From Desulfosudaceae bacterium (lineage in GTDB: Bacteria > Desulfobacterota > Desulfobacteria > Desulfobacterales > Desulfosudaceae), in the NCBI GenBank assembly GCA_963674745.2, contig CAXXDV010000001.1, positions 2,144,001 through 2,208,000 of the forward strand: a DNA stretch of 64,000 nucleotides. Direction: 5' to 3'. Of this stretch, positions 1 to 64,000 are shown piece by piece. Made by a program: the position numbers and the translations under genes. The number at the start of each line of letters is the position of its first letter. Within the stretch, counting starts at the first letter, position 1. The notes beneath the pieces were generated by a model. The model saw only the letters and a list, made by a program, of their open reading frames with translations, was not told where the DNA came from and did no database searches.

Positions 1-1179
1 GGCGGTCTTTGCATCGAAGTTGATGATACCGTCCGGGCGCTGGGTGCGCTGGCCCGTTACCGGCGCCGACAGACAGGCCTGATTGTCGTGGCGATTACCG
101 GCAGTAACGGTAAGACGTCGACCAAGGAGATGACCGCCCGGGTGCTGGAACAGCGATACCGGGTTCTGGCCACGGCAGGTAATTTTAATAACGAAATCGG
201 CCTGCCGCTGACGCTGTTGCGGCTGGAAGATTCGCATCAGGTGGCCGTGCTGGAGATGGGAATGAACGCACCCGGCGAGATCGCCCGTTTGACCGGTATC
301 TGCGAACCGGATGTGGGTGTGGTGCTGAATGTCGGGCAGGGACATCTGGCCGGTCTGGGCGATATTGAAAATGTGGCCCGGGCCAAAGGAGAGTTGATCG
401 AAGTAATGGGTAAAAACGGTGCCTCGGTGCTGAATGCGGATGACCCGCGGGTTATCAGGATGGCTGAACGAGCCGCCGGTCGGGTGGTGACGTTCGGGGT
501 TGACGCCGACAGCGACGTCAGCGCGCTGAATTGCCGGCCGGAAGGCACGGGTTATGCTTTTGATTTGCTGATGCCCGATGCGGATTCTGCTGTTTCCGTC
601 CGTCTGACCAGCTGTGGCCGTCATCTGGTATCAGGCGCTCTGGCCGCCGCCGCGGTGGGAAAACTGATGGATGTGCCGACGGCCGATATTGTCAAGGGCC
701 TGGAACAATTTACCCCCGTCAGCGGGCGCATGACGGTTATCAGGACAAAGGCCGGATTTTACGTGGTGGATGATACCTATAATGCCAATCCCGATTCAAT
801 GCGGGTTGCGATAGAAACGTTAAAAGGATTAAGCGGACAAAAGGCCGGGTTTCTGGTCCTGGGCGATATGTTTGAACTGGGCGAGCAGGCCGCCTCCATG
901 CACCGGCTGGTCGGTCAATGGGCGGCCCAAAGCGGTGCGGCCGGGCTTTTTGCCGTCGGTGAGAACGCCAGAAAAATGGCCGAAGGTGCGATCGGTGCGG
1001 GCATGAAAAAAAAGAAAATTTTTACCGGAGAAAAGCAAGAGGTTGCGGCCGCATTGTCGGCTTCTGTAAGTCCGGGGGACTGGATTCTTGTCAAGGGGTC
1101 AAGAGGCATGGCCATGGAAACAGTAGTCGCCGCCATCGTGGAGACCGGCGGCGGAGCAGCGGAAAAGCCGGAGGGGTAA
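1..1179 (+). CDS. murF: UDP-N-acetylmuramoyl-tripeptide--D-Ala-D-Ala ligase (5' truncated by window)
   Basis: Frame open from base 1; ITGSNGKTSTKE P-loop, NFNNEIGLP, DDTYNANPDS, LVKGSRG motifs; upstream of mraY. Confidence 0.96.
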   Translation, partial: GGLCIEVDDTVRALGALARYRRRQTGLIVVAITGSNGKTSTKEMTARVLEQRYRVLATAGNFNNEIGLPLTLLRLEDSHQVAVLEMGMNAPGEIARLTGICEPDVGVVLNVGQGHLAGLGDIENVARAKGELIEVMGKNGASVLNADDPRVIRMAERAAGRVVTFGVDADSDVSALNCRPEGTGYAFDLLMPDADSAVSVRLTSCGRHLVSGALAAAAVGKLMDVPTADIVKGLEQFTPVSGRMTVIRTKAGFYVVDDTYNANPDSMRVAIETLKGLSGQKAGFLVLGDMFELGEQAASMHRLVGQWAAQSGAAGLFAVGENARKMAEGAIGAGMKKKKIFTGEKQEVAAALSASVSPGDWILVKGSRGMAMETVVAAIVETGGGAAEKPEG

Positions 1180-1185
1180 GAAAAT

Positions 1186-2262
1186 ATGTTTTATAATTTG
1201 CTTTATCCGCTCCATGAACACATATCGTTTTTTAATATATTTCAATATATTACATTTCGGACGATATATGCCGCCGTGACCGGATTCATGATCGCTTACC
1301 TTTTTGGTCCGATGGCCATCCGATTGCTGACCCGGATGCAGATCGGCCAGTATATCCGAAAATGCGGTCCGGAAACACATCAGCAGAAGGCCGGAACACC
1401 AACCATGGGCGGCATTCTCATCATTCTGGCCGGTCTGGGGTCGAGTGTCCTCTGGGCCGATTTAACCAACCGCTATGTGCTGATCGTCATTGCGGCCACC
1501 CTGGCTTTCGGGCTGATCGGGTTTGTTGATGATTTTCAGAAAACCGTCAGAAAAAGAAACAAAGGCCTGTCAGGCTGGGCCAAGTTTACGATGCAGTGTG
1601 TGATGGCGCTGCTGGTCTGCCTCGCCATTCTCAAAGTCTCGGGTAATACCCGGCTGCTGGTACCGTTTTTGAAATCTTTTACGCCGGATCTGGGTTTGGC
1701 CTATGTGCTGTTCGGTATGTTTCTGGTCGTCGGATCGTCCAATGCCGTTAATCTGACGGACGGTCTGGACGGCCTGGCCACGGGCCCGCTGATCATATCG
1801 TATGTGGGGTACATGGGTTTTGCCTATGTGGCCGGTCACCTTATGATTTCAGATTACCTGCAGGTGACTTACGTGCCGGGCAGTGGTGAGGTGGCGGTAT
1901 GTTGCGGCGCCATGGCCGGCGCCTTGACCGGCTTTTTATGGTTCAACACCTATCCGGCGGAAATATTTATGGGTGATGTCGGATCTTTGCCCCTGGGTGG
2001 TTCGCTGGGAACGATAGCGGTCATTACCCGGCAGGAACTGCTGCTGGCACTGGTGGGCGGTATATTCGTCTTAGAAGCGCTGTCGGTAATTTTTCAGGTC
2101 GGATTTTTCAAAGCCACGCATGGAAAAAGAATTTTTCGCATGGCACCGTTGCATCACCATTTTGAATTAAAAGGGCTGGCTGAACCTAAAATTATTGTCA
2201 GGTTCTGGATCATCGCCATCGGCCTGGCGCTGGTCGCCTTGAGCACGCTGAAGATAAGGTAA
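1186..2262 (+). CDS. mraY: Phospho-N-acetylmuramoyl-pentapeptide transferase
   Basis: KAGTPTMGG, NAVNLTDGLDGL, IFMGDVGS, MAPLHHHFEL; multi-TM. Confidence 0.98.
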   Translation: MFYNLLYPLHEHISFFNIFQYITFRTIYAAVTGFMIAYLFGPMAIRLLTRMQIGQYIRKCGPETHQQKAGTPTMGGILIILAGLGSSVLWADLTNRYVLIVIAATLAFGLIGFVDDFQKTVRKRNKGLSGWAKFTMQCVMALLVCLAILKVSGNTRLLVPFLKSFTPDLGLAYVLFGMFLVVGSSNAVNLTDGLDGLATGPLIISYVGYMGFAYVAGHLMISDYLQVTYVPGSGEVAVCCGAMAGALTGFLWFNTYPAEIFMGDVGSLPLGGSLGTIAVITRQELLLALVGGIFVLEALSVIFQVGFFKATHGKRIFRMAPLHHHFELKGLAEPKIIVRFWIIAIGLALVALSTLKIR

Positions 2263-2273
2263 ATGGAGCGTTA

Positions 2274-3653
2274 ATGGAGATAGAGGGCAAAAAATTCCTG
2301 GTGGTCGGTCTGGGTGTATCCGGCTTTGCCGTGGCCCGTTTTTTAAAACGGCGGGGCGGTAATGTCACGATTACCGACAGAGCGCCGGCGAGTGAACTGC
2401 AGCAGTACCTGGCCGATGCCGAGGCGCTGGATGTCGGCCTGGAACTGGGCGGTCACACGGAGCAATCCTTTACAACGGCTGATTTCATAATTGTCAGCCC
2501 CGGTGTGCCGTTGACAATAGCGCCATTAAAGGCGGCCGCGGAAGCGAATGTGCCGATTATGGGAGAGATCGAACTGGCCGCCGGCCTTATCTCTAAACCC
2601 ATTGTGGCGATTACCGGCACCAATGGCAAAACAACCGTGACCACAATGGTGGGGGACATGCTCAAACAGTCCGGAAAACACGTCTTTGTGGGCGGCAATA
2701 TCGGCAAACCCCTGATCAGTTTTGTCGATAAGGGTGAAAACGCCGATGTGGCGGTGGTGGAAATAAGCAGTTTTCAGCTGGATGGCCTTTACGGTTTAAA
2801 GCCGGCCGTTGCCGTTCTGCTGAATATCGCCGAAGACCATCTTGACCGCTATGATGATTTCGATGCCTATATTGAGTCCAAGGGAAAACTTTTCGCCGCC
2901 CAGGAGGAAGGCGACGCGGCTGTCCTGAACGGTTCTGATTTTCATGTGTTAAAGGCGGCAAAAAACGCCAGGAGCAGGAAATTTTATTTTAACAGCGGGC
3001 AGAACATCAGCAACGGGGCAGTGGCTACCGGGGACGGCCTTGATGTTCTGGAGGATGGCAACCTGATTGCCAGGCTGGTCATCCGTCAGCCTTATCTGCG
3101 AGCGCCGCATAATTTTGAGAACGTATCAGCGGCTGTGCTGGCGGCGATTTTGTCCGGCGGGACAGCTGAAGGTATTCAGGCGGCAATAGATGATTTCCGT
3201 GGTCTTCCCCACCGCCTGGAATATGTGGCTTCCGTCGATAAGGTGGCCTACTACAATGATTCCAAGGCGACAAACCCGGATGCCGTCAGGCGGGCGCTGG
3301 AATGGTTTTCCTGCCCGGTTGTGCTGCTGATGGGCGGACTGGACAAGGGGTGTGATTACGGTGTGTTAAGGAATGTCATCCGGGAGCATGCCCGGGCAAT
3401 CGTTCTTTTCGGGTCGGCCCGGGGAAAAATTAAGATGTCACTGAACGGCGCCGTGCCGGTGTGGGCCGAAGACACCCTCGCCAGGGCGGTAAACCGGGCC
3501 AGGTCTGTGGCTGAAGCGGGTGATGTGGTGCTATTGTCTCCGGCCTGTGCCAGTTTTGACGCATATGAAAATTACGCCCGGCGGGGAGACGATTTTCGAC
3601 AAATCGTGAATGATTTAAAAGAGGATAATAATGCAGCTGTCCAGGAAAAGTGA
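2274..3653 (+). CDS. murD: UDP-N-acetylmuramoyl-L-alanine--D-glutamate ligase
   Basis: ITGTNGKTT, VEISSFQL, NDSKATN, LLSPACASFD. Confidence 0.97.
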   Translation: MEIEGKKFLVVGLGVSGFAVARFLKRRGGNVTITDRAPASELQQYLADAEALDVGLELGGHTEQSFTTADFIIVSPGVPLTIAPLKAAAEANVPIMGEIELAAGLISKPIVAITGTNGKTTVTTMVGDMLKQSGKHVFVGGNIGKPLISFVDKGENADVAVVEISSFQLDGLYGLKPAVAVLLNIAEDHLDRYDDFDAYIESKGKLFAAQEEGDAAVLNGSDFHVLKAAKNARSRKFYFNSGQNISNGAVATGDGLDVLEDGNLIARLVIRQPYLRAPHNFENVSAAVLAAILSGGTAEGIQAAIDDFRGLPHRLEYVASVDKVAYYNDSKATNPDAVRRALEWFSCPVVLLMGGLDKGCDYGVLRNVIREHARAIVLFGSARGKIKMSLNGAVPVWAEDTLARAVNRARSVAEAGDVVLLSPACASFDAYENYARRGDDFRQIVNDLKEDNNAAVQEK

Positions 3654-4746
3654 GCATCCGCTATATTTTGATGCTTTTTTGCTGTTTCCGGTACTGATAC
3701 TGACGGGAATCGGTGTCCTCATGGTGTACAGCGCCAGTTCAAGCATTGCCGCGGACAAATTCGGTGACAGCGCCTATTTTTTAAAAAAGCAGATGCTTTT
3801 TGCCCTGGTCGGGGTCAGCCTGATGATTCTGTTCAGATATTTGAATTATCGCCTGCTGCGTGTTCTGGCCTATGTTATTCTGGCCGGCGCTTTTGCCCTG
3901 CTGGCGGCTGTACATGTCAACGGGGTCGGATTTTCAGCCAACGGTGCCACTCGATGGCTGCGTTTGTTCGGATATTCCTTTCAACCGTCGGTAATGGCCG
4001 AATACGCCCTGATCATATACCTGGCCTATTCGCTGAACAAGAAGCAGGAAAACCTGGATGCGTTTTCCATCGGCTTCCTGCCCCATGTCTTTGTTTTCGG
4101 CGCGCTGGCCGTCTTGATCCTGTCGCAGCCGGATTTCGGTTCGGTGGTCGTTTTCGGGCTGATTACCTGGGTCATGCTGTTTGTGGCCGGAACAAGGCTG
4201 ATGCACTTGTTTACGTCGCTGATCTTTTTATTACCCCCGGCGATTTATTACATGGTTAAGGCGGATTACCGGCTGAGCCGGCTGACAAGTTTTCTTGATC
4301 CCTGGAGATACCAGTATGACAGCGGATACCAGATTGTTCATTCATTCATGGCCTTTGGCACCGGGGGGATATGGGGTACCGGCATCGGTCAGGGGTGCCA
4401 GAAACTTTATTATCTGCCGGAACCGCATACGGATTTTATTTTTTCGGTTATCGGTGAAGAACTGGGGTTATGGGGCGTGATGTTGATTCTGATTCTGTTT
4501 ATGACGCTTTTGTGGCGCGGCATCGTCATCTCCGGATCGGCGGCCGACCGGTTTGGCACCCTGTTGGCCCTGGGGTTAACGGCCGCCATCAGCTTCCAGG
4601 TGTTTGTCAACACCGGTGTGGCCGTCGGCATTTTACCCACAAAAGGCATAACATTACCCTTTCTCAGTTACGGGGGGACGTCACTGGTTTTTAACCTGGC
4701 GGCCGTCGGCGTGCTGATGAACATCGGACATAAGCGTGATGCGTGA
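3631..4746 (+). CDS. ftsW: Peptidoglycan polymerase FtsW (SEDS)
   Basis: NGATRWL, QPDFG, LPEPHTDFIF, LPFLSYGG; position between murD and murG. Confidence 0.96.
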   Translation: MQLSRKSEHPLYFDAFLLFPVLILTGIGVLMVYSASSSIAADKFGDSAYFLKKQMLFALVGVSLMILFRYLNYRLLRVLAYVILAGAFALLAAVHVNGVGFSANGATRWLRLFGYSFQPSVMAEYALIIYLAYSLNKKQENLDAFSIGFLPHVFVFGALAVLILSQPDFGSVVVFGLITWVMLFVAGTRLMHLFTSLIFLLPPAIYYMVKADYRLSRLTSFLDPWRYQYDSGYQIVHSFMAFGTGGIWGTGIGQGCQKLYYLPEPHTDFIFSVIGEELGLWGVMLILILFMTLLWRGIVISGSAADRFGTLLALGLTAAISFQVFVNTGVAVGILPTKGITLPFLSYGGTSLVFNLAAVGVLMNIGHKRDA

Positions 4747-4750
4747 TGAT

Positions 4751-5905
4751 ATGAAAACAAAAAACGTTATGGCGGAAGGGCCGCGGGTAATTATTGCCGG
4801 CGGTGCCACGGGCGGACACCTCTTCCCGGGGATCGCCATAGCCGAACAATTGCGTGAGGCGCGGCCTTCCAGCCGGGTGATGTTTGTCAGTACCGGTACC
4901 GCTATCGAGAAACGTGTTCTGCCGAAGACCGGATTTGACTTTAAACGCATTGCCTCAGAAGGAATAAAAGGCCGGAGCCGGGTCGCCCGGGTGCGCGCCC
5001 TGGCCAAGCTGGCGGTAGGTATCTTTGTCGGGGCCGGATTGATCCGGAAATTCAAACCGGACCTGATTGTCGGGATGGGAAGTTACTCGTCGGCGCCGAT
5101 TGTTATCAGTGGCTGGCTTCTGGGCGTTCCCATCGCACTGCACGAACAGAACGCCCTTCCGGGAATAACCAACCGGATGCTGTCCCGACTGGCCGACAGG
5201 GTGTTTGTTTCTTTTTCGAAATCAGCCGGAATATGGCCCGCGGAAAAAGTAAGAGTCACCGGTAATCCGGTACGAAAGGATATCCTGCTGGCCATGGACA
5301 ACAACAAAACCGGAAAAACCGGCAAAGCGGCGGCGTTTACCGTTATGGTTATCGGCGGCAGTCAGGGCGCCAGTAAAATCAATCAGGCGGTGACCGGTGC
5401 GCTGGCCGGTTTAACGGGAAAAGAGCACCTGTTTTTTATTCATCAGACGGGTGAGGCGGATGAAGCAGCGGTTCGCCTGGCCTATCAGCAGCAAGGCGTT
5501 GCGTGCCTGGTACAGTCCTTTTTTGACGATATGGCTGCCTGCTATACCCGGGCGGATTTTCTTATCTGTCGTGCCGGGGCGACCACGGTGGCTGAAATTG
5601 TCTGCCTGGGTAAACCGGGAATCCTGGTACCGTTCCCTTACGCGGCTGACGATCATCAGACCGAGAACGCCAGGGCGCTGAAAGAAGCCGGCGGCGTGGA
5701 GCTGATCCAGGAAAGCGAGCTAACGGAACAGGTGGTCGCGGAAAAAGTGTCGTACTACGCCGCCCACCGTTCATTGCTAAAGGAAATGGGCGAGAAACTG
5801 AAGGCTATCGGCAAGCCGGAAGCGGGAAAAATCATAGCCGAAGAATGCCTGAACCTGATGGCCAATGTGAAAAAACGGAGGTCGTTTATTTACGCATGTA
5901 TTTAA
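4751..5905 (+). CDS. murG: Lipid II GlcNAc transferase MurG (start uncertain, 4739-4751)
   Basis: GGATGGHLFPG, HEQNALPG, TGNPVR, GGSQGA, RAGATT, DHQTENA. Confidence 0.96.
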   Translation: MKTKNVMAEGPRVIIAGGATGGHLFPGIAIAEQLREARPSSRVMFVSTGTAIEKRVLPKTGFDFKRIASEGIKGRSRVARVRALAKLAVGIFVGAGLIRKFKPDLIVGMGSYSSAPIVISGWLLGVPIALHEQNALPGITNRMLSRLADRVFVSFSKSAGIWPAEKVRVTGNPVRKDILLAMDNNKTGKTGKAAAFTVMVIGGSQGASKINQAVTGALAGLTGKEHLFFIHQTGEADEAAVRLAYQQQGVACLVQSFFDDMAACYTRADFLICRAGATTVAEIVCLGKPGILVPFPYAADDHQTENARALKEAGGVELIQESELTEQVVAEKVSYYAAHRSLLKEMGEKLKAIGKPEAGKIIAEECLNLMANVKKRRSFIYACI

Positions 5906-7272
5906 AAGACTATCATATATTTTTTGTCGGTATCGGCGGCATCGGTATGAGCGGCATAGCTGAACTTTTGCTGAATCTGGGATATACCGTATCCGGTTCC
6001 GACGTGCGGTCCAGCAATATAACCAGCCGGCTGACGGACATGGGAGGAACGATTTTCTACCAGCATGACCGGAACAATATCGCCGGTGTCGACGTGGTGG
6101 TCGTTTCATCCGCCATCGGTAAGGACAACCCGGAAGTCGAAGCCGCCCGTGCCGGCAATATTCCGGTGATTCCCCGGGCAGAGATGCTGGCGGAGATCAT
6201 GCGTCTGAAATACAGCATTGTGGTTGCCGGTGCTCACGGCAAAACATCAACGACTTCCATGATCGCCGGTGTTCTGGAAGAGGGAGCGCTTGACCCGACG
6301 GTGGTGGTGGGTGGCCGTCTGATCAGCGCCGGCACGAACGCCCTGCTGGGCAGCGGTGACTATATCGTGGCCGAAGCGGATGAAAGCGACGGCTCGTTTT
6401 TGAAATTTACCCCGTCTATCGCCGTTGTGACCAATATTGACCGGGAGCATCTCGATTACTACGACGGGCTGGAAACAATAAAAGGCGTGTTCCTTGAGTT
6501 TGTGAATCGCATTCCGTTTTATGGCGTGGCGGTGGTCTGCCTTGATAACGAACCGTTGCAGGAAATCCTGCCCACCATACAGAAACGGTGTATTACCTAC
6601 GGTACCAGCAAGCAGGCCGATTTCCAGGCGCGTAAGCTCAAACTGGGAAAGGGAAAAGCCTGCTTCGCCGTTTACCATTCAAACAATAAGTTGGGCGATA
6701 TCTCTCTTAATTCACTGGGGGCGCATAATGTCAGAAATGCCCTGGCGGCGGTGGTGGTCGGGATAGAGCTGGGCATCCCTTTTGAACGGATAAAACGTTC
6801 CCTGGAAACCATGACCGGCGTGCACCGGCGGCTGGAGATTAAAGGAGAGACCGGCGATATAATCGTGGTGGATGATTACGGCCACCATCCCACGGAGATA
6901 AAAGCGACATTGCAGGCGTTACGGGAAAACTGGGAAGAACAGCGCATCCGGGTTATTTTTCAGCCGCACCGGTATAGCCGGACAAAGGCCTTGTTTGATG
7001 ATTTCACACGCGCTTTTTATCAAAGTGATGATCTGATTGTTTTGCCGGTATACCCTGCCGGAGAAAAGGCAATCGAAGGGGCCGACGGGTTGGCTTTAAC
7101 TGAAGGCATTCGCGCCCACGGCCATAAAAGTGTGCGTTACGAAAAAGATCAGGCCGGCGCCTGCGCTTATCTGGAGGAAACACGCCAAAAGGGCGATATT
7201 GTAGTGACACTCGGGGCCGGAGATGTCTGGAAGGCGGGAGAGTTTCTCCTTTCCGGGCAGTGGGGAGAATGA
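5896..7272 (+). CDS. murC: UDP-N-acetylmuramate--L-alanine ligase
   Basis: GIGGIGMSGIA, GAHGKTST, EADESDGSF, DDYGHHPTE, FQPHRYSRT; ATG at 5896. Confidence 0.98.
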   Translation: MYLKDYHIFFVGIGGIGMSGIAELLLNLGYTVSGSDVRSSNITSRLTDMGGTIFYQHDRNNIAGVDVVVVSSAIGKDNPEVEAARAGNIPVIPRAEMLAEIMRLKYSIVVAGAHGKTSTTSMIAGVLEEGALDPTVVVGGRLISAGTNALLGSGDYIVAEADESDGSFLKFTPSIAVVTNIDREHLDYYDGLETIKGVFLEFVNRIPFYGVAVVCLDNEPLQEILPTIQKRCITYGTSKQADFQARKLKLGKGKACFAVYHSNNKLGDISLNSLGAHNVRNALAAVVVGIELGIPFERIKRSLETMTGVHRRLEIKGETGDIIVVDDYGHHPTEIKATLQALRENWEEQRIRVIFQPHRYSRTKALFDDFTRAFYQSDDLIVLPVYPAGEKAIEGADGLALTEGIRAHGHKSVRYEKDQAGACAYLEETRQKGDIVVTLGAGDVWKAGEFLLSGQWGE

Positions 7273-8222
7273 ACGGGATGTTGAACACGGAATTCAAGGT
7301 CTGGCTGCAGCAGCGTTTGCCGGGACGGGTAAAGCTTGATGAACCCATGTCCAAGCATACCTCGTTCTGTGTCGGCGGCCCCGCCGAAGTTTTCGTGTCA
7401 GTCAAAAATGAAAGGCAGTTGTCGGAACTGATCGTGGCATGTGTGGACGCGGGTATACAATATACACCGGTGGCCGGCGGAACCAACCTTCTGGTCAAAG
7501 ACGAGGGCATTTCCGGTGTGGTTATTAATATGAAGAAAGACTTGAAAGAAATAACGGTTGACCCCGGTGATGATGACAACGTCAGGATTCGGGCCCAGGC
7601 CGGTGTCAATCTGCAGACACTTTGTCGTCAGGCCATTGACAGCGGTTTTGCCGGCTTAAATTTCGCCCTGGGTATTCCCGGGACTGTCGGCGGTGCGGTC
7701 ATTATGAACGCGGGCACGTCACGGGGCGTCATGGCCGATATCCTGGAGACGGTCACCACGCTGACACCGGACGGCCGCCTGGTTGAAAAAACCGGCCGGG
7801 ACCTGGATTTTGGTTATCGCCGTTTTGCGATAAAAGGTGTTTCGCCGAAGGAAAATGAACCGATCCTGGTAACCGCCGTCAATTTGTCCTGTCGGCCTGA
7901 TGATACGAAGAAATTGCGGGAGGAAGCCCGGGATATTTTAAATGAACGTATGCGGAATCATCCCATTGGTGTTCAAAGCGCGGGATGCTTTTTTAAAAAT
8001 CCGGTCGAGGGCGAATCGGCGGGCAAGTTGATCGACCTGGCGGGATTGAAGGGCAGGCGTGTCGGTGGCGCTGTCGTATCGGACAAGCACGCCAACTATA
8101 TTGTTAATACGGGTGGGGCCACTGCCGGGGATATTCTGGAACTGATGGCCATTGTTCAGGAACAGGTAGAAGAACAGTTCGGCGTTGTGCTTGAACCGGA
8201 GGTGAAAATTGTCGGCGAGTAG
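7269..8222 (+). CDS. murB: UDP-N-acetylenolpyruvoylglucosamine reductase
   Basis: GGTNLLV, GIPGTVGGAVIMNAG, SAGCFFKNP, KHANYIVN. Confidence 0.97.
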   Translation: MNGMLNTEFKVWLQQRLPGRVKLDEPMSKHTSFCVGGPAEVFVSVKNERQLSELIVACVDAGIQYTPVAGGTNLLVKDEGISGVVINMKKDLKEITVDPGDDDNVRIRAQAGVNLQTLCRQAIDSGFAGLNFALGIPGTVGGAVIMNAGTSRGVMADILETVTTLTPDGRLVEKTGRDLDFGYRRFAIKGVSPKENEPILVTAVNLSCRPDDTKKLREEARDILNERMRNHPIGVQSAGCFFKNPVEGESAGKLIDLAGLKGRRVGGAVVSDKHANYIVNTGGATAGDILELMAIVQEQVEEQFGVVLEPEVKIVGE

Positions 8223-8241
8223 ACGCGGTCAGCTGGACTTG

Positions 8242-9111
8242 ATGATGAAGAAAGCACCCCGGAAAAACCGGAAAAAGAATGTTGCCGGTTACGGGCGGTT
8301 TGAAAAGGCCAAACCGGTCTTAAGGGTGATGGCCGTCGTGTCTGTAATGGTGGTGTTAAGTGCGGGATTCGTTTTCGGATATGGCTTCTTTATCTGTTCC
8401 GATTGTCTGCGTGTAACGGACGTCCGGGTTGAAGGCGCTTCGATCCTCAGCCGGTCGGCCATTATCCGGCGAGCGGGGATTAAGCCGGGCGACAATATTC
8501 TGGCGGTTAATCTGTCCGTGGCCAGGCGGCGGTTGCAGGCTGAGCCATGGATCAGGGACGTCCGGATCAGCCGGATATTCCCGTCAACCATCGAGATCGG
8601 GATCCGGGAACATACCCCGGTCGCGATTTTGGATTGTGAAGGCGGCCTGTTGGTTAACAGCCGGCGTCAAATTTTCAAACGTGTTGAAGCGGCAGATCCG
8701 GTATCTCTGCCGGTCATCAGTGGCGTTACACTGAATGATTTCGATAAGACCGGTCGGTCGGCCAGTCCTGCTCTTAACGATGCCTTTGATGTGATAGAAA
8801 ACCGAATGCCGGACATGAATTTTGAAAAAGTACTGGCCGATCCGGATACGGGCCTGACCCTTTATGCCTTTGGGTCCATTGACGAAGTCCGTTTCGGCTT
8901 TGATGACGATAATGATAATTACCGGAACAAGTTTCGACGGTTAAAATGTATGCTGAAGTATTGTTCCAACCGGGGAGACGCCGGTCGTCTGGCCTCCGCC
9001 GGTTTTGAGTATCCGGACCGGGTTGTGGTCAAAACAGCAGCCGGGGATTCATACGCCGCAACACTAAAAGGGGGTAACCATGAAGGAACAGGATATCATC
9101 GTCGGTCTTGA
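8242..9111 (+). CDS. ftsQ: Cell division protein FtsQ/DivIB
   Basis: Basic N-tail, single TM, POTRA-like segment (EPWIRDVRISRIFPSTIEIGIRE); between murB and ftsA. Confidence 0.88.
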   Translation: MMKKAPRKNRKKNVAGYGRFEKAKPVLRVMAVVSVMVVLSAGFVFGYGFFICSDCLRVTDVRVEGASILSRSAIIRRAGIKPGDNILAVNLSVARRRLQAEPWIRDVRISRIFPSTIEIGIREHTPVAILDCEGGLLVNSRRQIFKRVEAADPVSLPVISGVTLNDFDKTGRSASPALNDAFDVIENRMPDMNFEKVLADPDTGLTLYAFGSIDEVRFGFDDDNDNYRNKFRRLKCMLKYCSNRGDAGRLASAGFEYPDRVVVKTAAGDSYAATLKGGNHEGTGYHRRS

Positions 9112-10303
9112 CATCGGCACCACAAAAATTTGTGCGGTGGTCGGAGAGCGTGAAGGCGACAAGATTAATATAATCGGGATCGGTATGCATCCTTCAGAAG
9201 GGCTGCGTAAAGGCGTGGTTGTGGATATTGAATCAACGGTTTCTTCCATAAAAAAAGCGGTCGAGGAAGCGGAACTCATGGCCGGATGTGAGATTTCCAA
9301 CGCTTATGTCGGTGTCGCCGGCGGCCATATTTCCAGTTTCAACAGCCGGGGCGTGATCGCCATTAAAGGGCGGGAGATCACCCGTGCCGATCTGGAAAGG
9401 GTGAAGGAAGCGGCCAGTGCGGTGGCCATTCCCATGGACCGGGAGATTATTCATATTCTGCCCCAGGAATATATCGTGGACGACGAGCCGGGAATTCAGA
9501 ACCCGGTGGGGATGTCCGGCGTCAGGCTGGAGGTCAAGATCCATATCGTCACCGGAGCGGTGGCTTCGGCCCATAATATTGTCAAGTGCGCCCATAGAGC
9601 CGGATTGGATGTCTGTGACATTGTGCTCGAATCGCTGGCCTCGGGCGAGGCGGTATTGACGGACGAGGAAAAAACGCTGGGCGCCGCATTGATCGATCTA
9701 GGCGGGGGGACCAGCGATCTGGCCATATTCTGCGGCGGTAATATCCGTCACACGTTTGTCCTGTCGCTGGGAGGCAATAACCTGACCAATGATATCGCCA
9801 TCGGGCTGCGGACACCGCATGCCGAAGCCGAAAAAATCAAGAAACGGTTTATCAGTCCGGAATCCGGAAAAGAGGGAAGCGGCGGTGAGATAGAGGTCAA
9901 ACGGACCGGCGGACGGAATTCGGAAATGATACCCGTCCATATCCTTAATGAAATTATTACCCCCCGGGTGGAAGAAATGTTTACGCTGATCAACCGCGAG
10001 ATTATCAGCAAAGGCGCCATAGAAGAAATGACCACCGGTGTGGTCCTGGCCGGAGGGACCGCTCTGCTGGACGGTATCTGCGAGGTGGCCGAATCCATAA
10101 TCAATCAGCCGACCCGTTTGGGACGTCCCGGCGGTATCAGCGGCCTGGTAGACGTGGTCAATAATCCCATGTATGCCACCGGCGTCGGGCTGGTGCTTTA
10201 CGGAGCAAGGAATGAATCGACCCGGAAGTTCCGGATTCGGGATACCAATATATTCAACCGTCTTATCGGCAGAATGAAAAAATGGTTCAAGGAAATTGTA
10301 TAA
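9080..10303 (+). CDS. ftsA: Cell division protein FtsA
   Basis: GLDIGTTKI, GMSGVRLE, IDLGGGTSD, amphipathic C-terminus KKWFKEIV. Confidence 0.98.
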   Translation: MKEQDIIVGLDIGTTKICAVVGEREGDKINIIGIGMHPSEGLRKGVVVDIESTVSSIKKAVEEAELMAGCEISNAYVGVAGGHISSFNSRGVIAIKGREITRADLERVKEAASAVAIPMDREIIHILPQEYIVDDEPGIQNPVGMSGVRLEVKIHIVTGAVASAHNIVKCAHRAGLDVCDIVLESLASGEAVLTDEEKTLGAALIDLGGGTSDLAIFCGGNIRHTFVLSLGGNNLTNDIAIGLRTPHAEAEKIKKRFISPESGKEGSGGEIEVKRTGGRNSEMIPVHILNEIITPRVEEMFTLINREIISKGAIEEMTTGVVLAGGTALLDGICEVAESIINQPTRLGRPGGISGLVDVVNNPMYATGVGLVLYGARNESTRKFRIRDTNIFNRLIGRMKKWFKEIV

Positions 10304-10375
10304 ACAGGCCCCAAAAGGGATCGTATTTACGTTGAATAAACATATATTAATCCACATAACCAGGAGGAGGTGCAT

Positions 10376-11551
10376 ATGACATTTTCATATGTTGAAAAAG
10401 AAAGAACGGCAAAAATAAAAGTGATCGGTGTTGGCGGCGCCGGAGGTAACGCCGTTAACAATATGATCCAATCCAATCTGCAGGGTGTTGAGTTTATTGT
10501 CGCCAATACAGATGGCCAGGTTCTCGAATCATCAGACGCTGCGATCAAAATACAGATTGGGGAAACCATCACGGAAGGCCTTGGTGCCGGCGCCAATCCC
10601 GAAGTCGGACGGCAGGCGGCCATGGAAAGTTATGACGCCCTGCGGGATGCTTTAAACGGCGCGCACATGGCATTCATAACCGCGGGTTGCGGCGGGGGAA
10701 CAGGCACCGGGGCGTCACCGGTCATCGCCGAAATCTGCAAGGAACTGGGTATTCTGACAGTGGCGGTCGTGACCAAACCTTTTTCATTTGAAGGTAAAAA
10801 AAGGGCACAGCAGGCCGAAGCCGGGGTGGCGGCCTTAAAAGGTATCGCCGACACGGTGATTACCATCCGTAACGACCGTTTACGCGCACTGGCCTCCAAA
10901 AAAGATAAAATGACCGACATGTTCAAAAAAGCCGATGAAGTATTACATCATTCCGTCCGGGGGATATCCGACCTGATAATGGTTCCCGGGCTGATCAATC
11001 TTGATTTCGCCGATGTCAAAACCATCATGTCAAAAGCCGGAATGGCACTGATGGGGATCGGCGTGGGCAGCGGTGAAAACCGGGCCATCGAAGCGGCGGA
11101 AAAGTCCATCTCCCATCCGCTTCTGGAGGATTGTTCCATTGCCGGCGCCAAGGGCGTTTTATTGAATATTACCGGCTCCAGCGAAATCGGTTTTCAGGAA
11201 GTTGAAGAGGCCTCCGATCGCATTCACGAAGAAGTCGGAGATGACACGGAAATTATCTGGGGGGCGACCATTGATGACACCCTGGGGGATGAAATTAGAA
11301 TAACCGTCATCGCCACGGGAATCGGCAGCGCAACGGATTCGATCGTTGATATCAAACGAGGCCGGGTCAGAGATGTGACCGCGGCGGATCTGGACAACTG
11401 GTCTGTGGCCAAACTCGACCAGCCGACTTTTATCCGCAAGCAGACCAGCGCAGGTGAAGGTTCGGGCGCCGCCTATCGGGGATACAAAGGAGAGGTGCTT
11501 GCCAATGATGATCTGGATGTGCCGACATTCTTAAGAAATCAGGCGGACTAA
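10376..11551 (+). CDS. ftsZ: Cell division protein FtsZ
   Basis: GVGGAGGNAVN, GGGTGTG, INLDFADV, C-terminal DLDVPTFLR; SD AGGAGG upstream. Confidence 0.99.
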   Translation: MTFSYVEKERTAKIKVIGVGGAGGNAVNNMIQSNLQGVEFIVANTDGQVLESSDAAIKIQIGETITEGLGAGANPEVGRQAAMESYDALRDALNGAHMAFITAGCGGGTGTGASPVIAEICKELGILTVAVVTKPFSFEGKKRAQQAEAGVAALKGIADTVITIRNDRLRALASKKDKMTDMFKKADEVLHHSVRGISDLIMVPGLINLDFADVKTIMSKAGMALMGIGVGSGENRAIEAAEKSISHPLLEDCSIAGAKGVLLNITGSSEIGFQEVEEASDRIHEEVGDDTEIIWGATIDDTLGDEIRITVIATGIGSATDSIVDIKRGRVRDVTAADLDNWSVAKLDQPTFIRKQTSAGEGSGAAYRGYKGEVLANDDLDVPTFLRNQAD

Positions 11552-11565
11552 GCAGTAAGGCAGTG

Positions 11566-11596
11566 CCCGGAACCGGTTTGCGGACAGGGTTCCGGG
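11566..11596 (+). terminator. Hairpin after ftsZ (CCCGGAACC...GGTTCCGGG)
   Basis: 9-bp inverted repeat downstream of ftsZ stop; no clear U-tract. Confidence 0.4.
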
Positions 11597-11756
11597 ATGG
11601 TATCTCTCTGTTTGCCCGCATTCATTGAGCCGTTTTTCAAAAAGGGCATGCAGGCTTCGTCTGTGCAGTTGTTGTCTGCCGTACCGCACCGCCGCAGTCA
11701 TGGCTTGTGCGGCCGGTATCTGCTTTTTGATGTTAGCTGACGGTGATGTTTCTGCT

Positions 11757-12404
11757 TTATTCTGTTTTTAACTCAACTTGTTTACCGTATCTCTTTTCGA
11801 CCCCGCTGATTACCAGATAGACCGTTATCAGGCCGGCAATGGCCACGATAAACATAACCGGGTTCAGATCGGCCACGGAACTGCCCAGGACCACGGCCGG
11901 GATCGCCATCAACGCCTGGCAAGTCCAGTTCATGGTGATGTATACCGGGAAGGAAATTCCGGCCAGGGGCAGCAGGAAATTTTTGACTGCGTAAGGCAGG
12001 ACCGGGATAGACGCGATGATAAACGTAAAACGGATCTGCCGATCGGCCGGTACCTGAGGGATGGCGTAGTTCCCCCGGGCCAATACGGACCGTATGACGC
12101 CGCCGGCGACTTTTGTCAGTCCAAAGGAAACGATCATGTGGATGGGCATGGTCAAGATCATCAGGGCGATTCCCGCCACGGGTCCGAATTTTATGCCCAG
12201 TACGAGCAGGAACGGACTCAATGGAAATCCGAAGATCGGTAAAACGATCATCAGGATGATGAACAGGGACGTCGGGGTGCTTTCATCCACCATGGATATG
12301 ATTTTAACGAGCATGTCATGGCTGACAGCCGTATAACCTAAAAGCCCCAGCCCGATAATCACGACGCCCGCCAGAATGATTTTAAGGGTGTTTGATCGTT
12401 TCAT
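11757..12404 (-). CDS. TVP38/TMEM64 (DedA/VTT) family membrane protein
   Basis: Hydrophobic; LPIFGFPLSPF and IPVLPYAVKNF..LAGISF motifs. Confidence 0.75.
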   Translation of the reverse strand: MKRSNTLKIILAGVVIIGLGLLGYTAVSHDMLVKIISMVDESTPTSLFIILMIVLPIFGFPLSPFLLVLGIKFGPVAGIALMILTMPIHMIVSFGLTKVAGGVIRSVLARGNYAIPQVPADRQIRFTFIIASIPVLPYAVKNFLLPLAGISFPVYITMNWTCQALMAIPAVVLGSSVADLNPVMFIVAIAGLITVYLVISGVEKRYGKQVELKTE

Positions 12405-12798
12405 AATCCCAATGTAAATCAAGTCTCGGCAGTTGCAAAGGATTTTATAGGCAACAATATTGTGCAGACCCTGTTTCTTTAAAAAAAGGGGTCTTGGCCG
12501 TGCCGTATTTTATTGATTTTGACACGGATTACACGGATTTTTTGGATGAAATATTTTTTAAGAAAGGCCCACATAAAACCTTAAAACGCTAAAACATTAA
12601 AACCTTTACCCACAAAACAGCGCCTGTTAACTGCCGGTTTGGTTATGGGCCGGCCCGGTTGGCTCGCTGATCGGGAGATGCCCCCTTTTTTATAAGGCTG
12701 TTATAATTGACAGATTGTCGGGTTTTTACTATAAACGGCTTTATTGCAAACCAATTAAAGATGACGGGAAAAAATCGGAGGAAAGGCACGGGCATACC

Positions 12799-14025
12799 AT
12801 GATTACGATTAATGAACATTATTTGAAACTTCAGGCATCCTATCTGTTCTCGGAAATCGCTTCGCGGGTCCAAACGTTTCAGCAGGCCAATCCGGACAGG
12901 CGGATCATCAGGCTGGGTATCGGAGACGCTACCATGCCGCTTTGCAAGGCCTGCCTGGACGCTTTTCACAAAGCGGTCGACGAGATGGGCGAAGAAACCA
13001 CCTTCCGCGGTTACGGGCCCGAGCAGGGCTATGCCTTTTTGCGGGAAGCAATCGCGGCAAATGATTTCCAGGCCCGGGGTGCCGATATTAATGCGGATGA
13101 GATTTTTATCAGCGACGGCGCAAAATGCGATACCGGAAATTTTCAGGAGATTTTATCCACCGATGCCAGGGTGGCCATTCCCGATCCGGTTTATCCGGTC
13201 TACCTGGATACCAATGTAATGGCCGGCCGCACCGGTTCTTATGCAGACGGGCGCTACGAGGATATCGTTTACCTTGACTGTACGGCAGAGGACAATTTTC
13301 TGCCGGCCATCCCGGACGAGCCGGTTGATTTGATCTATCTTTGCTTTCCGAACAATCCCACCGGGGTGACCATTACCCGTGATGAACTGGCGAAATGGGT
13401 GGACTTTGCCGATCAATCCGGAGCCCTGATATTGTTCGACGCCGCTTACGAGGCATTTATCCGGGACGACAGCATTCCCCATTCGATTTATGAGGTTGAA
13501 GGGGCCAGAAAGGTGGCCGTTGAATTCAGAAGCTTTTCAAAAACAGCCGGATTTACCGGTACCCGCTGCGCCTTTACGGTGGTGCCCAAAGATTGTCGTG
13601 CCTTTGACGCTCAGGGAAGCACCGTCCTTTTGCACGCCCTGTGGAACCGCCGTCATTCCACCAAATTCAACGGGGTCTCCTATCCTGTCCAGCGGGCCGC
13701 TGAAGCCATATACAGTCAAGAAGGGAAACGGCAATGCCGGGAGACCATTGACTATTACATGAAAAATGCCGATCGCATCAGGCAGGCCATGGATGAGACA
13801 GGTTTCTCCTGTGTCGGCGGCCGGCATTCGCCTTATATCTGGGTTGACGGGAAAATGGATTCGTGGACGTTGTTTGATCGCTTACTGACCGAAGCCGGGG
13901 TGGTCTGCACCCCGGGAGCGGGTTTCGGCCGGTGTGGCGGTCAATATATCCGGTTTTCGGCCTTCAACAGCTATGAAAATGTCGATCAGGCCATGAAGGC
14001 GGTCGAATCCGCGATGCGTGTCTGA
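12799..14025 (+). CDS. dapL: LL-diaminopimelate aminotransferase
   Basis: [40 protein letters not shown]. Confidence 0.95.
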
Positions 14026-14043
14026 GCATCCGGGTAAGGAGGA

Positions 14044-14871
14044 ATGAAAATGTCTCTATTTGAAGTCGATCAGGACAAGTGTAACAAAGACGGAATTTGC
14101 GCCGCCGAATGCCCTTTAAAGATAATCGATATGAAGGCAACCGGCATGCCGGCGCCGGTCTCCGGAGCGGACACCCTGTGTATTAATTGCGGCCATTGCG
14201 TGGCGGTCTGCCCTGCCGGAGCGCTTTCTCACCGATACCTGAAACCGGAAGATTGTCTGCCGCTCAATAAAGAATGGATGCTTTCGCCGGAACAGGTCGA
14301 ACATTTTCTGCGCTGCCGCCGGTCCATCAGGAATTATAAAAAGCAGCCGGTGGACAGGGCCGTTATTGAGCGGCTGATTCATATCGCCCGCTACGCGCCT
14401 TCAGGTCACAACCGGCAGCCGGTCAAATGGCAGGTGATTTACGAAGCAGATGACGTTCGTCGCCTGAGCGGACTGGTCATCGACTGGATGCGGTTTATGA
14501 TTGACAAACAGCCCGGGATAGCTGCCATGATGCATTTCGACCTGGTCGTGGGTGCCTGGGCATTAGGCGTGGATACGGTCAGCCGGGGCGCCCCCCACCT
14601 GGTGCTGGTCAATGCCGAGGCGGCCGATATTTCCGCCCAGAGCGCCTGCACCATTGCCATGACCTGTTTTGAACTGGCCGTGATGGCTTTCGGGCTGGGG
14701 GCCTGCTGGAACGGGTTTTTCAATGCCGCCGCCATGCAATGGAAGCCGCTCAAAGAGGCCCTGGGGCTTGAAAAGGGGCAGGTCAATTTCGGGGCCATGA
14801 TGCTCGGGTACCCGAAGTTCAAGTATCATCGTATGCCGGAAAGAAACGCGCCGGAGATACGTTGGACGTAG
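14044..14871 (+). CDS. Nitroreductase family protein with N-terminal 4Fe-4S domain
   Basis: CNKDGICAAECP and CINCGHCVAVCP; RRSIR, APSGHNRQP. Confidence 0.88.
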   Translation: MKMSLFEVDQDKCNKDGICAAECPLKIIDMKATGMPAPVSGADTLCINCGHCVAVCPAGALSHRYLKPEDCLPLNKEWMLSPEQVEHFLRCRRSIRNYKKQPVDRAVIERLIHIARYAPSGHNRQPVKWQVIYEADDVRRLSGLVIDWMRFMIDKQPGIAAMMHFDLVVGAWALGVDTVSRGAPHLVLVNAEAADISAQSACTIAMTCFELAVMAFGLGACWNGFFNAAAMQWKPLKEALGLEKGQVNFGAMMLGYPKFKYHRMPERNAPEIRWT

Positions 14872-14920
14872 GTTTGAGGTTTCAGGTATCGGGTTTGGCG
14901 TGCGAGGGGCCGGGGCTCTG

Positions 14921-15093
14921 GTGCTTATGTGTTTATGTGGTTAGGTGTTTAAGTGATTAAGTGGTCGGGGTTTTTGGGCAGGGGTTTTTAATTTTAAGGA
15001 TTGCGGTTCGCTCATTCGTACGAACGATCCCTGTTCGTTATGCCGAAATCACCTAAACACTTAAACACATAATCACTTAACCACTTAACCACC
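14921..15093. repeat. Two inverted tracts of 8-bp-period repeats (CACTTAAN family)
   Basis: GTGCTTAT/GTGTTTAT/GTGGTTAG/GTGTTTAA/GTGATTAA at 14921-14965 and complementary CACCTAAA/CACTTAAA/CACATAAT/CACTTAAC at about 15050-15093, between convergent genes. Confidence 0.85.
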
Positions 15094-15140
15094 TCAAAGC
15101 CCCGATAAGCCTGATCCGCAATGCCGTTGTCGCCTGCACG

Positions 15141-16946
15141 TCAACGCTCGGTCTGCCCCCGCATTTCTTCGATCTTTTCATTGTAAAAGCCGATGACTTC
15201 CTTGCGGCGGATCATTCCCAGCAGTTTGTCCGGGGCGTCTTCTTCCACTACCGGCAGGGCGTCGATGTTCTTGATGGTGAATTTTTTCATCACCTCGTTC
15301 AGGTCTTCGTCCAGCGTCGTCCTTATGATATCGGGTGTGGCAATATCGCTGACCACCACCAGGTTATCCATATCGGCATCAAACAGGATTTTGCGGATAT
15401 CCGTGTTGGAGAAAATGCCGGTCAATCGATCATGTTTGTCGACTACCGGAAAATATTGCTGGTTGGTACTGGTGAAAAACATTTTAAAAGCGGCCAGGCT
15501 CATGGACTCCGGCACGGTTAAAACCGGCTTGATCTGATCTCTCATGTCGCTGACTTTGGTCGTCTGGAGAAGATCGACAAAAAATTCTCCGGCATGGGCC
15601 GGTGAAGCGGCTTTGTTTAAAACCTGTTTCTGGTAAATGGTCCATCTCCAGGAAAGCTGGTAACAGAGGATACAGACCAGAAGCGCCGGCAGGAGCATCT
15701 GGTAGGAATTGGTCATTTCCGCCACAAAAATAATGGTTGAAATAGGGGCATTGGAAACAGCGGTGAAAAACCCGGCCATGCCCAGGACGACCATGGTCCC
15801 CGGAACCTGAATCAGGTTGGGGGCGATATTATGAAAAAACTGGCCGACGGCCCCGCCCAACGCGCCGCCGATAACCACCGACGGGCCGAAAACACCGCCA
15901 CTGCCGCCGGAACTGATCGTAAAAGACGTCGTCAGGATTTTGCCGAAGGCGATTGCCAGCAACAAAAAGATGCTGATTTCATTAAACAGGGCCTGCTGTA
16001 AAACGCCATAGCCGAAGGAGAGCGTCTCCGGAAGATAAAAACCGATGATGCCGGTAACCAGGCCGCCGATGGCCGGTTTAAAGTGGTGGGGGATATTGAT
16101 TTTCTGAAAAATACTGCCCACACCGTAAAAACATTTGACGTACAGAAAGCTGACACCGGATAGAATGACCGCCAGAATAATATAGGGGCCCAGTTCGGCC
16201 GGGTTGGTAAAATGATAAGCCGGAGAGGAAAAAAGGGCTCCCCAGCCGAAGACCAGGCAGAACAGGCAGTAGGCGACAACCGAAGCGACGCCGGATGGGA
16301 TCAGCACTTCCCCTTCAAAGTCGGGCCCCCGGTATAATACTTCCGAGGCGAAAAGGGCCCCTGCCAGGGGGGCCCGGAAAATACTGCCGACACCGGCACC
16401 GATACCGGCGGCCAGCATGATACGTCGCTGACGGTCCGAAAGTTTCAGCCGGGTCGCCAGAAAGGAGCCGAAACCGGCTCCGATCTGGGCAATGGGGCCT
16501 TCCCGGCCGCCGGAGCCGCCGGTGGTCAGGGTAATAACAGAGGCGATGGTTTTGACAACCGGTACTCGTTTTCTGATCAAACCGCCTTTATTGTGATAAG
16601 CATCGATGGCGGCGTCGGTTCCGTGGCCTTCGGCTTCAGGTGCGAAGGTGTAAACCACCCAGCCGCTGACGATTCCCCCCAGAGCCGGCAGAAAGAGCAG
16701 CACCCAGCGGTTGAAGGCGGTGGCCGTTTCCGCGAACAGACGCGGCTCATTGGCCGGTCCGGGGGGGTGGTACCCGGCCAGGCCGTCCATAAAAAAATGC
16801 ATACCAAGTTCGCACAGCAGCTGAAAGATGATGGAACCGGTACCGGCGATGAGGCCGATGATGACGAAATAAACCAGGTTGATGGATTTTGATTTTCTCA
16901 AAGAAAACATTGGTTTATTGAGAAATGAGCGAAACGGAGAAGCCAT
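15141..16946 (-). CDS. ClC family chloride channel/H+-Cl- antiporter with CBS domains
   Basis: GSGGREGP, GGSGGVFGP, SNAPIS, C-terminal CBS pair. Confidence 0.93.
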   Translation of the reverse strand: MASPFRSFLNKPMFSLRKSKSINLVYFVIIGLIAGTGSIIFQLLCELGMHFFMDGLAGYHPPGPANEPRLFAETATAFNRWVLLFLPALGGIVSGWVVYTFAPEAEGHGTDAAIDAYHNKGGLIRKRVPVVKTIASVITLTTGGSGGREGPIAQIGAGFGSFLATRLKLSDRQRRIMLAAGIGAGVGSIFRAPLAGALFASEVLYRGPDFEGEVLIPSGVASVVAYCLFCLVFGWGALFSSPAYHFTNPAELGPYIILAVILSGVSFLYVKCFYGVGSIFQKINIPHHFKPAIGGLVTGIIGFYLPETLSFGYGVLQQALFNEISIFLLLAIAFGKILTTSFTISSGGSGGVFGPSVVIGGALGGAVGQFFHNIAPNLIQVPGTMVVLGMAGFFTAVSNAPISTIIFVAEMTNSYQMLLPALLVCILCYQLSWRWTIYQKQVLNKAASPAHAGEFFVDLLQTTKVSDMRDQIKPVLTVPESMSLAAFKMFFTSTNQQYFPVVDKHDRLTGIFSNTDIRKILFDADMDNLVVVSDIATPDIIRTTLDEDLNEVMKKFTIKNIDALPVVEEDAPDKLLGMIRRKEVIGFYNEKIEEMRGQTER

Positions 16947-16981
16947 TGAATCGGGTCGCGACCTTTTATCGGTTTATCGGG

Positions 16982-17812
16982 TTAATAATTTCTTTTCAGC
17001 TCCGGTCCGGTCAAAAGCAGGCTGTTGGGGAAAGTGGATTGAACATTCTCAGCCGTACTTCCCAGAAGCATGTCTTTAATCGTTTCGTGTCCGTAAATTC
17101 CCATAACAATCAGGGCGTCATGGGGAATGTCATAAAGATTGTCAACAAAGTCGCCCTGATCATAAACGTGCCAGGTCCTAAGGGTTGAATCAAGACGCTG
17201 ACCCAAATCGTGATCTTCGATAATACGCCGGTAATCATTCTGGCCGTTGCTGTTTTCCAACTGCGTGAACATATCCAGGGGGAAGCCGCTGATTTCGGCG
17301 ATTTTGACCGCCATGCGCAATGCCTTGATGCTGCTTTCGGAACTGCCGAAGAGAACCGCCACACTTTTCCATTTTTTAAAAGATTGAGCCGGAATCAGCA
17401 CGGCAAAAGACGCCTGTTTTAATATGGCCCTGACTTTAGAGCCGATGTGTCCCAGGCCGATTTTGGTGGACAGGTCGCTGATAATACGGGGGCAGGTCAT
17501 AAAGGCGAAATCGGTCGAAAGGTCCGGCAGATTGGAGGCGGTATAAGCTTCCGGTTCCAGAAATTGAGCGGTAAAACCGAAATCATCCAGAATCGCCTCG
17601 GCATGTTCTCTGGCGGTTTCCGTTTGCTTGTAGTAAGAGGCATCCATGTCCACTTCGACGCTCGAATGCTCAAAATAAAACAGAAATTTCTTCATTTTTG
17701 GGATATACACATGAAGGTCAAGTTGCATTTTTCTGGCAAAGTAAATGGAATGGAGAAAGGTTTCCCGACCGAAAGGGGTGTTGCGAAAGATATGCAGATG
17801 GCTGTTTTGCAC
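16982..17812 (-). CDS. Universal stress protein-like
   Basis: C-terminal LIVMGIYGH..LLGSTAENV USP motif; co-oriented upstream of ClC. Confidence 0.75.
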   Translation of the reverse strand: MQNSHLHIFRNTPFGRETFLHSIYFARKMQLDLHVYIPKMKKFLFYFEHSSVEVDMDASYYKQTETAREHAEAILDDFGFTAQFLEPEAYTASNLPDLSTDFAFMTCPRIISDLSTKIGLGHIGSKVRAILKQASFAVLIPAQSFKKWKSVAVLFGSSESSIKALRMAVKIAEISGFPLDMFTQLENSNGQNDYRRIIEDHDLGQRLDSTLRTWHVYDQGDFVDNLYDIPHDALIVMGIYGHETIKDMLLGSTAENVQSTFPNSLLLTGPELKRNY

Positions 17813-18092
17813 GACGCATTCCTTAATAAATCGGTATTTTTTTCTTCCCGGAAGAAGCGGCCGGGTATTTTTGGTGTCAGGTTATTCTTAGCATGATTTT
17901 TGTAAAAATAAAACGGGAAATATGTCCTGCTGCATGGCGCGCGCAAGAATGACGCCGGTTTTCGAAAGTTTTTCCTTGCAAATTCCGGCTGTTTGTTTAA
18001 ATAATAAAAACAAGGGATTCAAAAAAACGGGGCATTCGGGACATTTCTGCTCACGGCGGCAAAAAACAACCGTACCGAGAGGAAACCGGAGA

Positions 18093-18998
18093 ATGCAGGT
18101 AGAAGATTTTAAAAAAGTATTGATTATCGGCGCCGGGACCATGGGGCAGCAGATCGGTTTTTTGTGTGCCATGAAAGGCTTTGATACGATAATATACGAT
18201 CTTTCTCAGGATGTTCTGGATCATTCCCGGACGCGCCTGACGCGTCTGGCGGAAAAGTTTGTCACCCGCCGTCATATCGACGACCGGCAGGCCCGACAGG
18301 CGCTTGACCGCGTTTTTTTCAGTCATGATGCCGCTCAGGCCGCAGACGGTGTTGACTTTGTCAGTGAATCGGTTTACGAGGATGTTGATCTTAAATGCCG
18401 GGTCTTTGAAACGTTTCACCCCTTGTGTCCCCCCGCTGCTGTTTTTACGACCAATTCGTCGTCCCTGATTCCATCCATGATAGCCGATGCCACCGGGCGG
18501 CCGGAAAAATTTGCGGCTTTTCATTTTCATAATACCCTGACCTCTGTGGTGGTGGATATCATGCCCCATCCGGGTACCGCTCCAGAGACCGTAACGCTTA
18601 TCGAGGCATTTGCCCGCCGTCTGGGGCAAAGACCTATTTTAGTGAACAAGGAAAATCATGGTTATGTTTTCAATGCCATGCTGATGAATTTATGTGATAC
18701 CGCACTTTATCTGGCGGCCGGGGGGATCGCGACCATTGAGGATATCGATCGTTCCTGGATGGGCGTCATGAATGCCGGGGTCGGCCCCTTTGGCATTATG
18801 GATTCCATCGGACTGGATACCACTTTGAAGGTCAATGAAGTATGGGCCAGCCAGTTAAATGATCCCCGGGCCATCAGTAACGTGATGTTTTTGAAAAAAT
18901 ATGTCTCTGCGGGAAAATTGGGGACCAAGTCCGGAGAGGGCTTCTACAAGTACCCCGACCCGGCTTTTCAGCGGGCGGATTTTATGTTTCCCGGGTAA
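18093..18998 (+). CDS. 3-hydroxyacyl-CoA dehydrogenase
   Basis: IGAGTMG, ESVYE..LK, TNSSSL, GPFGIMDSIGLD, LGTKSGEGFY. Confidence 0.9.
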   Translation: MQVEDFKKVLIIGAGTMGQQIGFLCAMKGFDTIIYDLSQDVLDHSRTRLTRLAEKFVTRRHIDDRQARQALDRVFFSHDAAQAADGVDFVSESVYEDVDLKCRVFETFHPLCPPAAVFTTNSSSLIPSMIADATGRPEKFAAFHFHNTLTSVVVDIMPHPGTAPETVTLIEAFARRLGQRPILVNKENHGYVFNAMLMNLCDTALYLAAGGIATIEDIDRSWMGVMNAGVGPFGIMDSIGLDTTLKVNEVWASQLNDPRAISNVMFLKKYVSAGKLGTKSGEGFYKYPDPAFQRADFMFPG

Positions 18999-19086
18999 AT
19001 GCGTTGTTTTGCCGGACCTGCCGTGTTTGCCGCCGGCGTCAAACCGGTTCAGCTGATAACGGATAATTATATTAACGGATGATGCG

Positions 19087-21357
19087 ATGATGACAAGACG
19101 AATTGATCGGTTAACGGTTTTCTTTCTGTTTCTGGCCGCTATGGCTGCTTGCTTCTGCTGTCTTTCTCCGGTTCAAGCGGCACCGGTTCCCGTTGTACTT
19201 GATGAAAACACCAGTACGGTTTTTTTCGGTGATCAGGCTGAATATTTTGAGGACACGAGCAGAAAGAGGACGTTATCGGATATGCTGAGCAACGAGATCG
19301 AGTGGACGCAATCCGATAAAAAGGCTTTGAATTTCGGTTTTACTTCCTCGGCCTACTGGTTCCGGTTCACGGTTGTCAATACCCTGCAACAGACAGAGAA
19401 CTGGTATTTCACCATCTCTTATCCTCTCTTGAACCATGTTGAAATCTTTGTGCCGCAATCCGGGGGGTTTTATCCCCCGCCCATAAAAGGCGGTACCGGT
19501 TATCCCTTTTACACCCGTGAAGTTCAGGACAAAGATCTTGTCTTCCTCATGAAACAACCGCCCGGTTCCCGGACGTATCTGGTCCGGATAGAAACGGCCA
19601 CCTCCCTGAATTTTGAGCCGACCTTGAAAACACACGGTGCGTATCTGCATAAGATCAACAAGGTTTATCCCGTGTTCTGGCTTTATTACGGTGCCCTGCT
19701 GATCATGATCATCTATAACCTGGTGCTGTTCATCCTGATCAGGGAAAGAAGTTATATTTACCTGGTGCTGTTCATCATTGCTTATATCCTCTTTCAATTC
19801 ACATTAAACGGTTTTTCCATGCAGTATCTCTGGCCCAATGCCGTCTGGTGGGCCAACAACTGCCTGCCGACGTTCATGTGCCTGGCGATTGTGTTCATCA
19901 CCTTGTTTCTGCGGTCTTTTCTTAATATAAGAGAGCTTTATCCGGGGAGCCTGGCAGACAGGACCTGGAAGTACATTATTCTGTGGCCGACGGCCGCTTC
20001 TTCCATTCTTCTGCTTCCCCTCCCCTACAGATTCAGTATCATTGCCGCCATCATCCTGATCATCATCATGACCATCGTCCTTGTTGTCTCGGGGGCCATG
20101 ACCGTTGGTATAACCCGTAATTCCAGGTTTGTCGCCATCAGCTGCGGTTTTTTGTTTATCGGTGTGCTGGTGTACTGTTTTAAAACATTCGGTTTGCTGC
20201 CGGTAAATCCCTTTACGGAATGGAGCGTTATGGTCGGGTCGGCCATGTTTGTGGCCCTGCTTTCGGTCGGGCTGGCCGACCGGATTACCGCTTTAAAAGA
20301 CGAGCTGTTGTCTTCCAACGCCAATATTTCAGTGATGCTGGAAAGTATTTCCCAGGAAGCGGTGGATATAACCGAAGATATCAAGCGCAGCCGGGAGGAG
20401 GAAATCGGCGAGGTGCTGAATATGCGGTTCAGCACGTTCATGAGCAAGTTCAAGGAACTGGTGGATGAAGTGGTCGACAGTATGGGCGCTTTGAATCAGG
20501 CCTCCGGGCATTTATCCGAGCTGTCGGAAAAAATGACCACGCAGACCGGCGAGATGTCCGCTAATGCGGATTCCGTGGCCCTGGCTTCGGAAGAGATGAG
20601 CCGCCGCATGACCAGCATCGCGGGTACCATGGAACAGACGTCTCAGAATGTTTCCCTGATCGCGTCGTCAATAGAAGAAATGACGTCTACGGTCGATGAA
20701 ATCACCAGCAACACGGAAACCGCCAGAAACATTACGGCAAACGCGGTGGGGCAGGCGGGGAATGTTTCGCAGAAGCTGGATACCTTGAACTCGGCGGCCA
20801 GCAGTATTGGATCCGTGACGGAGGTAATTACCGAGATATCCAAAAAAACGAATCTGCTGGCTTTGAATGCCACCATTGAGGCGGCCAGGGCAGGTGAAGC
20901 AGGTAAGGGCTTCGCGGTCGTGGCCAATGAAATCAAGGATCTGGCCAAGCAGACGGCCAGCGCTACTCAGCAGATCATTAAACAGATTGATGATAATAAG
21001 GATATCACCACCGAAGCGGTTGAAGAAATCGGACGTATTATCACCGTCATCAACAGTGTCGATGAGATCGTCTCCACTATTGCCACATCCATCGAGGAAC
21101 AGTCCACATCCACCAGGGAGATCGCCAGCAATGTATCTCAGATATCCCAGGGCGTTTCCGAGGTCAACAAGAGTGTCGCTCAGTACTCGACGGTGTCGAA
21201 GGATGTTTCGAACAAGGTCGTTTCTTTAAGCGGTCATTCCCAGCAGATGAATGAGGACAGTCAACAGGTCAAGGACCGCGCCGATGAGCTGCGTAAAATG
21301 GCGGCGAATATTACAGCGTTGATGGGCCGGTTCAAGATAAAGGAGACTGGCCCATGA
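19087..21357 (+). CDS. Methyl-accepting chemotaxis protein with 7TMR-DISM sensor
   Basis: Signal peptide, [14 protein letters not shown] (DISMED2-like), about 7 [32 protein letters not shown]. Confidence 0.9.
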
Positions 21358-21884
21358 CGACATCACTGTCACTGATCGAAACACTCAGACAAAGAAGAAG
21401 TATCAGAAGATATCAGGACCAACCGATCCCTCCGGATGCATTGGAGGTACTAAAAGAAGCGCTGTTGCGATCTCCGTCATCCCGGGAGATCCGGCCCTGG
21501 TCATTTGTTCTGGTCGAGGATAAGGATCTGCTGGACAAGTTGTCGAAGGCCAAGCCCCATGGCGCGGGTTTTTTAAAAGGCGCCGGTCTGGGAATCGTTG
21601 TCTGCGGAGACAGCACCCGGTCAGATGTCTGGATCGAAGACTGTTCCATTGCCGCCGTGATCGCGCATCTGACCGCCACTTCGCTGGGGCTGGGAAGCTG
21701 CTGGATCCAGATCCGTGAGCGGCATTATGATGACGCCACGACCGCCGAAGCGTACGTCCGGAAGCTGCTTTCCCTGCCGGAACATATCAACGTCCTGGCG
21801 ATTGTTGCCGTGGGTTACGGGGCGGAAGAAAAAGCCGGCGTGCCTTTTGAAGACCTGCCCACCGATAAATTCACCAACGTTTAG
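21354..21884 (+). CDS. Nitroreductase family protein
   Basis: [22 protein letters not shown]. Confidence 0.88.
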
Positions 21885-21918
21885 ATTTGTTCAGTCTTTT
21901 ATTGACGAGTGCGCTGGA

Positions 21919-22063
21919 GTAGGGGCACCCCCCTGTGGGTGCCCTCTTGCCGGGCAGGCACGGGGGCCTGCCCCTACATTATTCATGAACATCCTCCACG
22001 ACCCGTAGGGGCACCCCCCTGTGGGTGCCCTCTTGCCCGGCGGCCACAGGGGGCCGCCCCTAC
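21919..22063. repeat. Tandem pair of GTAG-type REP doublets
   Basis: GTAGGGGCACCCCCCTGTGGGTGCCCTCTTGCC...GCCCCTAC at 21919-21977 and 22005-22063. Confidence 0.85.
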
Positions 22064-22073
22064 GACAGGCGGG

Positions 22074-24026
<1,953 letters not shown>

Positions 24027-24034
24027 AAATTCAC

Positions 24035-24670
24035 CTATTCGTAGAGCACTGCCAGAATAACCGCCTTGCCATGACTGGCCGTGACCAGATGGGGTACGGT
24101 GGATTTATAATAGACACTGTCTCCCGGCTCCAGTTCGTAAGTCTCGTCGTTGATCAGCAGCCTGACATGGCCTTCCAGTACGTGGATGAATTCTTCGCCG
24201 TCATGCACCGAGGGCTTTCCCAGCGGGCTTTCTTCCAGGTGGACGATCAGGGGCTCCATGTGCCGGTCTTTGACATGACTGCCCAGGCTGGAATAGCTGT
24301 AAACTTTTTTCTGCCCGTCCGTGGCCGAACGTTCCACCGGGGTGCCGGATTTTTTGCGGGTGATCTCAAACGGTTTGTCCCCCTCACCGGAGAGCAGTTT
24401 GCCGAAGACGGTGTCCAGGGCCCGGGAAAGTTTCATTAAAGCCCCGAGCTGGGGCTGAGCGGTCCCGTTTTCATAAGCCGCCAGTTCGTCGCTGGTGCAG
24501 CCGGTAGCTTCAGCCAACGCTTCTAAGGTAACGCCCTTTTCCGTGCGCAGGCGTTTGATACGGTCACCGACCCGGTCTTCTTTTGTGGTCGATCCGTCGT
24601 TATCAATTTCGCCGGTTAAATCTTCAAAATAATCAACGTTGATGTGAGGCGGTTCGTTTGGTTTATCCAT
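24035..24670 (-). CDS. XRE-family HTH + cupin regulator
   Basis: N-terminal HTH (RIKRLR..TLEALA..YENG), cupin HDGEEFIHVLEG. Confidence 0.88.
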   Translation of the reverse strand: MDKPNEPPHINVDYFEDLTGEIDNDGSTTKEDRVGDRIKRLRTEKGVTLEALAEATGCTSDELAAYENGTAQPQLGALMKLSRALDTVFGKLLSGEGDKPFEITRKKSGTPVERSATDGQKKVYSYSSLGSHVKDRHMEPLIVHLEESPLGKPSVHDGEEFIHVLEGHVRLLINDETYELEPGDSVYYKSTVPHLVTASHGKAVILAVLYE

Positions 24671-24771
24671 GGTTCTGGTCCTTTCGTTGCTTCCCGGTGG
24701 AATCGTTTTGATTCATCTCCCGATTGGTTGTGGTAAACAAATTGTATAATGTTCAGCGAAGTCGATAACCA

Positions 24772-24808
24772 GCACTCGAACCCTCGACACCTTGAATCCT
24801 TGAACCCT
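24772..24808. repeat. 8-bp-period repeats (CCTYGAAY family)
   Basis: CACTCGAA CCCTCGAC ACCTTGAA TCCTTGAA CCCT. Confidence 0.7.
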
Positions 24809-24814
24809 GTTTTT

Positions 24815-25963
24815 TTAACACCCGATATAACGGGAGATCACCAGTCTCTGAATTTCCGAAGTGCCTTCTCCGATATCCAGCAGCTTCTGGTCGCGGTAAA
24901 AGCGTTCCACATGATAATCTTTCATCAGGCCGTAGCCGCCGTGAATCTGCACGGCCCGGTCAACCACCCGGCCCATGGTTTCAGAACAGTAGAGCTTGGC
25001 CATGGCCGCTTCCTTGGCGAATGGCAGCTTGTTGTCCCGCAACCAGCAGGCCTTATAGAGCAGGTTCCTGGCGCACTCGATTTCGGTGGCACTGTCCGCC
25101 AGCTTAAAGGCAATGGCCTGGAATTTGCTGATGGGCTGGCCGAATTGATGCCGTTCACGAGCGTATTTCAGGGCCAGTTCATAGGCACCGTCCGCGCCGC
25201 CCAGGCCCATGGCACCGATGGACAACCGCCCCCCGTCCAGGGTGGCCAGCATCTGGTGAAAACCATCTCCTTTTTTACCCAGCAGATTGCCGGCCGGTAC
25301 CCGCACGTCTTTGAAATAGAGCTCGGCCGTGTTGGAGGCGCGCCACATCATTTTACCGTGCATGGGAACGGCCTCAAATCCCGGCGTCCCGTGTTCGACA
25401 ATGAAACAGCTGTATTCGGGCTTGCCGTTGTCGCGGACACCCGTGATGGCCTGAACGGTCACGCCCAGGGACATGTCGCAGGCGGCATTGGTGATAAAAA
25501 TCTTGGACCCGTTGATGACCCACTCGTTACCGTCCTGGACGGCGTTGGTCTTGCTGCCACCGGCGTCCGATCCGGCCGAGGGTTCGGTCAAACCGAATCC
25601 CCATAAACCTTCACCCCGGCACAGTTTGGGCAGGTATTTTTTTTTCTGTTCCTCGCTGCCGAAATAATAAAGCGGGCCGATGCCCAATGAATTCCCGGCG
25701 GCAATGGTGGCCGCCTGGGAGCCGTCCACTTTGGCGATTTCTTCAACGGCAATGATGTAAGAAAGATAGTCCATGGCCTGGCCCTGATACGGGTCGGACA
25801 CAAACATGCCAAGCAGGCCGATCTCACCCATTTTACGGGTCAGCTCCACAGAAAAAGTTTCCTTTTCATCAAGCTCGCCGGCAACCGGCGCGATTTCAGC
25901 CCTGGCAAAGGCGCGGACTTCCTTGCGGATCATTGCCTGTTCTCTGGAAAGTTCGAAATTCAT
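24815..25963 (-). CDS. Acyl-CoA dehydrogenase
   Basis: FGLTEPSAGSD, NGSKIFITN, AVQIHGGYG, IGEGTSEIQR. Confidence 0.95.
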   Translation of the reverse strand: MNFELSREQAMIRKEVRAFARAEIAPVAGELDEKETFSVELTRKMGEIGLLGMFVSDPYQGQAMDYLSYIIAVEEIAKVDGSQAATIAAGNSLGIGPLYYFGSEEQKKKYLPKLCRGEGLWGFGLTEPSAGSDAGGSKTNAVQDGNEWVINGSKIFITNAACDMSLGVTVQAITGVRDNGKPEYSCFIVEHGTPGFEAVPMHGKMMWRASNTAELYFKDVRVPAGNLLGKKGDGFHQMLATLDGGRLSIGAMGLGGADGAYELALKYARERHQFGQPISKFQAIAFKLADSATEIECARNLLYKACWLRDNKLPFAKEAAMAKLYCSETMGRVVDRAVQIHGGYGLMKDYHVERFYRDQKLLDIGEGTSEIQRLVISRYIGC

Positions 25964-26179
25964 GTTCCCCCGGCTTTCTGTCTGTTGAAAGGCGTTTTAC
26001 GGCTATGCGTTTGAAAGGAGTTCATTTATTGAATCAGATTCAATAATATTAAAAGAGGACCGCTTTTTTGTCAAGATTTTTCATGACATAAGACCTGAAA
26101 ATGACGCGTTGAATTTGTTTGATTGTTTCACCTTATCCCTGCTATTTTATCAGGAAACAAACAAGGGGGAGGGCGAACC

Positions 26180-27292
26180 ATGACGGACAGGATGCGCATA
26201 GCCATTAATACCGGCGGCGGGGACGCGCCGGGCTTGAACGCGGTCATTGAGGCGGTGGTGTTATCGGCCTGGAACCGTAACTGGGAAGTGTACGGTATCC
26301 GCCAGGGATATCACGGCCTGCTCGACACGGACGACATTTTCCAGTTGACCCCGGACAAAGTGAGAAATATTTCCAGTGTCGGCGGCACCATTCTGGGAAC
26401 GACCAACAAGGGTAACCCTTTTGAGATGCCCGTGGAGAATGCGGCCGGAGAAATCGTGCTGCGTGATGTTTCTGATCGGGTGGTGTCTAATTTTAACCGG
26501 CTGGGTTTCGACTGCCTGATTGCCGTTGGCGGAGACGGCAGCCTGGAGATCGCCCATAAATTTTTCCAGAAAGGCATCCCTGTCATTGGTGTGCCAAAGA
26601 CCATCGATAATGATATGGGCGGCACCGTCATTACCTTCGGGTTTGATACGGCTGTCAGCATCGCCACCGAGGCGATTGATCGCCTGCATTCAACGGCCAA
26701 GTCTCACGAACGGGTCATGGTGGTCGAAGTCATGGGACGGCATGCCGGATGGATCGCCTTGAACAGCGGTATCTCGGGCGGTGCCAGGGCCATTCTGATT
26801 CCGGAAATCCCTTTTGATATTGATGTCGTCTGCGAACATATCATGGCCGAAGAACTCCAGGGAACCCGATATGCCATCGTTGTGGTGGCCGAAGGGGCCA
26901 AGCCCGTTGGCGGTAAAATCGTTCATCAGGGCAGTGGTGAAGAAGGCCGGCAGGATGTTTTGCTGGGCGGTATCGGAAAAACAGTGGCCGAAGCCATCAG
27001 CAAAAAAACCGGAAAAGACACCCGATTTCTGGTTCTCGGACATCTTCAGCGGGGCGGCTCCCCCACAACTTTTGACCGTCTGCTGGCGTTGCGGTTCGGT
27101 GCGGCCGCCATCCGGCTGGTCGAGGAGAAAAAATTCGGCCGCATGGTAGCCCTGGCCCCGCCGAATATTGACTCGGTACCGCTGGAAGAGGTCATCGGCG
27201 CCATCCGGGGGGTGCCCCTGGACAGCGACGCCCTTCAGACCGCCCGGGATATCGGTATTACCTTTGGTGAACCCGACCCGGATATTGCATGA
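26180..27292 (+). CDS. pfkA: 6-phosphofructokinase (PfkA family)
   Basis: GGGDAPGLNA, GGTILGT, GGDGS, PKTIDND, EVMGRHAG, LGHLQRGG. Confidence 0.92.
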   Translation: MTDRMRIAINTGGGDAPGLNAVIEAVVLSAWNRNWEVYGIRQGYHGLLDTDDIFQLTPDKVRNISSVGGTILGTTNKGNPFEMPVENAAGEIVLRDVSDRVVSNFNRLGFDCLIAVGGDGSLEIAHKFFQKGIPVIGVPKTIDNDMGGTVITFGFDTAVSIATEAIDRLHSTAKSHERVMVVEVMGRHAGWIALNSGISGGARAILIPEIPFDIDVVCEHIMAEELQGTRYAIVVVAEGAKPVGGKIVHQGSGEEGRQDVLLGGIGKTVAEAISKKTGKDTRFLVLGHLQRGGSPTTFDRLLALRFGAAAIRLVEEKKFGRMVALAPPNIDSVPLEEVIGAIRGVPLDSDALQTARDIGITFGEPDPDIA

Positions 27293-27342
27293 GTTTTTCC
27301 GAGCAAAGAAAATAAAATGATTAGGGCTTTTCTTCAAATTCG

Positions 27343-27474
27343 TGGGTGCCAAGGATTCTAGGATTCAAGGAGGTGTCCATTCAGACGTTCGTCTGGTTTT
27401 TATTTATAGTAGTTTACTTGACCCTTCGACCCTTCGACCCCTCGACCCCTTGAATCCTTGAATCCTTGAACCCT
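27343..27474. repeat. Inverted 8-bp-period repeat tracts (CCTYGAMY family)
   Basis: GGGTGCCAAGGATTCTAGGATTCAAGG then CCCTTCGA x2, CCCCTCGA, CCCCTTGA, ATCCTTGA x2, between convergent genes. Confidence 0.8.
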
Positions 27475-27476
27475 TT

Positions 27477-28493
27477 CTATAGGGCATATGCTTCATCCGG
27501 CAAGGTCTCCCCGATGGCCAGCCGGCAAAGGTCTGATATCATGTAGTTGGCCAGACCGTTTTCTACGGCCGGTTTGCCCAGGGCATCCAGGCACAGGGGG
27601 CAGAGGTAGATCATGGCCTCGGCCTCAAAGGCTTTGGCGTCCTTGATGTTGTCTGCTTTAAAGGCCGGGAATTTATCCCCCCGCTTCTGAATGCCGCCCA
27701 TGTCCTGGCCGCAGCACATGGCGTTGTCCCGGTCATATTGGCGGGAAACCCGTTTCACGCCGATCAGGTCAAAAATTTCATCCAGCAACGGCTCTTTCCA
27801 GGGTGTCAGACGTGAAGCGCATGGACGCTGGTAGGCCACCTTCATGTTAAGCGGTTTGATGTCTGCCTTGCGGACGATCAACTGATCTCTTAGATATTCA
27901 AACAGATGAATCGGCTTAAACGGCAGTTCCAGACCGTAACGGGCAACAGCGTCCGTCATAACGGTATAGCAGTCGTCGTGTGCGAAAATGATTTCTTTTG
28001 CCTCAAGCCGGGCATAGTTGTCGATCAGCGGCTGAAGCCGTTCACGCATTAAAGAATCATTACCCATGTGGGGATAGATGAGATTGCAGAAAAAATGGGT
28101 GCCTTTAAGCGGTGTCAATTCATCGAACAGCGCTCCGGAAAAGGCCCAGGGGATAGACGTGTAAATCGTACATAAAGAAAGCGCCTGTTTGCCGGTGGCA
28201 GGAGGGGAAAATGGTTTTTTGGGGGAAAACATATGCTGGGCCATTGTCAGCAGGTCGGGATTGACATAATCGCCTTTTTCTTCCAGACGCTCCAGGATAA
28301 GATCAAACGGTCGGGCGTCGTTGGGGCAGTATTCATTGCAGGCGAAACAGGTGATGCATTTATTCAGCCAGGAAACCGGCTCTCCGTTAACCAGTTTTTT
28401 CCATTCCGCGGCACTGGTCCCCGGTTCATAGTCGATATACAGGCACCGATCACGGCACAATCCGCACAGGACACATTTTTCACGGTCAAACAT
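27477..28493 (-). CDS. Fe-S oxidoreductase (ferredoxin + CCG domain, HdrD/GlpC-like)
   Basis: CVLCGLCRDRC, CITCFACNEYCP, YQRPC...MCCG...CPLC. Confidence 0.8.
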   Translation of the reverse strand: MFDREKCVLCGLCRDRCLYIDYEPGTSAAEWKKLVNGEPVSWLNKCITCFACNEYCPNDARPFDLILERLEEKGDYVNPDLLTMAQHMFSPKKPFSPPATGKQALSLCTIYTSIPWAFSGALFDELTPLKGTHFFCNLIYPHMGNDSLMRERLQPLIDNYARLEAKEIIFAHDDCYTVMTDAVARYGLELPFKPIHLFEYLRDQLIVRKADIKPLNMKVAYQRPCASRLTPWKEPLLDEIFDLIGVKRVSRQYDRDNAMCCGQDMGGIQKRGDKFPAFKADNIKDAKAFEAEAMIYLCPLCLDALGKPAVENGLANYMISDLCRLAIGETLPDEAYAL

Positions 28494-28918
28494 AAGCCCT
28501 CCTTTATTGATGATGTTCTAAACAGCCCGATTACAGACACGGTTTTTTGCTTTTAAGCCGGAACCGGTCCATTCATTCATTAAGACGCGTGCCCCTTGAA
28601 AGGTGAACCGGGTCCGTGATTTTCGTTTGCCGTTCTGATTTTAATGTTACGCGACAGGCGTTGCAATACTTTCGTGCCTTTCGGCGCTGTCTGAACAGGT
28701 TTTTGAATAACCGGGTTAAAGGTTTTACGTTTAACTTTTAATTTAGTATCGATTTGTATTATTATCAATAAGTACTCATAACTCGAAAAGCGGAAAAACA
28801 TGACGCAAAACCCGATTTAAGGATTTTTTGTTTGACATGGGGACAGTGGTTTTATATTATTGTCGACAATCGACAGCGGGAGTTTAAAAGAACACTTTCA
28901 TTATTGAAGGAGAATTAA

Positions 28919-30223
28919 ATGAGTGGTGCCAGTAAGCAGAAGTATGACGTCATTGTAGCAGGGACCGGGCCCGGAGGGGCGACTGTCGCCAGAGAAATGG
29001 CCTTGGCCGGAAAATCCGTTTTAATGCTGGAGCGTGGCGGATACCCCAGTCTGCGCGGCGTGTTCTGGCAATATGCCTTATACCAGTGTTTCCCGTTTAA
29101 AAGCATGTTGTTTAACAGCCAGCTGGTGGGCATGGTCAGGGGGTTGATAACCGGCGGCAGTTCTGTATTTTATTATGGCACATGCTTTGATATCCCCTTT
29201 GAAATGTTAAAGTCATACGGCATCGATGTCAGCCAGGAGGCTGAAGAGGTAAAGCAGGACGTACCCATCGGTCCGCTGTCTGACGAGGTCATGGGCGCCA
29301 AGGCCAAATTGATCATGAAAAGCGCCCAGGAACTGGGGTATGACTGGAAAAAGCTGAATAAATTCATGTTTCAGGACCGCTGGGACCGGAGTACACAGAA
29401 ATTCGGTAATTTTTATTACGGCGACCCCAATGATGTGAAATGGAGCGCCCGCATATTTGTTGATGATGCCGTAAAAAACGGTGCAGAACTGATTAACAAT
29501 GCCCCGGTCAAGGAGGTCATATTCAAAGACGGGCGAGCAACCGGTGTCCGTTACACTCAGGGCGGCAGTGTGCATGAAGCATATGCTGAAAACGTGGTTG
29601 TCAGCGCCGGCGGTATCGGTTCCCCGATGATTTTAAGACAGAGCGGGCTGAATGAAGCCGGATATGATTTCTTTTTCGACCCCTTGATATCCGTGGCCGG
29701 TTATGTGGAAGGCGCCAAAGACGAGAACGAAATCCCCATGTCGTCCGGGACCCATTTTCATAAAGAAGGGTTTGTGATGACCGATATGGCCCTGCCGCCC
29801 ATGTTGAATACCATTTTCGCCTGCTCCGGTTTTCGGCCGCACCGGGCGTTTTCCCATAAAAACGTGGTCCGCATCATGGTCAAGGTCAGAGATGACCTGG
29901 CCGGCAAGTTGACCAACGGGGAGGGTATTCGTAAACGGATGAGCAAGGGGGATAAGGCAAAGCTAAACATGGGGTATGGACATGCCCGTAAGATCCTGGA
30001 GAATCTCGGTGCAACCGGTATTCACAAAACCTGGGCGCTGGCGGCCCATCCCGGTGGGACCGTTAAAATCGGCGAAATGCTTGATGCCGACCTGAGAGCC
30101 AAAGGATATGATAACCTGTATGTCTGTGACTGCTCGGTTATTCCGGAGCCCTGGGGCCTGCCGCCGACATACACCATTCTTTCTTTGGGAAAACGTCTGG
30201 GAAAACTTCTTATCAATCAGTAA
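28919..30223 (+). CDS. GMC-family FAD oxidoreductase
   Basis: GTGPGG Rossmann motif, SAGGIGSP, HPGGT, NLYVCDCSVIP. Confidence 0.85.
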   Translation: MSGASKQKYDVIVAGTGPGGATVAREMALAGKSVLMLERGGYPSLRGVFWQYALYQCFPFKSMLFNSQLVGMVRGLITGGSSVFYYGTCFDIPFEMLKSYGIDVSQEAEEVKQDVPIGPLSDEVMGAKAKLIMKSAQELGYDWKKLNKFMFQDRWDRSTQKFGNFYYGDPNDVKWSARIFVDDAVKNGAELINNAPVKEVIFKDGRATGVRYTQGGSVHEAYAENVVVSAGGIGSPMILRQSGLNEAGYDFFFDPLISVAGYVEGAKDENEIPMSSGTHFHKEGFVMTDMALPPMLNTIFACSGFRPHRAFSHKNVVRIMVKVRDDLAGKLTNGEGIRKRMSKGDKAKLNMGYGHARKILENLGATGIHKTWALAAHPGGTVKIGEMLDADLRAKGYDNLYVCDCSVIPEPWGLPPTYTILSLGKRLGKLLINQ

Positions 30224-30243
30224 TGCGTAATTCTCCTCCTCTA

Positions 30244-30295
30244 TCAGCGGCGTCCGGGCCTGAAAAGTGACGGTCGTCGCTGATTTGTTTTTGTT
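30244..30295 (+). terminator. Probable intrinsic terminator
   Basis: TCAGCGGCG...CGTCGCTGA stem followed by TTTGTTTTTG. Confidence 0.5.
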
Positions 30296-30464
30296 GCCAA
30301 AAGCTGTTTGATCTGAAACGGCGCTTGTGATACCTGTTGGCAGAACAGCCGATTTAAACGTCCGCGGGTTTTTGTGCCCGAAAAACATGCATTGTCCCTG
30401 AATCGCTCAGCGGAATCAGCAGAACAATGAGACAATAACAGGTTAACGGTAGAGTAAAACCAGA

Positions 30465-32996
30465 ATGAATCAAGAGATATCGGGCGTATCGCCCCACACT
30501 TCCTCACCGGTTGAGCGGTTTTATGCTTTATTGTTGAAATATCCATGGACCGTTCTTTTCTGTCTTTTGGCCGGTATCGCCATACTGGGCTACTGTGCCA
30601 AAAATTTTCAGATCGATGCCTCTTCAGACACCCTGGTGAATGAAAGCGACGCGGACATGCAATACGCCCGCCTGGTGTCATCCCGTTATGCGGTCCAGGA
30701 CTTTTTGCTCATCGCCTATACACCCAAAAAAGACCTGCTTTCAGACGAAGTGCTGTCGGATATCGGCCGTTTAAAAGTTGATCTGGAAGAACTGCCGGGC
30801 GTCGATTCAGTGGTCACGCTGCTGGATGTTCCCATGTTGGAAAGTCCGCCCGTGCCGGTCAAGGACCTGGCCGGTGATCTGCCGACCATTCTGTCTGACC
30901 GGGTGGACCGGGCGATGGCCGGGAAAGAGCTGAGCCACAGCCCCCTGTATCGCAACCTGCTGGTCAGTCCTGATCTGAGTACCACCGCCATCCAGATCAA
31001 CATGTCCATCAATCAGCACTATCGTGATATTGTGGCCCAACGGGATGACCTGGTTGATAAGGGCGCGGCCGAGGGCTTTACCGCGGCTGAAGAAGCCGAA
31101 CGCAATCGCCTGGAAACCGAAATTCTGGCCATGCGCAAGGCGTTCAAGGCGCAGAATGAAAAACTGATCGCCGATATCCGCAGTGTTATGAAAAAATACA
31201 GGGGCGATGCCGATCTGTTTCTGGGCGGCGTTGACATGATCGCCAATGACCTCATCCGGTTCATTAAGAATGATCTGGAGACCTTTGGCCTGGGCGTTTT
31301 CATTTTTCTGGTCTTGGCGCTTGGCATCATTTTCCGTAAAATTCGCTGGGTGGCCATTCCCCTGATGTGCTGTTTTTTTTCCGTTATCGCCATGACCGGT
31401 CTTCTGGGGCTGTTCGGGTGGAAAGTGACGGTCATTTCCTCCAATTTTATTTCCCTGCAGTTGATCCTGACCATGTCCCTTTCCATTCACCTGGTCGTCC
31501 GTTACCGGGAGGAAGAGTCGCGGTATCCGGACCACGAGCACCGGGACCTGGTCATTTTTACCATGCGGGAGAAGCTGGTCCCCTGTCTGTATGCCACGTT
31601 GACAACCATGGCCGGTTTCGGGTCCCTGCTGCTGTGCAATCTCAAGCCGGTCATTACCTTCGGCTGGATGATGGTGGGCGGGCTCATCGTTTCGCTTGTG
31701 TTCACGTTTCTGTTTTTCCCGGCGGCCTTGTCGCTGTTGAAGAAAACCCCGCCGCCGCCCGCTGCCGGAGGTGGGGGCTATATGACAAAAATGACCGCGC
31801 ACCTGACTGAATATCACGGCCGGCTGATTGTAATCGCCAGTGTCATCGCCCTGGCTGTCAGCGTCATTGGCATATCGCGTCTGACCGTGGAAAACGCCTT
31901 TGTCAATTATTTCAAGAAATCAACCGAAATATACCAGGGCATGCGGGTAATTGACCAGAAGTTGGGCGGCACCACGCCGTTTGACGTAACGCTCGATTTT
32001 CCCGAGTCCGACGATAAGGACGCAGTCAAACAGAGACAAAAGCCGATGGCTGATTCCGAAGACTTTGACATGTTTGCCGAGTTTGATGAGGCGGACACAG
32101 CCGAACACTACTGGTTTACGCCCTATAAGATGGAAAAAATACTGGCGGTTCACGATTACCTGGAATCGATTCCGGAAATCGGCAAGGTGATGTCCCTGGG
32201 GACCATGCTGAAGGTGGCCAAACGTTTGAATGATGGCAAGCCTTTGGACAGCGTTGAGTTGTCCCTGGTTTATAATGAATTGCCTGAAGAATACAAAAAG
32301 ATGCTGATTGCCCCTTATGCCTCCGTGGAACACAACCAGGCCCGCATATCGGTGCGCGTGGTGGACACGGCGGAGACCTTGAGGCGGGATCAGTTGATCC
32401 GGAAAATCGAAAAAGACATAACCGCCGGGTTTGGTTTTGACCGGGCAGATGTCCGGGTGACCGGCATGCTGGTGTTATACAACAACGTCCTGCAAAGTCT
32501 GTTTGATTCCCAGATCAAGACCCTGGGGCTGGTGCTGCTGGCCCTGATGGCGATGTTTCTGATTCTGTTCCGTTCTTTCAAGTTGTCGCTGATCGCCGTA
32601 TTCCCCAACCTGTTGTCCGTCTCGGTCGTGCTGGGCGCCCTGGGCTGGATGAACCTGCCGCTTGATATGATGACCATCACCATCGCTTCAATCAGCGTCG
32701 GTATCGCCGTGGATGATACCATTCATTATATCCACCGCTTCAAGGAGGAATACGCGGTCAACCCCGATTATGTGGCTGCCATGCGTAATTGTCACGCCAG
32801 TATCGGCTTTGCCATGTACTATACGTCCGTGGCTATTGTTGCCGGATTTTCAATACTGGCCTTTTCGAATTTTATCCCCACGATCTCGTTTGGTCTGCTG
32901 ACCGGTCTGGCCATGGTGATCGCGCTTCTGGCCGCCCTGACGCTGCTGCCCCGGCTGATCATTCTGATCAAGCCCTTCGGGCCCCAGGGCGGATAG
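30465..32996 (+). CDS. MMPL/RND superfamily exporter
   Basis: Two repeats of a TM bundle plus periplasmic loop; TTMAGFGSL, GIAVDDTIH. Confidence 0.88.
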   Translation: MNQEISGVSPHTSSPVERFYALLLKYPWTVLFCLLAGIAILGYCAKNFQIDASSDTLVNESDADMQYARLVSSRYAVQDFLLIAYTPKKDLLSDEVLSDIGRLKVDLEELPGVDSVVTLLDVPMLESPPVPVKDLAGDLPTILSDRVDRAMAGKELSHSPLYRNLLVSPDLSTTAIQINMSINQHYRDIVAQRDDLVDKGAAEGFTAAEEAERNRLETEILAMRKAFKAQNEKLIADIRSVMKKYRGDADLFLGGVDMIANDLIRFIKNDLETFGLGVFIFLVLALGIIFRKIRWVAIPLMCCFFSVIAMTGLLGLFGWKVTVISSNFISLQLILTMSLSIHLVVRYREEESRYPDHEHRDLVIFTMREKLVPCLYATLTTMAGFGSLLLCNLKPVITFGWMMVGGLIVSLVFTFLFFPAALSLLKKTPPPPAAGGGGYMTKMTAHLTEYHGRLIVIASVIALAVSVIGISRLTVENAFVNYFKKSTEIYQGMRVIDQKLGGTTPFDVTLDFPESDDKDAVKQRQKPMADSEDFDMFAEFDEADTAEHYWFTPYKMEKILAVHDYLESIPEIGKVMSLGTMLKVAKRLNDGKPLDSVELSLVYNELPEEYKKMLIAPYASVEHNQARISVRVVDTAETLRRDQLIRKIEKDITAGFGFDRADVRVTGMLVLYNNVLQSLFDSQIKTLGLVLLALMAMFLILFRSFKLSLIAVFPNLLSVSVVLGALGWMNLPLDMMTITIASISVGIAVDDTIHYIHRFKEEYAVNPDYVAAMRNCHASIGFAMYYTSVAIVAGFSILAFSNFIPTISFGLLTGLAMVIALLAALTLLPRLIILIKPFGPQGG

Positions 32997-32998
32997 CA

Positions 32999-34072
32999 TC
33001 AGCCCGAGGGGTTCCGCTTGACCGATTGCTGATAGGCTTCTTCATCCATGCGCGACAGTCCTTCCATCAGCAGCCACATGAACTGACCGATTTCGCTCAT
33101 TGATTCTTCTTCGGGCGGAAGCCCGGGGACGAATTTAAAACGGCCCTTTTTCTCTCTTAATACAGCCCAGAAGGCTTCCCTGTCTTCATTCTCGCCGAAC
33201 TTGGCACGGATGGGCTCACCTTCCTTGAAGGTAATGGTTGCCGCTCTGTTGTCGGGCAGCTTGAAGGTCAAAACACCGGTTTTCCGGTTCATGTTAAAGG
33301 CCTGCAGCAGTTCCGAGGGCGGCATTTCCGTCAGGTTGCCGGACATGCCGGATTCCAGTTCGTCCGACCGGGCGATGTTGGTTTTGGACAATCGTTTGGA
33401 GAGCAGGGTCGCAAAATACATCTGTAGGGAGGGAAATCGTCTGATCAGTCGTCGGAAGTTGCGGCTGTTTAAAAAAATGACTTTGGTCGGCTCCACGGCT
33501 TTGATGGTTGCCCCGGCCGCCTCTCCGCTGATCAGGCTCATTTCACCCAGGATTTCGCCCTTACCGAGAAAGGCGATGTTGACGTCATTATTGCCCAGCA
33601 CTTCAACCATGCCGGAAAGAATGACATAGAGATTTTTGCCGGGCTCACCTTCTTGAATGATGACCTCTCCTTTGCTGAACTGTCTGTGCCGGATAAAGGG
33701 GACCAGGTATCGGACTTCGTTCTTTTTCAGTGTTTTAAAAAAAGAAAAGGTGGAAAGGAGTTTGGCGATGTTATCTTTGGCGTTTTCGTGGGGATCTTCT
33801 ATCTCAAAAACATATTCAGCGCTTTTTTCATACCGCATACGGATTTTCCCGCTGCATCCGCTGCAGAAAAAAGTGTTGCCGCTTTCAGTTTCCGGTATAA
33901 AATCGTCAAGGTCACGGATTTTATGTTTGATGTCTTCGGTCAGGATGGTACAGGTCGGTTTCCCTTCCGGCATGTAAAGGGCGATGGCGGATAGCCTGAA
34001 TACGTCGTCCAGATTATAAAAAGGGCAGTTGTCGTCCTCGATGACCTGAAAAAAAGCTTCAATCATGCTCAT
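32999..34072 (-). CDS. cNMP-binding + DUF4388-like protein with Cys-rich N-terminus
   Basis: IIQEGEPG..LYVILSG..GEILGEMSL; MSGNL..SELLQ..NRKTGVL. Confidence 0.75.
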   Translation of the reverse strand: MSMIEAFFQVIEDDNCPFYNLDDVFRLSAIALYMPEGKPTCTILTEDIKHKIRDLDDFIPETESGNTFFCSGCSGKIRMRYEKSAEYVFEIEDPHENAKDNIAKLLSTFSFFKTLKKNEVRYLVPFIRHRQFSKGEVIIQEGEPGKNLYVILSGMVEVLGNNDVNIAFLGKGEILGEMSLISGEAAGATIKAVEPTKVIFLNSRNFRRLIRRFPSLQMYFATLLSKRLSKTNIARSDELESGMSGNLTEMPPSELLQAFNMNRKTGVLTFKLPDNRAATITFKEGEPIRAKFGENEDREAFWAVLREKKGRFKFVPGLPPEEESMSEIGQFMWLLMEGLSRMDEEAYQQSVKRNPSG

Positions 34073-34232
34073 TTTGTCACCCTCACGGTTTAATTAGGTC
34101 GTAAAAGTTAAGCTCAGCGGCTGGTTTTCTGTCGTGGAAGTCTCCCGGCCCAGGTTTTTAGAGCGTTACCAGGGCAAAGTCCGGTTTTTACGCTTCCAGC
34201 ATCATTTTGTTTTTAATCTCAGGATCTTTCGG

Positions 34233-34646
34233 TCAGTCCGATGGATCAGCCGGCGGATCGACCGCTTTCACCGTTGTTGAAATTCCTCCCCGGGACGTGA
34301 AAGTCCCGATAACCATGATGCGATGCGGGGCAATTGCCCCGGACAAATCCTCCAGGATTTTATTCACCACATGCTCATAAAAAATGCCCACGTTTCGATA
34401 CTGCATCAGATAGTATTTGAGTGATTTGAGCTCTACGATCTGACGGTTCGGGGTGTAGGTGATGGTGATACAGCCGAAATCAGGCAGACCGGTCATGGGG
34501 CAGACCGAGGTGAATTCAGGTTGCTTTATCTCGATATCTATGGGTCTTTGTCCCGCGTACTGGTAGGGCATGGCCTCAAGGATATCGGATTTTACCGTAT
34601 CCGGCGACTGAGATGTCAACGGTGATTCGTAATCTTTCTGCGTCAT
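34233..34646 (-). CDS. queF: PreQ0 reductase QueF (type I)
   Basis: EFTSVCPMTGLPDFG, VELKSLKYY, IFYE, RGG. Confidence 0.95.
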   Translation of the reverse strand: MTQKDYESPLTSQSPDTVKSDILEAMPYQYAGQRPIDIEIKQPEFTSVCPMTGLPDFGCITITYTPNRQIVELKSLKYYLMQYRNVGIFYEHVVNKILEDLSGAIAPHRIMVIGTFTSRGGISTTVKAVDPPADPSD

Positions 34647-35057
34647 GTTCTTTTTTACACCAATCTTGGTCCTAAACCATGTCTTTTTTCAAGTGGATAA
34701 CACCACCGGCAACCAACGGCGGCAGCCACAGGGATGCCAGGGCTTTCATTGACTTTTCTTAAAGATGTTTAATATTCATTCCCCCCGAATGTTCAAAAGC
34801 CGAGTGCCCTGGGGCTCCTCTTGCGCTGCCTGGTTAAGTGCCCGGAACTATTTTTTCCAAGGATGTTTGGGTTTATAATAAATGACATTTGACATCTTTA
34901 CGATCTCGATTGGCACTTAACAATTTATTATACCGATTTATTGAAAATTTTCAAAAGAAAAGAAAAACGGCATTAATCACCAGAGGTTGAAAAAAGTATA
35001 TCCATTAGATATAGTCTGATAAACTTGAAACGATCGGTAATAATCAGGAAAAGTACG

Positions 35058-35951
35058 ATGAAAAACAGGAAAAAGAAACCGGCTGCCACCGGTAAAAGCA
35101 GGCTTTGTCCCTGCGGTAGCGGTCTTAAGTACGCGAAATGCTGTCTTCTTTCCGATGAGGGACAGGCGCGGCTGGAACAGTTATATTATGAACGGTTTAA
35201 GATCAGGGTTAAAAATAAAGACGAAATTGAAGGTATTCGCAGCGCCGGCCGCCTTGCCATCGCGACCCTTGACATGGTGGAAGAAGCCTTAAAACCCGGC
35301 ATGACCACTGATGAAATCAACACCCTGGTTCATGACTTTACGATAAAACACAAGGCCGTTCCCGCGCCGTTGAATTACCGCGGGTTCCCCAAGAGTGTCT
35401 GCGTATCGGTCAATGAGGTGATCTGTCACGGCATACCGGGAGATCGCGTCATACAGGAGGGTGATATCGTTAACGTGGACGTAACGCCCATTTTGAACGG
35501 GTATTATGCCGATGTGAACAAAACGTTTTTTGTCGGTACCCCGGGAAAAGACGCGGTCAAGATTGTCAATGTCACCGGCGGCTGTTTAAAGCGTGCCCTG
35601 GCCATGGTTGCGCCCGGACAGACCATTGGTGATATCGGCTGGGCCATACAGAACCACGTCGAACAGCGGGGCTGTTCGGTGGTCAGGGAGTTTGTCGGAC
35701 ACGGTGTGGGGATTGATTTTCACGAGCCGCCCCAGGTGCCTCATTACGGAAGAAAAGGTGAGGGCGTCATGCTGATACCCGGTATGGTCTTCACCATCGA
35801 GCCCATGATCAATCTTGGTAAGAAAGAAATAAAGATTCTGGCCGACAACTGGACCGCCGTCACCCGGGACGGTTCCTTGTCCGCCCAGTTTGAGCAGACC
35901 ATTGTCGTCACCGCTGACGGATATGAAAGCCTGACCCCTTTTGATTTATAG
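35058..35951 (+). CDS. map: Methionine aminopeptidase type I with N-terminal SEC-C motif
   Basis: CPCGSGLKYAKCC; SVNEVICHGIP, GHGVG..FHEPP, FTIEPMIN, SAQFE. Confidence 0.93.
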   Translation: MKNRKKKPAATGKSRLCPCGSGLKYAKCCLLSDEGQARLEQLYYERFKIRVKNKDEIEGIRSAGRLAIATLDMVEEALKPGMTTDEINTLVHDFTIKHKAVPAPLNYRGFPKSVCVSVNEVICHGIPGDRVIQEGDIVNVDVTPILNGYYADVNKTFFVGTPGKDAVKIVNVTGGCLKRALAMVAPGQTIGDIGWAIQNHVEQRGCSVVREFVGHGVGIDFHEPPQVPHYGRKGEGVMLIPGMVFTIEPMINLGKKEIKILADNWTAVTRDGSLSAQFEQTIVVTADGYESLTPFDL

Positions 35952-35980
35952 TGTGAACGATCCGGTCGGGATAGCCCGGC

Positions 35981-36505
35981 TTATCCCATGTAGTGGTCCT
36001 GGAAATTCGGTTTGTTCTTGTTCGTTTTCAGCACGCCCCGGGCATTGCAGCTCGGACAACGGATTTCAGACGGCATGTCGGTCATATCGATTTCAATGGG
36101 TGTGGCACATTTGGAACAGTTGATGGTCATGGTTTTTTTCTTGGCCCCGTTGGCCGGCTTTTTATCCTCGTTTTTTTCGGCACCGTCGTCAAACTCGACA
36201 TCAGGGGTTTGGTTCCCCTGATTTTCGATATAGGCCAGCAAGGCCTTGCGGACGCATTTGTTGTCATCTTCGCCGCCGCTGATAAGCGTTAATTGTTCAT
36301 ACTGATCCTTGGTAAGGACAACTCTGGTGTCCAGCACATGGGACGTTTCCAGGGCGGTATTCAATTCTTCCAGCAGCGCGGCCTGTTTGGAAAATTTCAT
36401 ATCGCCGCTGTTTATTTTTTCCTGTATGCTCTGCTTCAGGTCGTCCGCGGAATACCATTCGCCCTCATGCTGGATTTTTCCATTATCAAGATCTATATGG
36501 TCCAT
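35981..36505 (-). CDS. Hypothetical protein with C-terminal Zn ribbon
   Basis: CSKC...CPSC; SD GGAGG before ATG 36505. Confidence 0.7.
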   Translation of the reverse strand: MDHIDLDNGKIQHEGEWYSADDLKQSIQEKINSGDMKFSKQAALLEELNTALETSHVLDTRVVLTKDQYEQLTLISGGEDDNKCVRKALLAYIENQGNQTPDVEFDDGAEKNEDKKPANGAKKKTMTINCSKCATPIEIDMTDMPSEIRCPSCNARGVLKTNKNKPNFQDHYMG

Positions 36506-36852
36506 TTTCCCCTCCAAAATATGATGGCTTCCTGAACCATCCAATATCTTCGCTGCGGTTCATCCCCGGGATTTTCTGTTCCGCCAGAATCCCTGACTTT
36601 TTCGGGGTTTGCAAGGCGCTGATGTTGGACTATTTTTCCGCCACCCAACTTTGACTTTTTACGAGCCTGTCAAATACCGTTATGGAAATATAACATATTA
36701 TATAAACAGATATTTTATGGATGTCAAAGAAAAGATGCATCTTTTCAGGGGATTTGAGCCGGTATATGGGTTTGCCACGACCCCCTGCTTCTGGTATAAC
36801 CTTAAATTCGGATATTATATGGAATTATTATATATAAATACAGAAGAGGCAG

Positions 36853-37872
36853 ATGATGACATATAAACTGGCCATTAATGGATATGGCCGTATCGGGCGG
36901 TGTGTCCTCAGGGCGCTTTATGAATCGGAACGGTTTTCAGAGTTCGAAATCGTCGGTATTAATGAAATTTCCAATATCGAATCCATTGCCCACCTGACGC
37001 GGTTCGATTCCACCCATGGCCGTTTTGACGGCGAGGTGTCTTTTAAGAAAGATACCCTTTTTGTGAACGGCCGTTCCATTGCCGTGTCTTTTGAGAACGA
37101 GCTTAACAGGTTGCCCTGGGGGGATCTCGGTGTGGACGTGGTTATGGAGTGCTCGGGCACGTTCACCCGGCGGGATATTGCCGAAGGACATATTAAAAGC
37201 GGTGCCGGCAAGGTGATTTTCGCCTGTCCGGCGGAGCCGGGTGTGGATGCCACCATTGTTTACGGGATCAATGAGCAGACCCTTAAAAAAAACCATACCA
37301 TTATTTCCAACGCTTCCTGCACCTCCAACTGTATCATACCGGTGATCGACGTGCTGGACCGGCACCTGGACATCAAGCAGGGCATGATCACCACCATTCA
37401 TTCCATGATGAACGATCAGCCGGTGATCGACGCCTATCACAACCGGGACCTGCGCAAGTCGAGGAGTTCCAGCCAGTCGGTGATCCCGGTCAACACCGAG
37501 CTGCCCAGCGGCGTCGACCGCCTGTTGCCCCACCTGGCCGAACGGTTTGAAGCCGTTGCTCTGCGGGTGCCGACGATCAATGTTTCGGCCATGCAGCTGA
37601 CCGCCCAGGTCAACAGCAAAACAGAGGTCCGGGAGGTGAACCGGGTCATGAAATCGGCTGCCGAAGGCCGCCTGGCCGGGATTCTGGGATATACCGAGAT
37701 GCCCCTGGTGTCGTGTGATTTTATTCATGATCCGCGATCGGCAATTGTTGACGGTACCCAGACCCGGGTCATCGGCCGCACGGGTGTCAGCGTACTGGCC
37801 TGGTTCGACAATGAATGGGGATATGCCAACCGCATGCTGGATACGGCCCGGGCGTTGATGACGGCAAAGTAG
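36853..37872 (+). CDS. epd: GAPDH-family enzyme, erythrose-4-phosphate dehydrogenase type
   Basis: INGYGRIGR, SNASCTSNC, TIHSMMNDQPVIDAYH (Epd-type signature), WFDNEWGY. Confidence 0.8.
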   Translation: MMTYKLAINGYGRIGRCVLRALYESERFSEFEIVGINEISNIESIAHLTRFDSTHGRFDGEVSFKKDTLFVNGRSIAVSFENELNRLPWGDLGVDVVMECSGTFTRRDIAEGHIKSGAGKVIFACPAEPGVDATIVYGINEQTLKKNHTIISNASCTSNCIIPVIDVLDRHLDIKQGMITTIHSMMNDQPVIDAYHNRDLRKSRSSSQSVIPVNTELPSGVDRLLPHLAERFEAVALRVPTINVSAMQLTAQVNSKTEVREVNRVMKSAAEGRLAGILGYTEMPLVSCDFIHDPRSAIVDGTQTRVIGRTGVSVLAWFDNEWGYANRMLDTARALMTAK

Positions 37873-37987
37873 GTTCAAGGTTTGAGGTCAAGGATCTGGA
37901 GCGTTGACCACTCAAAGACAGACACACCGGAAATTAAATCTAATCATCCAAACTTAAAACATGAACCCGAATCCTGAACCCCGAACC
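37872..37987. repeat. Inverted degenerate 7-bp repeat tracts
   Basis: GGTTCAA GGTTTGA GGTCAA versus AACTTAA AACATGA ACCCGAA TCCTGAA CCCCGAA. Confidence 0.55.
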
Positions 37988-38130
37988 GCCTAATGTCCTT
38001 TGTCTTGGTGGTTGACGGAATGGCTTGTATTTACTATAAATAGTAAATTGCTGATTTTGATTGATTCCTGTCATTGCTTCACAAACGGGGGGACGAAGCG
38101 ACTGTTCTGACAAACATTCAGGGGGAAGGT

Positions 38131-41100
38131 ATGTCTGTATTCTGGTTTATTCTGCTGGTGCTGATCATTAGCCTGTTTTTTAAAACAGAAAAGATTAAAC
38201 AGCAGTTCCTGGCCAAATTGGAATCGATGGAACAATCGATTCAACAACTTCAAACCCGTCTCAAGGTGATGGAAAAAGAACCGTCACCTGAAGATGAAAA
38301 AAGGGCCGCGTCCGAAACGGAGCCGGCACCCCCTGAAACTGAAGAAACCGCCGAGGTCGTGTTTGATCTGGAATTGCGGGAAGAAGAGCCCGTCCCCGGG
38401 TCGGGCTTTGGGACCGGACCGGAAAAATCCAGGCATTCTGTCAGCCCGCCGCCGGTTCCATCCCGGCCGATCCAGCCTCGGGAACCGGCAACGCCCGAAC
38501 CGGTAGCAATTGCTTCTGAAGCGGCAGCCGACCAAAAAGTCGCAGACCGGCCCGGGCTGGCCGAAAAGTGGAAGACGGTAAAAGACAACGTCGACTGGGA
38601 AATGTTCACCGGCACCAAGCTGTTTGCCTGGCTTGCAGGCGTGGCCGCGTTTATTGCCGCCGGTTTTGGTGTAAAATATTCAATTGACAGGAATCTGGTT
38701 CCGCCCATCGTGCGGTTGGTTATTGCGGCTGTGGCGGGTATGGGGCTTATTGGCGCTTCGTTCAGGTTCAACCGCGATCGTTTTGACGTGTTGCGTCATT
38801 CCCTGGGCGCAGGCGGCATCGGTGTGTTGTACAGCGTCATTTTTGCCGCGACGCTCTATTACCATTATATCCCCAAAACAATGGGGTTCTTCTGCCTGAC
38901 GGTGATCTCAGCAGCGGCGTTTGTTCTGGCCGTTCATCACCGGGGCATCACCATTTCCGTTCTCGGCGCGATCGGCGCGTATATTACACCGGTTCTGGTC
39001 AATACAGGCTCCGGGAATCTGGCCATGCTGTTTGTATACCTGGCCATCGTCAATATCGGACTCTTCCAGGTCATCGTCCGGCTCAAGTCCCCGCTTCTGC
39101 TCCTGGTCGCCACGGCCGGCACATTGATCCCCCTTTACCTTGGCTCGCTTTTCGGCGGCACGGTGCCCTCAACCGGTCTGATGGCCGGCGTGTGGATTGC
39201 CGATATGGCTTTATTCAGTATCTTTTTTATACGGATCAGTCAAACCCCGAAAGACAGCAGGTTTCTGCTATGGTCCGGGATAATACTGTATGGCGCTGTC
39301 CTGGTGATGTCGCTGATCACTACACTGGGCCGGCCGGGGAGTGCGCCAATGCTCATGCTGACGGCGGCCGTTGCCGGCGCGGTCGGCCTGTCTTTGAACA
39401 AGGCGGGCTGGAGCAACCTGGTGATCCCTTACGCCGTATGCACGTTTATCGCTGCTTTTCTGTGGACATGGTTGCGGTTCAGGCCGGACAGCGACCCCTG
39501 GTATTTTTTCCTGTTTTTTCTCTACGGTGTTGCCGGAGGCCTGGGGCCGGTCCTGCTGATCAGAAAACACGGGGTAAAATCATCCTTTGTTAACTGGTTC
39601 AAGCTTTTTCCTTTGGCCATTGCCGGTTTGAGCCTGGTGATCCTGTTTAAAAACCCCCAGATATCATTTTGGTTCTGGCCGATGATCATCTGTCTGCAGG
39701 TTCTCGGTATTATTGCCAGCCTTCTGGCCGGCGCGGTCGTTCAAATTGCCGTACTTTCGGTGTTTCTCATTGTCAGCGGTCTGGCCTGGCTTCAGAAAAT
39801 GCCGACCGGCTTTGTCGGGCTCGGATTTTACGGCTTTATTCTGACGGCCGGCGCGGTACTCTGTGTCACCACCTTTCTGGTGATGCTTAAATTGCCCGAA
39901 TGGACCCGCTATCTGCGTTTGGGCCAGGAAGAGCAGGTCGGAGACAAGGCTGCTGCCACAGGCCTGACCGAATGGATGGCGGCCACCCCGGTCATCGGCG
40001 GATTTGTCCTGCTAACGGCTGCCTTTATCGCCCAGCGACCGTTGGCTCCGCATCCCGGCATGGCCACGCTGGTCTGTTTTCTCGTCCTGGCCCTGGCCAT
40101 TTGCCGGCGGATTGCTTTTCAGCCCATCGGAATGGTGGCCCTCGTTTCCGCCATTGTCGCCCAGGCCGCCTGGATGATCCATCCCGGCAATACCATTGGG
40201 CTGCATTTTTCAACCCTGGCCTGGGCCGGCGCCTTGTTCCTCAGCGCGCTGATTCTCCCTTTCCTGGTTTATGCTTCCCCGGAAAAGTGGAAAAACATAT
40301 GGATGACCGGGGCTTTTTTTGAAGTCTGTCAGGCCCTGTTCATTATCTGGGGAGCGGATCATCTCTGGGAGCGCGAGTTTTCCGGCTGGCTGCCCTTGTT
40401 CCTGGCGGTCTTAAAGCTCCCGGTCGTGGCGATACTGCTGAAACGGCTGCAAGGAAAGGCCGAACGCAACGCGATTCTGGCCTGGCATGGCGGGGTACTG
40501 CTTTTTTACGTGTCGGCCGTGCCGATCATGCTGCTTGATCAGGGCTGGATCGGACTGACGCTGGTGTTTGAAGCCTCGGCCCTGCTCTGGCTGAACCGGC
40601 GAATAGAGCATCCGGGCCTGCGCCGGGTCGCCATGGCCATGGCGCCGGTGGGGCTGTTCCTTTTATTGACCTATCTACCGCGCATGAAAGGGCCGGACAG
40701 CCTGATGATTTTAAACGCCCCTGTCCTGGCCACGGCCGCCTGCGTCGTTGCCCTGGCATTTGCCGTCAGGCTGTCTTCTTTTCCAGACCGGCTGCTGGGA
40801 AAGGTGGATCTGCCGGGATACTTTTTGTGGCTGAGTGTGGGCACGGGATTTTACCTGGCCAATCTCCTGGTGGCTGATATTTTCGGCGGGCCGCAAACCG
40901 GTTATGACCTGATACCGAAATGTTATTTCAAGGCCAGCCTGGTGCGGTCAATCTGCAGCAGCCTGATGTGGGCGGGATTCGGTGCTGTTTTGTGGCGTGT
41001 TAAAGGGGTCCCGGCCAAAATGCGCTGGGCGGGAATGATTATCCTGTGTCTGGGCACGGGATGGCTGCTGTCATTCCCTTTATTCCAGGCCCGGGCCGTC

Positions 41101-41994
41101 GCTTCCATGCGGCCCCTGTTCAACCTCGGGCTGCTGGCTTATCTGCCTTTGATGGCGGTCCTGTTTTATCTGTATTTAAGGGAACAAGCGGACAAGCCGC
41201 CGCTGAATATGAAAAACCTGTTTCTGGCCCTGTTTCTGATCGCCGGATTCATGCTCCTGTCCATGGAAAAAAGCACCCTGCTTCAGCCCGGCAATTCGTT
41301 TTCGATCGTTTTTCACCGGACCTTCTCGATGGCGGTGAGTTCAGCGGCGGGATGGATATTATACGGCCTTGGTATGCTGATATGGCCCCGTCGGCTGGAC
41401 AAACCGTTTCGATTGGCCGGACTGATTCTGATCATGCTGGGGCTGGCCAAGTCGGTCATCCTGCCCTTTCAATTCAGATCCGTTTTCGGCGCCCTGACGC
41501 CGATCCTTAACTGGCCGACGTTTCTGTATGCCGGTTGCCTGGGAATGATCGTGTTTCTGATCCGCCGCAAAGATGATGAAAACTGGCCGGTGGCCGCTGT
41601 CTCTTCACGCCTCTGGTGGATGATCGTTTTACTGGTGATGGCGTTTTATGTGTTGAATGTTGAAATTGCCAGCGCCTTTGGCATCAGCGGCCGTTCGTTC
41701 AGTCTGAGGACCCACGGCAGTTTTGCGCATCAATTGGGTTACAGCCTGGGTTGGCTGTTTTTTTCAGTCGGTATGCTGGTCTCCGGCATCAAATGGCAGG
41801 TGGTGAAACTGCGCTGGGCGGCGCTGATCCTTCTGGTATTAACGACATTGAAAATTTTTTTCAAAGATCTCTGGTCGCTGGGTCAGGGATACCGTGTGGC
41901 CGCTTTCGTCGGGCTGGCGGTGGTCTTATATCTGGTTTCGTTTCTTTATCAACGCTATTTATCCGATGGGAGCAAAAATGCCGAAAAAACGTGA
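38131..41994 (+). CDS. Large polytopic membrane protein (DUF2339-like)
   Basis: Coiled coil and Pro-rich linker, WEMFTGTKLFAWLAG, many TMs, C-terminal KIFFKDL..L..GYRVAAFVGL. Confidence 0.8.
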   Translation: MSVFWFILLVLIISLFFKTEKIKQQFLAKLESMEQSIQQLQTRLKVMEKEPSPEDEKRAASETEPAPPETEETAEVVFDLELREEEPVPGSGFGTGPEKSRHSVSPPPVPSRPIQPREPATPEPVAIASEAAADQKVADRPGLAEKWKTVKDNVDWEMFTGTKLFAWLAGVAAFIAAGFGVKYSIDRNLVPPIVRLVIAAVAGMGLIGASFRFNRDRFDVLRHSLGAGGIGVLYSVIFAATLYYHYIPKTMGFFCLTVISAAAFVLAVHHRGITISVLGAIGAYITPVLVNTGSGNLAMLFVYLAIVNIGLFQVIVRLKSPLLLLVATAGTLIPLYLGSLFGGTVPSTGLMAGVWIADMALFSIFFIRISQTPKDSRFLLWSGIILYGAVLVMSLITTLGRPGSAPMLMLTAAVAGAVGLSLNKAGWSNLVIPYAVCTFIAAFLWTWLRFRPDSDPWYFFLFFLYGVAGGLGPVLLIRKHGVKSSFVNWFKLFPLAIAGLSLVILFKNPQISFWFWPMIICLQVLGIIASLLAGAVVQIAVLSVFLIVSGLAWLQKMPTGFVGLGFYGFILTAGAVLCVTTFLVMLKLPEWTRYLRLGQEEQVGDKAAATGLTEWMAATPVIGGFVLLTAAFIAQRPLAPHPGMATLVCFLVLALAICRRIAFQPIGMVALVSAIVAQAAWMIHPGNTIGLHFSTLAWAGALFLSALILPFLVYASPEKWKNIWMTGAFFEVCQALFIIWGADHLWEREFSGWLPLFLAVLKLPVVAILLKRLQGKAERNAILAWHGGVLLFYVSAVPIMLLDQGWIGLTLVFEASALLWLNRRIEHPGLRRVAMAMAPVGLFLLLTYLPRMKGPDSLMILNAPVLATAACVVALAFAVRLSSFPDRLLGKVDLPGYFLWLSVGTGFYLANLLVADIFGGPQTGYDLIPKCYFKASLVRSICSSLMWAGFGAVLWRVKGVPAKMRWAGMIILCLGTGWLLSFPLFQARAVASMRPLFNLGLLAYLPLMAVLFYLYLREQADKPPLNMKNLFLALFLIAGFMLLSMEKSTLLQPGNSFSIVFHRTFSMAVSSAAGWILYGLGMLIWPRRLDKPFRLAGLILIMLGLAKSVILPFQFRSVFGALTPILNWPTFLYAGCLGMIVFLIRRKDDENWPVAAVSSRLWWMIVLLVMAFYVLNVEIASAFGISGRSFSLRTHGSFAHQLGYSLGWLFFSVGMLVSGIKWQVVKLRWAALILLVLTTLKIFFKDLWSLGQGYRVAAFVGLAVVLYLVSFLYQRYLSDGSKNAEKT

Positions 41995-44797
41995 TCTGTT
42001 TTTATGGTGTCTGATTCTTTCGCTGAGTGCGATTACCGATGGCCGGGCGGATAGCCGATATGCCCTCACGCCGGCAAACGGCCCGGCGATAAGCAAACCA
42101 GGATCCATTGAAAACCCGGCGATCGTTTACGTTGAATCGTCACCGGTTTTTATATCTGTTGTCGAACCGGCCGTGAGCGTGGCGGAGACCAGTCAATATA
42201 AACCGGTAAACAGGTGGCAGGCCCAGGCCCGGGTCGACGTTCCTTCTCCAGGCCTGGTTGAGTCCACCCTGATACCGGAACTGCATCAGGTGCGGGCGGT
42301 AAAAGGCGGCCGGGAGGGTAATCAGCTGGACCTCTGCCTTCTGGGTCCGGATGGCAAGCCCCGGGGATTTGAGCTGTTCTGGCGGGAGAAGGGGCGGCAG
42401 GAAACGGTTGCTCTTAAACAGGCAAAGGTCGAACTGCTGGACGGCCGGCGCTTGCTCTGGGAGGGCGTTGTGCCGGATCAGTACATGGTAAATAAAATCA
42501 TTATCGATATTGCCGACAGTAATTATGTGGGCAAAGTGGATGTTGAGGCGCTGAATGATTCCGGATGGATCTTTCTGGTGAAGAATGCCGCTCTCTATAA
42601 AAACAACCGGTTAAACCAGGCTGAAATATCAATATTAGATGGTCCGTATCAACGGTTCAGATTATACTTCAGCGGATATGATGAAAAGTTTCGTGACAGG
42701 CCGCTTTTTGTCAGTCGCGTTCAAGCGGTCGGCACACGTTCCGGAAGAGATTACGAAAACACATCCTTTCAGTCTGAATTTGAAGAGATTACGGAAGACC
42801 GGGCAACCGTCGTCCGTGTACGGCTTCCGGGTTCAGGTATATGGATAAATGATATAAAGATAGCGACCGACGCCCTTTTCCAGGGGGAATGGCAGCTGGG
42901 ACGTGAAACCAATGTGCTCGGCAAACGGGAATTTTCAGTTATTTCAAGCGGTCGTGTCAGCCATGTCGGCGAAAACCAACAGACGCTTATGCTTGATGTC
43001 AACCAGCGGTGGCCGGATCAGATTCTGACGATCAGGATGGCTGCCAGAGATTATTTCGGCCGGATTCGGTCCGTGGACATTCGGGCCAGAATACCACGGA
43101 TGACCTTTTTTGCCGATTCAGCCGGACGCTATACCGTTCGCTCCGGCTGTGGAAACGCAAAGCCCGTTCTCGATATGGCCGGAGACCGCGGCCGCAGGAT
43201 CGATCACCAGCTTGTGCTTACGGGCATCACCCGAAATCTCAAGCGCATACACGACAACCTGGCGGAGAAATATCGCATCACCGGAGGGCCTTTTCATCAG
43301 GACGGTTATGCCTGGAAAGCGGATGTCCGGGTCGATGAGCCGGGGTTCTACCAGGTGGTTCTAAATAAACGCGTTTGTCTTGAAGAAAAATTATCCGCCC
43401 TGAGACTGGTCAGGGACAACAATCAGGTCCCCTATTTTCTGGGGTTCGAGGAAGAACGATATGTGCGGCTTGAAGCGTCGGAAGAATATGACGCCAATCA
43501 GAATCGCACTGTTTATACGGTCAGGCTTCCCTTTGCCTCATCACACTGGGCTGCCATTAAGCTGAGTGCCGAAGGCCTTTTTGAACGGACGCTTGTTTTT
43601 CAGAAGCATGTCCCGGGAATGATCGGATGGCAGCCATGGAAGACCCGGCGCTGGGTCGGCCGGCAGGGGCGAAAAACCGATTTCATTCTGGGGCTGAATG
43701 ATTTCCCCCGGGATCAGGATGAGGTCCGGCTGATTGTTGACCACGGGGACGATCAGCCTCTGGACATCCAATCCGTTTCGGCGGGCTACAGCGCCCGGGA
43801 TCTTTTTTTTCTGGCTTCGACACCGGGTACCTATACCTTGTTCGGTGGGAATCCGGACGCGTCGGCGGTCTCTTACAAAGATTTTGAAATGATAAAAGAT
43901 GAACTGCTGGCCGCAGTTCCGAGACAGGTCAAAATGGGGGATGTCGAATCCGTACAGACCGCCGGAGAAGAAAACCCGTCGGGAAAAGATATGGGCGGAC
44001 CTTTTGATGATAGCGGGTATACCTGGGCCTCATCTCTTGGAGAGATCACAAAGTCCGGTTTTTATCAGTTGCGGCTTAACCAGCAGGCGTCCCTTGAAAA
44101 TAACCGTCATGGTTTAAGGCTGGTCAGAGATAATCAGCAGGTGCCCTATTTTCTGGGAGGGCTCCAGCAGAGAGGGGTGGCACTGTCCGTTGAGAAAGAA
44201 TATGAACGCGACAGGAACGAAACGACCTGGACGGTCAAACTGCCTCGAGCTTCCGCTCATTGGCACAAGCTTCGCATGACCGCGGAAGGCGTGTTCAGCC
44301 GGGATCTTGTGCTTGAGGTCCGGAAGCCCGGGAATACCGGCTGGCAGGTGTGGAAAAGAGTTGAATGGACAAACCGGCATGCGGGTGAAACGGTTCTGGA
44401 AACCCCGTTAGCGGCATTTCCAAAGGGACAGACGGAAATCCGCCTGGTCATGCGGCATGGTGACAACAAGCCGATTGACGTTAAGAAGGTAGAGGCGGTT
44501 TACACCACCCGGGACATGTTTTTTATTGCCGGTCAGGGTGACGGTTACCGGCTGGTCGGTGGCAATCCTGCGGCTTCGGCACCTTCCTATGACCTGGCGC
44601 TGATCAGGGACCATGTTCTGAAAAAAGAACCGATAAAGATCTCCATGGATGAAATGGAGACGTTAAAGCCGGCAGCATGGAAAACAAAAATCAGCCACAC
44701 CTTCAGTGAGCAGGGATGGGGCCTTTATGCGGTTCTGGGGCTGGTGACCTTGATCCTGCTGATTGTCATCGTGCGGCTGTTTCCCAAGGAGGACTAA
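41978..44797 (+). CDS. Secreted, C-terminally anchored protein with internal repeats (DUF3999-like)
   Basis: Signal peptide; repeated GGPF..GY.W...GFYQ..LN...LRLVRDN.QVPYFLG and Y.L.GGNP.A.A.SY units; C-terminal TM; overlaps DUF2339 gene. Confidence 0.65.
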   Translation: MPKKRDLFLWCLILSLSAITDGRADSRYALTPANGPAISKPGSIENPAIVYVESSPVFISVVEPAVSVAETSQYKPVNRWQAQARVDVPSPGLVESTLIPELHQVRAVKGGREGNQLDLCLLGPDGKPRGFELFWREKGRQETVALKQAKVELLDGRRLLWEGVVPDQYMVNKIIIDIADSNYVGKVDVEALNDSGWIFLVKNAALYKNNRLNQAEISILDGPYQRFRLYFSGYDEKFRDRPLFVSRVQAVGTRSGRDYENTSFQSEFEEITEDRATVVRVRLPGSGIWINDIKIATDALFQGEWQLGRETNVLGKREFSVISSGRVSHVGENQQTLMLDVNQRWPDQILTIRMAARDYFGRIRSVDIRARIPRMTFFADSAGRYTVRSGCGNAKPVLDMAGDRGRRIDHQLVLTGITRNLKRIHDNLAEKYRITGGPFHQDGYAWKADVRVDEPGFYQVVLNKRVCLEEKLSALRLVRDNNQVPYFLGFEEERYVRLEASEEYDANQNRTVYTVRLPFASSHWAAIKLSAEGLFERTLVFQKHVPGMIGWQPWKTRRWVGRQGRKTDFILGLNDFPRDQDEVRLIVDHGDDQPLDIQSVSAGYSARDLFFLASTPGTYTLFGGNPDASAVSYKDFEMIKDELLAAVPRQVKMGDVESVQTAGEENPSGKDMGGPFDDSGYTWASSLGEITKSGFYQLRLNQQASLENNRHGLRLVRDNQQVPYFLGGLQQRGVALSVEKEYERDRNETTWTVKLPRASAHWHKLRMTAEGVFSRDLVLEVRKPGNTGWQVWKRVEWTNRHAGETVLETPLAAFPKGQTEIRLVMRHGDNKPIDVKKVEAVYTTRDMFFIAGQGDGYRLVGGNPAASAPSYDLALIRDHVLKKEPIKISMDEMETLKPAAWKTKISHTFSEQGWGLYAVLGLVTLILLIVIVRLFPKED

Positions 44798-44959
44798 AGA
44801 CGCGCAGACGGACGGTCTCCAGTCCAATGCCACTCACGCTGGATCCGCCGTGATTTCCGGATTTCCGGGGACATCCATGATAAGTAAAGTCAAGGGAAAA
44901 AAAGAGTTTTCCCATCCGCCAAAGAATACCCCCTGGTGGTTATGTTCCCGGTTCTCCGC

Positions 44960-45180
44960 GTAAGCTCTTTTTAATCTGTGTCTATTCGATCGACGGTCTG
45001 CCGCGACCAGACATCCATTTGCTGTATCAGCCGCTTTATCCTTAATAAATAAAGCGGCGTCACAGAAGATTGAGTTTGGGTTAAAACCCGCCGGCCTCGA
45101 AACAGTATAAAAGATTGTATCTCGATCGGCTGTTCGATCACACAGTCCCCAAAACGCGAGGCCCGGCGGGAAAGCAACAG
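44960..45180 (-). ncRNA. Putative bridge RNA / seekRNA of the IS110 element (ends approximate)
   Basis: Stem 45087-45099/45157-45170 enclosing loops matching the target; hairpin 45030-39/45049-58 next to ACATCCAT (45011-18), which matches the element end. Confidence 0.75.
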
Positions 45181-45206
45181 ACGGATAAACCGTTATTTTA
45201 TAAAAT

Positions 45207-46244
45207 CTATGCCGCTTCCTGTTCTTCTCCTTTCGGCAGTTCAAACGTCTTTTGTCCTTTATCAACCGCAAGCATGTAGGCGACAAGCTTTCGTGCTACC
45301 GCCAGCGTGGCCCGGTTTTTATTGCCTTTCTCGATCTCTCGGGCATGCACCTCGGCCAGTTGCGGGTTCCAGTAAGGTGCCAGTTTGGCCGCTTCGACCA
45401 ATATCGTTTGTAAATGTTTGTTTCGCTTCTTCGATATTGGGCCTCTCATATTTTTGCCGGCCGACTCTCTTTGAGCGCTGCATAACCCGCAATAACTGAC
45501 AGCTTTCCGGGCCGATGAAAAACGGCCAGGATCTCCGATCTCCAGTGCCCAGGTCAGGGCCGTAACCTCTCCGACACCCCTGATGGACATCAGTCGATCC
45601 ACCCGTTCTTTTATCTGCTCATTATTGCGGAGCACCTTTAACAGTTTTTTTTGGATATCGGTAAACATCTCATATCCGGATCGGGACATGCGCAGCAGGT
45701 TTATTACCGACTCGGGCACATCTTCCATGTTCTCCAGCAACTCACGAAAATATTTTTTCCGGTGCAGTCTGCTTTTGGTGTATTCCGCGCCGCATTCCAT
45801 CAGGAGGCCGGATATTTTGTTTTGCATACGAACCGCCTCTCTGACGATATGATTGCGATAACGGAGAATGCGGCGCAACTCCCGCATATCCTCAGGCATC
45901 ATGTAACACTCCGGCAATAAATCGCACCGCAACAGATCGGCAATCATTCGCGCGTCTACTTTGTCGTTTTTCTTTTTGGATGCAGAAATAGCCTTGAGCA
46001 TCTGGGGATGGGCGACCTTCAACTCCTCAGCATACGGTTTTAAAAAATCATAAATCCATCCTGAAAACATCGTTGCTTCCATGGCGCCTGTCCACGGCCC
46101 TGGCAGACCATCTGCCCAGTGGGTTAAAGCGGAACGCGTAGCGGATATCACCCCTTGTCCGATAACGGTTCCGTCTTGTTGTTTAATGCAATAAGCGATA
46201 GTTTTCTTGTGAATGTCCAGTCCGATATAGTATGATTTTTTCAT
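45207..46244 (-). CDS. IS110-family transposase / bridge recombinase
   Basis: YIGLDIHK, MEAT, KNDKVDA (DEDD), IRGVG, QRESAGK (Ser), AVARKL; SD AGGAGG. Confidence 0.95.
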   Translation of the reverse strand: MKKSYYIGLDIHKKTIAYCIKQQDGTVIGQGVISATRSALTHWADGLPGPWTGAMEATMFSGWIYDFLKPYAEELKVAHPQMLKAISASKKKNDKVDARMIADLLRCDLLPECYMMPEDMRELRRILRYRNHIVREAVRMQNKISGLLMECGAEYTKSRLHRKKYFRELLENMEDVPESVINLLRMSRSGYEMFTDIQKKLLKVLRNNEQIKERVDRLMSIRGVGEVTALTWALEIGDPGRFSSARKAVSYCGLCSAQRESAGKNMRGPISKKRNKHLQTILVEAAKLAPYWNPQLAEVHAREIEKGNKNRATLAVARKLVAYMLAVDKGQKTFELPKGEEQEAA

Positions 46245-46581
46245 GGGAGACCTCCTTGTTTGTGGATTCAGATTCTGAGCAAGCCCAGTGCCTGTCTCAG
46301 CCGGTATTTTAAATACCACATCTGCCACCGGGAGGTCTCCTCTCTCAATTAACTTACTTATGCATTCAAACAGTATAATTATTTATTCATGTAATATATA
46401 GTTACAAAGAAATAGAGATGTCCCCAGAATTGCAGAATTGCAATATAGTCTTAGTTCGGGGTTGGGACTGGGTCTGCCAGTACTAAAATTTAGCACAATA
46501 ATGGATAATTTTGATGATTGGGTACTTGATCATTTTTTTAATGATGGTGATATTTGTGAATGATGGATATGGTGTGATTAG

Positions 46582-46779
46582 ATGAACCTATCAAGCATTT
46601 TATATTATATTGGTGCGTTTTTTCTAATTGTGACAGGACTTTGCGGAGCTTTAATTACGATTAGAATAAATTGGATTAAAAACAAGGATCAAAATATTGA
46701 CCTTTTAATAGGCAAAATTGCTTTTTTTTCAATATGTTTAGCTATTATTTTCATATTTATTGGTGTTGGTATTAGTTAG
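46582..46779 (+). CDS. Small AT-rich two-TM hypothetical protein
   Basis: 65-aa ORF with two hydrophobic helices in a low-GC island. Confidence 0.55.
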   Translation: MNLSSILYYIGAFFLIVTGLCGALITIRINWIKNKDQNIDLLIGKIAFFSICLAIIFIFIGVGIS

Positions 46780-46926
46780 TGCCCATCCAAAAATATTAAA
46801 TTTGGGGACAAATAGGGTCTATAATTTTATGCGTTTTTTCTATAGTATAGTGCGTTGACTCGTCATGGGCAACCTTCGGTTGGCCCATGGCACCCAATTG
46901 ATTTTTGCAGCACCTCAAACCCCGCC

Positions 46927-47051
46927 CCTTAATCACTTAATCACTTAATCACTTAATCACATAACCACTTAATCACATAACCACTTAACACATTAAAACC
47001 TAAAACCTTAACACCCCCTCGACCCCTCGACCCCTTGACTCCTCGAACCCT
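46927..47051. repeat. Adjacent 8-bp-period tracts (CTTAATCA, TAAAACC, CCCTCGAC families)
   Basis: CTTAATCA x4 plus variants, then CCCCTCGA repeats running into the SDR 3' end. Confidence 0.85.
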
Positions 47052-47871
47052 TTCTTTTCGCCACGAATTTGACGATCAAATCCGAAAAGAAATGGGTCAG
47101 GTGTCCGTTGCTGATGCGGTGGTTAAAATACAGGTATCGGGCCATCAGCCCCGGCACCACCATGAACCTTTTTTTCTTGATGGCTTTGACGATGGTCCGG
47201 GCCACGTATTCGGGCTTGAGCAGCCCGGCCATGCTTTTCACGGCCCGGGCCTCAGGCGGCAGGGTGGGGGCTTCTTCGGCCACAAAGGGCGTGTCCACTT
47301 CCGGCGGGCAGACCACGGTCACGTCGATGTTCATCAGTTTCAGCTCGCTGCGCAGGCACTCGGAGAGCCCCACCAGGGCGTACTTGCTGGTGCTGTAAAG
47401 GCTGTAGCCGAACATGCCGATCAGGCCGGCCTCTGAAGAGAGGTTGACGATATGGCCCCGGCCGGATTTGCGCATATAAGGCAGAAGCGCGGCAATGGTA
47501 TTGCGCGTGCCGTAAACGTTGATCTTCATGACCCTGTCAAAATCTTCGTAGGAAATGTTTTCAAAATAGTCGGCCGTTCCGATGCCGGCGCTGTTGATCA
47601 GAATGTCCGGTACACCGAATTGATCAACGGCGGTTTTAATTTTGTGCTGCACATCGTCATTGTCGGCCACGTCCATGGATATGGTGTCGATTCGCTGGTT
47701 TTTGTCAACACTTCCGGTTTCAAGCTTTTGCCTGGCTTTGTCCAGTCCACCCTGTTTCCGGGCAAACAGTATCAGGCTGCACCCTTCAGCAACAAGCAGG
47801 CGGGCGGTTTCAAGGCCGATGCCGCTGGAGCCGCCGGTAATATAGGCGAGTTTTCCGGAAAAAAAAGCCAT
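47008..47871 (-). CDS. SDR oxidoreductase, 3-ketodihydrosphingosine reductase-like
   Basis: TGGSSGIG, NSAG, FGYSLYSTSKYALVGLSECLRSE, CPPEVDTP. Confidence 0.8.
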   Translation of the reverse strand: MAFFSGKLAYITGGSSGIGLETARLLVAEGCSLILFARKQGGLDKARQKLETGSVDKNQRIDTISMDVADNDDVQHKIKTAVDQFGVPDILINSAGIGTADYFENISYEDFDRVMKINVYGTRNTIAALLPYMRKSGRGHIVNLSSEAGLIGMFGYSLYSTSKYALVGLSECLRSELKLMNIDVTVVCPPEVDTPFVAEEAPTLPPEARAVKSMAGLLKPEYVARTIVKAIKKKRFMVVPGLMARYLYFNHRISNGHLTHFFSDLIVKFVAKRKGSRSQGVEGSRGC

Positions 47872-47885
47872 GGTGTTTTCTCCTT

Positions 47886-48896
47886 TTATTTGCGCATGGT
47901 TTGTTCTATATACGTCCTGGTCCGGTTCATACCTTCGGCATAAGAAACCCGAGGGGTATAACCGAGTTCACGGGTGACACGCCGGTTGGGAAAGCGGTTG
48001 TCGGAACCGACCAGGTTAAAGGCTTCCCGGGTCAGGGGGGGGCGTTTTTTGATCCGGAAAAGTTTCCACAGGGCCTCAAAAACGAAGGCGCTGACGGCGG
48101 CTGCGGACCGTGGCACAGATCCGGGGCTTCTGGCGCCGATCATCTGTGCCAGGTCCGAAAAGTACTGGTGCCAGCTTACATCAAGGCCGTCACTGGCGTT
48201 GTAAACGCGCCCGATGGATTTATCATCCACACCGGCCAGGATAAGAATGTCGGCCACGTTGTCAACATAGGCCAGTCCGGCATTCCCCCTGCCGCCGGAA
48301 ATCAGGCCCGGCGCGCCGGTTTTTAAAACATTGACAATATCATGCAGCCAGGGACCGGAGCCCGGCCCGTATACATTGCCCGGCCGCACCACGGTCAAAC
48401 GAAGGCATTTGTCCCGGTAATATTCCCGGGCCAGTTTTTCCTGGGCCTGTTTGGTGCGGCTGTAGGGACCGAACGCTTTGCCGTAGCCGGTGTCCTCGGG
48501 GCAGGGCCCTTTGCTGATATTATCGCCATATACGATGACGCTGGCCGTCAGCACCACCCGGCTGTTGTTTTTAATGGCTTCTTCAAATACCAGGCGACTG
48601 CCGTCGACCGTATACTTCCAGTAAAGTGTTTCATCTCCCCAGTCGGAGACCACGGCTGCCAGATGGATAATGGTGCCCGCGCCGGAAACTGCCTTTGCGA
48701 CCGCTTTGGGATCGGAAATATCGCCCCGGGCGATTTCCACGGTCTGCCCCCATTCATCCGGCAGATTTTCGTCCGGCAGGACCAGTGCCCGAACCGTGAT
48801 GCCGGCGTCCAGCAGTTTGGTCACCACCCTGCGGCCGATAAAACCGGTAGCACCGGTCACCAGCACCGGCTGGGCGATATTCGCAATGGTTTTCAT
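47886..48896 (-). CDS. Extended SDR, NAD-dependent epimerase / 3-beta-HSD-like
   Basis: VTGATGFIG, HLAA, YSRTK, RPGNVYGPG, RELGYTP. Confidence 0.85.
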   Translation of the reverse strand: MKTIANIAQPVLVTGATGFIGRRVVTKLLDAGITVRALVLPDENLPDEWGQTVEIARGDISDPKAVAKAVSGAGTIIHLAAVVSDWGDETLYWKYTVDGSRLVFEEAIKNNSRVVLTASVIVYGDNISKGPCPEDTGYGKAFGPYSRTKQAQEKLAREYYRDKCLRLTVVRPGNVYGPGSGPWLHDIVNVLKTGAPGLISGGRGNAGLAYVDNVADILILAGVDDKSIGRVYNASDGLDVSWHQYFSDLAQMIGARSPGSVPRSAAAVSAFVFEALWKLFRIKKRPPLTREAFNLVGSDNRFPNRRVTRELGYTPRVSYAEGMNRTRTYIEQTMRK

Positions 48897-48906
48897 ATTA
48901 TTTTCC

Positions 48907-49833
48907 TCAAACCTCAATATCATAACCGTTAAATATTTTTCGGCATTGCTCGACGGCGTCATTGGACATGAATTTTGTCATGGCCGGGTCGTCCCGGCAG
49001 GGATTGTCGCTGCCGATCTTGTCGGTTTTTTCATGCCAGAGCGGGTTGTAGGCCAGAAGGGCGGCCTGCTTCACCCCCAGGCGGCTTAAAAACACGGCGA
49101 TTTGCCGCATATTGTCTTCGGTGTCGGTCATGCCAGGAATCAAAGGCGTCCGCGGCAGCAGCCTCTTGCCATCTTCAGGCGTCATCTTAATAAGACGCTC
49201 GAAGTTCTCCAGGATTTTTTTGTTGGATACGCCGCAGTGTCGATGGTGGAGGGATTCGTCATAAATCTTGATGTCATAATAGATGCTGTCGACAAACGGA
49301 TAAATCAGTTCCCGAAAGAGGTCCATGTTAAACATGCCGCAGGTTTCCACCAGGGTGTGAATTCCGTTTCTTTTGAGTATGGACAGGAGCCGGCCGGCAT
49401 AGTCGGCAAACAGGGTCGGTTCACCGCCGGACAGGGTCACCCCTCCGCCGGAAGCGTCAAAAAAAGGCTTGTCCGGCATGATCTTTTCAAGCACCGCTTC
49501 TACGGTCATGTCCTGCCCCACGCGGCTCAGGGCGCCTGACGGGCAGGCGTCGACGCAGGCAAAACAGAGGGTGCATTTTTCCCGGTTGATGTAATTCTGG
49601 TGTTCCGTTGACAGGGCCTTTTCCGGACAGATTTCACGGCAGGTGCCGCAGCCGATGCAGGTGCCGGCGTCAAACGATATTTCCACGCCGGACCGTTTGC
49701 TTTCGGGATTGTGGCACCAGGCGCATGACAGGGGGCAGCCCTTGAAGAACACCACCGAGCGGATGCCCGGGCCGTCATCCAGGCTGTTGCCTTTAATTTC
49801 CAGGATCAGGGGTGTGGTTGTTTCGGTCGTCAT
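48907..49833 (-). CDS. Glycyl radical enzyme activating enzyme (radical SAM + 2x4Fe-4S)
   Basis: DDGPGIRSVVFFKGCPLSCAWCHNPES, CIGCGTC, CTLCFAC, GGGVTLSGGEP. Confidence 0.95.
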   Translation of the reverse strand: MTTETTTPLILEIKGNSLDDGPGIRSVVFFKGCPLSCAWCHNPESKRSGVEISFDAGTCIGCGTCREICPEKALSTEHQNYINREKCTLCFACVDACPSGALSRVGQDMTVEAVLEKIMPDKPFFDASGGGVTLSGGEPTLFADYAGRLLSILKRNGIHTLVETCGMFNMDLFRELIYPFVDSIYYDIKIYDESLHHRHCGVSNKKILENFERLIKMTPEDGKRLLPRTPLIPGMTDTEDNMRQIAVFLSRLGVKQAALLAYNPLWHEKTDKIGSDNPCRDDPAMTKFMSNDAVEQCRKIFNGYDIEV

Positions 49834-49848
49834 AAAACCATCCTTTTT

Positions 49849-52797
49849 CTACATGCCGTATTCGGCCCGTTCGATCAGTTCCAGCTGCATGTCGCGATTG
49901 AGCGTTACAAAGTAGGCATTATACCCGGAAATGCGGACCAGCAGGTTCTGGTAGCTTTCCGGGTGGGCCATGGCGTCCTTGAGCGTCTCGGAAGACACCA
50001 CGTTGAATTGTATCTGCATGCCGCCCAGGTCGCTGTAGGCCTTGGCATAGGAATAAATAGTATCCACCGCCTGCTGGTGACTGTCCCCCGGGGCGGGCAC
50101 GACCTTGACGTTAAAGGCGATATTGTTGTTCATGTTGGCCGTTTCCAGGAGCGAGACATCCCGGATGTTGTCAAGGATGTTCTTGGACGCGTGCGGCTCG
50201 GGCGTCAGACCCGGAGTGAAGGCCTTGCCGGCCAGTCGGCCCGAAGGCAGGGCGCCGGTAAGCGTGCCGAAGGCCACGTGATTGGACATTGACCAGAAGC
50301 CGGCTGTGTATTTTCCGCCGCGGTAATTGGTGTGCGCCCAGAACAGGTCGTGGGCCAGTTTGGTGACCCGGTTGGCCATGGCCAGCGCCTCGGCATTGCC
50401 GGATCCGAACAGGGGGACCCGGGTTCGCGCCATGGCGGCCAGGTCCGGCCGGTCGGTAAAATCGGCCCTCACGGCCTGAAGCAGCTCCGGGAAACGGATC
50501 TTTTTTTCTTCAAAAACCAGCTTTTTGATCACCATCAGTGAGTCGGTGATATCGGCCAGGCCGATGCAGGCCGTTCCCGACGAGTTGTACAGGGCGCCGC
50601 CTTTGGTCACATCTTTGCCGCTGGTAATGGGGCCTTCGATCAGGGCCGAAATATAGGGGGTGGGCCGCAGGGCCTGGTGTGCTTCGCCCAGCAGGTTGTT
50701 GTATTCGCAGGACTGGTCGGCAAGAAACCCGAGTTGGTGTGCAAAGGCATCATAAAAGGATTCAAAGTCGGCAAAAGCGCCGGTGGTGATATCGCCGGTT
50801 TCCGGGCCCAGCTGCCATCGCATGAGCGGGTGGTAGCCGTTGTTCAAGGCCATTTCCAGGGCAGCCACCATGTTGAACATCATGCAGTTGGTGTGGCCGA
50901 TGTGCCGGCCGGACAGGGTCGGCTCCACACAGCCGGTGGCCGACCAGTCCCGTAAATGCTCTATGGGGTAATTGAATTCCGCCAGGGAGGCCATGACCGT
51001 TTCATCGTTGTGGATGGATGGCGTGGCGGTGGTGTTGAGGTTGACTTCGCACAACCGTTTTAAATAGGTATCGCTGTTCTTCTTGTGGTTGTAACGGGCA
51101 TTGACGTTGGGGTCGCGGATACAGAGTATCTCGGTGACTTTGAGGAAAATATAGGTCATATCATTGACCGCGTCTTCGCCCTCGGGCGTTACCCCGCCCA
51201 GGGTAATGGCCTGGTCCGAGGAACTGCCGCCGAACAGGTAATTGCCGATGTCCGGAATCAGGGGCAGGTGGTCGGTGCAGCGCATGTAAAAACAGCCGAT
51301 TAATTCGATGGCGTGGCGGATGTAGTCCCGGCGTTCATTTTCGGTTTCCCGTTTTTCCATATCGGCCAGAAAATAGGGCTGCAGCCACTGGTCCAGTCGT
51401 CCCAGGGAAAACCCGGCATTGGTATTTTCCATGTGCACGCCCACCCACAGGATCCACATGGCGTTGACGGCTTCGTCCAGGGTGGTACAGGGGTGCGCCG
51501 GTACCCGGGCACAGATATCGGCCAGCCGCGACAGTTCTTGTTTGCGGACCGGATCGCTTTCCTGATCGGATTCTTTTTTGGCCTGTGCCGAAAGGTTGGC
51601 GGCATAGGCGTTGATACCTTCCAGGCAGAGTTTCATGGCGGCCAGGGTGTCCTGTTTTTCCTGGTTTCCCGGGGGCGTGTTGTCAAGCTCATGATCGATC
51701 TCGGCCATGATGCCGGACGTGCCCATGGCCAGAATTTTGGGGTAGTTGATGATGCTGTGCGACAGGGCCACGGTCTTCCACAAAAAGCAGGCGGCAAAAC
51801 GCTCATCCAGTTTCTGGCACAGGGGATAGTCTTTGTTGTCCCTGACCCATTCCCTGAAATTGCGATGCAGCCAGAAAGGAAAGACCTTGCGGTGCAGGAT
51901 TTCGACCGTTTCCGGATCCACGTCATAGGGGTTGAGCGGCCGAAACGGCGCGGTAATCAGTTCGCCCCAGATCATGGTGCCGTGGGCGTCGGGATAAATG
52001 ACCACCCCCACTTCCCGGGCGGTGGTCGTGCCGGCCACCAGATCGTTTTTACGGATGATGGGTTTACGGTTTTCCATCAGGTATTTAAATGCCCGGGCCT
52101 GACGCAGCTCGGCCGCAACCGGCCGGCTTGATCTATCGGTTTCAAATCCGTTTTCCCGATACCATTCGGTCAGCAGCAGAGGCCGTTCATGACAGATGGC
52201 GGCCCGCTCGGTCAGGTGAATATTGAGGAATGCCGAAAGACGCGGAAAGTCCTCCAGGCTGTATCCGGACAGATAGGCGTCTTCCAGAAAGCGCACGCCC
52301 GGATCTTTGATATCGGCCGACAGCAGCATGGTTTTTTTGGCCTTGAGGCTGTTTTGGGCTGCCTGGTCGCGGTCATAATCCCTGTTCTGGCGGCGGGTTT
52401 CTTTTTTGAGCTTGCTGATCTGGGGCCCTTTGAGCAGCAAAGAGAGGTAGAAGTTGAAAAGCTGGAGGTAACCCAGATTGCCGCGGGTAACCATACGGTT
52501 TTCCATCAGGGTCAGCATCAGCTCATTGGGCGGTCGCGTGGCGGCTTCTTTTAAAACGCTTTCATCGGTGAATATGAGCTGGGCGTCAAGTAGCTCCGGC
52601 CATTTTTTCAAAACCCGGACCCGGTTGTTTTCAACACGCAGGGCCTGGCGGACGCTGTTGCTTTCCGTGCGAATGCCGAATGTAAAGCCAAACGGTCCGA
52701 AATCGGAACTCAGGTGCCGGTTCAGCGATGGGCGGTGGTTGAAATTGAAGGCAAAAAACCGGAAAAACAGGTTGGCCAGAATGTTGGTGGTATTCAT
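49849..52797 (-). CDS. Glycyl radical enzyme (982 aa) with N-terminal SCP2-like extension
   Basis: SLGRLDQ, Cys loop ATGCVEP, Gly loop LVRISGYNAYF; about 190 extra N-terminal residues. Confidence 0.92.
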   Translation of the reverse strand: MNTTNILANLFFRFFAFNFNHRPSLNRHLSSDFGPFGFTFGIRTESNSVRQALRVENNRVRVLKKWPELLDAQLIFTDESVLKEAATRPPNELMLTLMENRMVTRGNLGYLQLFNFYLSLLLKGPQISKLKKETRRQNRDYDRDQAAQNSLKAKKTMLLSADIKDPGVRFLEDAYLSGYSLEDFPRLSAFLNIHLTERAAICHERPLLLTEWYRENGFETDRSSRPVAAELRQARAFKYLMENRKPIIRKNDLVAGTTTAREVGVVIYPDAHGTMIWGELITAPFRPLNPYDVDPETVEILHRKVFPFWLHRNFREWVRDNKDYPLCQKLDERFAACFLWKTVALSHSIINYPKILAMGTSGIMAEIDHELDNTPPGNQEKQDTLAAMKLCLEGINAYAANLSAQAKKESDQESDPVRKQELSRLADICARVPAHPCTTLDEAVNAMWILWVGVHMENTNAGFSLGRLDQWLQPYFLADMEKRETENERRDYIRHAIELIGCFYMRCTDHLPLIPDIGNYLFGGSSSDQAITLGGVTPEGEDAVNDMTYIFLKVTEILCIRDPNVNARYNHKKNSDTYLKRLCEVNLNTTATPSIHNDETVMASLAEFNYPIEHLRDWSATGCVEPTLSGRHIGHTNCMMFNMVAALEMALNNGYHPLMRWQLGPETGDITTGAFADFESFYDAFAHQLGFLADQSCEYNNLLGEAHQALRPTPYISALIEGPITSGKDVTKGGALYNSSGTACIGLADITDSLMVIKKLVFEEKKIRFPELLQAVRADFTDRPDLAAMARTRVPLFGSGNAEALAMANRVTKLAHDLFWAHTNYRGGKYTAGFWSMSNHVAFGTLTGALPSGRLAGKAFTPGLTPEPHASKNILDNIRDVSLLETANMNNNIAFNVKVVPAPGDSHQQAVDTIYSYAKAYSDLGGMQIQFNVVSSETLKDAMAHPESYQNLLVRISGYNAYFVTLNRDMQLELIERAEYGM

Positions 52798-52920
52798 AAA
52801 ACGTCCTCTTTTATGCGATGTTTTGAAAAGGTATTCGATCGCGTCGTGGTTTTTTTTGGGTAAGCGCTCACAAGCAACCGTTTCATTGACATAAAGCCAT
52901 GCGTCATATCGCTATATCCG

Positions 52921-53607
52921 TTATCCCGGCATGATGGCTGCCAGGGGGTCGCCCTGGTCAAGACGCTGCCGGATCTGTAATATTTCGTTGCTGATTTCCT
53001 GCAAACGGGTGTCGACAAAAATATCCGCCTCGTTGGTGACCTCGTGAAACAGGCGGCTGTTATACAGTGTGATCAGGCCGTGCAGGTCAGACCAGTATTT
53101 GATCAGCATGTACTGGATGCCTTTCATGCCCTCGATGTTGTCAATGCCCAGGTAGTCGATGACCGGCTGCGCAAACTGGTCCAGACATTTCAAGGCGGTC
53201 TGTTTTTCAAAGTGGGCGGTGGCTTCTATCTCCGTACCCACGTAGTCCAGGTATTTGGGGGTGTTCAGGTTAAACATGAGATCATAATAGCCGGGATAGG
53301 TCAGCCCGAATTCGACATAGGCCCGGATCATACCTGAAAATTGCGCTTCGATATGATCGGATTTATCATATTGGGTCTTGAGCATGTCGTACAGTGTTTC
53401 AAATCCCCGTACCCGGATCATCAGGTTCAATTCGTCTTTACTGGAATAATAATTGTAGATGGTCGTAGCCGTGACGCCGAGTCTGGATGCTATTTTGCGA
53501 ATGCTCAGGTTGTCAAAGCCCTGTTTTAAGATAATATCCAGGGCGATATCCAGTATCCGGTTCCGGAATTTTTCAACTTCGGCTTTGGGCATGGGGGCTT
53601 TGGGCAT
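52921..53607 (-). CDS. TetR/AcrR family regulator
   Basis: ILDIALDII..GFDNLSIRKIASRLGVTATTIYNYYSSK. Confidence 0.92.
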   Translation of the reverse strand: MPKAPMPKAEVEKFRNRILDIALDIILKQGFDNLSIRKIASRLGVTATTIYNYYSSKDELNLMIRVRGFETLYDMLKTQYDKSDHIEAQFSGMIRAYVEFGLTYPGYYDLMFNLNTPKYLDYVGTEIEATAHFEKQTALKCLDQFAQPVIDYLGIDNIEGMKGIQYMLIKYWSDLHGLITLYNSRLFHEVTNEADIFVDTRLQEISNEILQIRQRLDQGDPLAAIMPG

Positions 53608-53626
53608 AAGTTCTACCAGGTTTGTT

Positions 53627-53668
53627 AAAATAACACCGTTATCTTAACGCTGTTATTTTTAAAGTCAA
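53627..53668 (-). promoter_or_regulatory. Sigma70-like promoter overlapped by a double palindromic operator
   Basis: TTGACT-16-TAAGAT on the minus strand; AAAATAACACCGTTATCTTAACGCTGTTATTTT contains two TAAC-N3-GTTA palindromes. Confidence 0.7.
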
Positions 53669-53788
53669 GAAAATTCTGATATGGTATGTCATGTTTTAAC
53701 TTTTGGTGATTGTAAATGGACCGGCACCATCATAAAATGTGATAACATTTTGTTTGGTAAATCATGAAGTATAAAAAGGAGCCTATTT

Positions 53789-54436
53789 ATGCGTAAATTT
53801 GTTTTGATGGCATTCTGCATGGTTTTAATCGGGCAGATCTGTTTTGCGGCTGATACCCTCGTCCTTGAGAAAGCCAGGGAGTTGATCTCCAGGCAGCAGT
53901 ATGACCTGGCCATTGCGATTCTGCAAAATTATATCCCGGAAAACCCGAATTATGCCGAAGGTTATCTTTTGATGGCACAGGCATATCACTGGAAAAAAGA
54001 GCTGTATAAATCCAAGGCGTTTTATACCCAGGCAGCCGCCCTTAATAATCAGTACCGGTTAGCAATCGTCCCTTTGCTTGATGAATTAAAAGATTGGGAA
54101 GGGATCATCGACATTGTTGAACCGGAAATGCGCACCGGTAACAAGCTGGAGCCTTCCGCTCTGGGCGCCCTGGCCACTTCCTACCGCCAACTCGAACAAA
54201 AGAAAAAAGCAGCTGAAATAGTAGAGAAATTAAGCGAAACAACTTATGCGGACCAGGATGACGAAGATTATAAAAATTATATCCTGGCCTATGCCCGCCT
54301 GTGGGATGGAGATAAAGACGGCGCCAAAGCAAAATTGAAGCTGATTAAAAACAGCGCTTACCGTCAGTACGCCCGGACGCATGAAAAGTTCAGCGTGCTG
54401 TTCCAGGATCCGGAGTTTTTGGAAATTACGCGGTGA
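53789..54436 (+). CDS. Exported TPR-repeat protein
   Basis: Signal peptide; NPNYAEGYLLMAQAY TPR-like helices. Confidence 0.7.
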   Translation: MRKFVLMAFCMVLIGQICFAADTLVLEKARELISRQQYDLAIAILQNYIPENPNYAEGYLLMAQAYHWKKELYKSKAFYTQAAALNNQYRLAIVPLLDELKDWEGIIDIVEPEMRTGNKLEPSALGALATSYRQLEQKKKAAEIVEKLSETTYADQDDEDYKNYILAYARLWDGDKDGAKAKLKLIKNSAYRQYARTHEKFSVLFQDPEFLEITR

Positions 54437-54458
54437 CGTTCAAAAAGCAGGTTATGTC

Positions 54459-55238
54459 ATGACGCTTTCCTCGTCGGAGATAGCGGAACTCAGCGCGGCC
54501 GCCAGGGTCCTTGAAAAACCGGGCTTGGCCGCTAAGATCGGTGATGTTTTCGGCGCTCCCATTGAAAAGGGCTTTGCCCTGCTGCCCCAAAAGTGGGAAC
54601 TGGTGGTTAATGAGGCCGCCAGAAAATCAATCGAAAAAGCGCTCGATGTGGCCTTGTGGACCATGGATCACGACCGGCCCGAGCCGCCGTCAAACCGGTG
54701 GCATAAGCTGGCGGTTGGAACGGCCGGAGCGGCCGGCGGGGCCTTCGGCTTGGCCTCGCTTTCCATTGAACTGCCGGTCTCGACCACAATTATGCTTCGG
54801 TCAATCGCGGATATTGCCCGGAGCCAGGGCGAAGACTTGAGATCACCGGAAGCCAGACTCCAGTGCGTTCAGGTCCTGGCACTCGGGGGCCGTTCCCAAA
54901 ACGATGATGCCGCCGAAACCGGATACTTCGCTGCCCGGGCGGCAATGGCCAGTGCTGTTTCCGAGGCCGCTCAGCATCTGGCACAGAAAGGGTTTACCGG
55001 TAAAGGGGCGCCGGCAATTGTCCGGCTTATTTCGCAGATCGCCTCACGCTTTTCCATCGTCGTTTCCGAGAAAATGGCCGCCCAGGCGGTGCCGCTGGTC
55101 GGTGCCTTTAGCGGGGCAATGATCAATACCATCTTTATCGATCATTTCCAGAACATGGGCAAAGGGCACTTTACCATCCGCCGGCTGGAGCGCTTTCATG
55201 GGCCGGAGGAAGTCAGGCGGGCTTACGCGTCTTTATAA
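54459..55238 (+). CDS. EcsC-family protein
   Basis: GAAGGAFG..ELP.STTIMLRSIADIA, QAVPLVGA..GA.IN..F. Confidence 0.8.
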   Translation: MTLSSSEIAELSAAARVLEKPGLAAKIGDVFGAPIEKGFALLPQKWELVVNEAARKSIEKALDVALWTMDHDRPEPPSNRWHKLAVGTAGAAGGAFGLASLSIELPVSTTIMLRSIADIARSQGEDLRSPEARLQCVQVLALGGRSQNDDAAETGYFAARAAMASAVSEAAQHLAQKGFTGKGAPAIVRLISQIASRFSIVVSEKMAAQAVPLVGAFSGAMINTIFIDHFQNMGKGHFTIRRLERFHGPEEVRRAYASL

Positions 55239-55269
55239 GCGTTAGCCCGGATAACCCTGGGAATTGAAA

Positions 55270-55306
55270 GGGCCCCCCCTGTGGGCGCCCACAGGGGGGG
55301 CCCTAC
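55270..55306. repeat. GTAG-type REP copy
   Basis: GGGCCCCCCCTGTGGGCGCCCACAGGGGGGGCCCTAC, related to 21919-22063. Confidence 0.7.
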
Positions 55307-55391
55307 TTGCGACAATTTGTATCCTATAAATAAATTCATCTGTGTCGAAAAATTTCATGAAATATCCGGTTCGGGGGTGAAGGGCGACAGA

Positions 55392-56204
55392 ATGAAGGTG
55401 ACAGTTCAGGGGATAGACGTGTTTGTGCGAGAGGCCGGAGAGGGGCCGTCGGTTCTGTTTCTGCATGGCAACCCGGACAGCGCCGATATCTGGGATGACG
55501 TTATCAAGCGTTTGGAAAAGCATTTCCGGTGCTTTGCCCCGGATCTCCCGGGTTTCGGACGATCCGGACCGGGGTCTGATTTCGATTGTGGATTTTCCAG
55601 TTTGGGGAAATTTACCGGTGAACTGGTGGCGGCCCTGGGGCTAGGCGATAAAATTTTTCTGGTGGCCCATGATTTTGGCGGTGCGTTTGCCATGGCCTGG
55701 GCCGCCGTGGAGCCGCAACGGGTCAAGCGGATGGCCGTTATCAACCACCCGTTTTTTGTGGGGGGATATTCCTGGCATTTTCTGGCCAGGGTCTGGCGGA
55801 CACCCTGGCTGGGTGAGTTGAGCACATGGTTCATGGACTGGCGCCTTTTTTTTTATATTGTATTGAAGCTCGGCTCGAAAAAACTGTCAGGAGAAAAGAT
55901 TCGGTCCGCCAGGGCGCAGGTGACCCCGGCCATGAAGAAAATGGTTTTGAAGTTATACCGGGCCGCGAATGCGGAAGATTTTCAGAGATGGCAGCCGGCC
56001 ATGCGCCGGGCAACCGCGTTGATCCCCACGCTTGTGCTCTGGGGAAGGCATGACCCGTTTATACCTTCATGGGTGGCCGATACATTCGGTGCAGATACGG
56101 TCCGTCGTTTCGAGACCTCAGGCCACTGGCTGCCGGCTGAAGCCCCCGAGGCGGTAGCGGACGAACTGCTGCGGTTTTTTTCCGAACCGGACATGAAAGG
56201 CTAA
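55392..56204 (+). CDS. Alpha/beta hydrolase (epoxide hydrolase/dehalogenase-like)
   Basis: LHGNP, PDLPGFG, nucleophile HDFGG, catalytic GHW. Confidence 0.88.
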   Translation: MKVTVQGIDVFVREAGEGPSVLFLHGNPDSADIWDDVIKRLEKHFRCFAPDLPGFGRSGPGSDFDCGFSSLGKFTGELVAALGLGDKIFLVAHDFGGAFAMAWAAVEPQRVKRMAVINHPFFVGGYSWHFLARVWRTPWLGELSTWFMDWRLFFYIVLKLGSKKLSGEKIRSARAQVTPAMKKMVLKLYRAANAEDFQRWQPAMRRATALIPTLVLWGRHDPFIPSWVADTFGADTVRRFETSGHWLPAEAPEAVADELLRFFSEPDMKG

Positions 56205-56278
56205 CCCGGATATTTTATGGAATATCCGGGTTAAGGGGAAGATATGAGCATTTCATCCATTAGAAGAAAAGCGATATA

Positions 56279-56316
56279 AAAAACCCGGCATCAGAAACTG
56301 ATGACGGGTTTCTTTG
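56279..56316. terminator. Bidirectional intrinsic terminator
   Basis: AAAAACCCGGCATCAG-AAA-CTGATGACGGGTTTCTTT between convergent genes. Confidence 0.7.
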
Positions 56317-56375
56317 TTATGACGCGCTTTTCAAAAAGTCACTGTTTGTAGCTGGTAATGAATCAATGCCGGCTG

Positions 56376-56741
56376 TTAATGGCCACCGCACTGATGATCG
56401 CCATCATGACCACCGGCGCAGGCATTGTCACCGGTCACCAGATTTTTATCAAGAAAGCGTTTAACCAGGGCTTCGGGCTCTTCCACCGGCGCACCGGTAA
56501 CGACTTCAATGCCGGCCTGGTTAAACAGGTCGATGGCCCGATGCCCCATGCCGCCGGCGATGACCACGTTCGCACCCTGGTCGTGCAGCCATTTTGGCAG
56601 CACACCGGGTTCATGGGGGGGCGGCAGAAGCACTTCTTTGCCGACGATCTGATTGTCTTCGACATTAATGATGGCAAATTCCTGGCAATGACCGAAGTGA
56701 AGGGTGAGTTTACCACCTGCCATTGGTATTGCAAATTTCAT
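56376..56741 (-). CDS. NifB/NifX-family (FeMo-co binding-like) protein
   Basis: HFGHCQEF, PPHEPGVLPKWL, VIAGGMG. Confidence 0.85.
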   Translation of the reverse strand: MKFAIPMAGGKLTLHFGHCQEFAIINVEDNQIVGKEVLLPPPHEPGVLPKWLHDQGANVVIAGGMGHRAIDLFNQAGIEVVTGAPVEEPEALVKRFLDKNLVTGDNACAGGHDGDHQCGGH

Positions 56742-56774
56742 AACCGATTCTCCATTTCTGACTGTTAACGTAAT

Positions 56775-57647
56775 TTAATTATTCTTTAAATTCATAAGTT
56801 CACCGATTTTTTTCCAAACCGACCGTATCGCTTCGGCGGCTGCACCGCTTGAAAAACCCACCAAAGGTTTCTGGGCGACCATGGCGGCGGTCATGTCCTT
56901 ATCATATGGAATAGCGCCGACATATGCCATATTTTTTTTCCGGGCATAGGCAATAATGGTATCCGACATTTCCGGGTTGATATCGTACTTATTAATGCAG
57001 GCCATGGCCGGTACCCTTAAAAAAGCGGCCAGTTCATTGACCCGTTTTAAATCGTGCAGACCGGACATGGTTGGTTCTGAAATGACCAGCACCGCACTGG
57101 CCCCGGTAACGGAAGAAATCACCGGGCAGCCGATCCCGGGCGGGCCATCCAGGATGATCAAATCATGCCCCTGTTGTTCGGCCAGATCTTTGGCTTCTTT
57201 CCGGAGCAGGCTTACCAGCAGCCCGGAGTTTTCTTCCGCGATGCCGAGCCGGGCATGGACCATGGGCCCGTAGTCGGTGTCGGACACAAACCACTGTCCG
57301 CACACCTGTCGGGGGAAGTCAATGGCTTTGACAGGACAGAAATAGACACAAACACCGCAACCTTCGCAGGAAATCTTATTCACCACAAAGTCTTCGCTGA
57401 TGGCATCAAAACGGCAACGCTCACGGCATTCGCCGCACTGCGTGCATCGGTCGGGATCGATTACAGCGATCCGTCCCCCTTTGAATTCTTCACGCCTTTT
57501 AATGTCCGGAGGAAGAACCAGATGCAGGTCGGCTGCGTCCACATCGGCATCAACGATGACCTTGTTTTTTGCCAGGAACGCGAAAGACGCTGTAATGCTG
57601 GTTTTTCCCGTTCCACCCTTGCCGCTTATAATGGTCAGTTCTTTCAT
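56775..57647 (-). CDS. MinD/CbiA-like P-loop ATPase with 2x4Fe-4S insert
   Basis: SGKGGTGKT, CTQCGEC, CEGCGVC, DGPPGIGCP. Confidence 0.88.
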   Translation of the reverse strand: MKELTIISGKGGTGKTSITASFAFLAKNKVIVDADVDAADLHLVLPPDIKRREEFKGGRIAVIDPDRCTQCGECRERCRFDAISEDFVVNKISCEGCGVCVYFCPVKAIDFPRQVCGQWFVSDTDYGPMVHARLGIAEENSGLLVSLLRKEAKDLAEQQGHDLIILDGPPGIGCPVISSVTGASAVLVISEPTMSGLHDLKRVNELAAFLRVPAMACINKYDINPEMSDTIIAYARKKNMAYVGAIPYDKDMTAAMVAQKPLVGFSSGAAAEAIRSVWKKIGELMNLKNN

Positions 57648-57659
57648 GAACGCTCTCGA

Positions 57660-58496
57660 TTATCCGATTGTCTGTTCAATGTCAGTCATGAGCTGCCTGA
57701 ATTGTTGTTTGATTTCAGGAATGGCCTGACTCATCAGGATCCCCCGGGAATAGTTTTCCGCGATGTCCCGCCGGTCAGGGATTTTCATTAATACGGGAAT
57801 GCCCTCGCGTTCGGCGTATTTCTCAGTTTCATCGGTCCCGGCATCGCACCGGTTGATGACGATGCCAAAGGGCAGCCCCATGAGGCGCGCGGCTTCCACG
57901 GCCAGTTTCAGGTCATTTAAACCGAACGGCGTCGGCTCCGTAACCAGCAAAACAAAATCAGAACCGGTCATGGCGGTGATGACCGGGCAGGAGGTCCCGG
58001 GCGGCGCGTCAATAATATTGATCATATGATCGTCGATCTTTTCCTTTACGCGGTCGATCAGCGGCGGTGACATGGCTTCCCCTACCCGCAGGCTGCCGTA
58101 AACCAGTTCAACGTTGCCGTTGGTTCCAATGATCAATTCACCCAGCTCCCGGCTTCCGGCGGAAATGGCTTTTTCCGGGCAGGCCATCAGGCAGCCTTCA
58201 CAACTGTGACACATTTCCGGGAATGTCAGCACGGCCTTGCCCATCTGGACAATAGCGGAAAACTGGCATATCTCGTCGCAGGCGCCGCAGCTGTTACAGC
58301 GGTCCAGATCCACTTCGGGGACCATCGTTGTTACGGTGGTCCGCTTTTCATTCTCAGGTTTTAAGAAAATATGCGCGTTAGGCTCTTCAACGTCACAATC
58401 GAGCAGCCTGACCGGTGTCTCAAGCGATATGGCCAGGTTCGTGGCCACCGTGGTTTTTCCGGTTCCGCCTTTGCCTGATGCTATGGTGATAATCAT
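57660..58496 (-). CDS. MinD/CbiA-like P-loop ATPase with 2x4Fe-4S insert
   Basis: ASGKGGTGKT, DCDVEEPN, CNSCGAC, CHSCEGC, DAPPGTSCP, TEPTPFG. Confidence 0.88.
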   Translation of the reverse strand: MIITIASGKGGTGKTTVATNLAISLETPVRLLDCDVEEPNAHIFLKPENEKRTTVTTMVPEVDLDRCNSCGACDEICQFSAIVQMGKAVLTFPEMCHSCEGCLMACPEKAISAGSRELGELIIGTNGNVELVYGSLRVGEAMSPPLIDRVKEKIDDHMINIIDAPPGTSCPVITAMTGSDFVLLVTEPTPFGLNDLKLAVEAARLMGLPFGIVINRCDAGTDETEKYAEREGIPVLMKIPDRRDIAENYSRGILMSQAIPEIKQQFRQLMTDIEQTIG

Positions 58497-58525
58497 TGAT
58501 CAGTTCCTAACAGTATGCGATACAA

Positions 58526-59161
58526 TTATTTTTTTTCGTCCAGTTCTTTAATTCTTTCTTCAACAGCCACCATCTGCTGTCTTAAATAAGCGGCCTGTTC
58601 TTTTAAGTCGGTCAGGGTTTCTGCCCTTGAAATTTCCGGTCCTGGTGACGGCGGCATTACGCCGGTCATGCCACGACCGCCGCCCATGCCCCGACCACCC
58701 CCACCGCCCATGCCGCGGCCACCGCCCATGCCGCGGCCGCAACCACCACCGCCCATGCCACGACCACCACCCATTGACCCCGGCATCTGTTGTGCAGCAG
58801 TCGGCGCCGGGCCTGATGTCCCGGCTGTTGCCGATGGCGCGGAACCGCCATGCTGCTTAAACGCTTCCAGCGCGTCTTTAACGGCTCCCGCATATCCGGT
58901 GAATACATTGATGCCGGCCGCTTCAAAAACCTGTGACGCTTTTGGGCCGCAATTGCCGGTCAAAACGGCCTGGACATCCTGATCCGCCAGAAATCCGGCG
59001 GCCTGAATCCCGGCGCCGCTGGACAATTCGGCATTGGCGTTGGCAAAAGCCTTGTAGCCCATATCGCTGGTATCCACAACAATAAAAAAAGGACACCGTC
59101 CGAATCGGGAATCGACTTCAGACTCTAAACGGTCTCCGGTTGAACTGATGGCTATTTTCAT
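58526..59161 (-). CDS. NifB/NifX-family protein (ORP-like) with Gly-rich tail
   Basis: DSRFGRCPFF, GAGIQAA, TGNCGPKA; GRGMGGG repeats; C-terminal coiled coil. Confidence 0.85.
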   Translation of the reverse strand: MKIAISSTGDRLESEVDSRFGRCPFFIVVDTSDMGYKAFANANAELSSGAGIQAAGFLADQDVQAVLTGNCGPKASQVFEAAGINVFTGYAGAVKDALEAFKQHGGSAPSATAGTSGPAPTAAQQMPGSMGGGRGMGGGGCGRGMGGGRGMGGGGGRGMGGGRGMTGVMPPSPGPEISRAETLTDLKEQAAYLRQQMVAVEERIKELDEKK

Positions 59162-59232
59162 TTCACACTCCTTGATTGTATTTTTTGATGTTTTATTTAT
59201 GATGAAAACGAATATTCAAAGAAAAAACCTGA

Positions 59233-60225
59233 TCAAAAAGTCATTTCTTCCCCAACCTTGAGGTCATGATATTTTTCGCCCAGTTCCTTTTTAAACTGTT
59301 GCAGACTCCAGTCCGAGCTGTCATGGGGTGACAAGGCGACAAATTCCGGGTTAACCGCCTTGATGGCCTCAACGGCGGATTTCACGTCCGCTTCGTTGAT
59401 ACCGTTCCAGGGCGGCCGGTCATTACCCACCAGGCTTTGCAGGTTGATGGGGCCGACCATGATTCTGCCGCCGTTAACAGGATAGTGCAACCCACCGATA
59501 ATGCCGTATATGGGGGCGTCAAACAGGGCCTTGGCCCTTTCCAGGATACGCTCAACGGTCTGGTGCCCGCAGCCGATAATGATGACGATGCCTTTGCCTT
59601 CGACATTGACGGCCAGGCTGTGCTCGCGGGTGTATCCCATCAGGTAGAGGTTCCTGGGAATGACACCGATGCTGGCCACCCCCGGTGCCAGTTTTCTTGG
59701 GGCCTTGACAACTTCCGGGACCGGTCCCGGGTTAAAGGGCGAGGCGGTAATCTTTCCCGGCGCATAGACGGGTACTTTTGGAACGGTTACGTTGCCCTGA
59801 GACAGGCTGAACATTTTGTTACGTTGCTCGTTCATCCCGCCGACATGATCCAGATGAAGGTGGCTGATAAAAAAAGCGTCGATATCCTCCGGCGAAACCC
59901 CCAGGACATTCATATTATTGAGCAAAGGAGAAGGATGCGTTTTGTTTTTATTAAATCCCACATCCATCAATATGGTTGTGTCGTCCGCTTTGACCAGGTA
60001 GGAAACCCCGGCTTCAGTTTTCAAGCGATCGTCATCGGTGTAAAAGTCAACCAGGGGTAATATGGTCAGGTTTTTGACGGTTCCGATACCCGTCATTTTT
60101 TCATTACGAACGGCTGCCAGTTCGGCGGCTACCCTTTTGTTGCCGGCATGGAGTTTGACCAGTGTCAGCAGAAAGGCAAGTCCTGCCAGGGCAATAATCG
60201 CCAGCAGTAAATATAAAACTATCAT
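59233..60225 (-). CDS. MBL-fold metallohydrolase with N-terminal TM
   Basis: SHLHLDHVGG, GCGH, GGLH. Confidence 0.85.
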   Translation of the reverse strand: MIVLYLLLAIIALAGLAFLLTLVKLHAGNKRVAAELAAVRNEKMTGIGTVKNLTILPLVDFYTDDDRLKTEAGVSYLVKADDTTILMDVGFNKNKTHPSPLLNNMNVLGVSPEDIDAFFISHLHLDHVGGMNEQRNKMFSLSQGNVTVPKVPVYAPGKITASPFNPGPVPEVVKAPRKLAPGVASIGVIPRNLYLMGYTREHSLAVNVEGKGIVIIIGCGHQTVERILERAKALFDAPIYGIIGGLHYPVNGGRIMVGPINLQSLVGNDRPPWNGINEADVKSAVEAIKAVNPEFVALSPHDSSDWSLQQFKKELGEKYHDLKVGEEMTF

Positions 60226-60237
60226 TGGACGTCTCCT

Positions 60238-60618
60238 TTACGCCAGGACTTCAGGTTTATAGCCATCAGGAAGATGGGCGCTGCCTTTGACGCAGGTCAG
60301 GCCGGTTTCCTGGTGCACTTTCTTCATGATTTCATCAATATGATCGCAGAATCCGCCGTCAGCCATGTCCCAGCCGTTGTCCGTTTTTTTGGCAAAGGTG
60401 CAGGTGCAGAAATGAATGGCGTCGGTACCTTTTGATTTCAGAATTTTGGCCAGGTTAACCGTATCGTCTCCCGGGCATCGGCAGGTAAAGACACCTGACA
60501 GGCGCGTTTGCTCATAACGCGCAAAGCCTTCTTTGGTATCGGTAAGGCAGTTTATGCAGGACGTCAGCGGGCAACGGTTTTCGTTTTTTTCACACCTGAT
60601 GATGGCAACCTTGGTCAT
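60238..60618 (-). CDS. CGGC-domain-like Cys-rich protein
   Basis: IIRC..CPLTSC, FTCRCPG, IHFCTC, FC, GSAH; ATG 60618 with SD GAGGAG. Confidence 0.75.
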   Translation of the reverse strand: MTKVAIIRCEKNENRCPLTSCINCLTDTKEGFARYEQTRLSGVFTCRCPGDDTVNLAKILKSKGTDAIHFCTCTFAKKTDNGWDMADGGFCDHIDEIMKKVHQETGLTCVKGSAHLPDGYKPEVLA

Positions 60619-60692
60619 TGCGGCTCCTCGTTTAAAAAGGTTATTAATATACGGCCTTGTTTTTAACTGCCGGGAAAGCCGCTTTTGGTTAA

Positions 60693-60850
60693 TTATGAGC
60701 ATATACTCAAAATAAAAAATAGTACCCCCCGCCTGTTCTGTCAAGGTGTATTTATAAAATAATGTCATCTTCGGGGAAGCGCTGCACCGAATTATTATGG
60801 TCATATGATCATTATTCCTCTTGACACTTTGGTATAAAAGGATTACTGTT
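60693..60850. promoter_or_regulatory. Divergent promoters with two related palindromes
   Basis: TGAGCATATACTCA (60696-60709), TGGTCATATGATCA (60798-60811); TTGACA on each strand (60739-44 minus, 60821-26 plus). Confidence 0.65.
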
Positions 60851-60881
60851 TTAGTCAAAAGACCAGAAAGGTAGCTTGACA

Positions 60882-61214
60882 ATGCCCAGAAACAAAATAC
60901 CCCGATTCGTAGCCGGTTATCCTTTAATCAGCGCTTTTGTGCCGGAAGACCGGGTGCCGGCAGGCGAAAACACCCTTTCGGTAGAAGGGATGGAGGCGAT
61001 CCGGTTGTCGGATTTTGAAAAACTCGATCAGGCCACGGCCGCCGATATCATGGGTGTTTCCAGGCAGACCTACGGACGGATACTCTCAGAAGCGAGGTCG
61101 GTTGTTTCAGAAGCATTGTTGACCGGTAAACGGCTCCGTATCGACGGCGGTGTATATGAGATGCGCGGTGGTCAGGGGCAGTGTCGCCGGAGAAGAAGGC
61201 GTGGAAGGAGGTGA
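60882..61214 (+). CDS. DUF134 family DNA-binding protein
   Basis: MPR..PR, EAIRLSD...DQ..AA..MGVSRQTYGRIL..AR. Confidence 0.88.
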   Translation: MPRNKIPRFVAGYPLISAFVPEDRVPAGENTLSVEGMEAIRLSDFEKLDQATAADIMGVSRQTYGRILSEARSVVSEALLTGKRLRIDGGVYEMRGGQGQCRRRRRRGRR

Positions 61215-61219
61215 TGAGC

Positions 61220-61459
61220 ATGCCCAGAGGAGATGGAAGCGGTCCGGAAGGCCAGGGACCGAGAACAGGCAGAGGCGCAGGCAATTGCGGTCAGAAGGAC
61301 AGGCAGCAAAAGCCGGCCGGTCGCGGCAGCGGACAAGGCCAGGGACAAGGCCAGGGACAAGGCCAGGGACAAGGCCAGGGACAAGGCCAGGGACAAGGCC
61401 AGGGACAAGGACAAGGTAAAGGACAGGGTAAAGGACAGGGACGCGGTCGCCAGCGATAA
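61220..61459 (+). CDS. DUF5320-like Gly-rich small protein with (GQ)n tail
   Basis: MPRGDGSGPEGQGPRTGRGAGNC; SD AAGGAGGTG. Confidence 0.75.
   Translation: MPRGDGSGPEGQGPRTGRGAGNCGQKDRQQKPAGRGSGQGQGQGQGQGQGQGQGQGQGQGQGQGQGKGQGKGQGRGRQR
61331..61440 (+). repeat. 12-bp coding tandem repeat GGACAAGGCCAG x6 plus degenerate copies
   Basis: Directly visible, perfect copies 61331-61402. Confidence 0.95.
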
Positions 61460-61523
61460 GCGAGTTAACTTCGCTGAGACGGTAATAAACGATATCAATA
61501 TAATAAAATATGAGGTGATAATT

Positions 61524-61838
61524 ATGCCAGGTTTTGATGGATCCGGGCCTCAGGGAATGGGGCCGATGACAGGTGGGGCGCGGGGGTATTGTAACCCTGC
61601 GGCCCCGGGATATCCGGCCGGTAATGGAATGGGCCGGGGAATGGCTTATGGCCGGGGTTTCAGAGGTGGTTTCGGCCGGGGGCGTGGTTTCCGCCGCGGC
61701 TTTGGTGGCGGCGGGTATCCGCCTGCTTATACCGGGTCGGAAGATTCGGAACTGAGCGCCTTAAAAGCACAGGCAACAGCCGTAAAAAATACGTTGGATG
61801 AAATCAACCGTCGTATTTCCGAACTGGAGAATGTGTAA
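61524..61838 (+). CDS. DUF5320-like protein
   Basis: MPGFDGSGPQGMGPMTGGARGYC, Gly/Arg-rich, C-terminal coiled coil; SD GAGGTG. Confidence 0.82.
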   Translation: MPGFDGSGPQGMGPMTGGARGYCNPAAPGYPAGNGMGRGMAYGRGFRGGFGRGRGFRRGFGGGGYPPAYTGSEDSELSALKAQATAVKNTLDEINRRISELENV

Positions 61839-61860
61839 GGGTGTCCTTCAGAATAAACAA

Positions 61861-61896
61861 AAAACCCCCTGCTGTATATGTTCAGCAGGGGGTTTT
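61861..61896. terminator. Bidirectional intrinsic terminator
   Basis: AAAACCCCCTGCTG-8-CAGCAGGGGGTTTT. Confidence 0.85.
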
Positions 61897-61911
61897 GTAT
61901 GGCTTTAAGTC

Positions 61912-62490
61912 TTACTGCCCGGTTTCGGCCAGATCGTAAAGAAATTGGTTCACCAGTTTTTCGTGATCATTGCGGCCAATCTCGCTGACCAGCTTTTCTG
62001 AAGCGGAATTAATTGCCAGCTCAATCAGTTCTGTCCGAAACGCCTTTCTGGCTTCAATAAACTGGTTGTTTATATTCTTTTTTGCGGCTTCGAGCATATA
62101 CTCACTCTGCTCCCGGGCGTTTTCAATAATTTTTTCCTTTATCTTTTCGCCCTCTTCGGCCAGTCTTGTTTTAATGGCTTGAATATGCGCATCCCCGGCG
62201 ACAACCAACTCTTCGACCCGGCGTAGTTCTGTTTCCGTTGCTTCTTTTTTCTGTGTCAACTGGTTAATTTCTTCAGAAATTGTTTCCCGTTGGCTCGTAA
62301 AAAAGTTTTTTACCGGATTTTTCAGCAACTTGACAAGGATGAGCACCAAAATGACAAAGTTGACGCACATCATAATTAAATCATAGGTTGGTCGCCAGCT
62401 CTGGCCCGCCCCTTCATTGCCGGCAAAGGCCGACTGGACGGTGAAACAAACCAGGCCCAGGGCCGTTATCGTTATTATTTTCTTTGTCAT
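61912..62490 (-). CDS. atpF: ATP synthase F0 subunit b homolog (orphan)
   Basis: VNFVILVLILVKLLKNPVKNFF..R..I, long coiled coil; N-terminal signal-like extension. Confidence 0.75.
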   Translation of the reverse strand: MTKKIITITALGLVCFTVQSAFAGNEGAGQSWRPTYDLIMMCVNFVILVLILVKLLKNPVKNFFTSQRETISEEINQLTQKKEATETELRRVEELVVAGDAHIQAIKTRLAEEGEKIKEKIIENAREQSEYMLEAAKKNINNQFIEARKAFRTELIELAINSASEKLVSEIGRNDHEKLVNQFLYDLAETGQ

Positions 62491-62908
62491 ATTAACAACC
62501 CGAAGTGATATCATTTTTCTCCCTCTCGATTCACCCGGCAGAGTCCCCAAGCCGATTTTTTGTTGTTTAATCTTTATGCTCGTGCTCAGGGGATCGGGAT
62601 CTCCTTTTTTGAAAGTAACCTACTCGTTTTAAGTTGCGCTTGTCAATAATTTTGTCAAGCATAAAAAAACGGCGAGACGGTTGGGCATGTGCTATAATTA
62701 CCCGGATTGTCGGTTTAAAACAATTTTTTCCTGAAGTCAGAAATAAGGACCCGGCAAGTGCGGGACGTTTTGTTTCTTGACAGTAGATTTGTTCAGTTGT
62801 AGAAAAATTGAAGTTTGGTGCCGGAATGATGTATTGTAACCCAGTCTCAAGCGGGATATCTCAATAACGGCTTTTGACGCGTGTGTTAACTTTAAACAAG
62901 GTATAAAA

Positions 62909-63592
62909 ATGGAAGCTGAGAAGATTATTGCCGAGGCGGTAGGCCGGGAGCAGCGGGCGTTGTCTGAATATGAGTCAAAACAGGTACTCCAGGCTTATGG
63001 GATACCGGTTACCAGGGAAAAGCTGGCCGGCAGCCTTCAGGAAGCGATTGTCGCTGCCGGTGAAATCGGATATCCCGTTGTACTCAAGGCCTGTTCACCG
63101 GACTTGATGCACAAGAGTGAGGGCGGGCTTGTCCTGGTGGGGCTGGCTGATGAAAATCAGTTGAAAGAAGCATATGAGACACTGGCCGGACGGTTGAAGG
63201 ACGCCACGGCTGAGATCCTGGTTCAGGAGATGATCAGCGGCAACCGGGAAATGGTTGTCGGCATGAACCGGGATCCGCAGTTCGGTCCCTGCGTCATGTT
63301 GGGGCTGGGTGGTGTAATGACCGAAATTTTGAAGGATACGGTTTTCCGGATGGCGCCCATTGATGCCATTGAAGCGGCCGATATGACCGACCAGCTCCGC
63401 TCCAAAAAAATGCTGGAAGCGTTTCGCGGCCAGGCGCCTGTTGACAGGGAGGCCCTGTATAACTGTTTGATAGCCGCCGGTCAGATCGGGCTGGATCATG
63501 AGACGGTTCAGGAAATCGATATTAATCCCCTGCTGATTTCTCCCGAGGGAAAGATCACCGCTGTCGACGCGTTAATTGTCTTAAGGAGCTAA
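62909..63592 (+). CDS. ADP-forming acyl-CoA ligase beta subunit (ATP-grasp)
   Basis: LSEYESK..L..YGIP, GYPVVLK, HKSE.G, DPQFGP, EIDINP, AVDA. Confidence 0.9.
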   Translation: MEAEKIIAEAVGREQRALSEYESKQVLQAYGIPVTREKLAGSLQEAIVAAGEIGYPVVLKACSPDLMHKSEGGLVLVGLADENQLKEAYETLAGRLKDATAEILVQEMISGNREMVVGMNRDPQFGPCVMLGLGGVMTEILKDTVFRMAPIDAIEAADMTDQLRSKKMLEAFRGQAPVDREALYNCLIAAGQIGLDHETVQEIDINPLLISPEGKITAVDALIVLRS

Positions 63593-63597
63593 GCCGG

Positions 63598-64000
63598 ATG
63601 TCGTTTTCAGTTGAAGATCATCGTCTGTACCCCCTGACCTCACCCAAAAGTCTGGCTTTTTTCGGCGCCTCAAACAACTATTCGTCGATGGGGACCATTA
63701 TTCTCCGGGCTTTGCTGGATTTCGGTTATGAAGGAGCGGTCTTTCCGGTTCATCTGTCGGAAACAACCGTCCAGGAACACGAGGCGTATAAACGAGTTGA
63801 AGACCTGCCGGCGGTGCCGGATCTGGCGGTCATTGTGCTGCCCACACGAATTGTCGGCGAAACGCTGGAAGCCTGCGGGAAAAAGGGAATCCATAACGCC
63901 ATTATCGTTTCCGGCGGTTTTAAGGAAACGGGCTCCGAAGGCGCTGAGCGCGAGAAAGAACTGATTGAAATCGCCGACAGGTACGGTATAAAAATTATCG
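63598..64000 (+). CDS. ADP-forming acyl-CoA ligase alpha subunit (3' truncated by window)
   Basis: Manual translation: SPKSLAFFGAS...DLPAVPDLAVIV...IIVSGGFKETG. Confidence 0.88.
   Translation, partial: MSFSVEDHRLYPLTSPKSLAFFGASNNYSSMGTIILRALLDFGYEGAVFPVHLSETTVQEHEAYKRVEDLPAVPDLAVIVLPTRIVGETLEACGKKGIHNAIIVSGGFKETGSEGAEREKELIEIADRYGIKII

Follow-up and report, generated by a model that had tools for sequence, protein, structure and literature searches.

An IS1111-type IS110-family insertion sequence with a predicted bispecific RNA guide downstream of its recombinase gene in a Desulfosudaceae genome

An IS110-family recombinase gene followed by several hundred nucleotides of non-coding DNA raises the question of whether that DNA encodes an RNA that chooses the insertion site, and whether its guides can be read from the sequence. 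Such an element lies at 44871..46371 on the minus strand of the window, the 64,000-nucleotide stretch of a Desulfosudaceae bacterium genome that was analysed, where a first-pass annotation had proposed an IS1111-type element with guides to its own target and donor sites. We consider it very probable that this is an intact, recently active IS110-family insertion sequence of IS1111-type architecture, with a predicted bispecific RNA guide encoded just downstream of tnp.

The tnp gene (45207..46244, minus strand) encodes a 345-aa DEDD/Ser recombinase with the catalytic residues D10, E56, D94, D97 and S261. The protein matches the Pfam families DEDD_Tnp_IS110 (PF01548, 1.6e-20) and Transposase_20 (PF02371, 2.9e-20) as well as the NCBIfam model NF033542, 'IS110 family RNA-guided transposase' (210.8 bits versus a cut-off of 140), and its D10, E56, D94 and D97 align with the motifs of IS621 (PDB 8wt6). 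Among 72 distinct relatives, D10 is conserved in 69 and the other four residues in all 72. These matches, together with the open reading frame, confirm the earlier call of an intact DEDD + Ser IS110 recombinase on the minus strand. A sequence search of the PDB matched only IS621 and ISCro4 at E ~1e-7, and the similarity to IS621 is weak and partial (E 7e-8). Alignment with IS5075 and IS4321 is full-length at 25–26% identity, with other IS110-family matches scoring similarly. The length fits the 330–350 aa published for IS1111 transposases (PMC11187229). The C-terminal motif, G253-L-C-S256-AQRE-S261-A262-G263, is invariant in the clade and departs from the published GL-P----S(T)G by P to S and SG to SA, rare TA variants being mentioned in the same source.

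The limits of the element were set from its two genomic copies and the conserved ends of relatives. The IS body spans 44873-46369 (1,497 bp, minus strand) with one copy of a GT core at each junction (44871-72 and 46370-71), as in both copies and nearly all relatives; on the plus strand this is the AC core that had been proposed. The flanks also agree with the earlier reading (GGGGAC at 44867-72 and ACAGTATAA at 46370-78, plus strand), and the element annotated there at 44874-46372 is real, but its limits were off by 1–3 nt. The second copy, found on contig 3 by a genome search, is 100% identical and occupies the same 16-bp target, TATACT-GT-CCCCGGAA. End alignments showed that the two loci are unrelated and share, outside the element, exactly TATACT-GT ... 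GT-CCCCGGAA, which argues for recent activity. In run X1 the element forms a 1,511-nt repeat contig at ~2x the depth of its flanks. A fixed target, a short core at both junctions and ends without terminal inverted repeats are the features expected of IS110. No empty-site joint or RE–LE circle junction was present in the assembled contigs of four runs, of which X6 was without flank coverage, and the sole joint seen, 44913>45003 in one X1 contig (side 22), probably derives from a different element. The left flank (44200-44870), used in the search for an orthologous empty allele, was absent from all 30 relatives searched. Elsewhere in the genome, blastn-short detected neither orphan ends nor an orphan non-coding region, and tblastn found only 5 distant IS110-family genes (24–30% identity).

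The non-coding DNA is distributed unequally, with 334 nt at the right end, downstream of tnp, versus 125 nt at the left end (left end and 5′ UTR, 46245..46369, minus strand). Subterminal inverted repeats of 8 bp, ATAAGTAA/TTACTTAT, are present as previously noted (plus strand 44880-87 and 46354-61), the left arm (46354-46361) lying 8 nt from its end and the right arm (44887-44880, minus strand) 7 nt from its own, and both arms co-vary in two relatives (L027 and L073). The right end (44873..44893, minus strand) finishes with a terminal CATGGAT, and nearly all relatives keep CTTGAC...ACTTATCATGGAT there. In the 5′ UTR, a 10-nt inverted repeat (46340-46331 with 46255-46246, minus strand) covers the ribosome-binding site.

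The 334-nt region, described earlier as about 330 nt of structured DNA, folds into two loop modules that are conserved in 57 relatives; the remaining 4 of the 61 unique RNA regions (L045, L056, L058 and L065) were omitted from the fold alignment as over-long or near-duplicate. In these 57 sequences 96.7% of cells are paired, compared with 35–43% when the partners are slid, and compensatory changes are found in 19 of 34 pairs, compared with 3–11; none of 500 shuffles reached the observed pairing or covariation values. The putative target-binding module (45087..45170, minus strand; 84 nt, fold z -3.6) is closed by an outer stem of 45170-45157 (CCCGCCGGGCCUCG) with 45099-45087 (CGAGGCCGGCGGG), with 7 of its 12 pairs compensatory, and encloses a variable inner hairpin, GAUCG/CGAUC, in which all four pairs are compensatory. 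Both helices had been recognized in the first-pass annotation. Their loop carries a 5′ guide, UUUUGGGG+AC (45154-45145, minus strand), and a 3′ guide, UAUACU+GU (45109-45102, minus strand), that is followed by an invariant unpaired UU. The putative donor-binding module (45011..45075, minus strand), the sequence of which is kept in relatives, consists of a 5′ guide, ACUCAA+UC (45075-45068), a hairpin with covarying pairs (45065-45022; helices 5 and 6) and a 3′ guide, AUGGAU+GU (45018-45011), followed by CU, all on the minus strand. The second hairpin of the earlier annotation is recovered within it by the inverted-repeat listing (45058-45049 with 45039-45030). After the donor loop comes a 3′ hairpin with approximate limits of 44991..45010 on the minus strand (consensus GGUCGC...GCGGACC; helix 7, 4 of 7 pairs compensatory). 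RNAalifold favours AUCU/GGAU pairing inside loop 2, suggesting that the free RNA may close this loop. Rfam 15 families, which cover curated models only, gave no match in 44000-47000 at E <= 1.

As in seekRNAs and bridge RNAs, each strand of loop 1 is complementary to a different one of the two target strands around the core, and the top-strand match is located 5′, as in IS1111. In the orientation of the IS, the left target half, TATACT (46372..46377, minus strand), would be read by the 3′ strand and the right half, CCCCGGAA (44863..44870, minus strand), by the 5′ strand; both halves are identical in the two copies, and the guides fit both occupied sites. The target is thus 6+2+8 = 16 bp with a GT core, and G:U pairs are tolerated. 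Pairing between the right flank and the 3′ strand, which had been given as UUAUACUGU (45110-45102), is real, but its 9-nt length is not: the guide is 8 nt, 6 plus the core, and since only these are read and position nine is G in the second copy, the ninth matching base is due to chance. The 5′ strand, UUUUGGGGAC (45154-45145), does match the flank as proposed, but the match extends beyond GGGGAC, 10 nt pairing with GTCCCCGGAA through two G:U pairs among others.

The covariation between loops and flanks that had been suggested as a check was then scored in ~60 independent insertions of relatives and proved strongly positive. The insertions are taken as independent because outer flanks of different loci show no relationship, with a mean identity of 0.25 and similar pairs in 1 of 2,145 comparisons on the left and 0 of 1,275 on the right. 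For the 3′ strand and the left flank (59 unique pairs, 46 distinct guides), own flanks matched at 5.85 of 9 positions versus 3.63 after permutation (z 12.5). The signal is limited to positions 1–6, at which the cognate base matches in 0.68–0.98 of loci, as against 0.28–0.46 for non-cognate pairs at positions 2–6. For the 5′ strand and the right flank (49 unique pairs, 30 distinct guides), the values were 5.65 versus 4.57 (z 6.4), with the signal at positions 4–8, where cognate pairing exceeds non-cognate pairing. None of 20,000 permutations reached either observed value, and an unanchored version of the analysis agrees (0/20,000 and 8/20,000). Nine of the 81 records were unscored, seven without the conserved anchor motif (L004, L007, L018, L023, L026, L067 and L074) and two that failed the stem search (L032 and L037). 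The description of the element as potentially programmable is borne out solely as what appears to be natural retargeting among relatives.

The second loop matches the RE–LE junction, with one compensatory position on each side. Its 3′ guide, AUGGAU-GU, equals RE -6 to -1 plus the core in a perfect 6 + 2 nt match, in agreement with the earlier observation that AUGGAUGU (45018-45011) is complementary to the right donor half. Where RE -4 has changed from G to A, the RNA has changed likewise (3 unique pairs; loci L009, L024, L028 and L062). On the other side, a G>A change at LE +3 is accompanied by C>U in the RNA (L047, L059, L063 and L073). Of the 8 positions of the 5′ guide, 6 pair; the mismatches, at core position 2 (U opposite T) and LE +5, are constant. 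In 7 loci LE +2 is A with the RNA unchanged. The left donor guide had been left ambiguous between two readings; the compensatory changes decide for CUCAAUC (ACUCAAUC), and CCAAAC falls away. Considered as CCCAAAC, the latter was rejected since 10 of the 11 CCCTAAC/CACTAAC loci with a known LE keep TTGAATG, and 6 other ends read TAGAATG with an unchanged CCCAAAC or TCCAAAC. The short RNA of ISEc11, without the second module, sufficed for transposition (PMC11187229), suggesting that the donor loop may be dispensable.

The natural targets are, as far as the sequences of relatives indicate, arms of a REP-like repeat that in these relatives flanks Y1 transposase genes in inverted copies, so that the element appears to home into the repeats of another mobile element. 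The uninterrupted 16-mer occurs in six relatives (9 copies in G006, 5 in G011, 2 in G002 and 1 each in G005, G009 and G024). The genome carrying the element contains 23 sites with <=2 mismatches, compared with 3 for a reversed control; five sites have one mismatch and no perfect free target is present. Around its three Y1 genes, a search out to 1.5 kb that allowed as many as 4 mismatches gave no such site. Readings of the repeat as a sigma-54 or sigma-70 promoter, an integron attC site or a transposon terminal repeat were dropped once the Y1 genes were found between inverted copies.

Could the flanking 8 + 8 bases belong to a 1,531-bp IS whose termini are merely echoed in its non-coding region, without RNA guidance? 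BLAST does join the two copies over 1,531 bp, flanks included, and two copies in one genome alone cannot set the boundary. However, the 16-mer is found unbroken and IS-free in the repeat family of this genome and as an exact match in the six relatives, which places the flanks with the target, not the element; in other genomes, copies of a single IS have different flanks (L051, L052, L054, L056, L058, L060 and L069), and conservation of LE and RE stops at TTGAATG and CATGGAT while the flanks vary with the loop. We therefore regard element-owned flanks as very improbable. Slightly less credible still is a reading of the downstream region as an ordinary 3′ UTR, a terminator or a protein-binding scaffold that matches the flanks by chance or through its composition. 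The region is G-rich, so that 3.2% of shuffles yield a 10-bp pairing when G:U is allowed, and in the fold of the window's own sequence the guides are in part paired to one another. Yet only 6 of 100,000 dinucleotide-preserving shuffles of the 334-nt region hold both the 8-mer and the 10-bp pairing (G:U allowed), the loops vary with the flanks across independent insertions, and in the consensus the stems covary and the loops stay unpaired.

An element with the right anatomy could instead be silent or defective now, for example if the RNA is not made while integrated, and the copies could be relics of a past burst. This is consistent with the lack of a perfect free target and with IS621, for which weak expression of the bridge RNA from genomic loci and inefficient excision are described (PMC13626964). 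We consider it unlikely, though less so than the two readings above, given that the copies are identical over ~1.5 kb, the frame is open with intact catalytic residues, both guides match both occupied sites and the five one-mismatch sites are still available.

Under the reading that we favour, of a recently active, RNA-guided element, the DEDD/Ser recombinase would be steered by a bispecific RNA of the seekRNA/bridge RNA type. We infer that this RNA is made and bound by the protein, that the element forms a circle with an active promoter at its junction, and that strands are exchanged in a set order. Loop 1 would pick the target, with its 5′ strand (8 nt + AC) on the top strand of GT+CCCCGGAA and its 3′ strand (6 nt + GU) on the bottom strand of TATACT+GT. 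Loop 2 would hold the joined circle ends (…CATGGAT-GT-TTGAAT…) in the same geometry, and recombination at the core would insert the element and leave GT on both sides. The circle junction probably builds a promoter that yields tnp and the RNA as one transcript: read by eye, a candidate -35, TTGACT (44893-44888, minus strand, in the right end), and a candidate -10, TTGAAT (46369-46364, minus strand), would be brought together as TTGACT-17 nt-TTGAAT, preceded by TG.

More tentatively, the second module of this clade may serve as a genuine, inherently asymmetric donor-binding loop, both loops carrying IS1111-type handshake dinucleotides; we hold this to be possible but doubtful. Each 3′ strand has the form N6-GU-NN-stem, where NN is the invariant UU in the target loop and CU in the donor loop. 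The UU equals the first two LE bases (TT), and the CU can pair opposite the near-invariant CC that starts every right target flank, which would make each 3′ strand a 10-nt copy of the recombinant junction and not of the substrate. If true, the handshake together with the constant U-opposite-T mismatch of the donor 5′ guide would account both for the T-GT-CC that all natural targets of the clade retain, irrespective of their guides, and for the purpose of the IS1111 'long seekRNA'.

The closest architectural parallels are the IS1111 seekRNA elements, such as ISEc11, ISPa11, ISKpn4 and ISPst6 (Siddiquee et al. 2024, PMC11187229); seekRNAs or bridge RNAs have been predicted for 93.0% of IS1111 elements (PMC11208160). 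Like these, the element has a transposase of ~340 aa, a long non-coding region downstream of tnp and subterminal inverted repeats (7–17 bp in IS1111, 8 bp here), and its stem-loop places the top-strand match 5′ of the bottom-strand match, as described for IS1111 (PMC11187229), with the matches overlapping at the insertion point. The sizes are also comparable, with 84 nt for loop 1 and ~166 nt for both loops against 82–96 nt for short and 148–172 nt for long seekRNAs (PMC11187229), and natural retargeting with conserved stems recalls ISEc11 and ISXne4. It differs from IS1111 members in target, core (GT here) and ends, in protein sequence (~26% identity to IS5075 and IS4321) and in having S...SA where IS1111 has P...S(T)G. 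What the long RNA does was left open in the seekRNA paper, whereas here the second loop co-varies with both IS ends, as seen at the sequence level; this adds comparative support for a second IS1111-type RNA module that reads the element's own ends.

With IS621 and ISCro4 (Durrant et al. 2024, PMC11208160; Hiraizumi et al. 2026, PMC13626964) the element shares a DEDD + Ser recombinase, REP-type targets and, by prediction, a bispecific RNA whose target and donor loops each read one DNA strand per loop strand around a 2-nt core. The RNA of IS621 is, in these accounts, located upstream of tnp (LE) with the order of strand matches reversed, a CT core and a 14-bp target, whereas here it is downstream, with a GT core and a 16-bp target. 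ISPpu9 of Pseudomonas putida likewise belongs to the IS110 family, sits in REP sequences and has a small-RNA gene after its transposase gene, on the downstream side; it is described as having extra orphan copies of the RNA gene (PMC12288879), and blastn-short found none here. The element provides a clear further example of the mechanism reported in 2024; the mechanism itself is not new, and the picture of how these systems work is unchanged by it. What it adds is a natural guide code, 6 + GT + 8 with G:U tolerated, that is well resolved for a divergent IS1111-type clade, and, with ~46 distinct left and 30 distinct right guides on independent insertions, a comparative data set for engineering IS1111-type recombinases. 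As for its choice of site, IS5075 and IS4321 also insert at one fixed position and orientation within the repeat of another mobile element, although their targets are the terminal repeats of Tn21-type transposons and their hosts enterobacterial plasmids; homing into another element's repeats is the known habit of the family, seen now in Thermodesulfobacteriota-type genomes.

The element is carried on the minus strand at 44873-46369 (1,497 bp), with limits set by the ends kept in relatives (TTGAATG... and ...CATGGAT); the first-pass annotation, which gave 44874-46372, was off by 1-3 nt. In reading order it comprises a left end of 125 nt, the tnp ORF (ATG at 46244, end at 45207), 334 nt of non-coding sequence downstream of tnp, and a right end with the terminus ...CTTGACTTTACTTATCATGGAT. 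Subterminal inverted repeats of 8 bp occupy 44880-87 and 46354-61, and the two arms change in concert in the related loci L027 and L073. The right end of another relative, L033, has an apparent 9-nt tandem duplication of its tip (CATGGAT-AT-CATGGAT-GT-CCCC). The insertion is intergenic and disrupts neither neighbour: to one side, a gene (41894-44797) whose 967-aa product has no match beyond a sub-threshold one to DUF3999 ends 74 nt from the IS, and to the other come a small ORF and then a gene for a short-chain dehydrogenase (47008-47871).

The 345-aa protein matches Pfam DEDD_Tnp_IS110 (1.6e-20) and Transposase_20 (2.9e-20), as well as the NCBIfam model NF033542, 'IS110 family RNA-guided transposase' (210.8 bits, cut-off 140). 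Its sequence matches in the PDB are IS621 and ISCro4 only (E about 1e-7), and its catalytic motifs align with those of IS621, with D10 conserved in 69 of 72 distinct relatives and E56, D94, D97, and S261 in all 72. The element has the hallmarks tested for the IS110 family and for the IS1111 architecture. Its protein, a candidate member of the IS1111 clade, is 26% identical over its full length to IS5075 and IS4321, and its serine motif, GLCSAQRESAG, varies from GL-P----S(T)G as published.

A second copy with 100% identity is present on contig 3 of the same assembly (3 contigs, 5.55 Mb). In IS orientation, the shared sequence of the two copies starts TATACT-GT-TTGAATGC... and ends ...CATGGAT-GT-CCCCGGAA, and therefore both copies occupy one common 16-bp site, TATACT-GT-CCCCGGAA, with the GT core at each side. 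By tblastn these are the only close copies in the genome, and a search for orphan ends in it found none. Five distant IS110-family transposase genes, 24-30% identical to the tnp product, also lie on contig 3 (about 1,843,555-1,846,987; 2,262,756-2,263,631; 2,335,162-2,336,133; 2,594,355-2,595,230), and two pairs of them resemble copies of one element. Contigs assembled from the runs include the element as a repeat contig of 1,511 nt, about twofold deeper than its flanks; neither the circle junction nor the empty-site joint was seen in these contigs, and a search of 30 relatives returned no orthologous empty locus. Many contigs over window positions 44855-44913 in sequencing runs X1, X6, X3, and X4 match only about the final 40 nt of the right end together with the target, at 2-6 differences, and some have high depth (up to about 230). 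The assembled genome contains no such extra ends; these contigs probably derive from related elements carried by other organisms in the samples.

The non-coding region as a whole folds more stably than its own shuffles (z -3.6), and the two loop modules folded separately also do better than shuffles. For comparison we fetched 79 related loci with proteins 62-73% identical, mostly from MAGs labelled Thermodesulfobacteriota or 'delta proteobacterium', and the architecture downstream of tnp was kept in 74 of 81 records. RNAalifold on 57 of the 61 unique RNA regions gave 34 pairs, 19 of them with compensatory changes, and 96.7% of cells held a standard pair; sliding the partners by 1-3 columns reduced these values to 3-11 pairs and 35-43%, and no shuffle out of 500 reached either observed value. 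The helices are the loop 1 outer stem (12 bp, 7 compensatory pairs), a variable inner hairpin (4/4 compensatory), the loop 2 hairpin, and a 3′ hairpin. The consensus leaves the loop strands unpaired, except for a putative, invariant AUCU/GGAU pairing inside loop 2.

Within the window, loop 1 has UUUUGGGGAC as its 5′ strand, which can form 10 bp, two of them G:U, with the top strand GTCCCCGGAA; its 3′ strand, UAUACUGU, equals TATACTGT and would therefore pair with the bottom strand. Section 9 of PMC11187229 describes the same order of strand matches for IS1111 seekRNAs. For the window on its own, both matches together arose in 6 of 100,000 dinucleotide shuffles of the 334-nt non-coding region. 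We then used the conserved stems to place the loop strands and the conserved ends to place the flanks, removed duplicates, and scored each RNA against its own flanks and against those of other loci. The reading of the loops as target guides in the first-pass annotation was borne out by covariation on both strands: the 3′ strand scored 5.85 of 9 with its own left flank against a permuted mean of 3.63 (59 unique pairs, 46 distinct guides; z 12.5, observed value reached in 0/20,000 permutations), and the 5′ strand scored 5.65 with its own right flank against 4.57 (49 unique pairs, 30 distinct guides; z 6.4, 0/20,000). Register-free covariation gave 0/20,000 and 8/20,000. Between loci the outer flanks show no relationship (mean identity 0.25, one similar pair), and therefore the insertions are independent events rather than inherited ones. 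At positions 1-6 from the core, the 3′ strand scored 0.98, 0.88, 0.80, 0.68, 0.86, and 0.80 with the own guide compared to 0.98, 0.38, 0.33, 0.28, 0.46, and 0.37 with other guides, and both fell to background at positions 7-9. For the 5′ strand, own pairing exceeded non-cognate pairing at positions 4-8, and right-flank positions 1-3 are a near-invariant CCC. Hence the guide code is 6 + GT + 8, exactly the 16 bp common to the two genomic copies. The ninth base previously assigned to the 3′ guide is a chance match, at which the second copy has G. Clear retargeted relatives are L010 (target GGCGCT-GT-CCCTATTT), L028 (GA core, read by a UC guide), L057, L059, and L078.

In L028, L030, L031, L008, L014, L025, L047, L053, L063, and L079, the 5′ target guide carries UC rather than AC at the core. 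In the first three of these the right junction is GA and the left is still GT, so the two core copies can differ, which hints at top-strand exchange between the two core bases. The core-complement A is absent from the 5′ target guide (GGGGCU) in L021, L040, L044, L049, L050, L072, and L075; L050 and L072 still pair with every one of the 8 bases that follow the core, and L075 has GC at the right junction.

Loop 2 and the IS ends are alike nearly invariant among the relatives. In loop 2 the 3′ strand reads AUGGAU-GU, identical to the right end's final six bases followed by the core, a 6 + 2 layout like that of loop 1. Four loci with the right end CATAGAT (L009, L024, L028, L062) all carry AUAGAU in the RNA. 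The left donor guide had been left ambiguous between CCAAAC and CUCAAUC. Four loci with the left end TTAAATG (L047, L059, L063, L073) all have CUUAAU in place of CUCAAU, and these compensatory changes identify the guide as ACUCAA-UC, in agreement with the second reading; CCAAAC was rejected, as its variants do not track the left end. ACUCAA-UC pairs with GT-TTGAAT at 6 of 8 positions, and its constant mismatches set U against the core T and C against left-end position +5. An A>G change at +4 (L013, L076) yields a G:U pair, and an A at +2 in seven loci has no matching RNA change, which counts against full pairing.

Both 3′ strands align as N6-GU-NN-stem, with NN positions that hardly vary. In loop 1 NN is UU, the first two bases of the left end, and in loop 2 it is CU, which can pair opposite the near-invariant CC of the right target flank; thus each 3′ strand would copy 10 nt of a recombinant junction, an arrangement resembling the IS621 handshake guides as outlined in PMC13626964. 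If the ends were joined, TTGACT (44893-88) would lie upstream of TTGAAT (46369-64) at a spacing of 17 nt, with a TG before TTGAAT, as a putative junction promoter; CTTGAC is kept in the right ends of nearly all relatives. Section 14 of the seekRNA paper (PMC11187229) proposes co-transcription of tnp and a long RNA from such a promoter. In the integrated state there is only one weak consensus promoter site, in the flank. A 10-nt perfect inverted repeat, GGAGACCUCC/GGAGGUCUCC on the IS strand (46246-46255 and 46331-46340), covers the tnp ribosome-binding site and would sequester it in a long hairpin. The RNA would be expressed, processed, and bound by the protein, a circle would form, and the element is potentially programmable.

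The element also follows the loop–target logic of seekRNAs and bridge RNAs. Passages of Durrant et al. (PMC11208160) report a predicted right-end bridge RNA for 93.0% of IS1111 elements and remark on donor-binding nucleotides in these RNAs; the element therefore exemplifies an already known kind. Its contribution is twofold: for a divergent clade it supplies a natural guide code that reads cleanly, and it lends comparative support to the presence of a donor loop in an IS1111-type RNA.

The target belongs to a repeat. The genome holds no free perfect 16-mer; it has five sites at one mismatch, 23 at two or fewer compared to 3 for a reversed control, and 89 at three or fewer. Thirty of these 89 fall within contig 3, 1.50-1.625 Mb, where the second IS copy is also located, often as inverted pairs (~62-bp palindromes) or head to head. 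The unit is about 26 nt, roughly GAAATAGR-TATACTGTCCCCGGAA-TT, concentrated in these 125 kb (about 1,500,000-1,625,000; L092-L094), and is found in the window at 44863-44870 and 46372-46377. The repeats separate unrelated gene modules (GntR plus glycyl-radical enzyme, hydrolase/aminotransferase, NUDIX, Dus), and their GGAA is often followed by short direct repeats whose unit varies between copies. Target-like sites were present in all 12 other same-family genomes searched. The exact 16-mer is uninterrupted in at least six relatives (among the matches listed, at least nine in G006, five in G011, two in G002, and one each in G005, G009, and G024), which is empty-site evidence.

Inverted repeats around a Y1 gene are typical of REP sequences with RAYT transposases, and elements of the IS110 family and the IS1111 group are well known to target REPs. 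The three Y1 genes of the window's own genome have no repeat nearby, and a cognate gene was not found there. In G006, G009, and G011 the repeat flanks genes of 224-231-aa Y1 (IS200-like) transposases (G011 contigs C26 and C52; G006 contigs C76, C86, and C137; G009 contig C14, locus L105, 5218-5883), on the upstream side of all six genes examined and inverted on both sides of four, so that the repeat and these genes look like a REP/RAYT-type system. A promoter-like conserved block, TTGACA-17-TATTTT, lies between the repeat and the Y1 gene in these relatives.
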